A stretch of 64,000 nt of DNA, from positions 1,856,001 to 1,920,000 of the forward strand of contig CAXXDV010000003.1 in assembly GCA_963674745.2 (NCBI GenBank), read 5' to 3'. Under the pieces are notes generated by a model. It worked only from the letters and a program-made list of their open reading frames with translations. It was not told the DNA's origin and made no database searches. This stretch comes from Desulfosudaceae bacterium. GTDB taxonomy: Bacteria; Desulfobacterota; Desulfobacteria; Desulfobacterales; Desulfosudaceae. The position numbers were made by a program, and so were the translations under genes. This document shows positions 1 through 64,000 of the stretch, piece after piece. Every line of letters starts with the position of its first letter. Positions within the stretch are counted from its first letter, which is position 1.

Positions 1-534
1 GAGTCTGCTCATCAGCCGGTCATGGTTGACCCGGTCGAAGAATTTGGACAGGTCCATGTCGACGACATGGGTGTATCCGTCTACCATGTGCCGCTTACCC
101 TGCATAACCGCATCATGCGCGGATCTACCGGGCCTGAACCCATAACTGGATTCAGAAAAGGCGGGCTCCCAGATCTGTTCTACGATCTGGGCGACGGCTT
201 GCTGGATACACCGGTCAAGCACCGTGGGTATTCCCAGTAAACGCACCCCCCCGCCCGGTTTGGGAATCTCTTTCCTTTTCACCGGCAGCGGTTTGTGGGT
301 GCCGTTTTGCAGGTCGTTCTTAATTTCAGGCCAATGCCTGGCCAGGTATTTCCCGAGTTGATCGGTTTTCATCCCATCAACTCCGGGCGCTCCCTGGTTG
401 GCACAAACCTGTTTCCAGGCCCGGATAATGTTACTGCGGTCAAGAATCATCTCCATTAACCGGTCACTTTCTCCCAGACGTTCGGCAATCTGTGACGCTG
501 CAAATATTTCCATCTGCTGTGGCTTTGTATTCAC
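1..534 (-). CDS. ltrA: Group II intron reverse transcriptase/maturase, N-terminal part (truncated by window; absent from ORF track)
   Basis: Hand translation from GTG at 534 (AGGAGG upstream) is open to position 1. It contains NQGAPGVDG, EIPKPGGGVRLLGIPTVLDRCIQQA, FSESSYGFRPGRSAHDA and VVDMDLSKFFDRVNHDRLM, the group II RT0-RT3 motifs. Confidence 0.95.
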   Translation of the reverse strand, partial: MNTKPQQMEIFAASQIAERLGESDRLMEMILDRSNIIRAWKQVCANQGAPGVDGMKTDQLGKYLARHWPEIKNDLQNGTHKPLPVKRKEIPKPGGGVRLLGIPTVLDRCIQQAVAQIVEQIWEPAFSESSYGFRPGRSAHDAVMQGKRHMVDGYTHVVDMDLSKFFDRVNHDRLMSRL

Positions 535-1065
535 AAGTACACACCTCCTAATCGTCACTATCATTTACCCGTCCCATTCGGTCCGGGCACCGTTCCGGCC
601 TTCACCGGGGTGAGTCCTCCGGGTATACTTCTCCCGCTTAAGGGAGGCCCGGCTCGTATCCTCCAGCTACTATGCCATCTGCTGACTTCTCCCATGCGGT
701 CAGGGCCGGTTACCCGACCCTCAGCCGTTTTCCGGCACATGGGAGATCTCCCGGGGTAAACACATGTCTTTCGATACGTGAATGCCGAGTTTACGGACAC
801 GCCTTAAGATGGATAGAGGACTTTATCTTGTTGTGCAGACTCGTCCCGGCGTGCGCGCCTTATACTCGATTCCTGTGCGTCATCCCGTACCTTCGCGGTG
901 CCCCGCCGCAGCAGGGCGGCTTCCTTCCGAAGCACCGTCACCGGCACCCCGTTGCACTACCGCTACACCCTTCGCCTCCATCAGGCTGGGTCTAAGACTT
1001 GCCAAATACGTCAATATCTTATATGTTTGGCTCACTTTTAAGAACATGTGCCGTGCCCGGCACAC
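1..1065 (-). mobile_element. Group II intron (class IIC, attC-targeting type), 5' part; continues beyond the left window edge
   Basis: The minus strand begins GTGTGCCGGGCACGG at 1065 (GUGYG 5' consensus), directly after the exon sequence TTGT (1069-1066). About 530 nt of GC-rich non-coding sequence follows, then an RT ORF. Confidence 0.9.
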
Positions 1066-1190
1066 ACAATCAATCAAGCGCAAAGGACAGCAAGGGCACT
1101 CGGGTTTTGAACATTTGGGGGGGGTGAACAACCGTAACCATAAACCAAGTCAGTGGAAGCCCTGGCTGCCATTGGCTTCAGACGTTATCG
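1066..1190 (+). repeat. attC-like recombination site 1, interrupted at its 5' AAC by the intron
   Basis: Colinear with 1793-1917 (first 46 nt identical, same 121-nt distance to GTT). Imperfect inverted repeat CAGCAAGGGC...GCCCTGGCTG; ends GTTATCG. Confidence 0.8.
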
Positions 1191-1211
1191 CTCTCATACA
1201 GAAAAGGACTT

Positions 1212-1793
1212 ATGCATAAGTACCTGACATCAAATGCAACTATAGACTGGGAAACCCCTAAAGTCATAGCTAAAGCAAATGAACTTGCTCAAGGCATTGA
1301 TAGTTCTGTGGAAATTGCAAAAAAATGTTTTGTATTTGTACGTGATGAAATAAAACATAGTAACGATCACCAATTAAATCCTGTTACATGCAAAGCTTCA
1401 GATGTGCTTGAACACAAAACAGGATTTTGCTATGCCAAAAGCCATCTATTAGCAGCTTTGCTCAGGGCAAATAAAATTCCGGCAGGGCTTTGTTATCAGC
1501 GGCTTACCATCGAAAATGATAAGCCACCATTCTGTTTGCATGGCCTTAATGCTGTATATCTGCCAGATATTGGGTGGTATCGCATTGATGCAAGAGGGAA
1601 TAAAGAAGATGTTTCCGCAGAATTTAGTCCTCCTGTAGAAAGACTTGCTTTCAAAATCGTCCATGAAGGTGAGGCAGATTTTCAAGAAATATGGTCAGAA
1701 CCATTACCTGAAATAAAGGAAGTATTGGAATCATCAAGCTCATATCAGGAAGTGGCTGACAATTTACCTGATATTGAAATAATTAAGAGCTAA
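1212..1793 (+). CDS. Transglutaminase-like family protein (gene cassette)
   Basis: GFCYAKSHLLAALLRA...LHGLNAVYL...WYRIDARG gives the Cys-His-Asp triad. AT-rich. The stop TAA lies inside the AGCTAAC inverse core of the next attC. Confidence 0.85.
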   Translation: MHKYLTSNATIDWETPKVIAKANELAQGIDSSVEIAKKCFVFVRDEIKHSNDHQLNPVTCKASDVLEHKTGFCYAKSHLLAALLRANKIPAGLCYQRLTIENDKPPFCLHGLNAVYLPDIGWYRIDARGNKEDVSAEFSPPVERLAFKIVHEGEADFQEIWSEPLPEIKEVLESSSSYQEVADNLPDIEIIKS

Positions 1794-1917
1794 CAATCAA
1801 TCAAGCGCAAAGGACAGCAAGGGCACTCGGGTTTTGAAATATCGGGGGATTTGAACAACCGAAAACTTTAACCAGGTCAGTGGAAGCCCTGGCTCCCATT
1901 GGCGGCCGCCGTTAAGC
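1788..1917 (+). repeat. attC-like recombination site 2 (130 bp, intact)
   Basis: Starts AGCTAAC overlapping the upstream stop codon and ends GTTAAGC. Internal imperfect inverted repeat; near copy of 1066-1190. Confidence 0.8.
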
Positions 1918-1937
1918 AAAATAATGAAATATAAAAT

Positions 1938-2744
1938 ATGAAGTATAAAATGCCCCTTACTTTTTGTATTATTTTCACCATGGCCATATCGGCGATTTCT
2001 CAAGACGATCACGTCTTTGAAGACATTATCCGCGGTGCTTTTGCTGGACGTGAAGGGACTTTTGTTATCATCGACTGCTCAACTAGCGAAATTCATGATT
2101 TCTATCCGAATACATCCTCAAAAAGAATTGCACCCTGCTCTACATTTAAAATATGGAATACCTTGATTGGACTTGAGAGCGGATTAATTTCCTCATCGGA
2201 TGAATCTTTCTATAAGTGGGATGGCATCGAGCGATCAATTCTGGCATGGAACAAGGACTTGACGTTGCAGGAAGCCTTTCAGGCTTCGTGCGTACCAGCC
2301 TTCCAGTCTCTCGCTCGAAAAATTGGCCCTAAGAAAATGCACTCATGGATTGACAAGATTGGTTATGGAAACAAAGATACATCGGCAGGAATAGATGTTT
2401 TCTGGCTTCCTGCCAGCGGCAGAAGAACCATTTTAATTTCGCCGATGGAGCAAGCGCAACTGATTTACAAACTTATTTCAGGCAATATGCCTTTTTCGGA
2501 TAAATCTATAGCCGCTGTCAAGGACATCATGAAAGTTCGAGAAACCGACCTTGGGACTCTTTATGGCAAAACCGGCACAGCTACAAATGAAACCGGAACT
2601 TATGTCTTAGGATGGTACGTTGGGTTTGTGGAAAGTAAAGGAAAGACATATGCCTTTGCTTGCACAGCAACGGGTGATAACGTTATGGGCAAAGATTCAC
2701 GTGTAATAGTTGAAAGAATTTTGATGAAACAAGGGATATTGTAA
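1938..2744 (+). CDS. Class D (OXA-like) serine beta-lactamase family protein
   Basis: Signal peptide plus PCSTFK (SxxK), SCV (SxV), YGN, FWL and KTG motifs in class D order. Confidence 0.9.
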   Translation: MKYKMPLTFCIIFTMAISAISQDDHVFEDIIRGAFAGREGTFVIIDCSTSEIHDFYPNTSSKRIAPCSTFKIWNTLIGLESGLISSSDESFYKWDGIERSILAWNKDLTLQEAFQASCVPAFQSLARKIGPKKMHSWIDKIGYGNKDTSAGIDVFWLPASGRRTILISPMEQAQLIYKLISGNMPFSDKSIAAVKDIMKVRETDLGTLYGKTGTATNETGTYVLGWYVGFVESKGKTYAFACTATGDNVMGKDSRVIVERILMKQGIL

Positions 2745-2759
2745 AAAAATAATCGCGCT

Positions 2760-3767
2760 TCATTTGAGCGCGTATGTGATCACCGGCTCTTCGGTCTTCC
2801 GGTAAATGCGGCCTTTGTTCTCCAGGTAGCGTAAATGGGAAATGGCCTCTCCGGTGGCAAACCATTTCTGGGCCGGTGGGAATTTCTCCCAGTTCTCGGC
2901 CTCAATATCCCAGGTCATGTACGAAGCGGTTTGAAAGGCATCCAGCGGCGCGTGATGCGCCAGGATGTCCATGACTTCTTCCAGGCGGTGGGCGTGATGG
3001 GATTTAAGTTCATCGATCCGCTCCCGGCAGTTGTCAAACAGCCGGCGATGTCCCGGCAGGACGTGTTTCACCTCCAGGGCCCGCACTTTGTCCAGGCTGG
3101 CCAGGTAATTGGCCAGAGGGTCATCATCCTCGGACCAGCACTGAATGTTGGGCGTAATGTCGATCAGAATATGATCGCCGGCAATCAGGATCTGGTGTTG
3201 CGGTTCATACAGGCACATATGCCCCCTGGTGTGGCCCGGCGTAAGGACACTGGTGAATCGGTACGGGCCTGCTTTCATCTGATGACCGTCGTTTAATATC
3301 TTCAAGGGCGGGCGCCAGTCCGTGCCGAACTTCCGGCCGGGATGCTTTTTAAGAGAAGCCCGCAAAGCCTCTTCGGCCAGGCCGTTTTTAACAGCGTATT
3401 GGATCATGGGCTCAAAGCCCTGCCAGTTTTCGATAATCTCAGCATCCGGACGATTGAAGTACACTTGTGTATTATCACCGGCCATTCGGGTCACCAAACC
3501 GAAATGATCGGCATGCATGTGGGTGATAAAAAGATCGGCCTGCTCCATATCCAGGCCGATTTCCGCCAGTCCGTTCTGCATGGCCTCAAAGCAGATATCA
3601 TGGTTCAGGCCGGTGTCAACGATCAGGGCCCGGGGTTCGGATCGAACAACATAACTGTTCAGGTATTTCAGCGGTGTATCGGGCAGCGGGATCTTGATCC
3701 GGAACAGGTCGGGAATAATTTCTTCAACCATGAACGACGCTCCTTGCATAAATGATTCTGCTATCAT
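2760..3767 (-). CDS. MBL-fold metallo-hydrolase
   Basis: THMHADHFG, TPGHTRGH, AGDH and PGH motifs; C-terminal winged-helix-like tail. Confidence 0.9.
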   Translation of the reverse strand: MIAESFMQGASFMVEEIIPDLFRIKIPLPDTPLKYLNSYVVRSEPRALIVDTGLNHDICFEAMQNGLAEIGLDMEQADLFITHMHADHFGLVTRMAGDNTQVYFNRPDAEIIENWQGFEPMIQYAVKNGLAEEALRASLKKHPGRKFGTDWRPPLKILNDGHQMKAGPYRFTSVLTPGHTRGHMCLYEPQHQILIAGDHILIDITPNIQCWSEDDDPLANYLASLDKVRALEVKHVLPGHRRLFDNCRERIDELKSHHAHRLEEVMDILAHHAPLDAFQTASYMTWDIEAENWEKFPPAQKWFATGEAISHLRYLENKGRIYRKTEEPVITYALK

Positions 3768-4510
3768 TCAAGCGACTGCAGGCAGGACAGGTCACAGCTC
3801 TGAAACATGCTGATGTCCATTTCCTCCTCAATATACCGCAAATCTTCGGCCAGCATGCAATCAGCGGTTTCACCGCGGAAACGTTGTTTGTAGGCGGCAA
3901 ACAGGCGGGGTTTTTTGGCACCGAGTTCGACGGCTATTTCAACCGCCCGGTCGATGACCCGGGACGGATCGACCAGCTCGTCGACCATACCGGCCGCAAG
4001 CGCAGACGTACCGTCGAATTTACGGCCGGAGAGGAATGCAAGGTCGGTCACGCGGCTGCCGACCACGTAATTCACCATGGCCAGGCATCCCGAGGGCGGA
4101 ATAATGGCGACATCGATTTCCGGAAAAGTGCAGACCGCTTTCTCGTTTTTCATGACCCGGTAGTCCAGGCACATGGAAAACGCCAGGGCACTGGCCACAA
4201 CATGACCGTTAATGGCAGCGATCACGGGTTTGGGGAAAATAAACGCCCGATGGAAAAAAGTAAACAGTTCCTTGAAGAACTGCTTGATAGCGTCTTCTTC
4301 AAGCCCCATCACGTACTGAATATCCATACCGGCTGAAAAATACTGAACGCCGCTGCCGGCAACCACCACACCGCGAACGGCGTCATCGGCTTCAATATCG
4401 TCAAGAGCCTTGTTAAACTGTTGAATTATGTCGCTGTTAAAGGCATTCTCCGGCGGGTTTTCCATAAACAGTACGGCTATTTCATTTCTGGTTTCAATTC
4501 TGACTGACAT
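3764..4510 (-). CDS. Enoyl-CoA hydratase/isomerase family protein
   Basis: FSAGMD and PKPVIAAINGH crotonase motifs; 4-nt overlap with the MBL gene. Confidence 0.9.
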   Translation of the reverse strand: MSVRIETRNEIAVLFMENPPENAFNSDIIQQFNKALDDIEADDAVRGVVVAGSGVQYFSAGMDIQYVMGLEEDAIKQFFKELFTFFHRAFIFPKPVIAAINGHVVASALAFSMCLDYRVMKNEKAVCTFPEIDVAIIPPSGCLAMVNYVVGSRVTDLAFLSGRKFDGTSALAAGMVDELVDPSRVIDRAVEIAVELGAKKPRLFAAYKQRFRGETADCMLAEDLRYIEEEMDISMFQSCDLSCLQSLE

Positions 4511-4695
4511 GGGGAACCTCCTTTTTGCATGCTGAAATGAAGACTTCTGGACAAAAATAAATTATCATAGAAAAAAACGATCTGCAACGCCAGGTGTCGG
4601 GCGGCACCCGATTTTTTTACACCCTCACCGTAAAAGCCTGATAAATTCATCGAAAACGACAAGCAGGCAGTTGTGTTTGAGGTAAAATATCCTTC

Positions 4696-4725
4696 TTGAC
4701 ACAACTTATCACCCTGATATATATT
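4696..4725 (+). promoter_or_regulatory. Putative sigma70 promoter of the hdr-met operon
   Basis: TTGACA (4696-4701), 18 nt, TATATT (4720-4725). Overlapped by the inverted repeat GTTGTGT...ACACAAC (4670-4705). Confidence 0.55.
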
Positions 4726-4859
4726 TTTAGGAACCGTGCAAACGGCGTTCCATCAATGAAACGGGGGTCTCCAAAGAAAAGCGTGCAGGCTTTGTCATTG
4801 TTTTTTTCTTTTTGAATCCGTTTCTTTTTTTACAGTCACGACAAACCAAGGAGCTAATC

Positions 4860-5468
4860 ATGACGGCACCCGCCATTCAGGTAGCACCGGATGTGGCCAA
4901 TCCCCTGATCGCCGAAGTCATGGAACGTTCCGGACAGAATCTTCTCACCTGCTATCAGTGCCGCCGGTGCGCCGGAGCCTGCGCGGTGGGCGATGAGACA
5001 GGATTCTTTACCCCGGACCGTTTAATTCGCGCCATTCTCATCGGCGACCGGCAAACCGCCTTGAATAACGAACTGATCTGGAAATGCGTCTCCTGCTATA
5101 CCTGCGGGATTCGTTGTCCCAACGGCATTCAAACCGGTCGCATTACCGAAACCCTCAAAAAAATGGCCAAAGAAGCCCATCAGAAATCACCCCACCCCAA
5201 AGTGGTTCATTTCCATGACGCCTTTGTCAAATCCGGTGTTCGCTGGGGCCGGGTGAACGAAACCGAATTTATGGCCGCCTATGAAATAAAAAACACGGCC
5301 GCTGACCTGAGAAAATTCGACTTTCGTGCCGTCACCGAAGAAATTGCCCGGCAGTTGAAACTGGCCATGGCCATGTTACGGTTGGGCCGGATGCATTTCG
5401 GCTTTCTCTCGGCCAAAGGCCGGGGCGAAATCAAACGGCTGAAAAAGGCGAAAACCAAAACACAATAA
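4860..5468 (+). CDS. hdrC: Heterodisulfide reductase subunit C-like (2x[4Fe-4S])
   Basis: CYQCRRCAGAC and CVSCYTCGIRCP. ATG 4860 follows AAGGAG and is preferred over the track start 4812. Confidence 0.9.
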   Translation: MTAPAIQVAPDVANPLIAEVMERSGQNLLTCYQCRRCAGACAVGDETGFFTPDRLIRAILIGDRQTALNNELIWKCVSCYTCGIRCPNGIQTGRITETLKKMAKEAHQKSPHPKVVHFHDAFVKSGVRWGRVNETEFMAAYEIKNTAADLRKFDFRAVTEEIARQLKLAMAMLRLGRMHFGFLSAKGRGEIKRLKKAKTKTQ

Positions 5469-5478
5469 GAGGTCTGCC

Positions 5479-6366
5479 ATGGAATTAGCCTATTACCCGG
5501 GGTGTTCGCTGAAACAATCCTCTGCGCTTTATGATCACCAGACCCGTCTTGTTTTTGATAAGCTCGGCGTGCAGCTCCGGGAACTGGCCGACTGGAACTG
5601 CTGCGGCGCCACATCGGCCGGTAAAACCGACGATTTTCTGTCTATCGCCATGCCCGCCCGCAATCTGGGTATCGCCGCCCAGTCCGGCTTGAATGAAATG
5701 GTCATCCCCTGTTCGGCCTGTTATTCCCGCACCCTGGTGGCCCAGCAATACCTGGAGGCGAACCCGGATTTAAAAGAAGAAATCAATGCCGGTGTGTCCA
5801 AAAAGATTACAACACCGGTCAAGGTGTCATCCATCCTGGAAGTACTGCTTGCCCTTCTGGATTCCGGAACGCTGGCCGAAAAACTGATCTACAAACCTAA
5901 AAGCTTAAAACCGGTCTGTTATTACGGCTGCATGATGACCCGTTTTCCTTTTCCGGTGCCGGTCCCGGACAGTATCGAAAATCCCCGGGGCATGGAAATC
6001 ATTTTAGAAGCCCTGGGCCTGCATCCCATAGACTGGAACTACAAAACCAACTGCTGCGGGGCCTCGGCCGCCGTCACCGATCCGGCCGTGGCCCACACAC
6101 TGATGGCCAAAATCCTGAACGATGCGCTGGCTCGCAGCGCCAACTGCCTGATAACCACCTGCCCTATGTGCCAGATGAACCTGGACGCCTACCAGGAAGA
6201 CATCTGCCGGGAACACAACATCAGCGAACGACTGCCGGTCTTTTTCATTACCGAGGTGGTGGGAATGGCCATGGGTTTGGACATCAAATCGTTGGAGATC
6301 GACAAGCACTTTATCAACGGAACGGAACTCTTCAAGGAGCTGGAGCAATATGAATCAGAGCACTAA
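5479..6366 (+). CDS. hdrB: Heterodisulfide reductase subunit B-like (CCG domains)
   Basis: YYPGCSL, DWNCCG, YYGC, CCGAS and CPMCQMNLD motifs. Confidence 0.95.
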   Translation: MELAYYPGCSLKQSSALYDHQTRLVFDKLGVQLRELADWNCCGATSAGKTDDFLSIAMPARNLGIAAQSGLNEMVIPCSACYSRTLVAQQYLEANPDLKEEINAGVSKKITTPVKVSSILEVLLALLDSGTLAEKLIYKPKSLKPVCYYGCMMTRFPFPVPVPDSIENPRGMEIILEALGLHPIDWNYKTNCCGASAAVTDPAVAHTLMAKILNDALARSANCLITTCPMCQMNLDAYQEDICREHNISERLPVFFITEVVGMAMGLDIKSLEIDKHFINGTELFKELEQYESEH

Positions 6367-9358
6367 ACCATCAGGTTCGGTGATGATCGTCGGGGGCGGC
6401 ATCGGCGGTATGCAGGCGGCCCTGGACCTGGCTGACAGCGGTTTCAAAGTTCACATTGTCCAGAAGGACTCCTCCCTGGGCGGCACCATGGTCATGCTGG
6501 ACAAGACCTTCCCCACCGGTGACTGTTCCATGTGCATGATTTCGCCCAAAATGGTGGAAATCGGACGTCATCCCAACATTGAAATTCATACCCTGGCGGA
6601 AGTAACCGGCATTGACGGCGAACCCGGCCGCTTCAGCGTGACCGTCAAACTCCTGCCCCGGTATGTGGATCCTGACAAATGTACCGGCTGCGGTATCTGT
6701 GAAAAAAAATGCCCCAAGCTGGTCACCAGCGAGTTTGAACAGGGGCTGACAAAGCGTAAGGCCATTTACGCCCTGATGCCCCAGGCCGTCCCCAATACCC
6801 GCGTCATCGACCATGACAACTGCCTTTATTTTCAAAGAGGCAGGTGCAAGGCTTGTGAAAAATTCTGCACCAACGGCGCCATCAACTTCGAAGACACAGG
6901 CAAAGAAATTACGCTCACCGTCGGCGCGGTGATCCTTTCACCAGGGCTGGCCCGCCACAGTGCCGACCGTCATCCGGAACTGGGTTTCGGCCGCTGGCCC
7001 AACGTGGTCTCTTCTGTACAGTTTGAGCGTATCCTGTCGGCTTCGGGCCCCTTTTCCGGCGAAATACTGCGGCCCAGCGACAAAAAACATCCTCACAAGA
7101 TTGCCTGGATTCAGTGTGTGGGATCCCGGGACAATAACCACGGCAACCCATGGTGTTCTTCGGTATGCTGTATGTATGCCACCAAGCAGGCGGTCATTGC
7201 CCGGGAACACGACGCCTCGATCACGCCCACTATCTTCTACATGGAGATGCGGGCCTTTGGAAAAGACTTTGACAAATACGTGGACCGGGCCAAAAACCAG
7301 TACGGGGTCCGCTATCACCGGGCCATGGTTTCCGCTGTCCATGAAGAAGCAGGAACAGACAACCTGATATTGCGGTATGCCCAAATGGACGGCACCCTGG
7401 TCGACGAGGTGTTCGACATGGTGGTGCTGTCCATAGGGCTGGAACCTCACCGGGATGCGTTGGCGTTCGCGAAGACCTTTCAAATTGAATCCAACCGGCA
7501 TGGATTTGCCAAAACAACGCCTTTCACCCCGGTGGACACCACCCGCCCCGGCATGTTCGTAACCGGCACGTTTCAGGGTCCCAAGGACATTCCCGAAACC
7601 GTACTCCAGGGCAGTGCTGTGGCCGGTAAAGCCATGGCCCTTCTGGGAGAAGCCCGGGGCACGGAGATTACCGCCAAAGAGCTTCCGCCGGAAACCGACA
7701 CAAGTGAAGCGGATGCCCGGATCGGTGTGTTGATTTGCCATTGCGGAATCAATATATCACAGACTGTGGACATCCCCGCAGTGGTGGAAGCCGCGAAAGC
7801 CCTGCCCCATGTGGTTTTTGCCGATGACCTGATGTATGCCTGCTCCCAGGACAGCCAGGACGCCATCAAAGCCCTGGTCAAAGAGCACAACCTGACCCGG
7901 GTGGTGGTGGCTTCATGCACGCCCCGAACCCACCAGCCCCTGTTCCAGGAAACTATACGGGACGCGGGTTTGAACAAGTACCTGTTTGAACTGGCCGACA
8001 TCCGGGAACAATGTTCCTGGTGTCACATGGGTCAGAATGAACCCGCCACCAAAAAAGCCATTGATATCGTCAAGATGACGGTAGCCAAAACCGCCCTGTT
8101 TGAAGCCATTCACACCGATTCGGTACCGGTCACCCATGCGGCCCTGGTTATCGGCGGCGGTATGGCCGGCATGACCGCGGCCCTTGCCCTGGGAGACCAG
8201 GGATATGACGTGCATATTATTGAAAATCAGGATGCCCTGGGCGGCCTGGTCAACAATCTCTACCGGACCCTGGACGGCAGCGACGTGCAGGCCTTTTTGA
8301 AGGACAGTATCGATAAAGTCGGCAACCACCCGAAAATCACCGTACATACAGGCGTGGATATAAAGAAAACCGACGGGTTTGTCGGCAATTTCGTGACCAC
8401 CCTGACCGACGACACAACGATTCCTCATGGTGCCATTATTATTGCCACCGGCGGGGTGGAATACGAGCCAGACGAATACGAATACGGCAGCAGCAGCGCC
8501 ATCATGACCCAGCGTGAGCTCGAAAAGCGGCTTGAGACCGAAACTTTTTCGCCTTCAGCGACCTTTGCCATGATCCAGTGCGTGGGCTCCCGGGAAGAAC
8601 CGTTTAATTACTGTTCCCGGATCTGCTGCCAGGACGCCATCAAAAACGCCATCGCTATTAAGACAAAATATCCCGGAGCCGCTGTCACCATTTTCTACCG
8701 GGACATTCGCACCTATGGCCTGCGGGAAGATTATTACCATCAGGCCAGAAGCCTGGGCGTGCTATTTGTCCGCTTTGAACCGGACAACAAACCCGAGGTG
8801 AGCATAAGCGGTGACAAGGTGACCGTCAGCGCCTTTGATTTCATGCTCAACCGCCCGATTGAAGTCCGGACCGATTACCTGGCCCTGTCGACCGGCCTGC
8901 GGCCCCATCCCTCCACCGAAGAAGTGGGCAAGCGTTACAAACTGACCCGCAACCCGGACGGCTATTTTCTGGAGGCCCATGTCAAGCTGCGGCCGGTGGA
9001 TTTTCCCAGTGAAGGGCTTTTTGTGGCCGGGCTGGCCCATGCCCCCAAAAACCTGGACGAAACTATCAGCCAGGCCCTGGCCGCTTCCGGCCGGGCCGGG
9101 GTTCTACTTTCCAAAGACAGACTGGATGTCTCCGGCATCATATCAAAACACAACCGGGACCTCTGTATGTCCTGCCTGGCCTGCTTCCGCGTCTGCCCGT
9201 TTGATTCACCGTTTATCGATGAGGACGGACGCATCAGCCACAACGAAGTCAAGTGCATGGGCTGCGGCATCTGTGCCGGCGTCTGCCCGGCCAAGGCGTT
9301 CCAGGTCAACAACTTCAGAGATGACCAGATTATCGCCATGATCGACGCGGTAACCTGA
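6350..9358 (+). CDS. hdrA: Heterodisulfide reductase subunit A-like flavoprotein, 1002 aa with two FAD-binding modules
   Basis: GGGIGG, KTFPTGDCSMC, QCVGSRD, CSSVCC, a second GGGMAG and QCVGSR...CSRICC, and ferredoxin motifs. Confidence 0.95.
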   Translation: MNQSTKPSGSVMIVGGGIGGMQAALDLADSGFKVHIVQKDSSLGGTMVMLDKTFPTGDCSMCMISPKMVEIGRHPNIEIHTLAEVTGIDGEPGRFSVTVKLLPRYVDPDKCTGCGICEKKCPKLVTSEFEQGLTKRKAIYALMPQAVPNTRVIDHDNCLYFQRGRCKACEKFCTNGAINFEDTGKEITLTVGAVILSPGLARHSADRHPELGFGRWPNVVSSVQFERILSASGPFSGEILRPSDKKHPHKIAWIQCVGSRDNNHGNPWCSSVCCMYATKQAVIAREHDASITPTIFYMEMRAFGKDFDKYVDRAKNQYGVRYHRAMVSAVHEEAGTDNLILRYAQMDGTLVDEVFDMVVLSIGLEPHRDALAFAKTFQIESNRHGFAKTTPFTPVDTTRPGMFVTGTFQGPKDIPETVLQGSAVAGKAMALLGEARGTEITAKELPPETDTSEADARIGVLICHCGINISQTVDIPAVVEAAKALPHVVFADDLMYACSQDSQDAIKALVKEHNLTRVVVASCTPRTHQPLFQETIRDAGLNKYLFELADIREQCSWCHMGQNEPATKKAIDIVKMTVAKTALFEAIHTDSVPVTHAALVIGGGMAGMTAALALGDQGYDVHIIENQDALGGLVNNLYRTLDGSDVQAFLKDSIDKVGNHPKITVHTGVDIKKTDGFVGNFVTTLTDDTTIPHGAIIIATGGVEYEPDEYEYGSSSAIMTQRELEKRLETETFSPSATFAMIQCVGSREEPFNYCSRICCQDAIKNAIAIKTKYPGAAVTIFYRDIRTYGLREDYYHQARSLGVLFVRFEPDNKPEVSISGDKVTVSAFDFMLNRPIEVRTDYLALSTGLRPHPSTEEVGKRYKLTRNPDGYFLEAHVKLRPVDFPSEGLFVAGLAHAPKNLDETISQALAASGRAGVLLSKDRLDVSGIISKHNRDLCMSCLACFRVCPFDSPFIDEDGRISHNEVKCMGCGICAGVCPAKAFQVNNFRDDQIIAMIDAVT

Positions 9359-9390
9359 AATTAGAATAACTGATTGAAAAGGGATACTCC

Positions 9391-9888
9391 ATGAGCAAAG
9401 AACCCGCAGCCGCAGGCAAACAGGAAACCGCGCCGCCCATCGAGCGACCGGTTGAGGTCCCTGCCGGCTGGGAACCCGACATTCTGGCCATTGCCTGCCA
9501 TTACTGCGCCTTTGCCGCAGCCGACCTGGCAGGTGTGATGCGGCTTTCCTACCCGCCCAACGTCAAAGTCATCCGTCTGCCCTGTACCGGCAAGCTGGAC
9601 CACTATTATGTGCTGCGCGCCCTGGAAAGGGGGTTTGACGGCGTTTTCGTGGCCGGGTGACTGGAGGGCCAATGTCATTTCCTGGAAGGAAATACCAACG
9701 CCAAAAAACGAATCGACTATCTGAAAAAACTGATCGTGCAGGTCGGCATCGACCCTGCCCGTATCGAAATGTACAACCTGTCCGCGGCCATGGGACCGCG
9801 ATGGGCCGAGATATGTACCGAATTTACAGACCGCATACGTCAGATGGGGCCTTCTCCTGTCCGTCCCCCTGGCCATAAACCATCATAA
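9391..9888 (+). CDS. mvhD: MvhD-like [2Fe-2S] subunit, selenoprotein (UGA at 9658-9660 read as Sec)
   Basis: ACHYCAFAAAD...RLPCTG...DGVFVAG-TGA-LEGQCHFLEGN continues in frame to TAA 9888 (165 aa). The UGA sits at the conserved Cys of GCxxGxCH. Confidence 0.93.
9658..9695 (+). promoter_or_regulatory. Bacterial SECIS-like hairpin
   Basis: ATTTCC-TGGAA-GGAAAT stem-loop beginning 17 nt after the in-frame TGA, with G residues in the apical loop. Confidence 0.7.
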
Positions 9889-9903
9889 ACAAGGAGTCGC
9901 ACC

Positions 9904-10572
9904 ATGATCGTGGGTGAACAAAAACCTTTAGAAGAGATCTGGGAGATGATCAAACCCTACAAAAAGGTGCTGGTCTTCGGCTGCAATACATGTGTGGCCG
10001 TCTGCCACACCGGCGGCAACAAGGAGGCCGAGATGCTGGGTTCCCTCCTGCGCATGCAGGCCACGCAGGACGGCGTTGACATGGAAATAAAAGATTCCGG
10101 CATAGAGCGTCAGTGTGAACATGAGTTTTATGATTCAGCCAGAGAAGACCTGGACTGGGCCGACCTGGTGCTGTCAACCGCCTGCGGTGTAGGCGTACAG
10201 TTTACGGCCGAAAAAATGCCGACCACACCGGTGTTTCCCGCGCTCAACACAACCTTTATGGGAGCGGTCGACGCGCCCGGAATTTTCAGCGAGCGCTGCC
10301 AGGGATGCGGCCAGTGCATCCTGGCGGTCACCGGCGGTATCTGCCCGGTATCCCGTTGTGCCAAGCGGCTGTTTAACGGACCCTGCGGCGGATCAACGAA
10401 CGGCAAATGTGAAATAAGTAAAGACACGGACTGCGCCTGGCAGTTGATCGTTGACCGGCTGACAGCTTTAAACCGGCTGGATGACTATGAAACACTGGCG
10501 CCGATAAAAGACTGGTCCAACGAACGTTCCGGCGGACCCAGAAAACTGGTCAGGGAGGATTTGCAAAAATGA
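9904..10572 (+). CDS. metV: Methylene-THF reductase small subunit MetV (Cys-rich)
   Basis: GCNTCVAVC, RQCE, ACGVGVQ, ERCQGCGQCILAVTGGICPVSRCAKRLFNGPCGG and DCAW motifs; overlaps metF. Confidence 0.92.
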   Translation: MIVGEQKPLEEIWEMIKPYKKVLVFGCNTCVAVCHTGGNKEAEMLGSLLRMQATQDGVDMEIKDSGIERQCEHEFYDSAREDLDWADLVLSTACGVGVQFTAEKMPTTPVFPALNTTFMGAVDAPGIFSERCQGCGQCILAVTGGICPVSRCAKRLFNGPCGGSTNGKCEISKDTDCAWQLIVDRLTALNRLDDYETLAPIKDWSNERSGGPRKLVREDLQK

Positions 10573-11498
10573 GCGAAAACACACCCAGCAAACTGGAAAA
10601 GATCCTTCGCCAGGGACATTTAGCGGTTACTTCCGAGTGCGGCCCGCCCCGGGGCAGTGATCCGGCGGCCATTACCGAAAAGGCCGAAATGATCAAGGAT
10701 TACGTGGATGCCATCAACATCACCGACAACCAGACTTCCATGACCCGCATGTGCAGCCTGGCGTCCTGCATCCATTTGAAACTGATGGGGCTGGAACCCG
10801 TGCTGCAGATGGTGACCCGGGACCGGAACCGTATTGCCCTGCAGAGTGACATCCTCGGCGCGGCTTCCTTCGGGATTAATAATATGCTGTGCCTTTCCGG
10901 TGATCACCAGAGTTTCGGCGACTGCCCAACCGGACAGAATGTTCACGACATCGACTCCATGCAGTTGCTTCAGACCGTCCGGCTCATGCGGGATGAAGGT
11001 AAATTCCTGGGAGGTGACGAAATTAAACGCCCGCCCCAGATGTTCGTGGGCGCGGCGGCCAACCCTTTTGCCGACCCCTTTAATATAAGGGTTCCCCGTC
11101 TGGCCAAAAAGGTCGCCGCCGGCGCGGAATTCATCCAGACCCAGTGTATTTACAACCTGGACAAGTTTGAAGAGTGGATGAAACTGATCCGGGACCGCGG
11201 CCTGCATGAAAAGGTATTTATCCTGGCCGGTCTGACCCCCATGAAATCGGCCGGCATGGCCAGATACATGAAAAACCGGGTACCCGGCATGGATGTGCCC
11301 GATGAAGTGGTCAAACGCCTGGCTGACACGCCCAAAGAAAAACAGGCTGAAGAAGGCGTCAAGATGTGCATTGAATCGATTCAACGCCTCAAAGAAGTGG
11401 AAGGTGTAAAAGGCTTTCATATCATGGCCATTGAGTGGGAGGAAAAGGTTCCCGAAATCGTAGAGCAGGCGGGTCTCTATCCGCGTCCTGCCGTATAA
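10569..11498 (+). CDS. metF: Methylenetetrahydrofolate reductase catalytic subunit
   Basis: ECGPPRG, AINITDN, TRDRNRIALQSD, LSGD and KKVAAGAEFIQTQ motifs. Confidence 0.95.
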   Translation: MSENTPSKLEKILRQGHLAVTSECGPPRGSDPAAITEKAEMIKDYVDAINITDNQTSMTRMCSLASCIHLKLMGLEPVLQMVTRDRNRIALQSDILGAASFGINNMLCLSGDHQSFGDCPTGQNVHDIDSMQLLQTVRLMRDEGKFLGGDEIKRPPQMFVGAAANPFADPFNIRVPRLAKKVAAGAEFIQTQCIYNLDKFEEWMKLIRDRGLHEKVFILAGLTPMKSAGMARYMKNRVPGMDVPDEVVKRLADTPKEKQAEEGVKMCIESIQRLKEVEGVKGFHIMAIEWEEKVPEIVEQAGLYPRPAV

Positions 11499-11513
11499 TC
11501 CTGAGGAGCGCGC

Positions 11514-12608
11514 ATGAAAACCTTTGAAGACCTGATCAAGGAAGTACAGGAACCGGGACTTTGCCATCATTGCGGGGGGTGCGTCACCTTCTGTACCTCG
11601 ATCAACTATGGTGCCCTGGAGATCGACACCAACGGCATGCCCCGTTTCGCAGACCGGGACAAGTGCATCGAGTGCGGCCTGTGTTATTCCATCTGCCCGG
11701 AAATCAACGAACTGGATGATGAAACCAAAAAAATGGTGGCCTGGGAGCCGCCCATCGGTAAAATCATCGAGCTGACCGCGGCCCGGGCGCTGGACCCGGC
11801 CATTCGTAAAAAAGCCACCGACGGTGGAGCCGTAACCGCCATTCTATTATATCTTTTCGATACCGGACGCATTGATGGCGCTATCGTCACCCATCACACG
11901 GATGAATTCAGTCGTGAACCTCATTTGGCCACCACCCGTGAGGATATTATCGCGTCGGCCGGTTTTTTCATGGACACGTCCCACGGCATGAAGCACTTCG
12001 GTCATGATTACTCTACCTACTCTCCATCTGTTCAGGAATTCCGTCCGGTAATGGAAAAGGGCCTGAGCCGAATTGCCCTGGTCGGAACCCCCTGCCAGAT
12101 CGAAGCCGTCCGTAAAATCGAAGCCCTGGGCATCGTGCCCTCCGATTCCATTAAATTCTGCCTGGGGCTTTTCTGCTCCGGCAACTTTTCTTTTTCTGAA
12201 AAAGAAAAGGTGGAAATGGAAAACATCGGTGAGTTTAAGTGGGACGCCGTTTCCCGCATCAATATTAAAGAGAACTTCATGGTTTACCTGAGTAACGGCG
12301 AAGTCATTTCCATCCCGCTGGATCGGCTGGATTTCATGAAACGATTCGCCTGCCGTTTCTGCATGGACTATTCCGCCGAATACGCCGACATCTCCTTCGG
12401 CGGCGTCGGTGCCAAAGACGGATGGACAACGTTGATCACCCGGACCCCCCTGGGCAGAGCGGTAGTGGCCGATGCCAGGGGGAAAACCATTGAGACCGAC
12501 ATTACCTTGGGTTTAAACCGCTCACAGAAGGAAACCATTGACATCGTTCGTCAGGCATCCAAACAAAAGCTGCAAAAGGCCCGGACCAACCGGCAAAACC
12601 TGTTTTAA
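11514..12608 (+). CDS. FrhB/FdhB family (coenzyme F420 hydrogenase/dehydrogenase beta subunit-like) protein with N-terminal 2x[4Fe-4S] domain
   Basis: CHHCGGCVTFC and CIECGLCYSIC, then DGGAVT, VGTPCQ, GLFC and CRFCMDYSAEYADISFG. Lies 15 nt after metF with a GAGGAG RBS. Confidence 0.88.
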   Translation: MKTFEDLIKEVQEPGLCHHCGGCVTFCTSINYGALEIDTNGMPRFADRDKCIECGLCYSICPEINELDDETKKMVAWEPPIGKIIELTAARALDPAIRKKATDGGAVTAILLYLFDTGRIDGAIVTHHTDEFSREPHLATTREDIIASAGFFMDTSHGMKHFGHDYSTYSPSVQEFRPVMEKGLSRIALVGTPCQIEAVRKIEALGIVPSDSIKFCLGLFCSGNFSFSEKEKVEMENIGEFKWDAVSRINIKENFMVYLSNGEVISIPLDRLDFMKRFACRFCMDYSAEYADISFGGVGAKDGWTTLITRTPLGRAVVADARGKTIETDITLGLNRSQKETIDIVRQASKQKLQKARTNRQNLF

Positions 12609-12637
12609 AGTGGATCTTCTCCAATTTTATGGAGGCA

Positions 12638-12661
12638 GGGTTCAAGGGGTCGAGGGTTCAA
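12638..12661 (+). repeat. 8-bp tandem repeat (GGGTTCAA/GGGGTCGA type), 3 units
   Basis: GGGTTCAA GGGGTCGA GGGTTCAA; the same family occurs at 15359 and 43525. Confidence 0.7.
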
Positions 12662-12836
12662 GGACTTGGACTGAACTGAAAATACCGTCCCGGTGACGTT
12701 ATCTTTTCAGTCAACCATGCAGCCGATTGTGTTTCTCTCCACTTGCCCTTACGGCAAAGCCTTTGATCACACCTTGATTTTTAACGCTTTCTGGGCCATA
12801 TTATCGATATAATATGCAAAAAATGGAGATGCAGGC

Positions 12837-15356
12837 ATGAACGGTCAAAAAGACCTGTCCGGGAAAAAAAGAAAACACTTTACAGCTTGGTTTCTGGTAA
12901 TAACCACCCTGTTGTCGATTGGAATATCACGGGCTTCGGCCCAGGAAGCAGAAGAACCGCCGATAAGCTTAAAACAATCCATCGAAGAATCACTGCAACT
13001 GGAAAAAAACCTGCTGATCGATCTGGAAAAGGACTATAACCGGATTCAACAACTGGAACCAACGCTGGCTGTCGAGCTGGAGACCTATAAAGTTCTGCAC
13101 ACAACTTATACCAATATGTTGGCCCGGCAGATGCCGGACATGGAAAGCCTGGAGCAGGCTGCCGCCAATGTCAAAGCGGCTATCATCCGAACCCGGGAAC
13201 GGTTAAACTCGCTTAACAAACATTACGACGCCATTCGGCCCCTTCGTAACGGTTTACAGGAACAACTGGACACCAACACCGCCTATCTCAAAGAAATTAA
13301 AATCACACGCAACAAACAGCCGGAAGCCGCAGCTTCTATTCAAAATCTCAAAACCCTGATCGATATTATCAACAAGAAACGGCAATACCTTGATGAGATG
13401 AATGATTTTTATCAGTCATCGATCACAAAAATGGGAGCCATTCATGAAAACCTGATTTCGCTGTCAAACAGACTGGATGCCGGCATTAACCGGAGTCGAA
13501 CCAGCTCCCGTTTCATCCGGAGGACGACTCTGTTTGCCGCCGGTGGAGGGCTTGCGCTGAAAAAAGAAGCCGACCAGCTTCTGGAACAAGCGGGTCATGT
13601 CATGTCGGCATCTTACCTGAGCAAAGAAATGGGTCTGATGTGGAAGTCGGTGAATTCGTTCATGACCCTACCGGTCCTGATCTTTTTGTTGGGGCTGATT
13701 CTGGCTTTCCGGGTACGAAAATCTTATCTGAAGATATGGGAAAATCCGTCTTTTAAAGACTGCCCGGCCTTCCGTTTGTCCTGGCGGATTTTCAACCGTT
13801 CGATTTTTCTGCTGGTCATTACCGGGGGCCTGTTTGCTTTTACGCAAATAAACAGGCTTTATGTGCCTGTCCATGTCGTCACTGTCCTTTACCTGTTTCA
13901 GCTTTTTCTGTTCACGGAATGGGGGCTGGACATGGTCTCGGGTTTCGACCAACTGGAACGGATCAAAATGATGCCGAAATTTGGGAAACTTCTTCGCGCC
14001 CTTATAATCCTGGTTCGCTGTTATATAACGGCCTACATTGTTATTGCCCAACTTTTACAGTCGAGTAGTGTTCTGTTGATCTGGGCCAGGTTGATATTTG
14101 AAATTCTTCTTATTGCCTGGTGCCTGAAATGCTGGAGAAAAGACCGGCAACAGCCGTCAGTTGAACTTATCCCGAACGGGATAGTAAAAAAACAAGCCGT
14201 TAAAACGATGGCTTATCTGATCAGCTTCGGCGGTCTGGCCTTTGAAATCGCCGGTTACGGTGACATGGCCTTTTTCTGGTATGCGTCATGGGGCCGGACC
14301 CTGATCATCGGTTTGTGGGCGGTGTTGCTGTATAGTGGGTTGCGGGAACTATCCATCATCTATCAGGTCAACCCCGACCAGGACAAAGATGTTGCTGAAG
14401 CCTCGGGAGCGCCGATCACCTGGCTTTTTCTGAAATTAGGGCAGCCGGTGGTGGTCGTTTTTTTCCTGGTGGCCGTGATCCTGGCCTGGGGCGGTAAACG
14501 GGCTTTTTTGATCGGCCTGTTTGAGACGATTCGTCACACCTACCGGATCGGCAGTATAGAATTCAGCATCATGGGGTTTGTTTACGCCCTGATTGTATTG
14601 CTGATCACCCACATCACCGCCCAAACCTGGCGATATGTTTTCCAGCAGAAATTTCTGGCCCGCAGCGGCATGGTGGTAGGCTTGCAGGAATCCCTCACCA
14701 CCATCAGTGTTTATGTTTTGTGGTTGCTGGGCGTACTGATCGCCCTCAATTTTATCGGCCTGAATACCACCACCCTGACGGTTGCTTTCGGTGCCCTGGG
14801 TATCGGACTGGGATTCGGGTTGCAGAACATCTTCAATAACTTTGTCAGCGGCATTATTCTTCTACTGGAACGTCCCATCCAGGTGGGTGATGACCTTCAG
14901 ATCAACGACGTCTGGGCCACGGTTAAAAAAATCAATGTGCGTGCTACCGTTGTGCAGACCTATGACAACGCCGCCTTGATCATCCCCAACGCCGATCTTG
15001 TCAGCAACCAGGTCACCAACTGGAGTTTCAAGGACAAACGCCTGCGCCGGAACATTATGGTGGGCGTGGCTTACGGATCAGACGTCGAGCTGGTGCGCCA
15101 GACCTTATTGGAAGCGGCGGACAGCACGCCTCGCGTACTGAAACAACCCAAACCGGACGTTATTTTTAAAGACTTCGGCGACAGCGCCCTGACTTTCAAC
15201 CTGCGCATCTGGACGCACATCGCCTATTATTACGCGGTTGAAAGCGACGTTCGTTTTACCATTGACCGCCTGTTTCGGGAAAGAAATATCGTCATCGCCT
15301 TTCCTCAGCGGGATATTCATGTGTTTTATGAGAATAAACCGGAACAGGAAATTTAA
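12837..15356 (+). CDS. Large mechanosensitive channel MscS/MscK-like protein
   Basis: Signal peptide, coiled-coil, many TM helices, then GIGLGFGLQNIFNNFVSG and IPNADLV...VTNWS (MscS core). Confidence 0.92.
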   Translation: MNGQKDLSGKKRKHFTAWFLVITTLLSIGISRASAQEAEEPPISLKQSIEESLQLEKNLLIDLEKDYNRIQQLEPTLAVELETYKVLHTTYTNMLARQMPDMESLEQAAANVKAAIIRTRERLNSLNKHYDAIRPLRNGLQEQLDTNTAYLKEIKITRNKQPEAAASIQNLKTLIDIINKKRQYLDEMNDFYQSSITKMGAIHENLISLSNRLDAGINRSRTSSRFIRRTTLFAAGGGLALKKEADQLLEQAGHVMSASYLSKEMGLMWKSVNSFMTLPVLIFLLGLILAFRVRKSYLKIWENPSFKDCPAFRLSWRIFNRSIFLLVITGGLFAFTQINRLYVPVHVVTVLYLFQLFLFTEWGLDMVSGFDQLERIKMMPKFGKLLRALIILVRCYITAYIVIAQLLQSSSVLLIWARLIFEILLIAWCLKCWRKDRQQPSVELIPNGIVKKQAVKTMAYLISFGGLAFEIAGYGDMAFFWYASWGRTLIIGLWAVLLYSGLRELSIIYQVNPDQDKDVAEASGAPITWLFLKLGQPVVVVFFLVAVILAWGGKRAFLIGLFETIRHTYRIGSIEFSIMGFVYALIVLLITHITAQTWRYVFQQKFLARSGMVVGLQESLTTISVYVLWLLGVLIALNFIGLNTTTLTVAFGALGIGLGFGLQNIFNNFVSGIILLLERPIQVGDDLQINDVWATVKKINVRATVVQTYDNAALIIPNADLVSNQVTNWSFKDKRLRRNIMVGVAYGSDVELVRQTLLEAADSTPRVLKQPKPDVIFKDFGDSALTFNLRIWTHIAYYYAVESDVRFTIDRLFRERNIVIAFPQRDIHVFYENKPEQEI

Positions 15357-15358
15357 TA

Positions 15359-15390
15359 GGATTCAAGGGGTCGAGGGGTCGAGGGTTTAT
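15359..15390 (+). repeat. 8-bp tandem repeat, 4 units
   Basis: GGATTCAA GGGGTCGA GGGGTCGA GGGTTTAT directly after the mscS stop. Confidence 0.7.
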
Positions 15391-15475
15391 TGTTGTTATA
15401 AACGAATAATATTAAGGCATCAAATCCTTCAAAAATCGAGACTTTCGTCAAAGCCATAACAATCAGGAGTGAACC

Positions 15476-16537
15476 ATGCGCTTTATTCCACGCACCTCAA
15501 AAAAACCGGGCATGTCACCGGGCACCCTGGTCCATGTCGGTGAAAAGCGGGCCGAAACGATCAACATCACCCGTATCGAATATAACCAGTCTGGAATTTC
15601 GGAACAGAAACTCAACGACATTTCGGAACTGGTGCCCGTTGAAAAAGACAGTGATGTCGTCACCTGGGTCAACATTGACGGTCTTCATGACTTGTCCCTG
15701 ATGGAAACCATCGGCAATCTCTTCGGTATCCATTCCCTGGTAATGGAAGATATCGTCAATACCACCCAGCGTCCCAAAATTGAAGATTTTGAGGATTACC
15801 TGTTTATAACCCTTAAAATGTTTTATCTTGATGATTCCGATCAGATTGAAGCCGAACAGATCAGCATAATTCTCGGCAGGAATTATGTCCTCTCGTTTAC
15901 CGAGAACACCAGGGACTCTCTGAATATGATAAAAGACCGGTTGCGCAAGGGCAAAGGCAAGATCCGCAAAAGCGGGGGAGATTACCTGACTTATGCCCTG
16001 CTCGATGTAGTGGTTGACAATTATTTTATCGCTCTGGATTATTACAACAAAACAATCGATTCACTGGAAGATGAAATTATCGAAACGCCACAACCGGAAA
16101 CCCTTCAATCCATTCATGCCGCCAAAAGAGAACTGATTTTCTTTCACCGCCAGATATGGCCGTTACGTGAAATTATGGGGCAACTGAAAAAAGGCGACCT
16201 CCCCCCGGTTCAGGCAACCACTCAAATCTACCTGGCGGATGTATATGACCACTTAACTCAGGTACTTGAAACAACCGAATCCTTCAGAGACATCTTGAGC
16301 GGATTGCAGGATCTTTATCTTTCCAACATCAGCTATAAAATGAACGAGGTGATGAAGGTGCTGACCATTATCGCCACCATCTTCATTCCCCTGACCTTTA
16401 TCGCCGGCGTCTACGGCATGAACTTCAATTATATGCCTGAACTTAAGTGGCACTGGGCTTATTTCACGGTCTGGGGCGTAATGATCGCCATCGGCGGCGG
16501 CCTGCTCTATTATTTCAGGAAAAAACGATGGCTCTGA
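15476..16537 (+). CDS. corA: Magnesium/cobalt transporter CorA
   Basis: QRPKIE and PLTFIAGVYGMNF...MPEL motifs. Confidence 0.95.
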   Translation: MRFIPRTSKKPGMSPGTLVHVGEKRAETINITRIEYNQSGISEQKLNDISELVPVEKDSDVVTWVNIDGLHDLSLMETIGNLFGIHSLVMEDIVNTTQRPKIEDFEDYLFITLKMFYLDDSDQIEAEQISIILGRNYVLSFTENTRDSLNMIKDRLRKGKGKIRKSGGDYLTYALLDVVVDNYFIALDYYNKTIDSLEDEIIETPQPETLQSIHAAKRELIFFHRQIWPLREIMGQLKKGDLPPVQATTQIYLADVYDHLTQVLETTESFRDILSGLQDLYLSNISYKMNEVMKVLTIIATIFIPLTFIAGVYGMNFNYMPELKWHWAYFTVWGVMIAIGGGLLYYFRKKRWL

Positions 16538-16718
16538 ATTTAAAATTCTAAAATTCTTATTTTGAATAATAATTATAGGCTTCATTTTCAAATCAGCAAC
16601 GGGTTCTGGTTTTGGTTTGATCATACGTTTTTTCCGGAATAATGGAATATTGGGATAAGCCGAAAAAGTTCTAAGCACATGTACGTCCGCTATGACAGGA
16701 GTTTATCAACATATGGTT

Positions 16719-17954
16719 TTATTCAAGCGCTGCCTCAGAAAACCAGTAATAATACATCAGAAAAACTAATCCTATTCCAATCAGCATGGAGGGAGAAAAC
16801 AAATAGATCAGTAAACTGAGAAAAGACATATCCACGTATTTGAAAAAATCATATATAAACAAATAATGTACACCAAGTAGTAAAATGGCATAAATCGTAT
16901 ACTTTCCAATTTTTTTCATTTCCATAAGCACTGGAAGCAACGGAAAAAGAAGCGTCCCAAAATCATATCTGAACACAAAAACCAATATGATCAGTAATAA
17001 TGTTGCAAATATTTTTAGATAGTATTCTTTTTCTTTGTATTTATGGGTAACAATTATGATTCTGAGGCATAAAATCAATGACAAAATGGTATATATTACA
17101 CCGATCACGGCGCCATACAGGTTGAGATGGGAGGCGGGAATAATTCTTTTGACATACAATTTTAGTGGAAAATCAGACAATCCTGAATAAATATACGCCG
17201 CTCTATCCGAGGCTTCTAACAAATTAATTTTTCGATTCGCATAATCGATCAAAATAGCATCAATCATATCAAAGTGTGTTTTAATGCCAAAGATCAGTAA
17301 GGAGGAGACCAAGAACAGAAGAGCAAATGCTGTTGAATATAAAAAAAGTTTATATTTTCTGGCGATAAGCGGTGCTACCATAAGCGGTATTAAGAATATC
17401 TTGAAGGTAACAGCAAGGCTTAAAAAAAACGCACATAAAACAAATTTTGAATTTTTATAAAAAAAGACGGACAGCAACAAACAAAACATGACTTCAACAT
17501 ATACATTCAGCAAATATAGCTGAGAGACAAAAAAAGTAACGGTAAAACAAAGAATCGGTAATATTATATCTTTATAAGGCAGCTTTGATCGATACGAGTG
17601 GTGGCATAAAAGCCGAATCGAGATTACATATATAACTATTATTATGATAAGTTTGATAATTTTTGCCGGTAATAGTGGAAGAAAGGCATAAGGAAGGCAA
17701 AGGAAGCTCATAAAAGGGGTGTTAAAAAACCGATTAAAAGAGGAGTTATAAAGGACGCTTGTTTTTATGAAACGCACCATATCCAAATATAAAACTAAAA
17801 AATCAACGCCCAGGCATTGATTTAATCCCCAACCAGCAGCTGTGGCTTCCAGGTACAATCCATAAGCGGTGTAAGCCACGCTGAAAAGAGACAAAGAAAG
17901 AATTCCCATGACTACTAAATTATAACGGCGTAAAAAAAGCTTTTTCATAAACAT
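16719..17954 (-). CDS. Polytopic membrane protein, probably glycosyltransferase family 87 (GT-C/DUF2029-like)
   Basis: Many hydrophobic helices; GVDFLVLY, FFNTPF..FLCLPYAFLP and LAVTFKIF resemble GT87. Markedly AT-rich compared with its neighbours. Confidence 0.6.
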   Translation of the reverse strand: MFMKKLFLRRYNLVVMGILSLSLFSVAYTAYGLYLEATAAGWGLNQCLGVDFLVLYLDMVRFIKTSVLYNSSFNRFFNTPFMSFLCLPYAFLPLLPAKIIKLIIIIVIYVISIRLLCHHSYRSKLPYKDIILPILCFTVTFFVSQLYLLNVYVEVMFCLLLSVFFYKNSKFVLCAFFLSLAVTFKIFLIPLMVAPLIARKYKLFLYSTAFALLFLVSSLLIFGIKTHFDMIDAILIDYANRKINLLEASDRAAYIYSGLSDFPLKLYVKRIIPASHLNLYGAVIGVIYTILSLILCLRIIIVTHKYKEKEYYLKIFATLLLIILVFVFRYDFGTLLFPLLPVLMEMKKIGKYTIYAILLLGVHYLFIYDFFKYVDMSFLSLLIYLFSPSMLIGIGLVFLMYYYWFSEAALE

Positions 17955-18391
17955 TTTTTCCAGATAAAATAGTAGCCTTTAAATGTAAAACATAGTTGAT
18001 GAGAAAGGGTTATCATCAATGTCCCTGCCGTAAATCTTGATCCATTTTTTTTCCTATAGACGTTTTTTAATTTAAGAGATCAGGGGAATTTGTTTTGCCA
18101 TATTTCGGACATGTTGTTTTTCATTCCTTTCTCTTTCTTGAAATTCTGGTTGTCCACAATAATTCTAGTGACGCCACCCGCGATATCGCCCTAAAGGCGG
18201 GGCGGGGTGCCCGGGTCGTGCCCGAAACCCGCCAGGGCTATGGATGACTATTATTTTAAAACGCAGATTTCAATATCATGTACGATAAAATAAGAATGCC
18301 CTCTGGAATTGATTAGTATGTATGCATACTTGATGCGGAAACGTCTTTTCAAAAGGCCCTGGTCGATATTTATTCTGACTGGGAAACAGAC

Positions 18392-19339
18392 TTAAAATAG
18401 TGTTCCCAGAGCTGCCGCAACCATCGAAATGACAGCCGACAGCATCATCAGACGGCATGCTTTTTCGATATGCAGGGGCCGCACTTTCGCCATTCCCTGA
18501 CCGATATAGGGTTTTTCCACCAGCCGGCCGAAATAGAAGTTCGGCCCCCCCAGGCAAACGGAAAGCCCGCCGGCAAAGGCCGCTTCGGGATAACCGGCAT
18601 TGGGGCTGCTGTGATTGCGCCCCTGCCTGACCGCCGTTGAACAGGCGGGTTTTCCGGTTCGAAACAATATAAAAGCGGCCAGAGAAATGATCAGCACGGA
18701 AATCCGGGCAGGAATAAAATTGGCCACATCATCAATTCTGGCGGCGGCTTTGCCGAAGTCCACGTAGCGCTCATTTTTATAGCCCACCATAGAGTCCAGC
18801 GTGTTCACCATCTTAAACGCCAGGGCCAGTGGCGCTCCGCCGATGACCGCGAAAAAAAGCGGTGAGATTACGCCGTCCACCAGGTTCTCCGCCACGGTTT
18901 CCACTGCGGCCCTTGAAATACCGGACGCGTCAAGGGCATCCACATCCCGGCCGACAATCATGGACAGATTGTTTTTGGCCTCTTCCAGGCGTTTTTTTGC
19001 CAAACAGTTCCGGATACCAAGCGCTTCTTTTTCCAGACACCTGGCGGAAATACAAAAATAAATTATGATAATGTTGACCACTCCGGCCAGTACGGGAGAT
19101 ATGGCCGCGGCCAGCAGCACAATTACCACGGCCACGACCCAGGTGCCCAGGATCAGGCTGACGGCGAACAGGAGTCCGGAAAAAAACAGAGGCGTGGATA
19201 AGTGTCGGAAAAGCGATTCGGTAAGCAACACCACCCTGCCCAGCAACCGGATGGGATGGAGCGAAAAGTTCGGGTCACCCAGAAAATAGTCCAGAGCAAA
19301 GGCTGCCGGAATGATGTACCAGGACAGTTCAAGTGTCAT
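18392..19339 (-). CDS. cbiB: Adenosylcobinamide-phosphate synthase CbiB
   Basis: GDP...HP, VGRD, ETVAENLVDG, NTLDSMVGY and SPNAGYPEAA motifs. Confidence 0.95.
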   Translation of the reverse strand: MTLELSWYIIPAAFALDYFLGDPNFSLHPIRLLGRVVLLTESLFRHLSTPLFFSGLLFAVSLILGTWVVAVVIVLLAAAISPVLAGVVNIIIIYFCISARCLEKEALGIRNCLAKKRLEEAKNNLSMIVGRDVDALDASGISRAAVETVAENLVDGVISPLFFAVIGGAPLALAFKMVNTLDSMVGYKNERYVDFGKAAARIDDVANFIPARISVLIISLAAFILFRTGKPACSTAVRQGRNHSSPNAGYPEAAFAGGLSVCLGGPNFYFGRLVEKPYIGQGMAKVRPLHIEKACRLMMLSAVISMVAAALGTLF

Positions 19340-19992
19340 CAGAACCCCAGATCTTCATTAATCAGCACGACTTTAATCCTGTTTTTGGGAAACGATTTTT
19401 CCGTAATCACCCAGGTGTTACATATCCGGTCCGGACTGGAACAATCCTGGCAGGCAAATGTTGCGGCACAGGGTGTTTTCTTGTCCAGCCGGCGGGTATT
19501 GACCGGTGCGGCATAATTCTTGATACGCTGGACAGCGGCATCCACATCAGCGACGATCTTGTTTCGACCGGCCAACACAATGACATGTTTCGGGCCAAAA
19601 GCCAGAGCCCCCACACGATTGCCGATCATATCCAGATTGACCAGTTTGCCGCTTTCGGTAATGGCGTTGGTGCCGGTAAAAAAAAGATCAGTCAACAAGG
19701 CCTGACGACGACGTTCCAGGCTGTCCTCCCGGGAGATCTCCTTATCATAGGTATCCAGAATTTTGATATCCGTGCGACTTTTGAGTTGATCATACAGGCC
19801 GGTGGATGTGAACGTCATCGACCCGCCCCAGGAGATACTGGCCGGTGACAGTGCCGGAATCAGGGTTTCTGTTACCAGGCCGGCGGCATCTTTGACATTC
19901 TGGACCAGATGGACTTCAAAATTGTTCGACATCAGGGTTTTCCTGACGGCACCAAGCCGGGTCTGCCAGTAATCATCAAAATAATTATCCAT
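19339..19992 (-). CDS. LUD-domain (lactate utilization-like) protein with C-terminal Cys cluster
   Basis: GGSMT, TGTNAIT..G.LVNLDMIGNRV, GRNKIV and PCAATFACQDC...RIC; 1-nt overlaps with both neighbours. Confidence 0.85.
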   Translation of the reverse strand: MDNYFDDYWQTRLGAVRKTLMSNNFEVHLVQNVKDAAGLVTETLIPALSPASISWGGSMTFTSTGLYDQLKSRTDIKILDTYDKEISREDSLERRRQALLTDLFFTGTNAITESGKLVNLDMIGNRVGALAFGPKHVIVLAGRNKIVADVDAAVQRIKNYAAPVNTRRLDKKTPCAATFACQDCSSPDRICNTWVITEKSFPKNRIKVVLINEDLGF

Positions 19993-21092
19993 TATTTCAG
20001 ATCCTTATTGTTAAAAAAACAAACCAATTTATTAACTAATGAGGCGTTTTCCGAATGTGTCTTCAATGAAAAACGGACGTATCTTGAAGACAACCCGTAG
20101 AAATTTTCACAGTTCCGGATCAATATCTTTTGACGGCCAAGGTAACGACAAATGTCCTCAGCCCCGTCCTCTTGTTCCAGCGATGCCAGCATAAACGAGG
20201 TAACCGAAGAAAACACGTTAATACCCGTTATCGCTCCTAAACGGCCTGACAAGAACACTTTTTCAGCATCCAGGGCATTGACGGTTTCCGTCACAAAACG
20301 GCTGACGGCATCTTTGTTTTTCATCAGCCAGGCCACCGCTGCCTGGGACAGGCTGTTGACGCTCCAGGGCAGGCTGTAACCGTTCAGCCGTTTAACCAAC
20401 GGACGGGATGTATATACAAAACCAATCCGCAGGCCCGGAATTTTAAACAGCTTGGACATGGAATTCAATACAATGATATTCTCCGGAGCGTTTTCATCCA
20501 TCAGGCTCAACGCCTGCCCCCCAGGGACAAACCCGAGATAGGACTCATCCACAATAAAACGCACCCCGGAATGGATATGGCAGAGATTAAGAATAACCTT
20601 TCGGGGCATCAGCACCCCGGTGGGGTTGTTGGGATTACAGATAAAAACCGTGTCCGCGCCGGACTTTGTGACGGATTCGGAGATCCGGTCCGGATCATGA
20701 GCAAAGCCGCCGGCTTCATCGGTTATCAGAAATTCATACCGGACATTGTTCATACGGCAGGCGTCGGCATAATCGGCGTAAGTCGGGCCCAGAATGAGCA
20801 CCCGGTTGCTTTGAAGCGCCCGCGGCAGACAGTAGATAAACTGGGTCGATCCGTTTCCGGCCAGAACACGCTCTGGGTCAACACCATAATGATCGGCAAA
20901 AGCGCTTCTGATTCGGCCGGCGTCAACTTCCGGCAGCGCTGTGGCCAGGTCAAGGTTTTCCGCCAGAAACGCTACCAGGCCCGGGGGTGGGCCGAAGGGA
21001 TTGACGTTACTGCTCATGTCGACAATATCCGACGGCGCGCAGCCAAGCGCCTGTGCCAGATCGTAAATATTACCGCCATGTCCCTGTATCAT
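19992..21092 (-). CDS. cobD: L-threonine-O-3-phosphate decarboxylase (PLP)
   Basis: GHGG, DMSSNVNPFGPP, CNPNNPTG, VDESY and SMSKLFKIPGLRIG; cob context; start probably ATG 21092. Confidence 0.88.
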   Translation of the reverse strand: MIQGHGGNIYDLAQALGCAPSDIVDMSSNVNPFGPPPGLVAFLAENLDLATALPEVDAGRIRSAFADHYGVDPERVLAGNGSTQFIYCLPRALQSNRVLILGPTYADYADACRMNNVRYEFLITDEAGGFAHDPDRISESVTKSGADTVFICNPNNPTGVLMPRKVILNLCHIHSGVRFIVDESYLGFVPGGQALSLMDENAPENIIVLNSMSKLFKIPGLRIGFVYTSRPLVKRLNGYSLPWSVNSLSQAAVAWLMKNKDAVSRFVTETVNALDAEKVFLSGRLGAITGINVFSSVTSFMLASLEQEDGAEDICRYLGRQKILIRNCENFYGLSSRYVRFSLKTHSENASLVNKLVCFFNNKDLK

Positions 21093-21117
21093 ATCTACTA
21101 CGACCCCCTGCCTGGTG

Positions 21118-21840
21118 TTACCACGCCGCAACGCCGAGAAAAAGCACCACCTCGGAAATCTCGATCATGGCGCCCAACATATCGCCGGTGATACACCCGA
21201 TTTTACGTTTATAAAACAGCAATATGGCCAATATGGTCAGCGCCGACAGGCCATTGACCACAAAGCAGCGCCAGCCGGTCAAAAGCGAAAACGCTGCCAG
21301 GAGCAGGCACCAGCGGCAATCATACCAGGAAAGGGGCTCGTCAAAAAACGCCCGGGCCGTACCCTCGTCCTGCCGCCCATAACCGAGATACATAAAACCG
21401 AACAGCACCCCTGCCCGGGCATAAGCCGGAACCAGCATCAACAGAACAAACCGGCATTGATCCAGGCTGAAGATGCCGGCCCATTTGGCCAGCAGACAGC
21501 AAACCACCGCCACCACACCGATGGCGCCGGTACGGCTGTCTTTCATGATCTCAAGGGCCCGTTCCCGGGTCTTGCCGCCGTACAAACCGTCAACCGTGTC
21601 GGCCAGACCGTCCAGGTGCAGCCCGCCGCTGACAATAGCGAGAAACACAACATCAAGGACCGCCACCGCCGGTGCCGGCCAGAGCTGCATGGCCAGAAAA
21701 TCAAAAACCGCCGTCATCAGGCCGATGATCAAGCCGGCCGTGGGTAGAGACGTGACCAGGCGCCTGGGAGCGAATTCTCCGTCGCCTGCCCCCAGGGGCA
21801 GAATGGTGAAAAACCGCAAAGCTGAAAGAACGTCCTTCAT
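21118..21840 (-). CDS. cobS: Adenosylcobinamide-GDP ribazoletransferase
   Basis: GGLHLDGLADTVDG, IMKDSRTGAIG and GCITGDMLGA motifs. Confidence 0.95.
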   Translation of the reverse strand: MKDVLSALRFFTILPLGAGDGEFAPRRLVTSLPTAGLIIGLMTAVFDFLAMQLWPAPAVAVLDVVFLAIVSGGLHLDGLADTVDGLYGGKTRERALEIMKDSRTGAIGVVAVVCCLLAKWAGIFSLDQCRFVLLMLVPAYARAGVLFGFMYLGYGRQDEGTARAFFDEPLSWYDCRWCLLLAAFSLLTGWRCFVVNGLSALTILAILLFYKRKIGCITGDMLGAMIEISEVVLFLGVAAW

Positions 21841-22370
21841 CGGCCGTCTCCCTTGATAACCACCGGTATACCGGAGACCATCCAGACGACCTTATCGGCG
21901 GTGGCGGCTGTTCGCTGATTGGCCATTCCGGCCATGTCCCGAAACAGGCGCGATATTCGATCAGCCGGTACAATACCGCAGCCGACTTCGTTGGTTACCA
22001 GGATGACACTGCCGGCAGCATTAACCAGGGCCTGTTGTAACTGATCGATATATTTTTCGATACCATCCTGCTGACAGGTTTTTCCGAGAATATTGTTCAT
22101 CCACAGGGTCAGGCAATCCACCAGCACAACGGTATCCTTTGCCGCGGCCTGCTGAATAACAGAACTGATATCCAGAGGACATTCGATGGTTTCCCATTCC
22201 GGTCCCCGGTCTTGCTGATGACGGTCTACCCGGTCCTGCATCTCTGCATCAGCCGGCACGCAGGTGGCCAGAAAACATCGGCGGGTGACGTCCATAGCGG
22301 CTGCCAGGGCCAGGGCGTGCGCGCTTTTACCGCTTCTGCAGCCGCCGCTGACCAGTATAATTTCCTTCAT
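21837..22370 (-). CDS. cobU: Adenosylcobinamide kinase/guanylyltransferase
   Basis: GGCRSGKS, EMQDRVDRH, VDCLTLW and NEVGCGIVP motifs. Confidence 0.95.
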   Translation of the reverse strand: MKEIILVSGGCRSGKSAHALALAAAMDVTRRCFLATCVPADAEMQDRVDRHQQDRGPEWETIECPLDISSVIQQAAAKDTVVLVDCLTLWMNNILGKTCQQDGIEKYIDQLQQALVNAAGSVILVTNEVGCGIVPADRISRLFRDMAGMANQRTAATADKVVWMVSGIPVVIKGDGR

Positions 22371-22444
22371 GGCTTTCCTTCTAACACATAAAACTTTAAC
22401 ACGCTAAAACCCTAGAGCCTATTCAAGGTAACCGGACGTGTTCG

Positions 22445-22492
22445 TAACCACATAACCACTTAAACACATAATCACTTAAACACATAATCGCC
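22445..22492. repeat. 8-bp tandem repeat TAAHCACW, 6 units (related TAAAACYY units at about 22382-22420)
   Basis: TAACCACA TAACCACT TAAACACA TAATCACT TAAACACA TAATCGCC. Confidence 0.85.
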
Positions 22493-22536
22493 TGAATTAG
22501 AAGACACCCCAAAAGCTAATGCATCAAATTAGAATT

Positions 22537-23583
22537 TTATTTATAACTATTTGATTTTAAAAAGCTCACATACCAACCCATGGAAACGGCCAACCCCTGG
22601 CGGATGTCATGGGTCGGGGCATAGCCCAGCCGGGTTCGGGCCTTTGAGATATCTGCCAGGGAATGGCGCACATCTCCCGGCCTGAAATCCCGGTATACCG
22701 GTTCACATTTCAGTATCCCGGGAAAACGGGCGCCGAGGTCTTCGCGCAGAAGCCCGAAAAGCGTGTTCAAGCTGGTACGCTCTCCAAAGGCGACATTGTA
22801 TACCTGGCTGGCCGCTTCGGGGTGGTCGGTCACGGCGGACAGCAGGTTGGCCTGAACAGCATTGTCGACATAGCAGAAATCGCGGCTGGTTTCACCATCA
22901 CCGTTGATGTAAATCGTCTGCCCGCGTAGCATGGCGCTTATCCACAGGGGAATGACCGCGGCATAAGCCCCTTCCGGATCCTGCCGGGGGCCGAACACAT
23001 TGAAGTAACGCAGGCCCACTGCCCGGGTACCATAGGTGTCGGCAAAAACATCGGCGTATATTTCATTGACCAGCTTGGTAACGGCATACGGCGACAGGGG
23101 TTTGCCGATATGTTCCTCTTTTTTGGGCAGATCCGGATGATCTCCATAGGTGGAACTGGAAGCCGCATAAACAAAGCGCCTGACCTTTTCATCCCGTGCC
23201 GCCACCAGCATGTTCAGAAAACCGGTGATATTGGCGGCATTGGTTAAAAGCGGGTTTTCAATGGAACGGGGCACAGACCCCAGCGCCCCCTGGTGAAGCA
23301 CAAAGTCAACGCCCCGGCAGGCTGTATGGCATATGTCCGGATCCCGGATATCGCCGTCAATCAGTGTAAATCGTTGCCATTGAAGGTCATCCACCAGGCC
23401 CCGGACTTCATCCAGGTTATGCCGGTAACCGGTGGCGAAATTATCCAGCCCGACCACCACCTGATCCAGCTTGAGCAACGTTTCCAGGATATTGGACCCG
23501 ATAAAACCGGCCACGCCGGTGACCAGCCAGGTGGCGGGCTCGGCCTTGAGCTGTTGTTTTAATGTTTCATAAGGTGTCGGCAT
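22537..23583 (-). CDS. UDP-N-acetylglucosamine(uronate) 4-epimerase, WbpP/TviC-like SDR
   Basis: [36 protein letters not shown] and LRYFNVFG motifs. Confidence 0.9.
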
Positions 23584-23680
23584 AATAATTAATTTATATC
23601 GTTAAGGGGTTGCCTGTTTAAGTGTTGATAAATACGCCAATCAGCCCTGTTTTGCAAGGTCAGTTTTCAGCCGGTTGATA

Positions 23681-24184
23681 CTATCTTTCCAGGACCGTTA
23701 CACTTTCAATATTTGTAAACAGCCAGCCAGCCTCAACTTTTTCCAGGGAAAAAACCAGTTCGTGAATTTCCCGCACCGGATCACCGGCGTTGGCCTCGGC
23801 GCTGACAAAAGCGGTTACATCGACTTCGGCCAGGCCGTCCTGCGGGAATACGATATTAAAATCATAAAAATTAATGGACAGGTTTGTGTACCGTGACCGC
23901 GCCATCATCACATAGGGGTGGACATCCTTTCCGGAAAAGGTCCGGTCTACATCGTAACCCGGCAGATAGACCCGGCATTCCTCGGCAAACATATCGCCGA
24001 TATGCCTGGCTTTTGCGGCACTGACCAGATTGTTTTCCGGCGATTCTTTGGCCATCTGGTCGGCCAGATAGTGGAACCGCCTTTTGACAACGGCGGCATC
24101 ACTGTAATAATAAACGAAAAAACCGATAATACCCACCACCGCAATAACGGCGGCAACCGGAACGACTGTTTTTGACTTTACCAT
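23681..24184 (-). CDS. Hypothetical membrane-anchored protein (possible NTF2/SnoaL-like fold)
   Basis: N-terminal TM helix; overlaps lepB; C-terminal FSLEKVEAGWLF pattern. Confidence 0.6.
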   Translation of the reverse strand: MVKSKTVVPVAAVIAVVGIIGFFVYYYSDAAVVKRRFHYLADQMAKESPENNLVSAAKARHIGDMFAEECRVYLPGYDVDRTFSGKDVHPYVMMARSRYTNLSINFYDFNIVFPQDGLAEVDVTAFVSAEANAGDPVREIHELVFSLEKVEAGWLFTNIESVTVLER

Positions 24185-24675
24185 AACGGCACTCCTGTTA
24201 TCCGGCGGACCGGGGTTTGTCCGAATTGGTGCCTTTCCATGGGCACACTGCGGTTGTCTCCGACAACATAAACATGTCCGGGTTTCACCCGGCGGGGCTC
24301 AAGATCCCAGTCGCAGGGACCGCTCACGTAAGGCTCTTTAACCGGCGCCTGATTGACGAACAGGCGGCCGTTTCGGAAAGCCACCGTATCATCGGCCAGG
24401 GCGACAATTCTTTTTAACAGCATGACCCTGTTTCCGGCCAGGCGGATGGTCACCACGTCGTTTCGCTTTGGGCTGGAAAAAAGATAGGCCGGTGTAAAAC
24501 AGAAATTTATCCGCCCGTCCCGGTAGGTCGGCCACATGCTGTCGCCATCGATACGAAAAGGGATCAGCAGGTATTTAAAAACTATAAAAGCGGTGACCGT
24601 TACGATCAGGATGCGAACCAGGTATTTCCGGTTAATTTTCGGAAATAAAAATTTCTTTATTCTGTTTTCGGTCAT
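24178..24675 (-). CDS. lepB: Signal peptidase I
   Basis: IDGDSMWPT, LLKRIVA and VVGDNR motifs; start probably ATG 24675. Confidence 0.9.
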   Translation of the reverse strand: MTENRIKKFLFPKINRKYLVRILIVTVTAFIVFKYLLIPFRIDGDSMWPTYRDGRINFCFTPAYLFSSPKRNDVVTIRLAGNRVMLLKRIVALADDTVAFRNGRLFVNQAPVKEPYVSGPCDWDLEPRRVKPGHVYVVGDNRSVPMERHQFGQTPVRRITGVPLW

Positions 24676-24811
24676 TAACACTCTTTTAAAAAATTGGGGG
24701 ATGCGCTCCGGCACTTTCCGATTAAAAAACCGAAAAAACTTTGTATATAGCGTAAATATGGTACAATAAAAACAAGTCAGTCAATCTTTCTTTTTCAAGG
24801 AGGATCTCGAC

Positions 24812-26314
24812 ATGAACAATTCTTCCCACCACTACCATCGTCTTACCGGTTATGACCGTCACCACATGTCACCCCATCGTCTGGACTGGGCGGGGCAGCC
24901 ACAGCTTGACAAACACTACCCCGACCTGCCGATTGTCAACCTGCCTGAGCCTTCTAAGCTGTATAAGGCAGGTTTATGGGATGTGCTGACCGGTAAAATC
25001 AAACCCGGGCAAGAAGCCGCCCCTGATCTGCAGCAGATATCAAGAGCCCTTTACCTGGCCAACGGGCTGACCGGCCGGTCCCGGCAGGGAAACGGCTATT
25101 TTTATTTTCGCAGTCCGCCTTCGGCCGGCGCACTTTACCCGAATGAGCTCTATCTGGCCTGGTTCAACACAAACGATGAGCTGGAAGCCGGTATTTACTA
25201 TTATGACACCTATCAGCGCCGCCTGCTCTGCATTCGCCGGGCAGACTGCCGCGCCTTCTTTCCGGAAACAGACAACCACACCTGCGGTCTTTTGTTGATG
25301 ACCGGCATATTCTTCCGAAGTGCCTGGAAATACCGTAAACGCGCCTTCCGTTACGTCCTGCTGGACGGCGGGCATCTGCTGGAAAGCACCCGGCTGGCCC
25401 TGACGGCCATGGGACGGAAAAGCGTTCTTGCCTATGATTTTGACGATGATCAATATAACCGTCTGCTGGGTCTGGATACGGACCGGGAAGTCTGCCTGGC
25501 GACCATCACCATCAACGGCCCGGAAGTAACCGGCGTTTCTTCTCTTTCGGAGATGTCTGAGCTTTCACCGGCAATTGCCGAAGCCAGCCGGGTATCTCCC
25601 CGTGAAACCGTTTATGACGAAATTACCGAAACATACCGGGCTGGAAAATCGATTCCCACCTCTGCCGCAAAGCCCCCCCGATTGGACTCGGACGATCTGG
25701 GCCTGCGTGTTAGCACCTGGAAGCCCATTAAGCCGCTTGCACCTGAAAATGACGATCCGGTCAGTCTGAACTATGCGGAATCGGTTCTGCGTCGGCGTTC
25801 GAAACGGAACTTCGTCCCCGAACCCGTTTCCGAGGCGCAACTCCTGAGTGTACTGGGAATGATCCGCCGGGCCTGCCTGGCCGGTGGTCAGGCGTTTCCG
25901 AATGCATCAAAAACCGTTCAAACGGGCTTTCTCTCCTGGGGTGTGGACAACATGAAACCGGGTTTTTATCTGCTGGATCCTTTTTCGGGAACTATCGGCA
26001 GCGTGCATGATATGGATTTGATCCCGCAGATGACCTCAGCCTGTCTGGATCAGGCCTGGCTTAAAAACGCGGCCCTGCATTTTCTCTTTATGACCAACCT
26101 GGCAAAACTGGATGACGACATGGGGGCCAGGGGATATCGATACGCCATGATGACCGCCGGCCGCCTGGGGCATATCATTTACCTGGCCGCCACATCAATG
26201 GGGCTGGGCTGTTGCGGCATCGGCGCTTTTTATGATCGCGAGGCCGAACAACTGCTGGGGTTGAACCGGGACGCGACACTGCTGTATCTGGTGGCAGTGG
26301 GACAAACGCGATAA
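24812..26314 (+). CDS. SagB/ThcOx-family FMN-dependent dehydrogenase (two nitroreductase domains)
   Basis: RSPPSAGALYP, WKYRKRAFRY, RRRSKRNF, RGYRY and LGCCGIGAF motifs. Confidence 0.88.
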   Translation: MNNSSHHYHRLTGYDRHHMSPHRLDWAGQPQLDKHYPDLPIVNLPEPSKLYKAGLWDVLTGKIKPGQEAAPDLQQISRALYLANGLTGRSRQGNGYFYFRSPPSAGALYPNELYLAWFNTNDELEAGIYYYDTYQRRLLCIRRADCRAFFPETDNHTCGLLLMTGIFFRSAWKYRKRAFRYVLLDGGHLLESTRLALTAMGRKSVLAYDFDDDQYNRLLGLDTDREVCLATITINGPEVTGVSSLSEMSELSPAIAEASRVSPRETVYDEITETYRAGKSIPTSAAKPPRLDSDDLGLRVSTWKPIKPLAPENDDPVSLNYAESVLRRRSKRNFVPEPVSEAQLLSVLGMIRRACLAGGQAFPNASKTVQTGFLSWGVDNMKPGFYLLDPFSGTIGSVHDMDLIPQMTSACLDQAWLKNAALHFLFMTNLAKLDDDMGARGYRYAMMTAGRLGHIIYLAATSMGLGCCGIGAFYDREAEQLLGLNRDATLLYLVAVGQTR

Positions 26315-26324
26315 AACAGCCGAC

Positions 26325-26488
26325 GGGCAGGCACGGGGGCCTGCCCCTACATTATTCATAAACGTCCGCCCTGGCCCGTAGGAGCAACCCCCTGTGGTTG
26401 CCCATCACCGGGCAGGCACGGGGGCCTGCCCCTACACCATATATGAACGACCTCCACGGCCCGTAGGAGCAACCCCCTGTGGTTGCCC
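26325..26488. repeat. BIME-like mosaic of four GTAG-type REP hairpins (A<- B-> A<- B->)
   Basis: GGGCAGGCACGGGGGCCTGCCCCTAC at 26325 and 26410; GTAGGAGCAACCCCCTGTGGTTGCCC at 26378 and 26463; lies between convergent genes. Confidence 0.9.
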
Positions 26489-26498
26489 TTTTACCAAG

Positions 26499-27296
26499 CT
26501 AGCTGATATCCACGACCATCCGCTCGATTGATCGCCCGTCCGCCAGCGCATAAACACATTTTTTCATCCGCAAACGGTCTTCCGCAAACAACTGGACGCA
26601 AGCCGGGTAAAGTTGCCACTCTAAATTAAGGCCCTTTTTCCGGACATTCTCAATCGTATCATCGGGCTGAATTTCAAAAGCCCGTTGCCCGATGATCGGG
26701 CCGGTATCTTCACCGTAATCAATAAAATGAACGGTGCACCCGCCGACTTTGCATCCATACCGGAACGTATCGCCATAACCGTCCACGCCCGGGAATGACG
26801 GCAGCAGGGCCGGATGAATGTTCATAATCCGGGGATGTTCCGGGTCCTTGTTGACCCGGTCAATAAAATACGGTGTCAGATTTCGCATGAAACCGGCCAG
26901 GATCAGCAGGTCAAAAGGACTGGCCGACATATGTGACAGCAATTGATGTTCGGCCACGGCCCGGGACGTTAAAAAGGCCCGGGCTTTATCGTCCGGAAGA
27001 TCTCCCGGAAGCAAGGCGGTCTTGCGAAACACCGCCTTCAAATCGAAATCATCGGGAACGGCCAGGGAATCCGGCGCTTGCCCCCCCGGCACCTGCCGGA
27101 ACTCCCGGATGATCTGCCGGTAATCAACGAAAAAGGTCGGTACGCCTGCCGCACGGGCTTTTTCAAGGCCGGCGGCGTCTGGATTATCAGCACCCACAAA
27201 AACCATTGTGCCGTCAATTTTACCTGCCTTGCAGGCGTCCAGTACAGCTGTCATGTTGGTGCCGGTTCCGGAAATCAAGGCGCCGATACGTATCAT
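26499..27296 (-). CDS. purN: Phosphoribosylglycinamide formyltransferase (with internal insertion)
   Basis: LISGTGTN, LAGFMR, NIHPALLPSFPG, GCTVHF and DTGPII motifs. Confidence 0.92.
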   Translation of the reverse strand: MIRIGALISGTGTNMTAVLDACKAGKIDGTMVFVGADNPDAAGLEKARAAGVPTFFVDYRQIIREFRQVPGGQAPDSLAVPDDFDLKAVFRKTALLPGDLPDDKARAFLTSRAVAEHQLLSHMSASPFDLLILAGFMRNLTPYFIDRVNKDPEHPRIMNIHPALLPSFPGVDGYGDTFRYGCKVGGCTVHFIDYGEDTGPIIGQRAFEIQPDDTIENVRKKGLNLEWQLYPACVQLFAEDRLRMKKCVYALADGRSIERMVVDIS

Positions 27297-27419
27297 GGTG
27301 ATTAGTCCTTGCCAGGTTAAACCAGTTATGGAATAAATTGTAATAAACTATACTCATGATTGAGGCGGTGTTTCAAGATAAAACCGCCGGAACAAACGTC
27401 GACTCGATACAGGTTTAGC

Positions 27420-28670
27420 ATGCAGTCTTTCGATGTCATCATCATCGGCGCCGGGCCGGCCGGTGCGACATGTGCCCGGCAACTGGCTCGCAGAAACATG
27501 CGTGTTCTGCTTCTGGACAAGGCCCGTTTCCCCCGGACAAAACCTTGCGGCGGTGGCTTTTCTCAAAAAGCCAGAGACCTGTTTGATTTTGATTTATCCG
27601 CCGTCATTGAAGCAGAGATCACCGAAGCCGAGATATCCCTGCGCTCCAGGAACCCGGCCCTGGTCAATCGACCCGATGGTGCCGGATATATGATCACCCG
27701 GGACAAATTTGACACATTGCTGGTCAAAAAAGCGATCGAAGCAGGCACCGAGGTGCATGAACAGGAGGCCTTTGTCAAGCTGCATCCGGAAAAAACCGGC
27801 TGGGTGGTCAAAACCGAACGTGATCAATACTATGGCGACTTTCTGGTCGGTACCGACGGTGCGGTATCCAGAACCGCCCGAGCCCTCGGGCTGATGCGCG
27901 GTTTTGACCGATATGCACCGGCGCTGACCGCTGAAGTCGAGATATCTTCCGACCAGCTTAAATCTTTTACACACCGTGTCAGCTTTGATTTTCACGTGGT
28001 TAAAAAAGGATATGCCTGGATTTTCCCCAAATCGGACCATTTATCCGTCGGCGTATTTTCCACCATATTGCGCCAGAAAGGCATGAATGCCATTCTGCTG
28101 AAGTTCATCAACAATCATGAACTCCTGCAGGGGAAAAAAATCCGCTACTGGAAAGGGGGCTTGATCCCCAGGGGAGGGACACCGCATCCGCTGGTCAAAG
28201 ACAGTGCCCTGCTGGCCGGAGACGCCGCCGCCATGACCGATCCTTTTTTCGGAGAAGGCATATACTATGCCGCCAGGTCGGGGATGCTGGCCGCCGAAGC
28301 CATCGGGAAAGCCGTAAACGAAGGAACCGGTTCCCTCCAGCATTATGAACAGGTCATTAACCGGGAAATTACCCGTGATCTCTGGTGGGCCAGGGTATTC
28401 AACTTCGGATTTTACCGGTTCCCCTTTGTTTTTTACCCGGCCGTGCGTCACTCCAGTCGCCTTCAGCAACTTATCATTGATGTCAACAGCGGCCGGATAA
28501 GCTGGCGGGAAAGTGTCCGTGAACTGGTCCGCACCCTCCCCTTGTGGGTCTCACAAGCACTACTCCCCCTAGCCCGAATATTTCACGAACAGGGGCGACC
28601 CGCCGGTCGCCCCTACGCCCTTGGCAACAAATTAGTACCCTCGAGACACGGAACCCGAAAAAACACATAA
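27420..28670 (+). CDS. Geranylgeranyl reductase family FAD-dependent oxidoreductase; C-terminus runs through repeat DNA
   Basis: IIGAGPAG, FPRTKPCGGG, GYAWIFPK and AGDAA..TDPFFGEGIYYA; start probably ATG 27420. Confidence 0.88.
   Translation: MQSFDVIIIGAGPAGATCARQLARRNMRVLLLDKARFPRTKPCGGGFSQKARDLFDFDLSAVIEAEITEAEISLRSRNPALVNRPDGAGYMITRDKFDTLLVKKAIEAGTEVHEQEAFVKLHPEKTGWVVKTERDQYYGDFLVGTDGAVSRTARALGLMRGFDRYAPALTAEVEISSDQLKSFTHRVSFDFHVVKKGYAWIFPKSDHLSVGVFSTILRQKGMNAILLKFINNHELLQGKKIRYWKGGLIPRGGTPHPLVKDSALLAGDAAAMTDPFFGEGIYYAARSGMLAAEAIGKAVNEGTGSLQHYEQVINREITRDLWWARVFNFGFYRFPFVFYPAVRHSSRLQQLIIDVNSGRISWRESVRELVRTLPLWVSQALLPLARIFHEQGRPAGRPYALGNKLVPSRHGTRKNT
28591..28616 (-). repeat. GTAG-type REP hairpin
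   Basis: AGGGGCGACC-CGCC-GGTCGCCCCTAC perfect stem; related REPs at about 31206-31231, 53145-53185 and 56615-56633. Confidence 0.8.
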
Positions 28671-28867
28671 ACGCCCATATAATCAAACGCTTAATAATAT
28701 AAATGCTGTTACCAACCGGGCACCCATATATTTAAATTCATTGACCGTGATAAGCATTTCTGATATAATTTAAAAGTTAGAATTAAGGTTTATAAACCTT
28801 GCCCGGTTGGAGACTGGACTTGTAGAAAATAGACCTGAGAAGAACCTGGAGAGCTGAAACTGCTGTG

Positions 28868-29542
28868 ATGAAAAAAGTTATTTGGGCCGGGTTTTTAACC
28901 CTGACCATTCTGTTAATCCTTATTGATGCCGGTATCAGTGCTGAGCGTGACTGGACCCACCTTTTCGCCAAGGACGGAATTGATGTTTATTACAAAACCT
29001 ATCCCGGCACCCCTGTCTGTGCCTTTAAAGGCGTCGGCTTTGTGAATGCCGGTATGGCGGTTGTCCGTTCCGTTCTCCAGGATATTTCCGCCTACCCCCA
29101 ATGGATGGCCCGATGCAAAGAGTCGGTGATTCTGAAAAACGTCGATCCTGATACCAGAATCTTCTACGGCGTGGTTGACACGCCCCTTCCTTTTAAAGAC
29201 CGGGACATGATTTTAAGCAACCGGACGATTCATCATCCCGACAAAGGACGGGCTGAAATCATTTTTGATCTGTCTGACCAGGGGATTGTCCCGCCCAGAA
29301 AAAAATATTTCAGGGTTACGGAACTTTCCGGCAAGTACATTCTTGAAAAAATCGACTGCAACAAAACCCGGGTCACTTTTATCTACCAGGGCGATCCCGG
29401 CGGCAAAATTCCCGTTGCCATTGCCAACTGGCTTGAAAGCAGGTATTATCCCCATCGTATTTTAATGGGGTTACGGGAAATGGTAAAAAAAGATAAATAT
29501 CTTTCATCAGCGCGGTCTGATAGTGACCTGAACCGGAACTGA
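28868..29542 (+). CDS. Secreted START/SRPBCC-domain lipid-binding protein
   Basis: Signal peptide; W...KDGIDVY, YPQW, P.PFKDRD and DPGGKIP START pattern. Confidence 0.8.
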   Translation: MKKVIWAGFLTLTILLILIDAGISAERDWTHLFAKDGIDVYYKTYPGTPVCAFKGVGFVNAGMAVVRSVLQDISAYPQWMARCKESVILKNVDPDTRIFYGVVDTPLPFKDRDMILSNRTIHHPDKGRAEIIFDLSDQGIVPPRKKYFRVTELSGKYILEKIDCNKTRVTFIYQGDPGGKIPVAIANWLESRYYPHRILMGLREMVKKDKYLSSARSDSDLNRN

Positions 29543-29655
29543 TCCAACCTGGAAAGACTCGGCCGTCTCCAGGTCCAGTCTTTTAAGCAACATAGCGCTG
29601 CTCCACGCAATGAAGTCAGAAGTTTTAGGTTTTATGTTCCTGGACGTACAAGTCA

Positions 29656-31167
29656 GTGCGCCGGAAAAAACACAGGGCTCCTATCCATTTGCTGCTTAAA
29701 ACGAAAATTTTGGGAAGAGGACATCTACGTCACTTTGTTTTGATGTGCGTCGTCCTATTGATTGTGGCCTGCAGCCAACCGCCGGCCGACAACCAGGTAA
29801 ATGAGGGTGAGGGGCACCGGCTGGATGCCCACCTTTCAAAGGCATATACCGACGATCTTCCCGGCCTGTTAAAAAGAAAATATATCCGTGTTCTCACCAC
29901 CATGAACCGGACAAACTTTTTCCTGGTAGACGGCCGGCTCCATGGCTTTGAATACTCCCTGCTTAAAGCCTATGAAAAACAACTGAACAAAAGTATCGGC
30001 CGCAATGAACTGAAAGTGACCATGGAATTTATTCCTGTTCCCCGGGACCGGTTGTTACCCGGTCTGGTGGAAGGAATCGGAGACATCGCCGCCGCCGGCC
30101 TGACCATTACCCAACAACGACAGGAAAGCATCGATTTCACAAGGCCCTACCTGACCGGGGTGGATGAAGTGCTTGTCAGCCACAAGCAGGTCAAGCCACC
30201 GCCCGACCTTGATGCGTTATCTGGCCAGGAAATTTTTGTAAGGAAAAGCAGCAGTTATTATGACAGCCTGCTGAGCTTGAATCATCACCTGTCTGAAAAA
30301 GGTCTTAAACCGGTAATAATCGAAGCGGCCGATGAAACCCTTGAAACCGAAGACATCCTTGAAATGGTCAACACCGGCGCCATCAAGCGGACCATTGCTG
30401 ACAGTCATCTGGCCGGGATCTGGTCCAATGTACTCGAAAATATACATGTGTATGAAAGCATTAAATTTCGTGAAGAAAGCAAAATCGCCTGGGCCGTCCG
30501 GGAGGACAATCCGCAATTGAAACAGAGCCTGGATACTTTCTTAAAGACCCACCGTAAAGGCACGCTGCTGGGGAACATCTTTTTCAACCGCTATTATAAA
30601 GACAACGCCTGGATCCAAAATCCGCTTGAAAACAGCGACAGTCAAAAAGTGAAGGCGCTCAAGCCTTTGATTGAAAAGTATGCCGACCGTTACGGTTTTG
30701 ACTGGCGGTTGATTCTGGCCATGGCTTATCAGGAATCTGGCCTGGACCCGGATAAAAAAAGCGACAAGGGCGCAACAGGACTCCTGCAACTCCTGCCGTC
30801 TACCGCCGCCGATCCCAATGTGAACATCAAAAACATCAGTGACCTTGAGAACAATATCCACGCCGGTATCAAATACCTGGACTTTCTCAGAGACCGTTAC
30901 TTCGCAGACAGCCGCATCCTTCCCCGGGACCGGGTCAGATTCTCTCTGGCATCCTATAATGCCGGCCCGGCCAATATCCGCCGGGCCAGGGCAAAGGCGA
31001 CAGAAATGGGGCTTGACCCGGATCGCTGGTTCCGAAACGTGGAGGTGGCTGCCCTGCAATCCATCAGCCGGGAACCGGTACTATACGTCAGTAACATCAA
31101 TAAATACTACGTGATTTACCAGAACGCCTTACCCGGAGAAGGTGAAGATGAGCCACAGCGGCCATAG
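29656..31167 (+). CDS. MltF-like lytic transglycosylase (SBP + SLT domains)
   Basis: GFEY, GDIAAAGLT, AMAYQESG, GATGLLQL and ASYNAGP motifs; start uncertain. Confidence 0.9.
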   Translation: MRRKKHRAPIHLLLKTKILGRGHLRHFVLMCVVLLIVACSQPPADNQVNEGEGHRLDAHLSKAYTDDLPGLLKRKYIRVLTTMNRTNFFLVDGRLHGFEYSLLKAYEKQLNKSIGRNELKVTMEFIPVPRDRLLPGLVEGIGDIAAAGLTITQQRQESIDFTRPYLTGVDEVLVSHKQVKPPPDLDALSGQEIFVRKSSSYYDSLLSLNHHLSEKGLKPVIIEAADETLETEDILEMVNTGAIKRTIADSHLAGIWSNVLENIHVYESIKFREESKIAWAVREDNPQLKQSLDTFLKTHRKGTLLGNIFFNRYYKDNAWIQNPLENSDSQKVKALKPLIEKYADRYGFDWRLILAMAYQESGLDPDKKSDKGATGLLQLLPSTAADPNVNIKNISDLENNIHAGIKYLDFLRDRYFADSRILPRDRVRFSLASYNAGPANIRRARAKATEMGLDPDRWFRNVEVAALQSISREPVLYVSNINKYYVIYQNALPGEGEDEPQRP

Positions 31168-31310
31168 CGGATACTTGCCCGTCCCCCTGTTGGTGCCCTT
31201 TTATCGGGCGGCCACAGGGAACCGCCCCTACAACATTTGCAGGCATCCTGCAACAAAAGGGAACCATCTAGGGCAACTCACCCGAAGGGTGAAGTGTCCG
31301 GGCTAAAGGC

Positions 31311-32120
31311 TCAGTCAACGCCTCCCGGGGAAAAACGGCCAGGCCTCAACCGTGAAGCCGGATCCTGGCGGTAATATTCTTTTAGAACATGATAAAGCCG
31401 GGGCGCGTGGTTAAGCATGACATCAGGTTGGTCAAAAAACTGCTCTGTGGCGACAGCGAAAAATTCGGCTTCATTGACAGCGCCATAAGCATTCAGGAAT
31501 GTTCTTCGACCGCTTCCGGCATCCTGTCGCAACCGCAGGAACTCTTCGGCACATATGCTTACCCACTCACCATATTCAGAACGGTTGCGCAGCGGCGGTG
31601 TGCCGTCGGCCGCGCCATCGAGCATGTCCAGCTTGTGGGCGAACTCGTGATAAATCACATTATGCCCCAGTTCCGGATGCCGGCTGCCTCGAAGTGCGGC
31701 GTCCCAGACGATAATAACCGGTCCGTGCTGAAAAGCCTGCCCATGAAGGGGTTGACTCGGCTCGAGCGGGGATCGGACGATTTCAAAGAGACCGGGTTTC
31801 CGCTGAGGCGGGATGACCGTGGAAGGATACACAATAATCGTCTTAACATTCCGATAATAATTATGATCCAGCCCCAGCAGCAACAGGCAGGCCTGGGCTG
31901 AAACGGTAACGCGAATCTCATCGTTCAGGACAAGGCCACCGGCCCCTTCCCAGTATTTTTCGGCAATAAACACCTGAATGAGGGCACGTAACCGGGCCCG
32001 TTCTTCCGTGTTGAGCATGGCGTAATGGGCGACATTACGCCGTACAATCGCTTCCCAGGCGGAAGGGAAGGGTTTCGCCGTCAGCTTTTTCCGTCGCCGA
32101 TTGGCCAGCCAGGCAAACAT
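31311..32120 (-). CDS. MtfA-like zinc-dependent peptidase (M90)
   Basis: AQACLLLL, IIVYP, NVIYHEFAHKLD and YGAVNEAEFFAVATEQFF motifs. Confidence 0.9.
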   Translation of the reverse strand: MFAWLANRRRKKLTAKPFPSAWEAIVRRNVAHYAMLNTEERARLRALIQVFIAEKYWEGAGGLVLNDEIRVTVSAQACLLLLGLDHNYYRNVKTIIVYPSTVIPPQRKPGLFEIVRSPLEPSQPLHGQAFQHGPVIIVWDAALRGSRHPELGHNVIYHEFAHKLDMLDGAADGTPPLRNRSEYGEWVSICAEEFLRLRQDAGSGRRTFLNAYGAVNEAEFFAVATEQFFDQPDVMLNHAPRLYHVLKEYYRQDPASRLRPGRFSPGGVD

Positions 32121-32123
32121 GGA

Positions 32124-34172
32124 TCATTTTTCCATACAAAGGACGATGGCCGTCCGTGTGGGCAGATAAAGGCTCAGCGCGTTTCGGTTACCATCGTTGG
32201 AATCGATCGGCAACGTAAAGTACGCCTGGTCCGGTGCCAGGCGATCATGCCCGCCATAACGCCGGCTGTCGCTGTCTAAAACCAGACGGTATTTCCCGGT
32301 TGGCGCGGGTACAGGGTAGTCGACATGAGACACGGTGGGATGAAAGTTAAATACAAACAATAAACCATTGCGCATGAATGCGATTATCTTGTCTTCATTA
32401 TGCTCGGTCAGAAGATACGGCCAGGGATCGGCAAAGAGAGAGGCTTTCTTCGCCAGGTTGATCATAGCCCGGTCAAACTGTTGTAAAAAACCGTACTTCA
32501 GGTCGGGGTTATCCACCAGTGACCATTGCCGCCGGGCATGATGATAGGACCAGCCGTTTCCAGCCCGGGGGAAATCGATCCATTCCGGGTGCCCGAACTC
32601 ATTGCCGATGAAATTCAGGTAGCCGTGACCGGCAGTCGCCAGTGTTATCAGGCGTATCATTTTATGCAGGGCCATGGCCCGATCAATGACAAGGCTGGTA
32701 TCGTTAACGTGCATCTGATCATACATGGCCGCGTCCGCCAGCCTGAACATCAGCGTTTTATCCCCGACCAGTGCCTGATCATGGGATTCGGCATAATTGA
32801 TCGATCCTTCACCGGCGCGGCGATTATTTAGCTCATGCCACAGTGTTCCCATGGGCCAGTCTTCATCGCGGTACTCCTTGGTCAGTTTTATCCAGAAGTC
32901 CGGAACCCCCATGGCCAGCCGAAAATCAAAACCGCAGCCGCCTCCTGACAACGGCACAGCCAGGCCGGGCATACCGCTGATATCTTCGGCAATGGTGACG
33001 GCATCCGGGCGCACTTCATGAATAACGGTATTGGCCAGTGCCAGGTAAGTCAGGGCATCTTCATCCACATTGGAATTAAAATAATCATCATACGAGGTAA
33101 ATGCTTTTTCCAGACCATGATCCAGATAAAGCATGCTGGTGATACCGTCAAAACGAAATCCGTCAAACCCGTATTCCTCCAGCCAGAAGCGACAATTGGA
33201 CAACAGAAACCGCAACACCGGCAGCTTGCCGTAATCAAAACAGCGGGAATCCCAGGCATGATGCATGCCCCGGGGATCGTCATGAAAGTACTGATAGCGG
33301 GTGCCGTCAAACCGGCTAAGCCCCTCTACTTCATTGTTGACGGCATGAGAATGGACAAGGTCCATGATAACCGACAATCCGGCGCCGTGAGCGGTGTCGA
33401 TCAGATGTTTCAATTCTTCCGGGGTCCCGAAACGGGAGGATACGGCAAAAAAACTGGAAACATGATAACCGAAGGAGCCATAGTATGGATGTTCCTGTAC
33501 GGCCATCAGTTGCATGACGTTGTATCCGGAGGCGGCAATACGGGGAATCACTTTTTCGGTAAACTCAGAAAAGGAACCCACCCGCCCCTCTTCCTGGGCC
33601 ATGCCCACATGGGCCTCATAAATTAAAGTCTGCCCCCCCTGCTTGTCCGGACGATCATACTGCCATTGATAATCCGGCCGGTGCCACACCTGGGCGTTAA
33701 AAATCAAGGTCTCCGGGTCCTGAACAACGCGTCTGGCATAAACGGGAATCCGGTCGCCACCACCGCCGGGCCAGGCCATATAAAGCCGGTAATAATCACC
33801 ATGGGCAAGCGCATCGGCCGGCAGATGAAGCTCCCAGAGACCTTCATTGCCTCTTTTTTGCAGCTCGAAGTTCTTTTTCCGCTGCCAGGCGGTCATGTTC
33901 CCGATCAGCCATATGGATTCGGCATTGGGCGCCCATTCCCTGAATACCCATTCATTGTTTTTAAAATGCAGGCCGAAATAATTATGACTGTCGGCAATAT
34001 CGGATAATCGCGATCCGCTTTGCCCGATAAGACGACCGGCCACTTCATCAAGGTTCGACAGGCGATTTTCCAGGGCCCGGGCATAAGGGGCCAGGTAAGC
34101 GTCACCATCAACCAGCGACTTCACCATGGCTTGGACAGACCGTCTGTGATTACCGTCAGGTGTATTTGACAT
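32124..34172 (-). CDS. glgB: 1,4-alpha-glucan branching enzyme (GH13, eukaryote/Bacteroidota-like type)
   Basis: FREWAPNA, IYEAHVGM, QEHPYYGSFGYHV, DGFRFDGITSMLY, YAESHDQALVGDKT and GNEFGHPEWIDFPR motifs. Confidence 0.93.
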   Translation of the reverse strand: MSNTPDGNHRRSVQAMVKSLVDGDAYLAPYARALENRLSNLDEVAGRLIGQSGSRLSDIADSHNYFGLHFKNNEWVFREWAPNAESIWLIGNMTAWQRKKNFELQKRGNEGLWELHLPADALAHGDYYRLYMAWPGGGGDRIPVYARRVVQDPETLIFNAQVWHRPDYQWQYDRPDKQGGQTLIYEAHVGMAQEEGRVGSFSEFTEKVIPRIAASGYNVMQLMAVQEHPYYGSFGYHVSSFFAVSSRFGTPEELKHLIDTAHGAGLSVIMDLVHSHAVNNEVEGLSRFDGTRYQYFHDDPRGMHHAWDSRCFDYGKLPVLRFLLSNCRFWLEEYGFDGFRFDGITSMLYLDHGLEKAFTSYDDYFNSNVDEDALTYLALANTVIHEVRPDAVTIAEDISGMPGLAVPLSGGGCGFDFRLAMGVPDFWIKLTKEYRDEDWPMGTLWHELNNRRAGEGSINYAESHDQALVGDKTLMFRLADAAMYDQMHVNDTSLVIDRAMALHKMIRLITLATAGHGYLNFIGNEFGHPEWIDFPRAGNGWSYHHARRQWSLVDNPDLKYGFLQQFDRAMINLAKKASLFADPWPYLLTEHNEDKIIAFMRNGLLFVFNFHPTVSHVDYPVPAPTGKYRLVLDSDSRRYGGHDRLAPDQAYFTLPIDSNDGNRNALSLYLPTRTAIVLCMEK

Positions 34173-34184
34173 GATAATATTTCG

Positions 34185-35702
34185 TCAGGGATTGATAAAT
34201 GGCCGTTTGAGCATTTTTTCATAAAGGTCGATATAGTGCTGCGCGGTGACTGAATGGTTAAAAGCGGCCATGCTTTCGGTCATAATCCGGGAGATGATGT
34301 CTTTTTTCGTCTTCTGGGGAAGATGAAAAAAATGGATGGCCTGATCGATCGCCCACATCAATCCACCGCTGTCGTGTATATTGAACAAAAAGCCGTTACC
34401 GGTATCACGCTTTATATCCAGTGCCTCGACTGTATCATGAATACCGCCGGTGTCATGGGCGATGGGAAGGGCGCCGTACATGGGGGCGATCATCTGGGGC
34501 AGGCCGCAGGGTTCAAAAGCCGAAGGCATCAACATGAAATCAGCGGCACCGTAAGCCAGCCGGGCCAGCTGCTCATCAAAATCACAGACCGCAACTCGAT
34601 TTCCCAGGTTGAAATGCGAAACGGTCTGTCTCAGGTAGGGCTGGAACTCTCCGTTGGCCACAAACACGATCTGCATGGGCTGTTCCCAGTATTTGGAAAC
34701 AACCTCGTAAAGAACATGGGTCATCAGGGAACTGCCCTTTTGAATCCGGTCCAGCCGTGAGGGCCAGAAGAAAAGCGGGGCATGCGGATTTTCAATCAGC
34801 CCCAGCTGCTGTTGCAGGTGTTGCTTGTTCTTTTTCTTGCCTTTGACATGGGTCCGGGCGTCATAGGTGCAGGCCAGATCCGGGTCACGGGATGGGTCAA
34901 ACGAAGGGTCCGGGCTGTTTAATATACCGGCGGCACAACCGGCATACCATTTACTGGCCAGCTCCTGCTGAATGGAAGGTTCCACGAACGGATGACGGCC
35001 ATTAACGATTTCAGACAGAAACGTCGGACTGACGGTATTGACAAAATGAGCCGCAAAAATACCACTGGTAAGAAAATCCACCGGATTATTGTCCCGGCTT
35101 TCTTCGTAATTCTGGGGCGGCCGGGAGAAAAACAGATGATTCCAGAAGGATGCGGCGTCAATACCCCGATCTTCAATCTCAGCCATGGTCCGTTTAACGG
35201 TAAAAATATTATGTATCGTAAACAGGCAGGGAATCTCCAGCGCCCGGGCCATGGCCGGTATCAGCCCGGTCATCCAGTCGTTGCAGTGGATCAGATCCGG
35301 TTTCACAATCGGAACAATATTGTTGATCACCTCACGCTGAAAGGCCAGGGCTATCTTTATATTTTCCCAGGAATAACTTGAATAAACCGCGTCCATGTAA
35401 AAAAAGGCCCTGTCCCGGGCCAGGTGAATGCGGTCTTCGGGCATCTTGTTCCTGATATGCTTGTATTCCTTGATCAACACCGGGTCGGCATTACCATCAA
35501 AAATAGTGCGGTAATCCGGCATGGCCACATGCACGTCACCACCATGTTTGAACAGCGCGCTGATCAGCGCCGCCGAGACATCGGCCAGGCCTCCGGCCTT
35601 GGCGGCCAGGTTATTGGCAATGTTACCCATGCCTTCCGGAAGATAGGTCACTTCCGGTGTAACCACCAGCACCCGCGGTTTCTTATCGGACTTATCCGGC
35701 AT
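34185..35702 (-). CDS. glgA: Glycogen/starch synthase (GT5)
   Basis: KAGGLADV, IHCNDW, TIHN, NTVSP, PSAFEPCGL and TGGIHDTV motifs. Confidence 0.9.
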   Translation of the reverse strand: MPDKSDKKPRVLVVTPEVTYLPEGMGNIANNLAAKAGGLADVSAALISALFKHGGDVHVAMPDYRTIFDGNADPVLIKEYKHIRNKMPEDRIHLARDRAFFYMDAVYSSYSWENIKIALAFQREVINNIVPIVKPDLIHCNDWMTGLIPAMARALEIPCLFTIHNIFTVKRTMAEIEDRGIDAASFWNHLFFSRPPQNYEESRDNNPVDFLTSGIFAAHFVNTVSPTFLSEIVNGRHPFVEPSIQQELASKWYAGCAAGILNSPDPSFDPSRDPDLACTYDARTHVKGKKKNKQHLQQQLGLIENPHAPLFFWPSRLDRIQKGSSLMTHVLYEVVSKYWEQPMQIVFVANGEFQPYLRQTVSHFNLGNRVAVCDFDEQLARLAYGAADFMLMPSAFEPCGLPQMIAPMYGALPIAHDTGGIHDTVEALDIKRDTGNGFLFNIHDSGGLMWAIDQAIHFFHLPQKTKKDIISRIMTESMAAFNHSVTAQHYIDLYEKMLKRPFINP

Positions 35703-35829
35703 TAAAAAAATCCCCTCCTCAACAACTTAAACCCCAAGCTGATAACCACCTGAAGCCCTAAAACCCATGTCTCAACCCCTGAGCCCTGCCCCGCATTGCG
35801 GCCTCGCCACACCTCAAACCCCGGCCACA

Positions 35830-35908
35830 TAATCACTTAAACACTTAATCACCTAACCACCAGGGACCTAAAACCTTAACACCCTGAAACGTAAAACCTT
35901 GAACATTT
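35830..35908. repeat. 8-bp tandem repeats (TAAHCACY then TAAAACCT types)
   Basis: TAATCACT TAAACACT TAATCACC TAACCACC ... TAAAACCT TAACACCC, between glgP and glgA. Confidence 0.75.
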
Positions 35909-35972
35909 GACTGGAGATCGACCAAAAACCGACACATGGATTTTTGAAAGAAATCCGGGCAGAAAAGAAAAA

Positions 35973-38528
35973 TCACGCCCAGGTCATCAAACCGGGTGTA
36001 TAACGAATATAATCATCCCCCCGGGGCGTTACCCTGACCGTAAAACCGAAACGGCCCGGCAGGTGGCAAGGCAGATCACACGCATACTTATAGTTCCCGT
36101 TTCCCTGATCTTCTTCAACCGTCATCGGCTCAACACGGCCATTGGCAATCTGCTCGACCGATCTGACCGCACCATAATATAGCTCTACATTCACATCTTC
36201 AGGTTTAAGGTTTCCCAGCTGGACGGTTGTTTCTATTTTAAAAGACTGCCCGACCCTGAAGGGGCCGTTCATTTTCCGCTTGGGCTGTTCGATTGAAATA
36301 TGCTGCCAGTGATTGCGCAGTCGCTCGTGAAAATCTCTCAGGTTCACCGCCACGGCGGCCTTGTCCCGTGTCAATTCCTCGTAACGGTTTCTGGCCGGCA
36401 TATAAAACATGCTGTTATAAGCATCAACCATATGGTGAGCGCAAAAACGTATCATGGCCATTTTCATGGAGGCTTTCATCCGTTTGAGCCACTGAACCGG
36501 CAAGCCGCCGCCTTCCCGCTCATAAAAACAGGGGATGACATCGTTTTCCAGTATATTATACAGCGCCTGGCTTTCCACGGCATCCTGATAATTGTGGTCA
36601 CCGTATTCTTCGCCATCGCCGATGGCCCAGCCGGTTTCCGGTGAATACCCCTCAACCCACCAGCCATCCAGAACACTGAAATTCAACACACCGTTGGCCG
36701 CGGCTTTCATGCCGGAAGTACCGCAGGCCTCGAACGGCCGTCGGGGTGTATTCAACCAGACATCCGCCCCCTGAACCAGGTGCCGGGCGATATTGATGTC
36801 ATAATCTTCCAGAAAGATCACCCGATGGCGGAATTCAGGATGTTTCGCGATTTTGACGATCTGTTGAATCAAGGCTTTTCCTTCGTCATCCCGGGGATGC
36901 GCCTTGCCGGAAAAGATGAACTGAACCGGATGTTCCCTGGATCTTAACATCGCCTCCAGACGCTCCATGTCCCTCAGCAACAGTGTCGCCCGTTTATAGG
37001 TCGCAAACCGCCTGGCAAAGGCAATGGTCAGCACGCCCTGGTCCAGCACCGACTCCGCCTCTTTCATGACGGATTTTGGTGCGTTACGACGACCGTACTG
37101 CATGACCATCAATCTCCGGCAGGAACGGATCAGACGGGTCCGGCTCATCTCATGGGCCCGCCACAGCTCTTCATCATAAATATCGTCAATACGTTCGAAA
37201 AGATCATTATCGTGCGAGCCTGAAGACCACTCCGGACCAAGATATCGCTCAAAAAGCTGGCTGTTCTCTATGGAGATCCAGGACGGGATATGAGCGCCGT
37301 TGGTAATATGAGAAATAGGAATTTCCTGTTCCGGCCATCTGGGCCAGACATGGGCCCACATGCGTCGGGCCACACTGCCATGCAGGGCACTGACCCCGTT
37401 CCGATACTGGGCCAGGTGCAATCCCAGGACAAACATGGAAAAGGGACTGTCCGTCGAAGTGTTGTCAATCTGGCCCCATCCCAGCAACGATTCAGCGGAA
37501 ATCCCAAACGCCTTTACATACGGCGCCAGGTAAGGTCTGACAGTATCCGGTGGAAATTCGTCGTGACCCGCCGGAACCGGTGTGTGGGTGGTGAATATGG
37601 TTGTCCTGGCATTAATCTCTATTGCGGTTTTTAAATCCACCTGATGCTGAGCCATAATCTGCCTCAAGCGCTCAAGCGTGGCAAACGAACAATGCCCCTC
37701 GTTCATGTGGCACACTTTGGGATTAATGCCCAGCGTTTCCATCAGCAGCATGCCGCCGATACCGAGGATGACTTCCTGGGCCAGACGGACCTTGCCGGTG
37801 GAACGGTAGAGACGGGAATTAATATCCCGGATTTCCTGGTGATTCTCCTGCAGATTCGTGTCGAGCAGATAAAGCGGCACGCGCCCGACTTTCAACCGCC
37901 AGGCTACCAGTTTAATTTCCCCATCCGGACCGGGAATGGACAGTTTTACCTCGTTTCCATTTTTGTCCAGAACCCGTCTCATGGGGAGATGAAAAATATC
38001 GATATCAGGATAACTCTCCTGCTGCCAACCTTCATGATTCAAAAACTGATGAAAATAACCACTGCGATAAAACAGGCCGATACCGATAATGGGCAATTTC
38101 ATGTCGGAGGCGGCTTTCAAATGGTCCCCCGCCAGGATGCCGAGCCCGCCGGCAAACTGCGGCAGGCTTTCGTGAATGCCGAATTCCATGGAAAAATAAG
38201 CGACAGCGTCTTTCTCCAGTCGCTGCTCATCGCTCATCGACGCATCCACCGGATCCAGCACATGCTTTTGAAACAGTTCCTGAACGCTTTCCAGATGGGC
38301 CAGGAAACCTTCGTCTTCGGAAAGCTCACGCAATCGTTCCGGTGTAATCATGGTGGAAAATACAATGGGATTACGACCGGAGGCATCCCATAGCCTGGGG
38401 TCGATGCGTCGAAAAAGATCGATGGCATCCATGTTCCAGCACCACCAGAGGTTTCTGGCCAGGACCTCAAGAAACTTCAACGACCGGGGTACATCAGGAA
38501 ATACTTGAAACGTCTGCAAAAAGGTCAT
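35973..38528 (-). CDS. glgP: Alpha-glucan (glycogen) phosphorylase
   Basis: YFSMEFG, GGLGILAGD, HMNEGH, FARRFATYKRA and EACGTSGMKA motifs. Confidence 0.95.
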   Translation of the reverse strand: MTFLQTFQVFPDVPRSLKFLEVLARNLWWCWNMDAIDLFRRIDPRLWDASGRNPIVFSTMITPERLRELSEDEGFLAHLESVQELFQKHVLDPVDASMSDEQRLEKDAVAYFSMEFGIHESLPQFAGGLGILAGDHLKAASDMKLPIIGIGLFYRSGYFHQFLNHEGWQQESYPDIDIFHLPMRRVLDKNGNEVKLSIPGPDGEIKLVAWRLKVGRVPLYLLDTNLQENHQEIRDINSRLYRSTGKVRLAQEVILGIGGMLLMETLGINPKVCHMNEGHCSFATLERLRQIMAQHQVDLKTAIEINARTTIFTTHTPVPAGHDEFPPDTVRPYLAPYVKAFGISAESLLGWGQIDNTSTDSPFSMFVLGLHLAQYRNGVSALHGSVARRMWAHVWPRWPEQEIPISHITNGAHIPSWISIENSQLFERYLGPEWSSGSHDNDLFERIDDIYDEELWRAHEMSRTRLIRSCRRLMVMQYGRRNAPKSVMKEAESVLDQGVLTIAFARRFATYKRATLLLRDMERLEAMLRSREHPVQFIFSGKAHPRDDEGKALIQQIVKIAKHPEFRHRVIFLEDYDINIARHLVQGADVWLNTPRRPFEACGTSGMKAAANGVLNFSVLDGWWVEGYSPETGWAIGDGEEYGDHNYQDAVESQALYNILENDVIPCFYEREGGGLPVQWLKRMKASMKMAMIRFCAHHMVDAYNSMFYMPARNRYEELTRDKAAVAVNLRDFHERLRNHWQHISIEQPKRKMNGPFRVGQSFKIETTVQLGNLKPEDVNVELYYGAVRSVEQIANGRVEPMTVEEDQGNGNYKYACDLPCHLPGRFGFTVRVTPRGDDYIRYTPGLMTWA

Positions 38529-38552
38529 AATCTCACTTCCTAAAAAAACATT

Positions 38553-38861
38553 TTAGACAATAATAACGGAATTTTCGCAATTCCCGTACTCACTTCGAAC
38601 ATATTTATCAGCTTCCCAGTCATTTTCCCATATTTTTTCATCCATCAGGTAACGAAATTGATATTCCCGGTTTGGTTCCAGATCAATGGTAACGGTAAAC
38701 TCACCACTTTTTAAAGGTTTCATGGGAGTATCCATGATACTCCAGTTATTAAAGTCCCCAACGATATTGATGGCATTGGCTCCATTTGACTCTTTTTCAG
38801 AAACCCTGAACGTTACCTTACATACCTGGTTTTTTTTAACGTACTTTTTCTTAAAGCTCAT
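38553..38861 (-). CDS. Stand-alone CBM48/isoamylase early-set domain protein
   Basis: CKVTF, IVGDFNNW, YQFRYL...WEND and NSVI motifs. Confidence 0.9.
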   Translation of the reverse strand: MSFKKKYVKKNQVCKVTFRVSEKESNGANAINIVGDFNNWSIMDTPMKPLKSGEFTVTIDLEPNREYQFRYLMDEKIWENDWEADKYVRSEYGNCENSVIIV

Positions 38862-38945
38862 AACGCCCTCCTCCAGAAAGATGATTATTAATGTGCACCT
38901 TTTTCAACAGCACCGGTTTGCGCTCCGTTGGCCTTAACATGTATA

Positions 38946-38961
38946 TGCAAATATGATGCCA
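38946..38961 (-). promoter_or_regulatory. Putative sigma54 (-24/-12) promoter for CBM48-glgP
   Basis: Minus strand TGGCATCATATTTGCA with exact GG-N10-GC spacing, 85 nt before the CBM48 start; AT-rich tract upstream. Confidence 0.7.
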
Positions 38962-39179
38962 CTACGCCCCACCCACATTAATAATTTTAATAAACAATAA
39001 CAAACGGTTATAAACAATAAGCGGTTTTCGAGCCGTTCGTCACCTGATGCCTGCTGGAATATTTTACAGCATGTCGAAACCGGTTTCACCGGACTGAAGG
39101 GGAAAATATTATCCGATCATTATTAAGAAATCGTTAGGGAGAGTATAACAGTATATTAAATTTTTTCAAGAGTAATGAA

Positions 39180-42100
39180 TCATGTTTTTTTTAACTGTTC
39201 CCAGACCCGGCACCACTCACTCAAACCCCAGGCCTGGGCGTCACATCCCCTTGGTGTATGCGGAAAATCACCGTCGAGGATTTCAGGCAAATGACCGGTA
39301 CAGCCGTGAGCCATCAGGTCCACACTGGCGGCCAGCATAGAACGGGCGGTCTGTTTTCCCCGGGTACCATAGATCATGGCCCAGGCTTCACAGTAGAGCG
39401 GATACATCCAGGTCCAGGCCGTGCCGTTATGATAAGCGGGTTTCCGGCTGGTGTCCTCGTCTCCAAGGTATTTTCCCTGATAGGGCTGGTGAGGATTGTT
39501 GAGCACGCGCCCATTATGCATAATGGTTAACGGATATTTGACCGGTCTGTTCGCCAGGCTCCGAATAGCCCCGGGAACCAGAAGCATATTGCAGGCGTCC
39601 AGGACGGCCCTGCCGATTGTCTTATCGGACACGGCACCCAGCGTGACGGCCAGCAGCTGATTAGGCCGAAGGGCGTCGTCCGTCGTGGCCTGCAGAGCGG
39701 ATTGTCCCGGTTCGGCATGAAGACAATCCGCCAGATATCCATTTTCCAGTATAAACAAAGATGCGATAGACGCCCGGACCCGTTCCGCCATTTCGCGCCA
39801 CTGCCCCCCCTCGCCGCGTTCCATCCCGGACAGCAGGTTCAGGGCCGCATACCACAGGGCCTGAATCTCGATGCAATAGCCCTGGCGGGGCGTACAGGCC
39901 GGATGGTCAGTATCCATCCAGGTAAAATGTCCGGGGCTGAAAACCAGCCCGGAGGCCTTGTCCACGCGAATATGATTGTAGGTTCCCTGAATGTATGAGG
40001 CCGCAATGGATATCAGAATTTCCCTGATCGTTCTATCACCGCATTTTTCATGAAGAAAGGCGGCTGACTGCTCTAACCGGATCATGTCCGCGCAGGCCGT
40101 AAAAAACCATAACGGGGCGTCGGACGTATCCCGGTTCCGGGCATCGTCACCCACGATCATGTTCGGCAGGGTACCGTCCTTTTCAAAACGGCCGAACTGC
40201 TTTATCACCTTTCGCGCTTCGGTGGTCAATCCTGCCGCGATTAACCCCCTTACGGCGATCAGCGAATCCCGGCCCCAGTCCAGAAACCAGGGGTATCCGG
40301 CAATGACGGATTTAAGGTCACCGCGGTCGACGACATACTTCAACAGGTTGGCATGCAGGACGGCGGTCAACCCCGCCTCTTCGGCCGGTTCCTGAACAGC
40401 GGATGCCGATTCGAAAAACCGCTCTTTTATGTAAACCGGCGCTTCTGTTTCGTTGACAACGGCATCCAGATGAATCGTCTGCCCGCCTTTTAAAAATATG
40501 GAAAAATATCCGGGGCTGAAAAGATCAGAAGCGGCCTCCATGCCGCGTTCGGCTTCAAGCGGACGATGCACCATATACAACCATTCCGGCTCCCGGACAA
40601 ATCTGCCGGAACTCACGGCCAGTCGAAGCCGTCGGGAGGGGTCGGGTGAAAAAACAAAAGCGGCCGGTTCCTGCACAACGGCCTGGGGCCAGGCATATTC
40701 AGGGCCGGTATAGGCCTTGGTTAAAAAATGAAAATTCCTGTCTTCGATGTCCGGCCTGAGAATCAGCTGGACATCAAGATCGTCGTCCAGCCCCCGGGTG
40801 GTTCCATCCATGGGTTTTCTAAAAAAACTGATCCGGACGGCATTTTGATTCTGCGCCATGCAAATGCCGGCCATCAGATCGATCCACTCCCCCTGCCCGG
40901 TCGGTATCTGATAATGCCAGACGCCGTATCCATCTTCGACCCGGAACGCATCCAGACAATCAAAACAGATTTCCTGGGAAAACCCCTGGTATACCGTCCA
41001 GGCCCGGCACCTGGTAAACATAATCCAGCGATCTTCGGGAAATAGGGGATTCAGGTTCGCCGCCAGCAAGGCGTCATATTTGCTGTCAAGTTCGCCCCAC
41101 AGGACGTTGGCCCGCAGCATTCCGCCCACATGATTGGTGTCCAGCAGCAGCGGGGAAAACCGACTCACATCATTGCGGCTATATTCAGACTTGAGATTGA
41201 TATGATCCGGATCAGGCAAAAAGTATAGCGGCGCCCGGTGATGGCCTGACGCGCCATCATTGTAAGAAACCAGTTCCAGCGTCAGATGGCAGCCGGCAGC
41301 AGGCATGTCGGGGGGTAAAAATAAAATAAAAGAGCCGCCGTCGGCAGCCGGCAGGCTTTCCTCGCTGATGATCACCCGGTCATTGCCATCGGAAATATCA
41401 ACAATCAAAGCACGAAAAAACATGGGCGTGCGCACCATCAGAAAATGCCCGCGCGGAATCATGACTTCACGTTTTAAATCATGGGGCCAATGCCAGGTAA
41501 TGACACGACTTTCTTCATCGGCAGAGGCAAAAGAGCGGCAGAAGTCGACGGGATCGTCCCGGAACCGGCCGGCCGCGCCCTCAACATCAAAACCATCAAC
41601 GTCAACCGTTCCATGGTAATGGCAGAAAACCGCCATGGCCTTGGCCCGCAGGCGCTGCCGCAACAGTCGATCGGGCAGCATCAGGCGATCTTCGGAAACG
41701 TTAAACAGATCAAGGTCTGCCCTGTCTGTTGACAGGCAGTAAACCTGGCCTGGCGCCAGATCGCAGCCGGCGGTATTATCAACCGGGCTGGCCGTCATTT
41801 CGCGGCCGGTTAACAGATCAATATAATCAAACCGGTTTATATCGGGAGGCACGATCCAGGATGCGCGACCCGGCTGTTCATCATCGAGGTTAATCACAAT
41901 GATAAGTTTTTTCCCGGTCGGCTGATGATGTCTGAGCAGAACAAGATGATTTCCCTCACCGGTTTGAATCATCCGCAATAAGACGGCATCAAAGAAACAG
42001 GGATGGTTTTTAAGCAGGACCGTCAACCGGCGGATGAAATCCACCTGGTTTTCCGGCGCACCCCAATTTAACGAGGGTGATTCATGAACATCAATTTTTT

Positions 42101-43469
42101 CGGCGGCAAACCATTCTACGCCATTGGTAAAACCGAAACCGCCATAGTAAGAGCTTAAGGCGCAAAGCGCGGTCCGCATCATGGCATAATCCATGGAGCG
42201 TGCGGCCAGGCGGTTATTGTCGTGGGTTTCTGAAAAATGAACGGTCAGGCCGTCACTAGCCGATATAGCCATGGTTTCCGGCAGGTAGTGTTCAATCTGG
42301 CCGCGGCTGTAATTCTGAAACAGTTCGGAATAGGCCCAGTTGAAATTGGCCCGGTTCAAAATATCGCGGGTAACGGAAATCTTTCCCCCCAACCCTTCCA
42401 GAAAAAAAATAGCGCCCGGAAACTGCTGCCGGACAATGGCCACGATATAGGTCCAGGCCGGGACAGGTATCATGTACCCGGCGTCACACCTGAAGCCATC
42501 CACGCCCCGACGACACCATGTCAGAAAAACACGGGCAATATAAAGCCAGAGTTCTTTCTTGGCATAATCAAGGCTGGTCAGATCCATCCATTTCACGCCC
42601 CAGGCGCCCGGCACCTGGATTTCACCGTCATCATCCCTGACCAGCCAGTGGGGATGGGTTTCATGGAGATTGGCGGCCCAGCCCATATGGTTGACGGCGA
42701 TATCAAGTATGATTCTGGCGTGACGGGCGTGAACAGCATCCACCAGTTCGGCAAACTGTTCCAGCGGAGTTTTGGTGGGGTCAAATTCGGCCAGGGCGGG
42801 ATCCACACCGGTAAAATTCAAGGCCGCGTAGGGGCTGCCGAATCGGCCCATACGGCCATAGGTCGTCGGGGTGGGGTGGATGGGCAGCAGATGAATGTAA
42901 CGGCAGCCCAATCGATTGATGATGAAATCCAGTTCCTTGATAAGATCACGAAAGGTACCGGATCGGGGGATGACGGAATATTCCCGGGCATCGAGCCTGT
43001 TGAGGCATTCCGATTCTTCCGGTGTCAGCCGGTATTCACCGGCCTTATTGGGCCCGAACTGTCGCACAAAAGCGTTATAAACAATGTTGGCGCAACAGGT
43101 GTCGGCCGGTTCAACATTGATCACCACATTGGGGCCCTCGGGCCAGGAGGGCCGAATGGCCCCTTTTTCCATAAAAAAACATTTGGCCTCGAAATGACCG
43201 ACCTGAACCAGCGGAATGGTGACTTCAAACCGGTCATCTGCAACCCGCCGCATGGGGATATCAAACCACTCCTCACCCAGTGAAGGAATATCATCTTCGA
43301 CACTTCGAATAATGCTTTCCCGGATCAAATCCACATGACCGATATTGGTCCGCAACCAGGCATACCCGGCAGGTTGCTTTGAAACCGTGATGAAAAAAAC
43401 AACCGTGTCTCCCTGAAATCGGATCATCCGTTTGCCGGGGGACGGGGTTTGGGAAATAGTGTATGTCAT
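39180..43469 (-). CDS. Bifunctional glycogen debranching enzyme (GH13 domain + amylo-alpha-1,6-glucosidase GH133-like domain)
   Basis: N-half DGFRCDAG / FLEGLG / ETHDN catalytic triad. C-half IAGYPWFLDWGRD, TWMDT, YHNGTAW and GCDAQAW. Confidence 0.88.
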   Translation of the reverse strand: MTYTISQTPSPGKRMIRFQGDTVVFFITVSKQPAGYAWLRTNIGHVDLIRESIIRSVEDDIPSLGEEWFDIPMRRVADDRFEVTIPLVQVGHFEAKCFFMEKGAIRPSWPEGPNVVINVEPADTCCANIVYNAFVRQFGPNKAGEYRLTPEESECLNRLDAREYSVIPRSGTFRDLIKELDFIINRLGCRYIHLLPIHPTPTTYGRMGRFGSPYAALNFTGVDPALAEFDPTKTPLEQFAELVDAVHARHARIILDIAVNHMGWAANLHETHPHWLVRDDDGEIQVPGAWGVKWMDLTSLDYAKKELWLYIARVFLTWCRRGVDGFRCDAGYMIPVPAWTYIVAIVRQQFPGAIFFLEGLGGKISVTRDILNRANFNWAYSELFQNYSRGQIEHYLPETMAISASDGLTVHFSETHDNNRLAARSMDYAMMRTALCALSSYYGGFGFTNGVEWFAAEKIDVHESPSLNWGAPENQVDFIRRLTVLLKNHPCFFDAVLLRMIQTGEGNHLVLLRHHQPTGKKLIIVINLDDEQPGRASWIVPPDINRFDYIDLLTGREMTASPVDNTAGCDLAPGQVYCLSTDRADLDLFNVSEDRLMLPDRLLRQRLRAKAMAVFCHYHGTVDVDGFDVEGAAGRFRDDPVDFCRSFASADEESRVITWHWPHDLKREVMIPRGHFLMVRTPMFFRALIVDISDGNDRVIISEESLPAADGGSFILFLPPDMPAAGCHLTLELVSYNDGASGHHRAPLYFLPDPDHINLKSEYSRNDVSRFSPLLLDTNHVGGMLRANVLWGELDSKYDALLAANLNPLFPEDRWIMFTRCRAWTVYQGFSQEICFDCLDAFRVEDGYGVWHYQIPTGQGEWIDLMAGICMAQNQNAVRISFFRKPMDGTTRGLDDDLDVQLILRPDIEDRNFHFLTKAYTGPEYAWPQAVVQEPAAFVFSPDPSRRLRLAVSSGRFVREPEWLYMVHRPLEAERGMEAASDLFSPGYFSIFLKGGQTIHLDAVVNETEAPVYIKERFFESASAVQEPAEEAGLTAVLHANLLKYVVDRGDLKSVIAGYPWFLDWGRDSLIAVRGLIAAGLTTEARKVIKQFGRFEKDGTLPNMIVGDDARNRDTSDAPLWFFTACADMIRLEQSAAFLHEKCGDRTIREILISIAASYIQGTYNHIRVDKASGLVFSPGHFTWMDTDHPACTPRQGYCIEIQALWYAALNLLSGMERGEGGQWREMAERVRASIASLFILENGYLADCLHAEPGQSALQATTDDALRPNQLLAVTLGAVSDKTIGRAVLDACNMLLVPGAIRSLANRPVKYPLTIMHNGRVLNNPHQPYQGKYLGDEDTSRKPAYHNGTAWTWMYPLYCEAWAMIYGTRGKQTARSMLAASVDLMAHGCTGHLPEILDGDFPHTPRGCDAQAWGLSEWCRVWEQLKKT

Positions 43470-43524
43470 TTGTACTAATACCTGTTTTTATCTGATAAGA
43501 TATTCTGTTATTCAATTTTTAAAA

Positions 43525-43564
43525 GGGTTCAAGGGGCCGAGGATTCAAGGGTTCAAGGGGTTAT
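43525..43564 (+). repeat. 8-bp tandem repeat (GGGTTCAA type), 5 units
   Basis: GGGTTCAA GGGGCCGA GGATTCAA GGGTTCAA GGGGTTAT. Confidence 0.75.
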
Positions 43565-43573
43565 GGTTTGGGC

Positions 43574-43750
43574 TTAATCGGCCTTTTTGTATATATTTGA
43601 AAGTAATTTTATAAATTCGTCAATATCAGAATTTGATGAAACGGATTGCATGGGATAAAAACCAATGACCAGTTCACCACCATACACATTCCCCATGGTG
43701 ATAAATGGAATCAAAATATATAAAAAGAAAAGCACAACCTTCTTAAGCAT
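43574..43750 (-). pseudogene. 58-aa AT-rich ORF, probable N-terminal remnant of an exported (substrate-binding-like) protein
   Basis: Hand translation MLKKVVLFFLYILIPFITMGNVYGGELVIGFYPMQSVSSNSDIDEFIKLLSNIYKKAD*; signal-peptide-like start; flanked by octamer repeats. Confidence 0.45.
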
Positions 43751-43868
43751 TTCTCATAGCCTCTACCAAAGTCCATAACACCTAAAACGCTAAAACCCTA
43801 AAACCCACCTCTTTTAACGACGCCTGCCATTTCCCGGTCCGGTCCCGCGCCAAGCCCGGTTGGCACGC

Positions 43869-43980
43869 TAACCACATAACCACATAACCACATAACCACT
43901 TAATCACTTAATCACTTAATCACATAACCACTTAATCACCTAATCACTTAATCACTTAATCACTTAATCACATAATCACA
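43869..43980. repeat. 8-bp tandem repeat TAAYCACH, 14 units
   Basis: Fourteen in-phase units (TAACCACA x3, TAACCACT, TAATCACT...), with no spacers. Confidence 0.95.
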
Positions 43981-44097
43981 TAAAAACATTATACCTTCTG
44001 ATGCGCCCCCAAAAGACCGATTGCAGTACGAATAAATTTTGACACGGATGTGGCGCGACATCGGGATTGGATTTTTCTACCAGGCCGTCAAATTGAA

Positions 44098-44565
44098 CTA
44101 TTGCTCCTGCTGAAAAGAGGACACTGATTTTTGTTTCGTCTGAAGCATCATATAAGTGGCTGACGCCTTGGCAACAAGCGCGCCCTGCTCATTTCTCACT
44201 TCCGTTTCACCCAGAGCGGTATTGCGCCCCTTGTGAACGATCACGCCTTCGGCGAAAAGCGTTCCTTTTGTAAATAAACTCAGGTAATTAATCTTCATCT
44301 CAACGGTTACAAAATTTTCATTGGATTCGACAAGACCGATCAGGGCCATGGCAACCGCCGAGTCCGCCAACGAAAAAACAGCACCGCCGTGAGCAAAACC
44401 AAACGGATGAACCAACTTTTTGTCAAAGGGCAGTTTAATCCTGGACCAGCCTTTTTTCACATCGACAAGCTCAATGCCGAGAAGTGACCAGTAAAGAGAC
44501 CGGGTCCTCATCGTCTCCTCGATAACGGCTTTTTCTGCCGGATCAAATTCTTCAAACGTTTGCAT
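44098..44565 (-). CDS. PaaI-family thioesterase
   Basis: HPFGFAHGGAVFSLADSA and TVEMKINYL (hotdog fold). Confidence 0.9.
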   Translation of the reverse strand: MQTFEEFDPAEKAVIEETMRTRSLYWSLLGIELVDVKKGWSRIKLPFDKKLVHPFGFAHGGAVFSLADSAVAMALIGLVESNENFVTVEMKINYLSLFTKGTLFAEGVIVHKGRNTALGETEVRNEQGALVAKASATYMMLQTKQKSVSSFQQEQ

Positions 44566-44595
44566 GTCTTCCTGCCCTTCTTTTTTGAAAAAAAA

Positions 44596-45027
44596 TCACT
44601 CCAGCAGCTCCATTGATTCGTCTTCTGTTTTAAAGAGCTTCCATTCACCCTCGTATTTTTTGAGGGTATGGACGGTTATTGAACGACTATCCTTATAATT
44701 TTCCGGTCCGGAAATCCGTCTGGCTTCCTGAGTGGTCCGGACCCTGGCTTCATTGTCTGAGATATTGAGCACTTCTGTATTGACCAGATCATGTTTCAGT
44801 TCATAAATCTCAAAAATCCTGGGGCACAACAACTCCATTTTTGCGTAACCCGGACTCTCGGGATGAAGCGTGGACAGATAGTCTTCAAGGTTCTCATCCT
44901 GAAGTGCTTTGAGATTTTTCTGGATAACGGTTCTCAGGGCTTCTTCATCGGCCTTTTTGTTGGAGCAACCCGCGGTTATCAATACGGACAGAAGTAAGGC
45001 AGTGACAATGGCGATCACACGGTTCAT
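44596..45027 (-). CDS. Lipoprotein, SnoaL/NTF2-like
   Basis: Lipobox ITAG-C; C-terminal LKKYEGEWKL. Confidence 0.7.
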   Translation of the reverse strand: MNRVIAIVTALLLSVLITAGCSNKKADEEALRTVIQKNLKALQDENLEDYLSTLHPESPGYAKMELLCPRIFEIYELKHDLVNTEVLNISDNEARVRTTQEARRISGPENYKDSRSITVHTLKKYEGEWKLFKTEDESMELLE

Positions 45028-45102
45028 GGCAATAGCTCCTTTTTAATATCGTATATAAGATAAATTTGGTTAAGATAATTGTTAATGGGGCACCCGCGCG
45101 GA

Positions 45103-46230
45103 TCAACCAGCGGCTTTGGCCAGTACGGTTGTGCAGACCTGGTTTCTCCCCCGGGCTTTACCCAGGTAAAGGGCTTTGTCAGCCATGTCCAGGGCCGAAA
45201 GGGTTTCTTCGGCGTCTTCCGGGACTCCGACGACACCGACCGTGATCGTCAAACTGCACGGCCCGAGATTGTCGGCGTCCTCATTAAAATCAATTTTTTC
45301 TACTTCTTTACGGAGTTTTTCACCGACGACGGCGGCCTTGGCCTTGGTGGTTTCCGGAAGCACTACCAAAAATTCTTCACCACCATAACGGGCAACCATA
45401 TCAATCTGCCTTAAGGCGCCCGTAAAGGCCTCGGCCACTTTCTTTAGCGCTTTGTCTCCTCTTAAGTGACCGAAATTATCATTATATTTTTTAAAATGGT
45501 CGATGTCGATCATAAGCAGGGAAAGTTCACGTCCATACCGGCGGCAGCGATACAGTTCCCGTTCGAAGCGTTCAAAAAAATAACGGCGGTTATACAATCC
45601 GGTCAACTCGTCTCTGCGAATCAGCTCCTGTGTCTGCTGAAACGTCATGGCATTGTTGATGGCGATGGCAACATTCTCCGCAACGGCTGTGAAAAGGCGG
45701 TATTCCATCTGGGAAAAACCGTTCACGACCGGTTTGTGGACATTCAGCACGCCCATTATCGAGCTGTTGCCGGTCTTTAACGGAATCCCCAGATAACTGC
45801 CTTCTGTAATTCCGCTGTTGGAAAAATAAAAAAAGTTTTTTTCCACGGTGATGTCATTGATAAGCAGGGGCTCACCACTGGATATGACCCTTCCGGAAAC
45901 ACTTTCAGAAACTTTTATCTCACCACCATTCAGGATACCGTCAGGCATGCCGTGACTGGCCCGGATCTGTAGCGTCTGCATTTCCTTATCAAGAAACATC
46001 AGGCAATACTGATCCACATTCAAAGATTCTCTGATTAAACCAACGACAAGATCAAACAGATCTGAAACATGGAGAGAGGCGCTGAGTGTCCGGCTGACAT
46101 TATAAAGCGTATAAAGCTCCAGAACCCGCTCATTGAGACTGTTATTTGACTTCAATAACGCGACATATTGCTCTTTTAACTCTTCAACAGTGTCAGGGAT
46201 CGGTACATCCCCGAGGTCGACTTCCGTCAT
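45103..46230 (-). CDS. GAF-domain diguanylate cyclase
   Basis: DELTGLYNRR, DIDHFK..ND.FGH..GD, RQID (I-site) and YGGEEF motifs. Confidence 0.93.
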   Translation of the reverse strand: MTEVDLGDVPIPDTVEELKEQYVALLKSNNSLNERVLELYTLYNVSRTLSASLHVSDLFDLVVGLIRESLNVDQYCLMFLDKEMQTLQIRASHGMPDGILNGGEIKVSESVSGRVISSGEPLLINDITVEKNFFYFSNSGITEGSYLGIPLKTGNSSIMGVLNVHKPVVNGFSQMEYRLFTAVAENVAIAINNAMTFQQTQELIRRDELTGLYNRRYFFERFERELYRCRRYGRELSLLMIDIDHFKKYNDNFGHLRGDKALKKVAEAFTGALRQIDMVARYGGEEFLVVLPETTKAKAAVVGEKLRKEVEKIDFNEDADNLGPCSLTITVGVVGVPEDAEETLSALDMADKALYLGKARGRNQVCTTVLAKAAG

Positions 46231-46378
46231 TTGCTGCTTCCCCCCATAAAAAAATCAAATACATCTTTTTAATATGGTTTACCCGCTTTTTGCACATCTA
46301 TTCTCAAAACAGAAAGGATGTCAAGAAAATCCTTGATCAAATTAAATGACCGGGCGACAACCCAACCCGTATCGTAAA

Positions 46379-47995
46379 TCACCTGTTTTGAGAGGAATTA
46401 TCACGTATCATACGTTCAATCCGCTTGACCGCCTTACCGTCAAACTGCTTGATGTACCGACTGACGCCGATCCTGAAAAAGGCCGGCATCAATCTTAAGA
46501 ATCGGCTCATATTACCCTGTGCTCCCCTGAAAACAACCCGCAAATAGGTCAGCGGCTCAAACCAAACGGCTGAAATCAACTCGGCCAGCCGCAACAACAG
46601 GCGGAACCTGGGGGTTGACCCATTTTTTGCATACAAAGCCCTCAAACGCCTGATCATGGGCAATGGTAAATATCCGGAAATTCTAATCAATCGATTGAGA
46701 TCGGTTTTTCTGTAATCATGATAATTTCTGATCAGATAGTCGTCATTATGCCGGCCATGCTGACTGACCAGCCGCCGGTACAGGCTTGTTCCGGGATACA
46801 GCACCAGGGAAAACATTTGCAGAAAATAGGGTCTGGGTACGGCGGTCAAGATGTCGACCGTTTCCAGGCGTTCCCCATCTGTTTCAAGCGGGTTGTCCAG
46901 TATCACATCATAGTAGGCGGCCACATTCACTTTGCTGATAATCTTCGCTGCTTTTAAAAAGTCTTTGCTCAGCGACCGCCGGTTGTAAATATCCATCAGG
47001 ACATGGTCACTGCCGCTTTGCAGGCCCATGGAAATCCAGGACAGGCCGGCCGCTTTCAATTGCCGTAACCGTTGCTCCGTAATAAAAGACGGTATGCAGC
47101 GGACAATAAAAGGCCTATGAATGCGCTCCTGGTAGGCAATGCAGAATGCCGTCAGATAAGCATCCGAACAGGCCAGAAAACAGTCATCCTGAAAATTGAT
47201 ATAAGCGATATCCGGATAACCTTCAATGGCGGCTTCGAGTTCGGCGATAATGCTGTCTACCCGCCTGTGCCTGATCACCTTTGAGCCATACATCCGGGTC
47301 AACATCTCGTTACAGCAGTAGGCACAGGCATAGGCACACCCCCTGCTTGCCATAAAGCTGTATACGGTTCCTTTCCAGCGGGCGTATTTTTTAAACAGCA
47401 CTTTATCCAAAGGCAGAATCCGATTGTTATGCCCAATAAAACTATGTTGCGGTATATGGCCGGTAAAAGGCAATCGGTCCAGGTTTTTTATTCGGGGAGA
47501 CGGCGGGGTATTTGTAAGCAGCCCCTTTTCTCTGGTTTGGAATCCACATATATTATTGGTATCACAACCTTTTTTAATCTCCTCCAGGAACTGTACAAGC
47601 GACGACTCCCCTTCTCCAACACAAACAAAATCAGCATGTTCCAGGCACATCTCCGGCGCGATGGTTGGATGAATGCCGCCCCAGACAACCGGGATTTCGA
47701 TTGCTGCCTGTCGGATATGTCCGGTCAGGGCCGCAGCGGCTGAATATTCATGAGACATCAGGCTGATACCGACCACCCGGGGACGGATACGCCGAAAAAA
47801 TGAAAGAGCGGTCTTCATCAACATATGATCACCCGGCAGCAAGCCCGGTAGATATAGTATTGAAGAAGAAAATCCGCTGGTTAGAAGGGTGGCGTGCAAG
47901 CTCTTCAGCCCGATGGTATCAAGATCAATCTGGAGTGAAATCAACAGTATATCCAGGGATGAAGAAACGGTTGGATCATGGCCCGACTCAGTCAC
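46379..47995 (-). CDS. B12-binding domain radical SAM protein
   Basis: VVGISL, WGGIHPT, VGEGE, SRGCAYACAYC and GLQSGS motifs. Confidence 0.9.
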   Translation of the reverse strand: MTESGHDPTVSSSLDILLISLQIDLDTIGLKSLHATLLTSGFSSSILYLPGLLPGDHMLMKTALSFFRRIRPRVVGISLMSHEYSAAAALTGHIRQAAIEIPVVWGGIHPTIAPEMCLEHADFVCVGEGESSLVQFLEEIKKGCDTNNICGFQTREKGLLTNTPPSPRIKNLDRLPFTGHIPQHSFIGHNNRILPLDKVLFKKYARWKGTVYSFMASRGCAYACAYCCNEMLTRMYGSKVIRHRRVDSIIAELEAAIEGYPDIAYINFQDDCFLACSDAYLTAFCIAYQERIHRPFIVRCIPSFITEQRLRQLKAAGLSWISMGLQSGSDHVLMDIYNRRSLSKDFLKAAKIISKVNVAAYYDVILDNPLETDGERLETVDILTAVPRPYFLQMFSLVLYPGTSLYRRLVSQHGRHNDDYLIRNYHDYRKTDLNRLIRISGYLPLPMIRRLRALYAKNGSTPRFRLLLRLAELISAVWFEPLTYLRVVFRGAQGNMSRFLRLMPAFFRIGVSRYIKQFDGKAVKRIERMIRDNSSQNR

Positions 47996-48233
47996 GTCTC
48001 ACCTTTTGGAAAAATATTTTTCTTGACTATTTTAAAAAACAAGATTAATATTTAACTATCCAACAATTCTATTCTGTCTTTTTGCAGGCATGATTTTTCT
48101 GACCTTTCTCGCTTCTGATGAATAGTTGAACTTTTTATTATTATCAACCGCCAAGGCAAGAGTCAACGGAAAGTGCTTTAAGTCAGGCAGCGTGGTGACT
48201 GCATTATCAATGACCTTAAGGAGGGGGAAAACC

Positions 48234-48659
48234 ATGGCCAAGATCCTGCCGGAAAACAATACTGCCAGGAACAGGACGTTCATGCCGGGCAGTCTGAAAT
48301 CAGGTGTGACCAAACTCTCCGCGGTTCCAACCGCCAGCAACAGAAGACCGCTTCACACCCGAAGATGCCAGTGCCGGATTTATCGAAAAAACAGTATCCG
48401 GTTCGCGGAACACAATTCAGGACAATTTCATGACGGCGTGATGTATAATGAAAGCACCAACGGTATGTATTTTGAAACGGATATTCAGCTTTCTCCGGGC
48501 TCCCTGATTCATATTAATGTCATCCCCCCGCCTTACCCGGGAACCTGGTCCCCGGACAACATGTACACGGCTGAAATCAGGTGGTGCCGCCCGACAAAAA
48601 CGGAAAGTAATCAACGCTTTGGAATCGGCGTCCGGTTCTGCCCGCCTGTCAAGCATTAA
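48234..48659 (+). CDS. PilZ-domain protein
   Basis: Arg-rich RRPLHTRR, NESTNG (D/NxSxxG), AEIRW and GIGVRF; ATG 48234 follows AGGAGG. Confidence 0.75.
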   Translation: MAKILPENNTARNRTFMPGSLKSGVTKLSAVPTASNRRPLHTRRCQCRIYRKNSIRFAEHNSGQFHDGVMYNESTNGMYFETDIQLSPGSLIHINVIPPPYPGTWSPDNMYTAEIRWCRPTKTESNQRFGIGVRFCPPVKH

Positions 48660-48676
48660 TGGCTTCGTAAAAAGTA

Positions 48677-49315
48677 TTACAGCATGGTCGCCTGCGGTTC
48701 TTTACCCTCCTGATAATCGATAAGCATACCGGCGCCTTTTTTTGCCATACTGCAATTTACCACCAGTGTCCTTCCCAGAAATGCCGCCCCGGCGTTTTCA
48801 TGAATATGCCCGCATATCAGAACGGACGGCTGATATTTAAGCGTCAGCTGACGTAACGCTTTTGAGCCGGACGGAAATCGGCCCATCACCTTGTCAACCG
48901 TGTTGTGTGGCGGCGGATGCGCCACAAGAATGGAGACATCGCTGAAAAAGGTATCCAGCCTGGCAATCATTTTTTTTTCCCTCAAGCACAAACGGGATTC
49001 AAAAGGCAGGAGAAACGTGCCGCTGATACCGCCAAAGCAAATACCCCGGCACTTGACCTTATTTTCATGAAGATGGGTAACATGGGGATATTGATTTAAC
49101 AGATGGTCTGTTTTGCTGCTGTCACTGTTACCTCTGACATAGAATACGGGAACCGGCATGTCGCTCAAATGGCGGGGAACAGTCTTATGAGATCGAAAAC
49201 CACCGATATCACCTGCCATCACGATCAGATCGGCTTGTTTTTCAGCAACATTTCTGCGAATCAACTCAAATCGCTCAGCACTACCGTGAATATCCGCCAC
49301 AGCATAGATCCGCAT
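48677..49315 (-). CDS. Calcineurin-like metallophosphoesterase
   Basis: ADIHG, AGDI, RGNSD, HPPP and CGHIHE; start ATG 49315. Confidence 0.9.
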   Translation of the reverse strand: MRIYAVADIHGSAERFELIRRNVAEKQADLIVMAGDIGGFRSHKTVPRHLSDMPVPVFYVRGNSDSSKTDHLLNQYPHVTHLHENKVKCRGICFGGISGTFLLPFESRLCLREKKMIARLDTFFSDVSILVAHPPPHNTVDKVMGRFPSGSKALRQLTLKYQPSVLICGHIHENAGAAFLGRTLVVNCSMAKKGAGMLIDYQEGKEPQATML

Positions 49316-49331
49316 CAAACAATCGGCCCCA

Positions 49332-49703
49332 TCAACTCGATTTCCCATCCAGAATAGCCAGAGCTTCCTCCATGCTGTTAACACTCCGGGCATGATAACC
49401 GACATCCATGGAGGACTTGTCAAACTGAAAATGTCCCAATGCACCGAATTTCTTAACAACACGGACTACATTGGCCAAACCGATGCCGACAAGGTACTCC
49501 TGGATCTCTTTTATGTTAGCTTCCAGACTTTCATCAACCAGTTCATATTCACGTAAATCCGTAAGACAATTAAAACCCGGCACCAGATCCTGACAGTCAC
49601 ACTTGATCTTTTCTCCCAACTGTTCAATTTCTTCGGGACCTTCAAGCTTCCCAAGTGTAAGGTAAAGCCTGTTTTTCTGTTTATCTGCCATCACGTGATA
49701 CAT
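49332..49703 (-). CDS. Hypothetical protein (STAS/SpoIIAA-like)
   Basis: Clean ORF with GGAGG RBS; KNRLY...F..LTDLR...SMEEALAILD pattern. Confidence 0.6.
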   Translation of the reverse strand: MYHVMADKQKNRLYLTLGKLEGPEEIEQLGEKIKCDCQDLVPGFNCLTDLREYELVDESLEANIKEIQEYLVGIGLANVVRVVKKFGALGHFQFDKSSMDVGYHARSVNSMEEALAILDGKSS

Positions 49704-49744
49704 AGCCCCTCCACAGACATACAGTTTCCATTCAACGATTTAAG

Positions 49745-50536
49745 CTACGCTTTAAGGCATCGCAACCGGGCCAATTCCTCGGCATATCCATAAAGGTGAA
49801 GCCCCTTACTCTCAATAATCATTTCACCGTCTTCCACGCCTATCGCAGTCGCCATGTATTCCTTTAGGTTCTGAATACCGGCCAGATTGGCCGGCATACC
49901 ACTCCACAGGTCCCAGGAGCGGAAATAAACAAAAAAAATCAACTTCCCGTCCTGGATTCTGGTATCAATAGAACGCAAGCAGGGAGGGTCGAGCAGAATA
50001 AGATCAGATGGATCAGCCACCTGCAACACCATCTGATTGTTACGGGCACCAAATTTTTTGTACGTATCGATCACCCATTCAATCTGATTGATATACAACC
50101 GACCGTCTTCTTCAAAAATGATCTTTCCGTCAGGCTCTCTAAAATCAACAATATCAACATCCCTGGTTTGCCACCACTGGAGTTTGTCACCATAAACAGG
50201 GGCCTTGGTCAATCTTTCCCCGTAAGTGTAAGATTCACCCGGTTCTTTTCTCGGTGTCATTAAATATTCAATATATGCCCGATCATATCCTTCGCCCCCA
50301 TATACATAAGCCTCTTCCACGGGATTGGGTATACCGCAGGAAGGCGGAATGTCAGGCAACAAGGGCCTGGTACCCGGATGACTGATATAACCGGTAAAAT
50401 AATCATATTCCAGTCGGGTCTGGCCGGAAAAAGAGCCGCGATCGATTGTAAATCGATTACCTTTATCTAAAATATCATAAACCGCCTGGAACCAGAGATC
50501 CGGTAAATCCCTGGCATTCACCCCATGAATACGCAT
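49745..50536 (-). CDS. thyA: Thymidylate synthase, archaeal-type ThyA-like
   Basis: YTYGER, PPCL, FRSWDL...PANLAG and LHLY motifs. Confidence 0.8.
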   Translation of the reverse strand: MRIHGVNARDLPDLWFQAVYDILDKGNRFTIDRGSFSGQTRLEYDYFTGYISHPGTRPLLPDIPPSCGIPNPVEEAYVYGGEGYDRAYIEYLMTPRKEPGESYTYGERLTKAPVYGDKLQWWQTRDVDIVDFREPDGKIIFEEDGRLYINQIEWVIDTYKKFGARNNQMVLQVADPSDLILLDPPCLRSIDTRIQDGKLIFFVYFRSWDLWSGMPANLAGIQNLKEYMATAIGVEDGEMIIESKGLHLYGYAEELARLRCLKA

Positions 50537-50731
50537 TACATCTCCTGTTCAGTATTTTTTATGGATGGACACTAACTACAATCATCGAATTATTTACGCT
50601 ATACCCTAAACACTGTTTGCGGTCAAGTTTTTCAACACTTGTGTCATCATTTTCATAAATTTTCTGTTGCCTGATTATTCTTTTTAAGGCTATAATAAAT
50701 TCTTTATAATACTATATAATATGGAATTACC

Positions 50732-53080
50732 ATGAACGAATCGATTATCGGAAAAGAGAACCTGACGGCCTCTGTCCGCGTTGGTGACTGTCTTATCAAA
50801 GAAGGCTTTGCGACCATCGATGATATCTCCAGGGCGATAGCGCTTCAGAAAAAAGAAGAAAAAGAGATTAAATTCTCAGATCGACCGGTTTTCCCCTCGT
50901 TGGACAAACTACCCCAGAAGCAGATCAAACATATTCTTTCGCAGCCGCCGCTTGATTCCAATATCGGCCTGATTTGCATACAGAAAGGGTTGATCAGTAA
51001 ACCGGTCCTGTACGATCTGCTTAAAGAAAAAAAAGAAACCGAATCCCTGGGTGAAGCACTCATCAAAAAAGGGTACCTGACCTCAGACAAGCTCGAGGAC
51101 TTACTGTTTGAAAACCTTGGCGCCACTTTATTCGGCGAACTCGCTCAACAACTGGGACTGATTACGGCGGATGAGCTCAAAAAAGCGCTGTATGCCAAAA
51201 AAGCGCCCAGAACCATCGGCCGGATCTTGTGTGATATGGGGGTTATTAATCCCGCCGACCTTGATTATGTACTGAAGAAATACGGTAAACAGATCAAATT
51301 CGGTGAAATCCTGGTAAAAGAAGGTATCATCGACAACACCAAACTGATGAACGCCCTGCAGGAACAGTTTCACCGGGAACTACCGCTGGGAAAAATTCTG
51401 CTGGAACAAAATCTGATAACGGTCGATCAACTGTATCACGCATTATCGGTCCAGCATAATATCCCGTTTAAAAAAATCAAAAAACTGGGATTATTTGAAC
51501 CACAGAAAATCGCTTTAACCAATATTGTCGGCAAGAAATACGCCCAGAAAAACCATATTCTGCCAATCGCCATGGAAGGCAAAAAGATGACGGTTGCCAC
51601 CTATGATCCGGAACATCTTTCCGCTGTGTCCGACATTAAAAATGTATATACGCACCTGGAAATGTCCTGTGTTTTTATCAGCGAAGACAACTATATTGAT
51701 CTTTTTGAAGAATTATACCAGAGCGGCCCTGTCAACAGGCCTTTGCTGAAAGACACCCAACCTGCCGCTTCCATATCTTTAGACGCACTGGACATCAACC
51801 TGGATACCCAGACCGATGACATGAAACCGTCCGCAAAAACGGACTATGGCCTTGAAAAGGTCGAAGCACTGGAACTGGTCAATTACATCATCAAATACGG
51901 CATTGCCCATAACGCCAGTGATATTCACATCGAACAGGATAGGAAAAACCCCAAGTTACGATTCCGGATTGACGGTATGCTGCAGACACTGCAGCAAAAA
52001 TGGCTGGATGACAAACTGCGCGAATTGATCAACGGTATTATCTCCAGAATCAAAGTCGTGGCCAACCTGGATATTTCTGAACGACGTCTGCCCCAGGACG
52101 GGGTCTTTCGGGTGAACTATTATGACGCCAGCAAAAAGGAACAAGTCGATCTTGATTTCAGGGTGGCCACCTGCCCCGGTATCGTCGGTGAAAACATTAC
52201 CATCCGTATTCTCGATCCACGAAAGGCCAAGGTTGATCTTGATTCCCTGAACCACTCCAGTCATGTGGCAGAGCCCCTGAAAAAAATGCTGAAAAGCGCC
52301 GCCGGCATGATACTTGTCTCCGGTCCGACCGGCAGCGGGAAAACGTCTACATTGTACAGCGCCCTTCGATATGTGTATAACCCGGCCATCAAAATCATCA
52401 CGGCCGAAGATCCGATTGAGTACAGCTTTCCGGGCATTATGCAGACCCAGGTCAACCCGAAGATAAACCTGAATTTTTCCCGTCTGCTACGCTCTTTTCT
52501 CCGGTTGGACCCGGACGTCATTCTGGTCGGAGAAATCCGCGATCAGGAGACCGCCAATATCAGCTTTGACGCTGCCCAGACAGGCCACCTGATGCTCAGC
52601 ACGGTTCATACCAATGACGCCGTCGGGGCTATTCCCAGGTTGATTGACCTGGGTATCGATCATAACCAGCTGGCATCAAGCCTGATGTGTGTTGTAGCGC
52701 AACGCTTACTGCGCAAGCTCTGCCCGCTGTGCCGTGTACCTTACACGCCGACACCGTTCGAATGGGAGCCGCTTTTTGAAAACTACCCCGACCATCTTGA
52801 GTTTTACAAGAGCGAAGGGTGTCCGGACTGCAATTTTTCCGGCTATACCGGCCGAACGTTGATTTCGGAAATACTGATTATCGATCAGGAAATCGCCCGG
52901 GCCCTGAACAAAGAGATACCGGTTAACGAGATAAAAACCCTTGCCATTCAAAACGGAATGAAAACCATGGTTGATGATGGTTTGACCAAAATGGCTTCCA
53001 CGACATTGTCCGAGATCATTCGCGTTGTCCCCAATGAGATGTTGAAAGAATTCAAATCCCGGCAGCAAAAGGCCGGCTGA
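50732..53080 (+). CDS. PilB/GspE-family secretion ATPase with multiple MshEN-like repeats
   Basis: ASDIHIE, RFRIDG, ERRLPQDG, GPTGSGKT, EDPIEY, DPDVILVGEIRD, TGH...HTN and a tetracysteine Zn motif. Confidence 0.93.
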   Translation: MNESIIGKENLTASVRVGDCLIKEGFATIDDISRAIALQKKEEKEIKFSDRPVFPSLDKLPQKQIKHILSQPPLDSNIGLICIQKGLISKPVLYDLLKEKKETESLGEALIKKGYLTSDKLEDLLFENLGATLFGELAQQLGLITADELKKALYAKKAPRTIGRILCDMGVINPADLDYVLKKYGKQIKFGEILVKEGIIDNTKLMNALQEQFHRELPLGKILLEQNLITVDQLYHALSVQHNIPFKKIKKLGLFEPQKIALTNIVGKKYAQKNHILPIAMEGKKMTVATYDPEHLSAVSDIKNVYTHLEMSCVFISEDNYIDLFEELYQSGPVNRPLLKDTQPAASISLDALDINLDTQTDDMKPSAKTDYGLEKVEALELVNYIIKYGIAHNASDIHIEQDRKNPKLRFRIDGMLQTLQQKWLDDKLRELINGIISRIKVVANLDISERRLPQDGVFRVNYYDASKKEQVDLDFRVATCPGIVGENITIRILDPRKAKVDLDSLNHSSHVAEPLKKMLKSAAGMILVSGPTGSGKTSTLYSALRYVYNPAIKIITAEDPIEYSFPGIMQTQVNPKINLNFSRLLRSFLRLDPDVILVGEIRDQETANISFDAAQTGHLMLSTVHTNDAVGAIPRLIDLGIDHNQLASSLMCVVAQRLLRKLCPLCRVPYTPTPFEWEPLFENYPDHLEFYKSEGCPDCNFSGYTGRTLISEILIIDQEIARALNKEIPVNEIKTLAIQNGMKTMVDDGLTKMASTTLSEIIRVVPNEMLKEFKSRQQKAG

Positions 53081-53337
53081 ACCGGAAATTTCCCCCTCCG
53101 GGCGAGTCACCTTGGGCCCTGGCCTCTGGCCTTGATTCACAATTAGGCACGGCACGCCATAGGGCATGACACGCCGTGCTCCTACATTAATTGCGTCCTG
53201 CGCCTTGCAGGTGTGGCCAGATGCCAAAAAACAATTTTTAGATGTGCCCTTAAGGATCGGTTGACAAAACGGCTACCGGCCTTTATAAAAAACCAGCCGG
53301 TTCAAACAGACAAATAAAAGAATACAAAGGAACACAT

Positions 53338-54099
53338 ATGAGTTGGATTGGGAAAATGGTCGGTGGGACCATCGGGTTCGCTCTTGGCGGTCCCATTGGT
53401 GCAGTAGCCGGAGCTGTTTTCGGCCATGCTTTTGACGTGAATGATGACCGACGGCTGGAAGGCGGCGGCGCCTACCGGCAACTTTCAACCGAAGAAGAAG
53501 ACCAGATGACATTTTTTGTGGCTGTATTTTCCATGTTGTCCAAGCTGGCTTTGGCAGACGGCCGCATCAGCCCGGAGGAAACCAGAACCATCGAACAGTT
53601 CATGAGCCGTGATCTTTCACTGACGCCGGGGAACAAGCAGGTAGCCGCAAAAATTTTCAACCAGGCCGCCAACAGCAGCAGTTCCTTTGATGAGTTCGCG
53701 CACCAGTTTTATGCCCGGTTCAAAGATAAACACCAACTGCTGGACCTGATGCTGGATATCTTAGTGCGTGTCTCTTTTGCCGACGGTGTCCTGAGTGCCC
53801 AGGAAGAAGCGTTGATACATTCCGCCGCCCGGATATTCAACTATGATGAAACCGCCTTTCAGCGCATCAGAAAACGGTATGCACCGGACAATGAAAATGA
53901 CTACGCGTTGCTCAACAGCACCAGCAGCGACTCGGATGAGCACATCAAAAAACAATACCGGAAGCTGGTCAACGATTTCCACCCGGATAAAATCGCGTCC
54001 AAAGGCCTGCCCGAAGAGTTTACCCTTTTTGCCACTGAAAAATTTCAGAAAATCCAGGAAGCTTACGAAAATATCAAGCGCGCCCGTAACATGTCTTGA
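53338..54099 (+). CDS. djlA: Co-chaperone DjlA (TerB + J domain)
   Basis: N-terminal Gly-rich TM, ADG.IS..E and FHPDK J-domain. Confidence 0.9.
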   Translation: MSWIGKMVGGTIGFALGGPIGAVAGAVFGHAFDVNDDRRLEGGGAYRQLSTEEEDQMTFFVAVFSMLSKLALADGRISPEETRTIEQFMSRDLSLTPGNKQVAAKIFNQAANSSSSFDEFAHQFYARFKDKHQLLDLMLDILVRVSFADGVLSAQEEALIHSAARIFNYDETAFQRIRKRYAPDNENDYALLNSTSSDSDEHIKKQYRKLVNDFHPDKIASKGLPEEFTLFATEKFQKIQEAYENIKRARNMS

Positions 54100-54109
54100 C
54101 CCGTTTTGC

Positions 54110-54922
54110 TCATGATTTATCCGGGGAAGCACAGGAACGAACAATATTGGCAAAACTGACATTACCCATACACAGCATCTTCACAAAACGATCTTCCCTG
54201 TCTTTCATCATATGAATGATCGCCTTCTGTGAATAGCCGCTTGTCAGAAGTCCGGTGATTTCACCGTAAAGATCTTCCAGAAAATTCAACTTTCGTTCCA
54301 GGTGTACGCGGCCGTTTTCCGGCCAGGGATTATGGGCGCACATCAACCCGTCAAAAGCGTATGTTAAAATTTTTTTAAGCGATCTGATCTGATCGGAAAT
54401 ATCTTCATCAGCCCGGAAATACTTGATCCGATCACCCAGATACGAATCCCCGGAAAAAAGCCATCCCCTGTTTTGTTCCAGAAAAACCGTGTGGTCCTTG
54501 CTGTGACCGGGGGTGTGGATAGGCAGAAATTGAAATGAGCCGAACTCGATTTTTTCCGGAAACGGTTTAACCGCAACCGGGTCCGCTTTTCCCCAGATCA
54601 GACGCTGATAGGGATAAATCCGGTATGCGTGTTTCATTTTTTCAGCCGTAAGCGGGTGACCGATCACATCAACATGATGCGCCTTACCGAGAACAGCCGC
54701 ATTACCGCTGTGATCTTCGTGGTGATGGGTCAGCAGAATGGATTCTATCTTTTTCTCAGACAGGGCCTGGAGAATCTTTTTTCGCATGTTCCGCAGCCCG
54801 GTATCAATCAGAACGGATCCGACCAGATAAATATGAACGGTCATCAGCGGCGGGCCAATCGGCCCGAATCCCGCCTCAAAAGCGACAATGTCACCGAACT
54901 GCTTGCGGGTAAACACATTCAT
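54110..54922 (-). CDS. MBL-fold metallo-hydrolase
   Basis: THHHEDHSG, TPGHSKDH and FSGD motifs. Confidence 0.9.
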   Translation of the reverse strand: MNVFTRKQFGDIVAFEAGFGPIGPPLMTVHIYLVGSVLIDTGLRNMRKKILQALSEKKIESILLTHHHEDHSGNAAVLGKAHHVDVIGHPLTAEKMKHAYRIYPYQRLIWGKADPVAVKPFPEKIEFGSFQFLPIHTPGHSKDHTVFLEQNRGWLFSGDSYLGDRIKYFRADEDISDQIRSLKKILTYAFDGLMCAHNPWPENGRVHLERKLNFLEDLYGEITGLLTSGYSQKAIIHMMKDREDRFVKMLCMGNVSFANIVRSCASPDKS

Positions 54923-54957
54923 TTATGCCATTATCTAGGCGCATATCAAAAGCCGCC

Positions 54958-55380
54958 TCATTTCTTTTCCAGTTCAAGCAGACGATCTCTCAGCCGCTGC
55001 CCCAGCTCCAGCATTTCATTTTCCAGAAGCTGCAATTCATTGATACGGTCTCTGATATCGCCGATTTTTTTCGCGCCGAACTCAATGGCTTTCCGGATCT
55101 GGTCTTTTTCGTCAAAGTCGACATCATTAAAACCGATAATTTCGGCAATTTCATCAAGGGTGTAACCAAATCTTTTGCCCCTCAGAATGAGACGCAGCCG
55201 GCGCCTGTCCCGTTTGGAATAAAGCCGGTAATTTCCCTTGGTACGCCGGGGTGAAATCAGGTTTTTTTCTTCGTAAAACCGGATGGAACGCTTGCTGACA
55301 TCAAATTCTCTGGCCAAGTCGGCGATGGTATAAAATGTTTCCTGACTTTCCTGATCTTTTTGTTTTTCCTGTTTTTTCAT
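54958..55380 (-). CDS. MerR-family transcriptional regulator (LiuR-like)
   Basis: YTIADLAREFDVSKRSIRFYE...RLRLILRGKRFGYTLDEI; real start probably ATG 55380, not the track's 55782. Confidence 0.88.
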   Translation of the reverse strand: MKKQEKQKDQESQETFYTIADLAREFDVSKRSIRFYEEKNLISPRRTKGNYRLYSKRDRRRLRLILRGKRFGYTLDEIAEIIGFNDVDFDEKDQIRKAIEFGAKKIGDIRDRINELQLLENEMLELGQRLRDRLLELEKK

Positions 55381-55392
55381 AACGAGGGCCTT

Positions 55393-55428
55393 TAACCTTA
55401 ACGTAAAGGTTAGGGCGGGGGATGTCAA
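55393..55428 (-). promoter_or_regulatory. LiuR-type palindromic operator overlapping the regulator's own promoter
   Basis: TAACCTTAACGTAAAGGTTA (55393-55412); minus-strand TTGACA (55428-55423), 17 nt, then TACGTT inside the palindrome. Confidence 0.75.
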
Positions 55429-55773
55429 GAAGTGTTTTAATCTCCATAAAAACCTTTTTATGCGCTTATTTTCCAACTTTGTTTGGCTACTGCTTGCAGC
55501 CAAAGAAAATTTGAAATACAATCCGTAAGAATAATTAACAAGTTTAAACGGAGGAAAAATCCATGGCCAAAGGAAGAGATGCCCAGAAAACAGATAAGAA
55601 AAAATCAGAAAAAACCTTGAAAGAAAAACGCAAAGAGAAAAAAGAGAAAAAATCCAAAAAAAGTTTTTAATTAACGCTTTAATCAATTGAGTCTTGATAC
55701 CATTATGACAGTCAAGACCTGATGCTTGGGCTACGTAATCAGCAAATACAGCTGCGGACAAATGTGGGGAGGC

Positions 55774-55837
55774 ACATAACAAACGGCTTTACGTTGGGCC
55801 GCTCGTACCTCGCGGCCTGTGAGGCTTAACGTAGCGG
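55774..55837 (+). repeat. Degenerate attC-like site (core GTT reduced to GT)
   Basis: ACATAAC...GGCTTTAC..GGCCGC-loop-GCGGCC.GTGAGGCT..AAC-GTAGCGG, immediately before the LysE gene. Confidence 0.6.
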
Positions 55838-55857
55838 CAAATTTTGAGTATGCTGTA

Positions 55858-56475
55858 ATGACACTGATTTCCTGGCTGACGCTTGTCGGTATATGCGCCG
55901 TCGGCGCCATGTCACCCGGCCCGAGCCTGGCGGTAATTCTCCAGAAAAGGATCCGGAGTTCTCTTGGTCAGGCGCTGATCGCAAGCTGGTCCCATGCGGC
56001 AGGTATTTTTTTCTGGGCCCTGGCGGCCAGCACCACACTGGGCACCCTGTTTGAACGTTTTCCTCCGATTAAAACCTTGCTAACGATGGCCGGCGCAACC
56101 TTTCTGGTATACCTGGCCATCAAGTCATGGAAACATCAAGAGGATGATTACAGCGGTCCCGACAAGCAATTACCGGCCGCCTGGTTGAGCGGCTTGAGCA
56201 TTTCACTGCTCAACCCCAAAATTTTTGTCTTTTTCACGGCCCTTTTTTCACAGTTTATTCCTCAAGGCGCGGGGTTGATGACGATGGTCGGCATGGCCAT
56301 AGTTGCCTGGCTCGTTGATGGTACATGGTACAGCTTTGTTTCTCTGCTTGTGGGGACGATCGGGCTTGAAAAAAAGCTCAACCGCTACAGCCTTTTCATC
56401 AACCGGACCGCCGCTGTTTTCTATCTGGTCATCGCCGTCCTGTCCCTGGTGCAGATTGCGGGTTTAACCGCATGA
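55858..56475 (+). CDS. LysE/RhtB family translocator
   Basis: AMSPGPS, GATFLVYLAIK and SLLNPKIFVFF; start ATG 55858. Confidence 0.9.
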   Translation: MTLISWLTLVGICAVGAMSPGPSLAVILQKRIRSSLGQALIASWSHAAGIFFWALAASTTLGTLFERFPPIKTLLTMAGATFLVYLAIKSWKHQEDDYSGPDKQLPAAWLSGLSISLLNPKIFVFFTALFSQFIPQGAGLMTMVGMAIVAWLVDGTWYSFVSLLVGTIGLEKKLNRYSLFINRTAAVFYLVIAVLSLVQIAGLTA

Positions 56476-57034
56476 AACACAACCAGCCTTAATAACAGGC
56501 CGCCATACTGCCCCATACGCCCTGCCCTGTTGCTTTATCTACCCAGCGTTTTGACCTTCCGATTTAAATAAGTTAAATAATTTTCAATGCGTTTTCGTAT
56601 TATTCGCGGGAATGGGGGATCGAGCTCCCCTACCCATACAATTTTCCATATAAAAATGCTGCTTAATTCCTTAAACCGCTTACGGCAGTTTGTCTTTTTG
56701 AAAAACGCCTAAATTTTATTTTAACTATTTGTATTTAATAGACATATTTTCCTATGTCGAAAAATTTCATGAAATATTAGGGCTAGTTTCCATTAATTAC
56801 TACTGTTATGCCACATATATACAGTGACCAAGCCATGAAACCGCATAATACGAAAATTTTTAATTTTTGCCGGATAAAAAATATAGGTATTGAAAGATGG
56901 GCAAAAGAGGAGGCAGGCGAAATCCTTGATAAATATTATTATGACACTTGGACCTTATAACAAAGTTTTTAAATAGCATAACGAACAAGGATAGATCGTG
57001 CGAGGACACCATGGGCTTAGAAGTATAAAAGTTA

Positions 57035-57062
57035 TTGACAATCGGCCTTAATTTGGTACCAT
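57035..57062 (+). promoter_or_regulatory. Putative sigma70 promoter of the toxin-antitoxin pair
   Basis: TTGACA-16-TACCAT with TG extension, 22 nt before the start; GGAGG RBS. Confidence 0.6.
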
Positions 57063-57084
57063 AAAAAGACCGGAGGCAACCCCA

Positions 57085-57366
57085 ATGAATATGATAAACG
57101 ACATCAAACCAGTTACTTATTTGAAATCTAAGGCCGCAGATCTCTTGAATCAAATAAATGAAACCCGTCGACCTGTAATTATAACTCAGAATGGGGAACC
57201 CCGAGCAGTCCTTCAAGATCCCAAAAGCTATGAAGATATGCGGAATGCTATCGGCCTATTAAAACTGATTTCGCAAGGTGATAATGATGTGAGAAATGGT
57301 CATTTAAAAGCACAAGAGAACGTTTTCAAAGACCTTGAAGATTCATTGAAAACAAAATTGAGATGA
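57085..57366 (+). CDS. Phd/YefM-family antitoxin
   Basis: DIKPVTYLK...RPVIITQNGEPRAVL motif; ATGA overlap with the toxin. Confidence 0.92.
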   Translation: MNMINDIKPVTYLKSKAADLLNQINETRRPVIITQNGEPRAVLQDPKSYEDMRNAIGLLKLISQGDNDVRNGHLKAQENVFKDLEDSLKTKLR

Positions 57367-57695
57367 CTTCAGAGTATAAAGTTGTTTGGGCCAATGTGGC
57401 AGAAAATGATTTAAAAAATATTATTGCGTACATTGCAGAAGATAGTCCTCAAAAGGCTTTAAACATTTTAAATAAAATACGACAGAAAGTGTCCCAGCTA
57501 TACACTCTACCCGAAAGTGGTAGAATTGTTCCAGAACTTCAAGACCAAGGGATAGTCCAATATAGGGAATTAATTATTTCACCTTGGAGATTAATTTACC
57601 GAATTTTTGAGCTGAAAGTATATGTATTATCCGTTATCGATTCACGTCAGAATGTTGAAGACATCCTGCTAAAAAGATTTATTAATCAAACATAG
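57363..57695 (+). CDS. RelE/ParE-family toxin
   Basis: AENDLKNIIAYIAEDSP, PESGRIVPEL and YRELIISPWRLIYR motifs. Confidence 0.92.
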   Translation: MTSEYKVVWANVAENDLKNIIAYIAEDSPQKALNILNKIRQKVSQLYTLPESGRIVPELQDQGIVQYRELIISPWRLIYRIFELKVYVLSVIDSRQNVEDILLKRFINQT

Positions 57696-57698
57696 AAC

Positions 57699-57759
57699 TG
57701 CCAACAAGGGCATTCAGCAGACTGGAAAAAACAACGGCTGCTGATGCCCGCCGTTATGT
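57699..57759 (+). repeat. attC recombination site (61 bp)
   Basis: TGCCAAC-aa-GGGCATTCAGCAG...CTGCTGATGCCC-gcc-GTTATGT: a stem with one extra unpaired base in the left arm, 3 nt after the toxin stop. Confidence 0.85.
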
Positions 57760-57864
57760 TTCCCTCTTCAAGACTGAACGCAGATTTTTTTTTGCTGGCG
57801 AAGCTGGTGGGATGATAACCATAAAAAATTTAGAAGTAGTTACCCAATTCCGACGGAGACCATT

Positions 57865-58350
57865 ATGTCAACCAGTCGAAGTGTATTGCTCGTATCCCTT
57901 GTCTTTGGGGCGCTGCTGTTTGGCGGCTGCGCCGCCCTTCAGTTCCGAGAACCTGTTTATGTGAACCTGGCTGACGTTGAGCCGCTTCAGGGTGAGGGGT
58001 TGGAGCTTAGAATGCTGCTCAAGCTGCGAATTCAGAATCCCAATGATGTGCCTCTGAACTACAACGGTATGTCAATCCGAATGGATGTGCAGGGCAAAAA
58101 TTTCGCTACCGGCGTAAGCGACGCTGCAGGCAGCATACCCAGTTTTGGAGATGCAATCGTTGACATCCCTATGAGTATCTCTGTGTTCAGTATCGCGCGT
58201 CAGGCGTTCGGCATCGCCCGTAACGAATACCGTGGGAAACTCCCTTATGAGATAAGTGGAAAACTCGCCGGATCAGCGTTTGATAGTATACGATTCGAGT
58301 TCCAGGGGGTGTTCACGCTGCCCCCAGAGCTCTTCGAGAGCAGCATGTGA
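57865..58350 (+). CDS. LEA type 2 / WHy domain lipoprotein
   Basis: Lipobox FGG-C; LRIQNPNDVPL (NPN motif) and FATGVS. Confidence 0.85.
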   Translation: MSTSRSVLLVSLVFGALLFGGCAALQFREPVYVNLADVEPLQGEGLELRMLLKLRIQNPNDVPLNYNGMSIRMDVQGKNFATGVSDAAGSIPSFGDAIVDIPMSISVFSIARQAFGIARNEYRGKLPYEISGKLAGSAFDSIRFEFQGVFTLPPELFESSM

Positions 58351-58360
58351 GCCGGTTCGG

Positions 58361-58432
58361 CAGCTGCTTAATCCAGGCAAGAGGAGCATTTCTGCCGCTA
58401 CTTCGCCCAGGCTGGAAAGATATTTTGGAGTT
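58361..58432 (+). pseudogene. HigA-like antitoxin fragment
   Basis: QLLNPGKRSISAATSPRLERYFGV resembles the HigA HTH segment (NGKRxIxxxxALRLxRYFG). Confidence 0.5.
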
Positions 58433-58518
58433 GTTCGAGGCGTGCTTTTTATTGACAAAGTTGATGAAAGTATAAGAGATCGGATGCAAAGCTTAGTTGA
58501 TGTAATGAAGATGAAGGA

Positions 58519-59856
58519 TCAGGGTGTATCAACAGCCTCTGCCCAGACCCGTAACCCCTCAACCCGCTCACCGATCCTTACGAAGACATCCTGATTCATC
58601 GGGGCGTCTTCGCCGTCAACCAGAACCGTCAGGTAATTGGATGTCACCCCTTTCAAGCGCCCGGTGGCCCGGTCTCTTTTATCCTCAATGCGAACAGGCA
58701 GGATACGCCCTGTTTGTTCACGACAAAATCGGGCTCTTTTGACTTCACCCAATTGCCGTATCAGGCGGCATCTTTCTTTGATAATCGACTGCCGGACCTG
58801 GTCGGAAAATTTTGCGGCAGGTGTTCCCGGACGTGGCGAGAACGGAAAAACATGCAGATAGCTTGCAGGTATTTCATCGATCAGGGCCATCGTCTGCTCA
58901 AATTCAAGCTCGCTTTCACCCGGGAATCCGCTCAGCACATCGATACCGATGGCCGCATCCGGCATGGCGCCTTTTATCTTTTTCACCCGGCCCTTAAAAT
59001 AGTCCGCCGTATAAGGCCGTCCCATGCGCGCCAGAATTGTATCGCTGCCGCTTTGCAACGGGATATGAAAATGGTGACAGATATGCGGGGAACGGGATGC
59101 CAGGTCAATGATGTCATCCGATATTTCACAGGGTTCGATGGAACTCAAACGGATACGGCCAATGGCCGTGGTTTCGTCAATCCGACACAACAATTCATAA
59201 AGGGACAACGGCGGAGAAAAGTCCAGGCCATAGGCCCCAAGATGAATACCGGTCAGGACGATTTCGGCATAACCGGCGGAAGAAAACTGCTCGATGCCGG
59301 CCATCACGTGCTCCGGCGGCATGCTGACACTTCTCCCCCTGGCATAAGGCACAATGCAGTAAGCGCAAAAGGCGTTGCACCCGTCCTGGATTTTCAGCGC
59401 CGGCCGGGTGCGGGAGCCCTGAACCGGCATGGTGGAAAAACAGACAAACATGTCTTTGGCACTGCCATCGTCGACAAAATGCGGCAGGCTTTCTGTATCA
59501 GATGCTTGAACAAGACGGGCGGCAATCTCCGGAATTTTATATTTGGCGGCATGGCTGACGATACAATCGACACAGCCGATTTTATTAATATCATTTTTTC
59601 CCACGGTCGCATAACATCCGGTAGCGATAATCACGGCCTGTGCGTTTTCACGACGATAATGGCGCAAATACTGCCGGGACTGCTGGGCGCTTCTGCCGGT
59701 CACGGCACAGGTATTGACAATATAAAGATCAGCCGGTCCATCATCCACCTGCACCCATCCGGCGGCAGACAAAAGGCCGGCAATGGCCTCGGATTCGAAC
59801 TGGTTGACCTTGCATCCCAGGGTCCTGATGGTAAATGTCGGCACCGGTTTATCCAC
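58519..59856 (-). CDS. mtaB: tRNA t6A37 methylthiotransferase MtaB
   Basis: TLGCKVNQFES, NTCAVT, KIQDGCNAFCAYC and HVFPFSPRPGT; GTG 59856 overlaps the mnmA stop. Confidence 0.92.
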   Translation of the reverse strand: MDKPVPTFTIRTLGCKVNQFESEAIAGLLSAAGWVQVDDGPADLYIVNTCAVTGRSAQQSRQYLRHYRRENAQAVIIATGCYATVGKNDINKIGCVDCIVSHAAKYKIPEIAARLVQASDTESLPHFVDDGSAKDMFVCFSTMPVQGSRTRPALKIQDGCNAFCAYCIVPYARGRSVSMPPEHVMAGIEQFSSAGYAEIVLTGIHLGAYGLDFSPPLSLYELLCRIDETTAIGRIRLSSIEPCEISDDIIDLASRSPHICHHFHIPLQSGSDTILARMGRPYTADYFKGRVKKIKGAMPDAAIGIDVLSGFPGESELEFEQTMALIDEIPASYLHVFPFSPRPGTPAAKFSDQVRQSIIKERCRLIRQLGEVKRARFCREQTGRILPVRIEDKRDRATGRLKGVTSNYLTVLVDGEDAPMNQDVFVRIGERVEGLRVWAEAVDTP

Positions 59857-60871
59857 TGATGATGCCTCCGCCCAGGACCATATCCTCCTGATAGAACACC
59901 GCGCCCTGCCCCGGCGCGACACCGAATTGAGGCCGGGCAAAAGTTATCCCGGCCTTGTCTTCTGGCAACAGCCTGACCGTGGCAGCAACCGCTTTGTGCT
60001 GATAACGCACTTTTAAGAGGCATGAAAAATCAGCATCCGGAACGGGACTGATCCAGTTGACGTCCCGCACAAGGCATTCGGTGCGCATCAGGTCGCTTCT
60101 GAATCCGACGCAAATCCGGTTGCGTTCGACGTCAATGGCGGCAACGTAATAAGGTTCCGCGGCCGGGCAGTTGATACCGCGACGCTGGCCCACGGTAAAC
60201 AGGTGAACGCCGTTATGTTCGCCGATCACTTTACCGGCCATGTTCTCGATCAGGCCCGGCTGGGGCACCCGACCGGCCTGCCGCGCGATAAACTCGCCGT
60301 AGGTTTCTTGCGGTCGGATAAAACAGACATCCTGACTTTCACCGGCACGTAACGGGGCCAGCCCTTTTTCATGCGCCAGGGCGGTTACCGCGGTTTTGGT
60401 CATGTGACCGACGGGAAAACGGACCCGTTCCAGTTGCTCCCGGCTCAAAAAGGCCAGAAAATAGCTCTGGTCCTTTTTGGGATCCAACCCTTTTAACAGC
60501 CTCATACCCTGAGATGTTTCCTCAACCCGGCAGTAATGACCCGAAGCAACGAATTGAGCGCCCTGTTTTAAGGCATACTCGATTCCGACACGGAATTTAA
60601 TGAAAGGATTGCAGCGAAGGCAGGGATTGGGGGTTTCTCCACGAAAATAAGAACGGGTAAAATAATCCACCACTCCGGATTTGAAATCCTGTTGGCAGTA
60701 GATCACTTCAACCGGCATATCGGCCCGGCTTGAGATGGTCCGCACCTCATCATCCGCCAGATCGTTATAACCGGTCTTCAGATAGATACCGAAAGCCCGT
60801 GGATTCGATTTTTTCAATAAATAAGCGGCCACCAGAGAGTCTACACCGCCGCTGAGCAGGATCGCGGCCAT
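59849..60871 (-). CDS. mnmA: tRNA 2-thiouridylase MnmA
   Basis: SGGVDS, TPNPCLRCN, SGHY, KDQSYFL, ESQDVCF and PGQGAVFY motifs. Confidence 0.95.
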   Translation of the reverse strand: MAAILLSGGVDSLVAAYLLKKSNPRAFGIYLKTGYNDLADDEVRTISSRADMPVEVIYCQQDFKSGVVDYFTRSYFRGETPNPCLRCNPFIKFRVGIEYALKQGAQFVASGHYCRVEETSQGMRLLKGLDPKKDQSYFLAFLSREQLERVRFPVGHMTKTAVTALAHEKGLAPLRAGESQDVCFIRPQETYGEFIARQAGRVPQPGLIENMAGKVIGEHNGVHLFTVGQRRGINCPAAEPYYVAAIDVERNRICVGFRSDLMRTECLVRDVNWISPVPDADFSCLLKVRYQHKAVAATVRLLPEDKAGITFARPQFGVAPGQGAVFYQEDMVLGGGIISG

Positions 60872-61803
60872 CAGAGTTGCCTGTTTCGCCTGTCTAGAAA
60901 TTCCAACTGGCAGGCCACCGCTTCCGCCCGGGGCATAGCCACCCCGGCCCGGGCGGCGGCATTGATTGGTTGCCGGTAAATCTCTTCGATTTCCAGCGGC
61001 CGCCCGGCTTCAAAATCAAGCTTCATGCTGGGGCTGTAGGCCACCATTTGCCGGGTGGCGGCGATCATCGATTCAATGAACCTGTCCTGAAGCGGTTGTC
61101 CGCAGGCGCGAGCACCGGCCGCAACCTCTTCCATGATATTTCGGACCAGTTCCAATGACGACGCATCCGCCATCAACTGGTCCGTGGTGGCGGACAGAAC
61201 AACCGTTACCCCGTTAAAAGCCATATTCCAGACCAGCTTCTGCCACCTGGCCAGGGCCAGGTTTTCCGCCACATCGACTTGAACACCCGCCGAGCGGAAG
61301 GTTTCGGCGACCGCCTCCAGCGCCGGTGTCAGGCCGGACGGAAACCCGTCCTCACGGAATTCACCCAGTCGGATCGACCCGAAATCAAGATGATGAATGT
61401 GTCCCGGCCCTATTTTATTGCTGCACAAAAAACATAATCCGCCGATAACCGTTGCTTCGGGAACAATGCCATGAATGGCTTTTTCGGCTGTAAAGCCATT
61501 TTGGAGGGCCACCACAATGCCTTCCGGTTTGGCCACATGAGGCAGGATATCCGCCAGCCGATCATTGGCGGTTGTTTTCAAGGCGACCAGAACGACATCA
61601 CAACGGGGCATATCTTCTGCCCGGTTATAGGCATTGATTTTTTCCAGCCTGAAATCACCGTCCTTGGAATCGATTGTCAGCCCGTTTTTTCGGACATGTT
61701 CGTAATCACTGCGCAAAAGAAAATGCGTCTCAAAACCATGGCGGCAGAGCAACCCGCCGTAATATCCACCGACGGCGCCGGTGCCGATAACCGCAAACTT
61801 CAT
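60871..61803 (-). CDS. panE: 2-dehydropantoate 2-reductase family protein
   Basis: GTGAVG, LQNG, WQKLVWN and SMKLD...PLE motifs. Confidence 0.85.
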   Translation of the reverse strand: MKFAVIGTGAVGGYYGGLLCRHGFETHFLLRSDYEHVRKNGLTIDSKDGDFRLEKINAYNRAEDMPRCDVVLVALKTTANDRLADILPHVAKPEGIVVALQNGFTAEKAIHGIVPEATVIGGLCFLCSNKIGPGHIHHLDFGSIRLGEFREDGFPSGLTPALEAVAETFRSAGVQVDVAENLALARWQKLVWNMAFNGVTVVLSATTDQLMADASSLELVRNIMEEVAAGARACGQPLQDRFIESMIAATRQMVAYSPSMKLDFEAGRPLEIEEIYRQPINAAARAGVAMPRAEAVACQLEFLDRRNRQL

Positions 61804-62462
61804 TATTGCCTCCAGCGGAATTGTAAAAAAGCCTCCGCGTTTTTCTGCATCTGCCTAAAATCATCCTCCGTCAGGCCTGCACCACGAGCGATACGGCAGG
61901 CCGACGTTTTATCCTTTAAATCACCTGGCGCGTGACTATCGGTATTGAGCACCAGGCCGGCCCCGTGTTTTTTTGCCAGAGCGGCAACATGACCGTTGGC
62001 AAAGGCATGCCCCGGCCGGGCGGATATTTCCAACAGCACCTTGTTCTTTACTGCGGCGATCACATCCTCTTCCGTGATCAGCCCGGGATGGGCCAGTACA
62101 TCAACGCCGGCTTCAATAGCCGCCCGATTCGTCCCTTCAGCAACAGGCTCGACCAGGGTCTCACCATGGACAATCACGATAACGGCCCCCAGAGAGCGCG
62201 CTTTGGCGCACATATCGGCGATTAAAACCGGGGGTACGTGGGTGATCTCAATACCGGGAATTATCCTGATCGACATGACACGGTTTAATTCTTCGGCCAC
62301 ATTGACAATCCTGGGAATAATAAAATCAATATTGGATGAATCACCGTGATCGGTCATGCCGATTGCGCTTAAACCGCAATGTTCGGCCCGCCTGGCCAGT
62401 TCGGCCGGGACGAGCACCCCGTCACTAAACAGCGTATGCGTATGAAGGTCTATCATATCCAC
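61803..62462 (-). CDS. PHP-family phosphoesterase (histidinol-phosphatase-like)
   Basis: DLHTHTLFSDG, TDH, HGET, LAHPG and NTDSH motifs. Confidence 0.88.
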   Translation of the reverse strand: MDMIDLHTHTLFSDGVLVPAELARRAEHCGLSAIGMTDHGDSSNIDFIIPRIVNVAEELNRVMSIRIIPGIEITHVPPVLIADMCAKARSLGAVIVIVHGETLVEPVAEGTNRAAIEAGVDVLAHPGLITEEDVIAAVKNKVLLEISARPGHAFANGHVAALAKKHGAGLVLNTDSHAPGDLKDKTSACRIARGAGLTEDDFRQMQKNAEAFLQFRWRQ

Positions 62463-62499
62463 CTGACAATCAATTAAATGTTAACTTCTTACGTTGCCG

Positions 62500-63003
62500 T
62501 TAAACCTTATACTTGCCGAAATCTTCAGGCGACAACTTCTCCAGGTACTCCGCCCATTTTTTCCCTTCTTCACTTTCGTCTTCCATCTCATACGTGCGAT
62601 CACCCTCAGCGGGCTTCAATTCGGAAATCACCTTGTCATCGATATAAATCGGCGCGTTGAAACGAACGGAAAGCGCGATGGCATCACTGGGTCGTGAGTC
62701 CATTGTGAACGTCTGATCACCGGATGCAAAAACAAGCCGCGCGAAAAAGGTGTTATCTTTCAAATCACAGACTTCTATCTTCATCAGGGTAACGTCCATG
62801 TGCATGATAAAATTCTTGAACAAATCATGTGTCATGGGCCGATCAAAATCAATTTTCTGTAAGGCCGATGCGATGGAAGCCGCCTCCAGCAGCCCGATCC
62901 AGATGGGAACCGTCTCATTGGTTTCAATGGTTCTTAAGACCAGAATCGGGGCGTTGGTCTCTTCATCCACCGTTAGGCCGATAATCTTTGCTTTATGCAG
63001 CAT
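62500..63003 (-). CDS. Bifunctional nuclease family (DUF151) protein
   Basis: PIWIGLLEA, RPMTHDL and DSRPSDAIAL; start ATG 63003. Confidence 0.9.
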   Translation of the reverse strand: MLHKAKIIGLTVDEETNAPILVLRTIETNETVPIWIGLLEAASIASALQKIDFDRPMTHDLFKNFIMHMDVTLMKIEVCDLKDNTFFARLVFASGDQTFTMDSRPSDAIALSVRFNAPIYIDDKVISELKPAEGDRTYEMEDESEEGKKWAEYLEKLSPEDFGKYKV

Positions 63004-64000
63004 TAAAACTTCCCCCTGTATTCTTAAACGAATTTTTTTTTTGAACAGCACGGCCTGACAAACTATGAGCGAATCCGCCTTCGATAATGACCTGAACAAA
63101 ATCTCCAGGCATCACAGACAGGCACTTTTCTGACAGTGTAAAGTTCACGACTTTGTTGGTCGTTGTGCGTCCGGTCCATTGTGCCTGTTCGGGTTCAATG
63201 GTGTCTTTTCTCGCGGACGAGCGCCTGCTGGGCCCTTCAACCAGGACCGTTAAGGTCTTGCCGACCAGCGCACGGTTCTTCTTCTGGCTTATATGTTTCT
63301 GGAAATCGAGTAACTGATTCAATCTCCTGTTTTTCTCTTTTTCCGAAATTTTATCAGAAAATTTTATCGCCGGCGCCAGCGGCCGGTCTGAATACATGAA
63401 CCCGAAAATACTGTCATACTCAACCTGTTCCAACAGGCTCATGGTCTCGTCAAAGTCTTCTCCGGTTTCACCCGGAAAGCCGACGATAATATCAGTTGAA
63501 AGCGCTATGTCACCGACTGTCTCCCGCAGTTTTAAAACCCTTTCCAGATACTGTTGCCGGGTGTATTTACGGTTCATGCGTTTAAGGATCCGGCTGGAAC
63601 CGGATTGCACGGGCAGGTGAAAATGATCGCATAATTTATCCAGGGTGACAAACGCCTGTATCAGTTCATCGGAAAAATCCTTGGGGTGGGACGTGACAAA
63701 CCGTATTCTTTCAATTCCATCGACATCATTCACCATGGCCAGCAATTCTGGAAACGTACAAAGCTTCTTCTTGTTCCCATAACTGTTCACATTCTGTCCC
63801 AATAGAACAATCTCTTTCACACCGGATGCGGCCAACTCCCGTACCTCTTCAACAATATAATCCGGGTGCCGACTGATTTCCCGTCCCCGCACATAAGGTA
63901 CCACACAGTAAGTACAATAGTTATCACACCCCCTCATGATGGTAATAAATTCCGAGACATTGTCTGAGTGCCTGCCATGCCGGACGCTGCCGGATCTATC
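62993..64000 (-). CDS. miaB: tRNA i6A37 methylthiotransferase MiaB (5' end outside window)
   Basis: IMRGCDNYCTYCVVPYVRG, LLGQNVNSY, TSHP, HLPVQSGS and a C-terminal TRAM domain. Confidence 0.93.
   Translation of the reverse strand, partial: DRSGSVRHGRHSDNVSEFITIMRGCDNYCTYCVVPYVRGREISRHPDYIVEEVRELAASGVKEIVLLGQNVNSYGNKKKLCTFPELLAMVNDVDGIERIRFVTSHPKDFSDELIQAFVTLDKLCDHFHLPVQSGSSRILKRMNRKYTRQQYLERVLKLRETVGDIALSTDIIVGFPGETGEDFDETMSLLEQVEYDSIFGFMYSDRPLAPAIKFSDKISEKEKNRRLNQLLDFQKHISQKKNRALVGKTLTVLVEGPSRRSSARKDTIEPEQAQWTGRTTTNKVVNFTLSEKCLSVMPGDFVQVIIEGGFAHSLSGRAVQKKNSFKNTGGSFNAA

Follow-up and report, generated by a model that had tools for sequence, protein, structure and literature searches.

The first 2,744 nucleotides of the window, meaning the whole 64,000-nt stretch of DNA analyzed here, very probably belong to a sedentary chromosomal integron whose integrase is lost, and form its promoter-distal end. 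Two repeats in this region are genuine integron attC sites, belonging to the last cassettes of an array of about 37.7 kb (C3:1821001-1858744) in which one ~125-nt family supplies at least 47 attC sites. The element is of a known and ordinary kind, though a group II intron has invaded it here and its last gene is beta-lactamase-like. A first-pass annotation correctly recognized the integron cassette array in the raw sequence from only two repeats, and its placement of the region at the distal end, be it of a chromosomal integron or of a CALIN, is borne out by the 47 sites, by an attI next to ~24 intI codons, and by the lack of an intI beside the array.

The window repeats as attC sites

As that annotation described them, the repeats are colinear and gapless. 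They span 1066-1187 and 1793-1914, with a start offset of 727 nt and 86% identity over 122 nt, and open with 46 successive identical columns (1066-1111 and 1793-1838). After a gap of 21 to 22 nt each is followed by one AT-rich ORF on the same strand (1212-1793 and 1938-2744), the GC content of these cassette ORFs being 37 to 44% versus 51 to 59% in the flanks. The second copy starts with AGCTAAC (1788-1794), which overlaps the TAA stop codon of ORF 1212-1793, and ends with GTTAAGC (1911-1917). The ends of the first cassette were also rightly called nearly complementary, since its start, GTTA-TC-GCTCT (1184-1194), complements its end, AGAGCTAAC (1786-1794), save for a 2-nt bulge.

A structure-model search, of the kind proposed earlier as a check, scored both repeats highly (118.1 bits at 1778-1925(-) for copy 2 and 111.6 bits at 1051-1198(-) for copy 1), with the limit that the covariance model, R1, is home-made from family copies of this genome, so that its matches here are not independent. 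Copy 2 (1788-1917, plus strand) is complete, consisting of R'' AGCTAAC, the conserved stem, a loop of ~68 nt, and R' GTTAAGC. In copy 1 (1066-1190, plus strand), R' is GTTATCG (1184-1190) and the crossover G|TT lies at 1184/1185, but the left half of R'' is absent; it is found 1.93 kb upstream, across an intron that splits the AAC. Copy 1 is the site of the YefM/YoeB toxin-antitoxin cassette situated beyond the window's left edge. The earlier caution about imperfect L-box pairing was well placed for copy 2, whose outer L stem has four non-standard pairs in the R1 alignment and whose R box a 4-nt duplication has shifted out of register. Copy 2 is also chimeric, its L'/R' arm being of the GGCGGCCGCC subtype and its R''/L'' arm of the CTTGATTG subtype in the structural alignment A2, described below.

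Might the repeats be no more than a local tandem duplication of a ~130-nt segment that has no recombination function? The window copies are each other's closest relatives over the first 46 nt, and the CAATCAATCAAGC variant, with its private 4-nt duplication, has two matches in the genome, both of them the window copies. This kinship and the shared duplication show that the arm did undergo a measure of local copying or gene conversion. In their 3' halves, however, the two copies are of different subtypes, and the family has 200 members genome-wide in oriented arrays, three of which are linked to intI. The size of the family, the covariation of its stems, and the own-end complementarity seen across 156 cassettes refute a simple duplication, which is left with practically no probability.

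The attC family and its recombination footprint

The 200 nhmmer matches to the family cluster in same-strand arrays, and strand uniformity is complete in each large cluster (76/76, 37/37, 23/23, 18/18, 15/15, and 14/14). The genome holds at least seven attC clusters and three IntI integrases. Three clusters begin 0.6 to 0.9 kb from divergently oriented intI genes, whose products score 415 to 429 bits against a TIGR02249 cut-off of 265 (not exceeded in any of the 14 control genomes) and whose reading frames are all open, without internal stops. Among 12 further genomes from this taxonomic family, 8 have the attC family, and so do 5 of 28 sampled from the order's other families, in keeping with the earlier suggestion of a lineage-specific attC type. 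Ghaly et al. (2021; PMC8352920) describe taxon-specific attC families, including a "Deltaproteobacteria" model.

Do the copies fold as attC sites should? Taken alone, the bottom strand of copy 2 folds at -11.3 kcal/mol (z +1.06), with 180 of 200 shuffles folding equally well, and the single-sequence fold of the top strand is likewise no better than shuffles (z +0.91). Because single-sequence folds match shuffles, folding energy alone is not decisive, and it was covariation that decided. The attC-like bottom-strand hairpin anticipated by the first-pass annotation was thus found for the family, with covariation, and not in the fold of copy 2 by itself.

Alignment A2 comprises 65 of the 143 strong family copies, namely those within the loci retrieved. 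On it, RNAalifold predicted 16 pairs, 7 of which show compensatory changes. A 24-pair model of the R boxes and L stem has 93.8% of its cells paired versus 85.3% in shuffles, and 104 double-change cells versus 39.3, with 10 of the 24 pairs showing double changes; none of 500 shuffles reached either value, though this control can be inflated by kinship among the copies. Stronger evidence comes from slid controls of the same model, in which 32 to 46% of cells were paired, and from the own-end test described below. The core boxes are near-invariant (AAC in 64 to 65 and GTT in 61 to 63 of the 65 copies). Extrahelical bases on the R''-L'' arm of attC sites mark the recombined strand. In this family, unpaired columns number four to six on the 3' arm of the bottom strand (118, 119, 122, 123, 125, and 128) versus two on the 5' arm (28 and 31). 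Column 128 bulges out singly, with paired columns on either side, and the identity of the bulged base varies (C, A, or G).

The ~68-nt central loop is conserved in sequence and unpaired. When structure inside it was sought by mutual information over 142 unique copies, the top paired signals all came from the known stem; other column pairs with high values were unpaired and reflect subfamilies. Conservation of these ~68 nt without pairing support hints at a sequence-specific role and could fit an interspersed repeat unrelated to integrons, be it REP/BIME-like, a MITE, or a terminator or riboregulator preceding small genes. The position of the copies ~20 nt upstream of start codons would suit such an element as well, and Rfam scans of the repeats found no family covering them, only the intron domains. 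Such a repeat is nevertheless extremely unlikely, as it would leave unexplained the strict single strand within arrays with one ORF per unit, the AAC...GTT core boxes, the adjacency to three integron integrases, the attI homology that ends at G|TT, the antisense introns at TTGT|T in at least four family sites, and the pairing of cassette ends with their own attC.

This last property was quantified across the genome. AAC and GTT were in register at 182 of 193 sites, which gave 156 cassettes for the test. The 8 nt past GTT and the 8 nt before the AAC of the same cassette's attC pair at 5.80 of 8 positions, against 3.15 for the R'' flank of the same upstream attC and 3.02 for random flanks (Wilcoxon p = 1e-21). 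Own-end complementarity is the footprint of recombination at G|TT. It shows that the cassettes were put together at G|TT through IntI-type recombination between folded bottom-strand attC hairpins, and each of them brings both halves of its own attC.

An array that lost its integrase

The R1 search placed 47 sites in the array, all on one strand, 70 to 87% alike, and most of them scoring 120 to 151 bits and apparently intact. The intervals between them are mostly 246 to 600 nt long with a GC content of 0.29 to 0.42. In 36 of the 41 intervals shorter than 1.5 kb the longest ORF is co-oriented, and the other five are all copies of a single ~259-nt cassette. Additional repeat copies with single ORFs between them, which the first-pass annotation had suggested looking for, are present in number. 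Just upstream of the window lie YefM/YoeB and PIN-type toxin-antitoxin cassettes. In the distal part of the array, a span of about 15 kb carries three introns from a single family, one of another type, and two IS110-family elements.

At its proximal end, beside the host gene xth, the array retains an attI along with ~24 codons from the start of intI. Over 326 nt, its left flank shares 82.5% identity with the attI region next to intI in an intact integron on contig C1, and when three arrays are aligned at attI the homology ends exactly at AACATTG|TT. The site at the head of the array is thus identified as attI by homology alone. None of the 31 genome profile matches to intI lies near C3:1.81-1.87 Mb, and tblastn with one IntI as query, at E values up to 10, found no intI near the array; the closest one above the cut-off is ~490 kb away on the same contig. 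Since it keeps attI and a ~24-codon stub of intI, the array is a degenerate integron and, with 47 attC sites and no integrase nearby, formally a CALIN. The definition given for CALINs in PMC7923331 is at least two attC sites without an integrase nearby, and CALINs also figure in PMC4889954 (2016).

How might the cassettes of such an array still move? The three paralogous IntI integrases elsewhere in the genome can probably still excise and reinsert its cassettes in trans. Their own arrays are built on this attC family too and have cassettes in common with the present one. Six other clusters, among which are the three linked to intI, contain cassettes of the array at 90 to 99.6% identity, and 100% identical cassettes occur within the array itself. 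Cassettes shared between arrays could also stem from homologous recombination or segmental duplication. It is possible, though doubtful, that the array in its present state is a dead fossil, serviced by no integrase and kept by its toxin-antitoxin cassettes and by drift. The deletion of intI to ~24 codons fits this, as do the intron and IS110-family insertions that fill the distal part, the damaged attC sites of the window, the last cassette without an attC, and the YefM/YoeB and PIN-type cassettes close by. Set against these are the intact look of most of the 47 sites, the three open intI frames, and the identical or near-identical cassettes held in common with other arrays, intI-linked ones among them.

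A sedentary integron that lost its integrase, the preferred reading, has clear parallels. Like the sedentary chromosomal integrons typified by the Vibrio superintegron with its VCR/VXR sites, it has dozens of mostly single-ORF, AT-rich, co-oriented cassettes, attC separators of ~125 nt that are 70 to 87% alike, toxin-antitoxin cassettes within the array, and an attC type common to related genomes. It differs from them in two ways. (i) VCR-type sites are fully paired, whereas here only the outer ~24 bp pair and a conserved loop of ~68 nt stays unpaired. (ii) The array is without an intI, and the genome has at least seven clusters and three integrases in place of a single superintegron. It resembles CALINs in having more than one attC site and no intI nearby, yet unlike CALINs in general its origin can be read, from an attI and a 5' intI stub that share homology with an intact integron of this genome. 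At least two arrays here visibly descend from complete integrons, with intI lost and attI kept. The integron complement of this environmental, Desulfobacterales-type genome, three integrases and some 200 attC sites of one family, is unusually rich, and it offers a data set for the origin of CALINs, the servicing of orphan arrays in trans, and the erosion of array ends by attC-targeting introns and insertion sequences.

A group II intron in attC copy 1

Positions 1-1065 of the window, on the minus strand, are the 5' 1,065 nt of a 1,932-nt group II intron (C3:1855134-1857065), which extends 866 nt past the window's left edge. It was recognized by Rfam matches (RF02001 at 760-947(-), 118.7 bits; RF01998 at 597-723(-), 47.7 bits) and by an RT/maturase ORF that starts at 564, runs off the window, and matches RVT_1 and TIGR04416 (360.7 bits). 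The RT frame has one in-frame TAA, at codon 311 of 445. The intron's 5' end is GTGTG at 1065 and the 3' end ...CCCGAT|T at L041:5134; the 5' exon ends in ...GATTGATTGT, and the 3' exon, which starts with TATGC, carries TATGCAAAAAATTA after the yoeB stop. The intron occupies the bottom strand at attC copy 1 and runs antisense to the cassettes, with the junction TTGT|GTGTG in copy 1 versus the uninterrupted TTGT|TAGC in copy 2.

Group IIC-attC introns, as characterized in PMC7923331 and PMC3001079, insert into R'' of the attC bottom strand at the consensus TTGT/T, in antisense orientation. Judged by its insertion site and strand, the intron in copy 1 appears to behave like one of them, and it shares further traits with S.ma.I2 and its relatives as those sources present them: a gene is parted from its attC, and introns are also found behind hairpins outside the attC family. 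Unlike in those accounts, the ORF-bearing copy has an in-frame stop, and it is accompanied by six ORF-less derivatives of 715 nt. The six are ~99% alike and sit in further hairpin sites, four of them attC sites of the family; the only ORF-bearing copy is the one with the stop. The best plasmid-borne relatives of the RT are 56 to 61% identical and carry no class label.

One speculative and rather unlikely scenario is that the 715-nt introns are non-autonomous parasites of hairpins, mostly attC bottom strands, mobilized in trans by their single ORF-bearing relative, whose RT now has one in-frame stop, and that homologous recombination between intron copies or attC cores, not IntI, made the mismatched attC and the end cassette that has no attC. 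If true, introns would here have driven the fusion or genesis of cassettes in nature, a role proposed for IIC-attC introns.

The last cassettes and the right boundary

Cassette 1 (1185-1911, plus strand) is 727 nt long, has a GC content of 0.37 to 0.38, and includes its own attC. ORF 1212-1793 encodes a 193-aa transglutaminase-like protein (Transglut_core, Pfam PF01841, E 4.7e-14) that had no NCBIfam match. No second copy of the cassette turned up in the genome at thresholds of 90% identity and 250 nt.

The terminal cassette (1912-2744, plus strand) holds ORF 1938-2744, whose 268-aa product, with an N terminus resembling a signal peptide, is a divergent class D (OXA-type) beta-lactamase-like protein. 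It matches PF00905 at 121 bits and NF012161 at 216.1 bits, which is under the cut-off of 250, and the model of the BlaR1 sensor at 193.6 bits; the top PDB match is 5ctm (E 8.9e-46). Class D beta-lactamases are marked by the active-site motifs S-x-x-K, S-x-V, Y-G-N, and K-T-G. The predicted protein carries STFK, SCV, YGN, and KTG, of which STFK, YGN, and KTG align with those of the class D enzyme 5ctm. In a set of 5.8 billion proteins its nearest relatives, at most 66% identical, come from environmental Desulfobacteraceae, Thermodesulfobacteriota, and Lentisphaerota assemblies. By these matches the product is class D beta-lactamase-like, a putative enzyme.

The blaOXA cassettes of mobile class 1 integrons, of which blaOXA-10 is an example mentioned in PMC3001079, provide a parallel: here too a gene of the class D beta-lactamase fold occupies an integron cassette, with its start 21 nt past an attC crossover. 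Unlike them, it scores 216 bits against the 250-bit cut-off, has environmental relatives of no more than 66% identity and no attC of its own, and is chromosomal, in an environmental, anaerobe-type genome. If the predicted fold is right, another resistance-type fold is stored in the chromosomal integron of a non-clinical anaerobe, and the putative enzyme would bear on the source of mobile resistance cassettes.

With its filters off, R1 found nothing above 7.7 bits after this ORF or anywhere else in 1-6000 outside the two known sites, which leaves the terminal cassette without the site by which cassettes are defined. The right boundary of the array (2745-2772, minus strand) is directly past the cassette stop and consists of the terminator-like hairpin and T-run of a host gene, reading on the minus strand as 2772-2754 plus ATTATTTTTT. 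This gene, for an MBL-fold hydrolase (2760-3767(-); Lactamase_B Pfam match), converges on the array and has its stop 15 nt from the array's end, and GC climbs to 0.51 to 0.59. In the relative G007 an 80% identical MBL orthologue lies one gene from xth, with the MBL, acyl-CoA ligase, and xth genes adjacent. The ligase orthologue of the present genome (85% identical) is ~714 kb away among GC-rich palindromic repeats, and no integron remnant was found beside it. In G002, a genome of the same genus, no array accompanies xth, and the query used did not recover the MBL gene there. Synteny was accordingly set aside as an explanation of the attC-less right end: G007, G002, and the ligase locus gave no removal event.

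What does this imply for the last three units? Each is locally degenerate, copy 1 being split by the intron at TTGT|T in R'', copy 2 having four broken outer pairs, and the terminal cassette having no attC, so they are probably fixed in place and poorly mobile. Being ~37 kb from attI, they are probably also silent unless local promoters drive them. A promoter scan returned ten consensus-like sites against 4.6 +/- 2.5 expected, among them one that points out of the intron (999-1027) and another ahead of copy 2 (1756-1783), a signal too weak to argue for expression. The former is a candidate for such a local promoter. Three features of this end had gone unmentioned in the first-pass annotation, namely the intron that cuts copy 1, the chimeric makeup of copy 2, and the attC-less last cassette.

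Two attC-like repeats in front of two ORFs

A first-pass annotation had read the left end of the window as the distal end of a chromosomal integron or CALIN (an attC cluster with no integrase nearby), on the basis of paired repeats, each followed by an AT-rich ORF on the same strand. The observation is confirmed, and the interpretation is supported. Copy 1 (1066-1187) and copy 2 (1793-1914), whose starts lie 727 nt apart, align without gaps at 86% identity and show no difference over their first 46 aligned positions. Copy 2 opens with AGCTAAC, which overlaps the TAA stop of the preceding ORF, and closes with GTTAAGC (1911-1917); the 3' end of copy 1 is GTTATCG (1184-1190). A same-strand ORF begins within 21 to 22 nt after each copy, namely, ORF1 (1212-1793, plus strand), which encodes a transglutaminase-core protein, and ORF2 (1938-2744, plus strand), which has a class D beta-lactamase fold. 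Their GC content is 37 to 44%, versus 51 to 59% for the flanks.

How widespread is the repeat? The search for further copies proposed in the annotation was productive: in this 5.55-Mb assembly of three contigs, of which the window takes up C3:1856001-1920000, blastn finds 141, and a profile built from 130 of the blastn copies gives 200 matches (E up to 0.01). At least 110 of 150 positions are covered by 193 of these matches, 143 of them strong and the other 50 belonging to a more divergent subtype. Nine clusters hold 199 of the 200 copies, and the large ones, with 76, 37, 23, 18, 15, and 14 copies, each run on one strand. Three loci score above the cut-off of 265 for the integron integrase model TIGR02249 (428.9, 415.7, and 414.7 bits); in 14 control genomes, nothing exceeds it. 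The three intI genes are divergently oriented, each with the first repeat of a cluster 0.6 to 0.9 kb away, which is the canonical integron layout.

Evidence that the repeat is an attC

The annotation had also suggested folding the bottom strand. Folded singly, copy 2 is no more stable than shuffled sequences on either strand (z +1.06 and +0.91), so the window alone cannot prove an attC; covariation within the family shows the stem instead. The bottom strands of 65 of the 143 strong copies, those in loci already fetched, were aligned. Almost no variation is seen in the AAC close to the 5' end or in the GTT close to the 3' end, and RNAalifold predicts a 16-pair stem in which 7 pairs have compensatory changes; at one column pair, for instance, 39 copies have GC, 11 have UA, and 8 have CG. 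In a 24-pair model, consisting of a 4-bp R box and a 20-bp L stem, 93.8% of cells are paired, compared with 85.3% in shuffles, and 104 cells carry double changes, compared with 39.3 (0 of 500 shuffles as high in either case), while slid controls are only 32 to 46% paired. The extra unpaired bases are concentrated on the R''-L'' arm, with 4 to 6 unpaired columns versus 2 on the opposite arm. No covariation signal of pairing was seen in the central ~68 nt (alignment columns 41 to 108; 1822-1888 in copy 2). VCR-type sites, in contrast, are fully paired. The central part of typical attC sites is variable; here the ~68-nt center is conserved in sequence (e.g., GTTCAAAACCCGAGTGCCC).

A second test is independent of structure. 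With crossover at G|TT, the start of a cassette is expected to be complementary to the flank of the R'' box at that cassette's own downstream end, rather than to that of the upstream attC. AAC and GTT are in register at 182 of 193 sites, giving 156 cassettes in which the nucleotides after GTT could be compared with these flanks. The match to the cassette's own end is 5.80 of 8 positions, versus 3.15 for the same physical attC and 3.02 for random flanks (Wilcoxon p = 1e-21). The complementarity noticed earlier between the ends of the first cassette (GTTA-tc-GCTCT and AGAGCTAAC) is one instance of this rule.

A former integron that ends in the window

Between C3:1810001 and C3:1860000, a covariance model made from this genome's copies (R1) detects 47 sites, every one on the strand that plus-strand cassettes would predict; the two opposite-strand matches are weak, and both overlap strong sites. 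The 46 intervals between neighboring sites are mostly 246 to 600 nt long, with a GC content of 29 to 42%. Of the 41 intervals shorter than 1.5 kb, 36 have a co-oriented ORF as their longest, the five exceptions being copies of one ~259-nt cassette. Cassettes of this array are found again at 90 to 99.6% identity in six other clusters, including all three intI-linked ones; the two in the window are unique in the genome.

The annotation had located no intI in the window, and searches of the genome with TIGR02249 and for IntI found none in or beside the array. Looking leftward, as it advised, brings up more cassettes and, at the far end, an attI, along with about 24 codons of intI. Over 326 nt, this left flank shares 82.5% identity with the region next to intI in an intact integron on contig C1, and the same relic heads a large orphan array on C1 (76 sites). 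In a three-way alignment, the homology takes in the intI start codon and about 24 codons and stops exactly at AACATTG|TT, beyond which the three arrays have different first cassettes. The array, a CALIN by definition, was therefore once a complete integron; attI has been retained, whereas intI is gone except for the stub. Remnants of other intI 5' ends or attI regions are found beside orphan attC clusters (C1:1531745-1532111, C1:2265468-2265669, C3:367181-367546, and C1:958607-958769); several of this genome's CALINs are decayed integrons.

The array is bordered by two host genes, xth to its left and one for an MBL-fold hydrolase to its right. In the complete genome of a relative, these two are one gene apart, with an acyl-CoA ligase between them. 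The ligase orthologue here (C3:1105911-1107569) is about 714 kb from the array and is flanked by GC-rich palindromic GGGGCAGGCCCCCGTGCCTGCCC-type repeat units, a sign of large rearrangement around the array.

The genome's most abundant cassette, of ~276 nt, occurs about 30 times in six clusters at 86 to 96% identity (e.g., C3:1827696-1827971, 1829139-1829414, 1831711-1831986, 1835733-1836007, and 1841056-1841329) and, at C3:29520-29795, is the first cassette of an integron. It has no co-oriented ORF, its longest being 77 to 78 aa on the opposite strand, and is possibly noncoding. Just upstream of the window's cassettes are two toxin-antitoxin (TA) cassettes, one encoding a PIN-domain protein and a YlcI/YnfO-like partner (L041:3110-3762; L041:5134 is C3:1855134) and the other YefM and YoeB (L041:4620-5122). 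Both fit the idea that large arrays are stabilized by TA cassettes.

A chimeric attC and a terminal cassette without one

Copy 2 is complete, but its L'/R' and R''/L'' arms are of different subtypes, and four outer L pairs are therefore broken, bearing out the earlier caveat of imperfect L box pairing. A 4-nt duplication in the R''/L'' arm puts the R box out of register and is private to the window copies, which account for both of its hits in the genome. The 46 identical nucleotides exist because both copies share this private arm, which suggests that local conversion or homologous exchange was at work here, and not IntI.

No attC follows ORF2: R1, run with filters off on 1-6000, gives at most 7.7 bits beyond the two copies. 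The terminator-like hairpin and T-run of the converging MBL gene start directly after the ORF2 stop. ORF2 scores 216.1 bits against the NCBIfam class D model, under its cut-off of 250, and 193.6 bits against the BlaR1 sensor model; alignment with solved class D enzymes (best E 8.9e-46) shows the STFK, YGN, and KTG motifs in position. In a set of 5.8 billion clustered proteins, no relative exceeds 66% identity; the few of the nearest ones whose source is named belong to assemblies of Desulfobacteraceae, Thermodesulfobacteriota, Lentisphaerota, and the like. The predicted product is best described as a divergent class D beta-lactamase-like protein.

Distribution and precedent

The attC family was found in 14 of the 41 genomes searched, this one included. 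The proposed lineage specificity fits its occurrence: of the 12 other genomes in the same taxonomic family, 8 carry it, versus 5 of 28 from other families of the order, sampled at one per family. Where an assembly is incomplete, absence proves little. Published work describes taxon-specific attC families, including one for "Deltaproteobacteria" (PMC8352920), as well as CALINs and attC-targeting introns (PMC7923331, PMC3001079, PMC4889954). To these known kinds of element the present analysis adds the evidence from covariation and own-end pairing, the descent of the array from a ΔintI-attI integron, one attC split by an intron and another that is chimeric, and the attC-less terminal beta-lactamase-like cassette.

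Introns and other insertions in the arrays

Copy 1 is split by a minus-strand group II intron of 1932 nt with its 5' GTGTG at 1065 and a 3' end of ...CCCGAT. Rfam domain models match 597-947, and the reverse transcriptase (RT)/maturase ORF starts at 564, its frame bearing one in-frame TAA at codon 311. The exons rejoin as ...GCATA|ACAATC..., so the intron interrupts the R'' box of the bottom strand at TTGT|T, directly after a YefM/YoeB cassette. In target, strand, and orientation, the intron matches group IIC-attC introns as portrayed in published accounts (PMC3001079, PMC7923331).

Six ORF-less copies of this intron family, ~715 nt long and about 99% alike, are also present, three in the array on the minus strand (L041:2228-2945, L041:3774-4488, and L040:18264-18985) and three elsewhere (C1:1482606-1483320, C1:1484843-1485559, and C1:2101343-2102057). 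Over their first 513 nt they match the ORF-bearing copy at 93% identity, and they look like nonautonomous derivatives. Four of the six sit at GGT|T in long-family attCs; of the other two, one occupies a short (~60-nt) attC-like hairpin and one lies behind a different hairpin. The short hairpin, of another type, lies in the same array (L041:4489-4550; TAAC...GGCATCAGCAGCCGC...GCGGTCTGCTGGATGCC...GGT|T), so the arrays also contain attC types that escape the count made with the family model. A second group II intron, of a different kind (L040:~19484 to L041:~1740, plus strand), follows an attC directly in the cassette (sense) orientation; Rfam models RF02012 and RF00029 match at L040:19533-19674 and L041:1654-1730, and two ORFs, of 274 and 277 aa, make up its split RT.

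Cassette arrays have also taken up IS110-family (DEDD) transposase elements, two in this one (L040:15974-17095 and L040:13534-14361, both minus strand) and one in an intI-linked C3 array (C3:2334929-2336674). They recall the IS1111 group, which targets attC sites. Finally, a repeated element (L036:1447-3403), four copies of which have a tyrosine-recombinase match, encodes a 251-aa tyrosine recombinase-like protein and an IS91-type Y2/zinc-finger transposase. It abuts three attCs right after the GTT of the bottom-strand R'' box (...GGTT|GAACGAAGCC...), with the same junction at L028:1479-1627, L037:2132-2281, and L038:1224-1373.

Follow-up and report, generated by a model that had tools for sequence, protein, structure and literature searches.

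A class C group II intron at an attC site in a Desulfosudaceae genome, with an interrupted reverse transcriptase and six ORF-less copies

Results

The intron and its insertion point

The window, by which we mean the whole 64,000-nucleotide stretch analysed (G000:C3:1856001-1920000), begins inside a group II intron that is read on the minus strand. Window positions 1..1065 (-) hold the 5' 1065 nt of a group IIC intron of 1932 nt, recognised from Rfam matches and from both ends being found on the contig; the left flank of the contig places the full element at C3:1857065-1855134, with C3:1855134-1856000 lying left of the window. The intron runs from 5' GTGTG to 3' ...CCTATCCCGAT, and the 3' exon begins TATGC. 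Around the junction the minus strand reads ...GATTGATTGT|GTGTGCCGGGCACGG, so that TTGT occupies window 1069-1066 and the first intron G is at 1065. The intron 5' end, GUGUG (window 1061..1065, -), fits GUGYG and is the same in 7/7 genome copies and at 17/17 related 5' junctions. The TTGT (1066..1069, -), with which the 5' exon ends, belongs to the R'' box of a site we call attC-1 and is the candidate IBS1, complementary to an ACAA loop at 831-834.

A sequence-only reading of the window had placed the insertion at TTGT/T in the attC R'' box, splitting R'', and the junction letters at 1069-1065 and the left flank agree. It had also foreseen a 3' exon beginning TA that restores the inverse core; the left flank gives ...GCATA|ACAATC..., and without the interruption the plus strand would carry ...GCATA|ACAATCAATC..., which has a TAAC inverse core. 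The antisense orientation that it had proposed was found as well, the flanking ORFs lying on the strand opposite to the intron. A chance match or a mis-called junction is ruled out by the Rfam scores, by the 7/7 genome copies and by the junctions in related genomes.

attC sites and cassette arrays

Interrupted attC-1 (1066..1190, +) lacks the first R'' bases and extends from ACAATC... to an R' box, GTTATCG, at 1184-1190; R and L stems form when its bottom strand is folded. Its intact sister, attC-2 (1788..1917, +; R'' AGCTAAC, R' GTTAAGC), is the last attC of the array and holds an empty TTGT/T target. Positions 1791-1798 of the sister site read TAACAATC, and its ACAATC begins at 1793, 727 bp from 1066. 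Starting at the insertion point, 46 nt in a row are identical between the two sites, and so are 109/130 aligned columns. An integron attC is expected to carry R'' and R' boxes (RYYYAAC ... GTTRRRY) and to form an imperfect hairpin, once per cassette along an array. The attC reading rests on motifs, periodicity and integrase. Bottom-strand folding compared with shuffles gave z -1.80 for attC-1 and z +1.00 for attC-2, neither of them significant, so the attC call gains more from the intron than from folding, and the earlier use of the intron as independent support for that call holds. Between the two sites lies a cassette ORF (1212..1793, +) whose product is transglutaminase-like (PF01841, E 4.7e-14).

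How widespread are such sites in the genome? R''/R' boxes at a spacing of 124-130 nt recur 26 times in C3:1821858-1847650, 42 times in C1:1483900-1519711 and 18 times in C1:2102516-2116423, as against 0-2 in each of three 50-kb control regions. The motif finder is crude and strand-blind and misses attC-2 (score 12), so these counts are lower bounds; together the three arrays hold at least 90 attC-like sites. In the C3 array copies of the intron family occupy 4 of at least 31 sites, and all 26 of the 26 empty sites listed carry AAC[A/C]A. The near-identical target in attC-2, to which attention had been drawn, is thus indeed empty but is not special, being one of at least 27 empty sites with the same motif.

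Integrases above the TIGR02249 cut-off lie at C3:2348261, C1:2117407 and C3:27977, and only the array at C1:2.10 Mb adjoins one. At its left edge the C3 array has nothing integrase-like, and no integrase lies within 490 kb of it, which makes this array an attC cluster without an integrase. Flanking ORFs lie on the strand opposite to the intron at 7/7 copies in all three arrays, and the position of intI confirms the antisense orientation for the C1:2.10 Mb array. All seven copies sit at integrase-distal array ends: in the last 9.7 of 36 kb (C3), in the last 2.5 kb (C1:1.48 Mb), and past the last detected attC (C1:2.10 Mb). One possible reason for this clustering is that a split attC is perhaps non-excisable. 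The placing agrees with the statement, in the parts of PMC3001079 consulted, that most IIC-attC introns are found in last cassettes.

Several neighbours deserve mention. The upstream cassette encodes a Phd/YefM-YoeB toxin-antitoxin pair (L001:120-622 (+), which is C3:1854620-1855122), and a PIN-HicB-like pair precedes the next ORF-less copy, so that intron-split attC sites here adjoin addiction modules. Directly after the last attC, window 1938-2744 (+) holds a class D beta-lactamase-like ORF with an STFK motif, whose NF012161 score of 216 bits falls short of the 250-bit cut-off. It lacks an attC of its own, a convergent MBL-fold gene ending 16 nt later, and it may be a flank gene, not a cassette. 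Left of the window, the C3 array also contains a second group II intron (C3:1849533-1851730; L112:3534-5731 (+)), of a different RNA type, that matches RF02012 and RF00029. It lies on the cassette-sense strand between two ORF-less copies, and its RT (RVT_N, RVT_1, GIIM) is split into two overlapping frames.

The ribozyme and outward promoter-like sites

On the minus strand, window 947-760 matches RF02001 (group-II-D1D4-3; 118.7 bits, E 4.5e-25), the domain I core, and 723-597 matches RF01998 (group-II-D1D4-1; 47.7 bits, E 7.8e-7), the region of domains II-III. The same pair of families matches 5/5 class C reference introns, Kl.pn.I3 included, unlike the different intron in the C3 array, which matches RF02012 instead. 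The last 100 nt of the intron fold into two hairpins, domains V and VI (z -3.75). Domain V is a compact hairpin of 34 nt that begins ACCGCC and has a 2-nt bulge; a CGC triad and a short upper helix of domain V are marks of class C. Domain VI has a bulged A 8 nt from the intron 3' end. The short IIC domain V predicted for the left flank is therefore there, together with a bulged-A domain VI. With the GUGYG 5' end, an AY 3' end and small domains I-III, these features fit a class C ribozyme. The distal stem of domain VI is wholly different in sequence between the full and the ORF-less copies with its pairing kept, a fully compensatory change. The Rfam domain V model, RF00029, found no match in this intron family even at E <= 1; it matches 3/5 of the class C references.

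The intron contains three promoter-like sites, compared with 0.6 +/- 0.9 in shuffles. One, TTGCCA-17-TATGTT (999..1027, +; 9/12 consensus match), lies in domain I and faces outward to the downstream cassette; it resembles the published P1out, given in the excerpts of PMC3001079 as TTGCCA-17-TTTAAT. Another outward site, TTCACC-17-TATACT (601..629, +), is the only one of the two retained in the ORF-less copies, which do not keep the site at 999-1027.

The RT/maturase and its stop codon

The window carries the first 178 codons of an RT/maturase ORF (1..534, -). The sequence-only reading had started this ORF at GTG 534, and the details bear it out: the 178 window-encoded residues are an RT N-terminus that matches Pfam RVT_1 with E 5.8e-19, a Shine-Dalgarno AGGAGG (544..549, -) lies 9 nt upstream, and 436-aa relatives share this start. 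When read through its stop, the full ORF has 436 codons and carries RYADD, and Pfam finds in its 435 residues only RVT_1 (90-296) and GIIM (313-391). The predicted combination of YADD and domain X without an endonuclease domain is therefore what the left flank encodes. The protein scores 431.7 bits on TIGR04416 (cut-off 300). Among solved structures it aligns end to end with the GsI-IIC RT (482.5 bits, 406 residues) and scores 378.6 bits with the E.r. IIC protein, 298 and 294 bits with IIC maturase fragments, 139.5 with a IIB protein and 136.1 with the IIA protein LtrA. Its domain content and the end-to-end alignment fit the class C layout of RT, X and a C-terminal DNA-binding region.

An intact RT, a mark of an active mobile intron, is absent here: an in-frame TAA stands at codon 301 (C3:1855632-1855634), left of the window and between the RT and maturase domains. 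The stop letters are unchanged in read-derived contigs from two runs of one sample, which may be the source data of the assembly itself, with other letters at 0 for depths of 13.3 and 11.3; 530-nt records also span the place without difference. All 7/7 full-length close relatives lack the stop, and public data hold an intact allele of 436 residues that is 99% identical. Given that allele, the lesion is young and may be polymorphic. A tblastn search of the genome found no other RT of more than 31% identity, so the intron's RT is the only one of its kind there. Two places, C3:2340330-2339326 and C1:2271827-2272831, whose tblastn statistics are identical to each other, both encode another RT of 31% identity, and one of them sits 8 kb from the integrase at C3:2348261.

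ORF-less copies

Comparison of the intron with the genome by blastn revealed six more copies at other attC sites, each exactly 710 nt long and without an ORF: three on the plus strand of C1 (C1:1482610, C1:1484849 and C1:2101347) and three on the minus strand of C3 (C3:1848974, C3:1852941 and C3:1854484). They differ from one another at 2-8 positions, and with so few differences in 710 nt their spread was recent. Over intron nt 1-510 their identity to the RT-coding copy is about 93%, and a 50-nt domain V stretch is identical. Where the ORF would be they carry an unrelated stretch of about 120 nt, and homology to the full copy extends about 30 nt into domain IV; by analogy with other group II introns, this stem may be the RT binding site.

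Among the 41 genomes searched, the exact 710-nt form occurs in the source genome only. Ribozyme parts are matched in 9/40 other genomes and in 0/2 genomes of the same genus; a genome from another family carries a 921-nt ORF-less relative inside an attC-like hairpin. In read-derived contigs, joints from 713-715 to 2062-2166 correspond to the ORF-less forms, and no joint skips the whole intron; contigs drop rare forms, so this last point is weak evidence. Contigs of three runs join L001:721, near domain V, to L001:2548, 17 nt from the intron 5' end, with 3 extra letters between; the assembly holds no such form. In a related assembly, one copy of the family directly follows the 3' end of another (L056:490-600, ...CCTATCCCGTT|GTGTGCC), in tandem. 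A limited search of the literature, consulted in part, found no description of ORF-less IIC-attC introns.

Target sequence and EBS1

The 5' exon ends T[T/G]GT at 7/7 genome copies (2 TTGT, 5 TGGT), and all of their 3' exons begin with T. Related genomes supplied 17 5' junctions anchored by blastn, L026 and L102 among them being the same sequence; 10 end TTGT, 3 TGGT and 4 GTT, and the 3' exon begins with T in 20/21. The Kl.pn.I3 reference, taken from pIMP-1495 (NZ_KM977631), has the same junction as here, CTTTGT|GTACG...CCCGAT|TAG. Other class C clades that we fetched insert elsewhere, the Verrucomicrobiota-type after GC hairpins at CTA/CTC and the Bacillota-type after terminators with T-runs.

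The candidate EBS1 is the ACAA (831-834, -) of an 8-nt domain I hairpin loop, GCACAACA (829-836), located from the Rfam structure line. The loop could be read at 21 of the 23 junctions examined; there GCACAACA occurs with TTGT 8 times and with TGGT 5 times, GCACCACA with TGGT 3 times and with TTGT twice, and GCAACACA with targets ending GTT in 3/3 cases, against 0/18 for the other two variants. In these sequences the ACAA and ACCA loop variants appear to follow TTGT and TGGT loosely and weakly, in 8/13 and 3/5 cases. The pairing of GCAACACA with GTT supports the assignment of this loop as EBS1, these being related junctions and not independent ones.

Lineage of the RT

Relatives of the RT that are 81-90% identical occur in Desulfobacter curvatus, D. 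vibrioformis, D. postgatei, D. latus, Desulfospira and Desulfobulbaceae assemblies, and relatives 71-72% identical in Desulfosarcina. Three trees were made. The first has 55 rows, all the fetched RTs that are free of stops and have 370 or more aligned residues, one duplicate being dropped; the second has 87 rows, namely 43 labelled ones and 44 representatives of 400-500 residues from among P0242-P0300, other representatives being left out; the third, a careful tree, has 60 hand-picked rows. Their IIC-attC references are Kl.pn.I3 and its relatives, G.s.I1, N.e.I1 and the Desulfurivibrio intron being absent. All three set the RT among terminator-type and plasmid IIC RTs, and all three hold the query clade (100%) apart from the Kl.pn.I3 clade (99-100%). 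In the careful tree a polytomy of 44 rows (97/99) gives rise separately to the query clade (8 rows, 100/100) and to the Kl.pn.I3 clade (9 rows, 100/99), and it also contains clades inserting after GC hairpins at CTA/CTC; terminator-type Bacillota introns fall just outside it. An AU test did not reject a topology in which the two clades are held together (p 0.911), and the tree from the constrained search exceeded the quick free tree by 43.9 log-likelihood units. Identity is about 48-49% to members of the Kl.pn.I3 clade (L037, L042) and 53-55% to terminator-type Bacillota RTs. Five plasmid loci found via the query RT are ordinary class C introns outside integrons.

By sequence, then, the RT clade is class C. 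Of the placement that the sequence-only reading had proposed, the class C part stands, by structure scores and trees; a place inside the published IIC-attC lineage is possible. That lineage is, in Figure 3 of the partly consulted PMC3001079, a monophyletic node of RTs with 100% bootstrap.

Discussion

What brought the intron into attC-1? We consider it highly probable that window 1-1065 (-) is the 5' part of a class C group II intron that retrohomed, in the orientation opposite to the cassettes, to TTGT/T in the bottom strand of the attC. By analogy with IIC and IIC-attC introns, a particle of intron RNA and RT would recognise the folded single-stranded attC hairpin, TTGT would be paired by the four-base EBS1 loop ACAA and the 3'-exon T by a single additional base, and the intron RNA would then reverse-splice into the DNA. 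Since the RT has no endonuclease domain, cDNA synthesis would be primed from the replication-fork strand. The six ORF-less copies would need RT in trans. The insertion parts R'' from the rest of attC-1, and so should keep the toxin-antitoxin cassette upstream and the transglutaminase-like cassette downstream locked together; the outward promoter-like site in domain I may drive downstream genes.

One could imagine instead that the ORF-less copies spread at the DNA level, by cassette duplication, integrase or homologous recombination, and not by retrohoming. Near-identical attC arrays do favour recombination, and three integron integrases are present. However, 6/6 copies differ in their flanks on both sides, 6/6 are exactly 710 nt with the same junction base, they are distributed over two contigs and three arrays, and the 921-nt ORF-less relative from another family sits at an equivalent position. 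We therefore think spread at the DNA level very improbable, and retrohoming remains our explanation. Whether retrohoming continues is a different matter. The stop may have killed the sole helper RT, so that the family is now immobile in this strain and the seven copies are recent fossils, and we put the chances of this as even. The TAA at codon 301 precedes GIIM (313-391), the genome has no second RT above 31% identity, only 4 of at least 31 C3 sites are occupied though 26/26 listed empty sites carry AAC[A/C]A, and no contig skips the whole intron, weak evidence given that contigs drop rare forms. Set against this, ORF-less copies only 2-8/710 nt apart point to recent spread, the 99% identical intact allele in public data makes the lesion young and perhaps polymorphic, and there may be read-through or a strain mixture.

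A further question is one of ancestry. The family might behave like IIC-attC introns yet stem from a class C lineage of its own, with Desulfobacter-type hosts at its centre, its attC targeting either gained independently of the S.ma.I2/Kl.pn.I3 lineage or inherited from a shared ancestor. That the query and Kl.pn.I3 clades are distinct branches of the 44-row polytomy would fit such an origin, as would the lower identity to Kl.pn.I3-clade members (~48-49%) than to terminator-type Bacillota RTs (53-55%) and the 5' end, GTGTG here and GTACG in that clade. It is possible however that the two are one lineage: the AU p of 0.911 for the joined clades and the 43.9 log-likelihood units by which the constrained tree surpassed the quick free tree weigh against a separate origin, target and orientation are common to both clades, and the tree was made without the published members G.s.I1, N.e.I1 and the Desulfurivibrio intron. 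On balance we find separate ancestry possible but somewhat doubtful. Taking retrohoming as the route of insertion, we would tentatively combine these points, with more doubt than confidence in the combination, into a single proposal. The 710-nt elements would be a non-autonomous attC-specific family, a group II counterpart of MITEs, that recently spread through three arrays via the lineage's RT in trans; the clade centred on Desulfobacter-type hosts would be a second attC-specialised class C lineage; and copies would pile up integrase-distally because a split attC is no longer excisable.

To our knowledge, no retroelement other than IIC-attC introns specialises on the recombination sites of integrons, and a role in building cassettes has been proposed for these introns. 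The locus extends attC-homing class C introns to the large chromosomal arrays of sulfate-reducer-type genomes, and the intron gives independent support to the reading of the window as attC sites and cassettes. A single genome here offers a natural set comprising a freshly broken RT copy, six near-identical ORF-less copies, at least 80 empty targets and three integrases. Such a set could be used to test trans-mobilisation, to work out the target rules for TTGT, TGGT and the GTT-shifted variant, and to learn how a split attC affects cassette excision.

Relation to known introns

The element is of a known kind. Its RT is broken, and its ORF-less copies are unusually numerous. IIC-attC introns are defined, in the parts of PMC7923331 and PMC3001079 consulted, by insertion into R'' of the attC bottom strand at TTGT/T, opposite to cassette transcription. 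The members described in those excerpts (S.ma.I2, E.c.I7, Kl.pn.I1/I3, G.s.I1 and N.e.I1) resemble the present intron in their class C ribozyme and endonuclease-less RT, in their insertion at that target antisense to the cassettes, in their occurrence in integrase-less arrays as well as in integrons, mostly in last cassettes, and in an outward TTGCCA-17-nt promoter-like site in domain I. Unlike them, the query RT falls in its own 100% clade, about 48-49% identical to environmental Kl.pn.I3-clade members (L037, L042). The 5' end is GTGTG, not the GTACG of the Kl.pn.I3 clade, TGGT/T is used here as often as TTGT/T, and the RT-coding copy is broken, with ORF-less derivatives outnumbering it 6:1.

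The terminator introns of the GsI-IIC (Geobacillus) and B.h.I1 type share with the present family their Rfam families, the lack of an endonuclease domain, a hairpin upstream of the insertion point and a short IBS1, and the GsI-IIC RT is the best solved-structure match to the query RT (482 bits). They differ in their target: the terminator type (L031, L033, L041) inserts after a GC hairpin and then a T-run, whereas the query family lies inside attC R'' at T[T/G]GT/T. The ORF-less copies find their nearest parallel in those bacterial group II introns that lack an ORF and rely on a related RT in trans, which the consulted part of PMC4424553 calls rare. Like those, the copies here share a genome with a related RT-coding intron and retain all ribozyme domains, with homology reaching about 30 nt into domain IV. 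Unlike them, the copies in the present genome outnumber the RT-coding intron and are attC-specific, and their presumed helper is broken.
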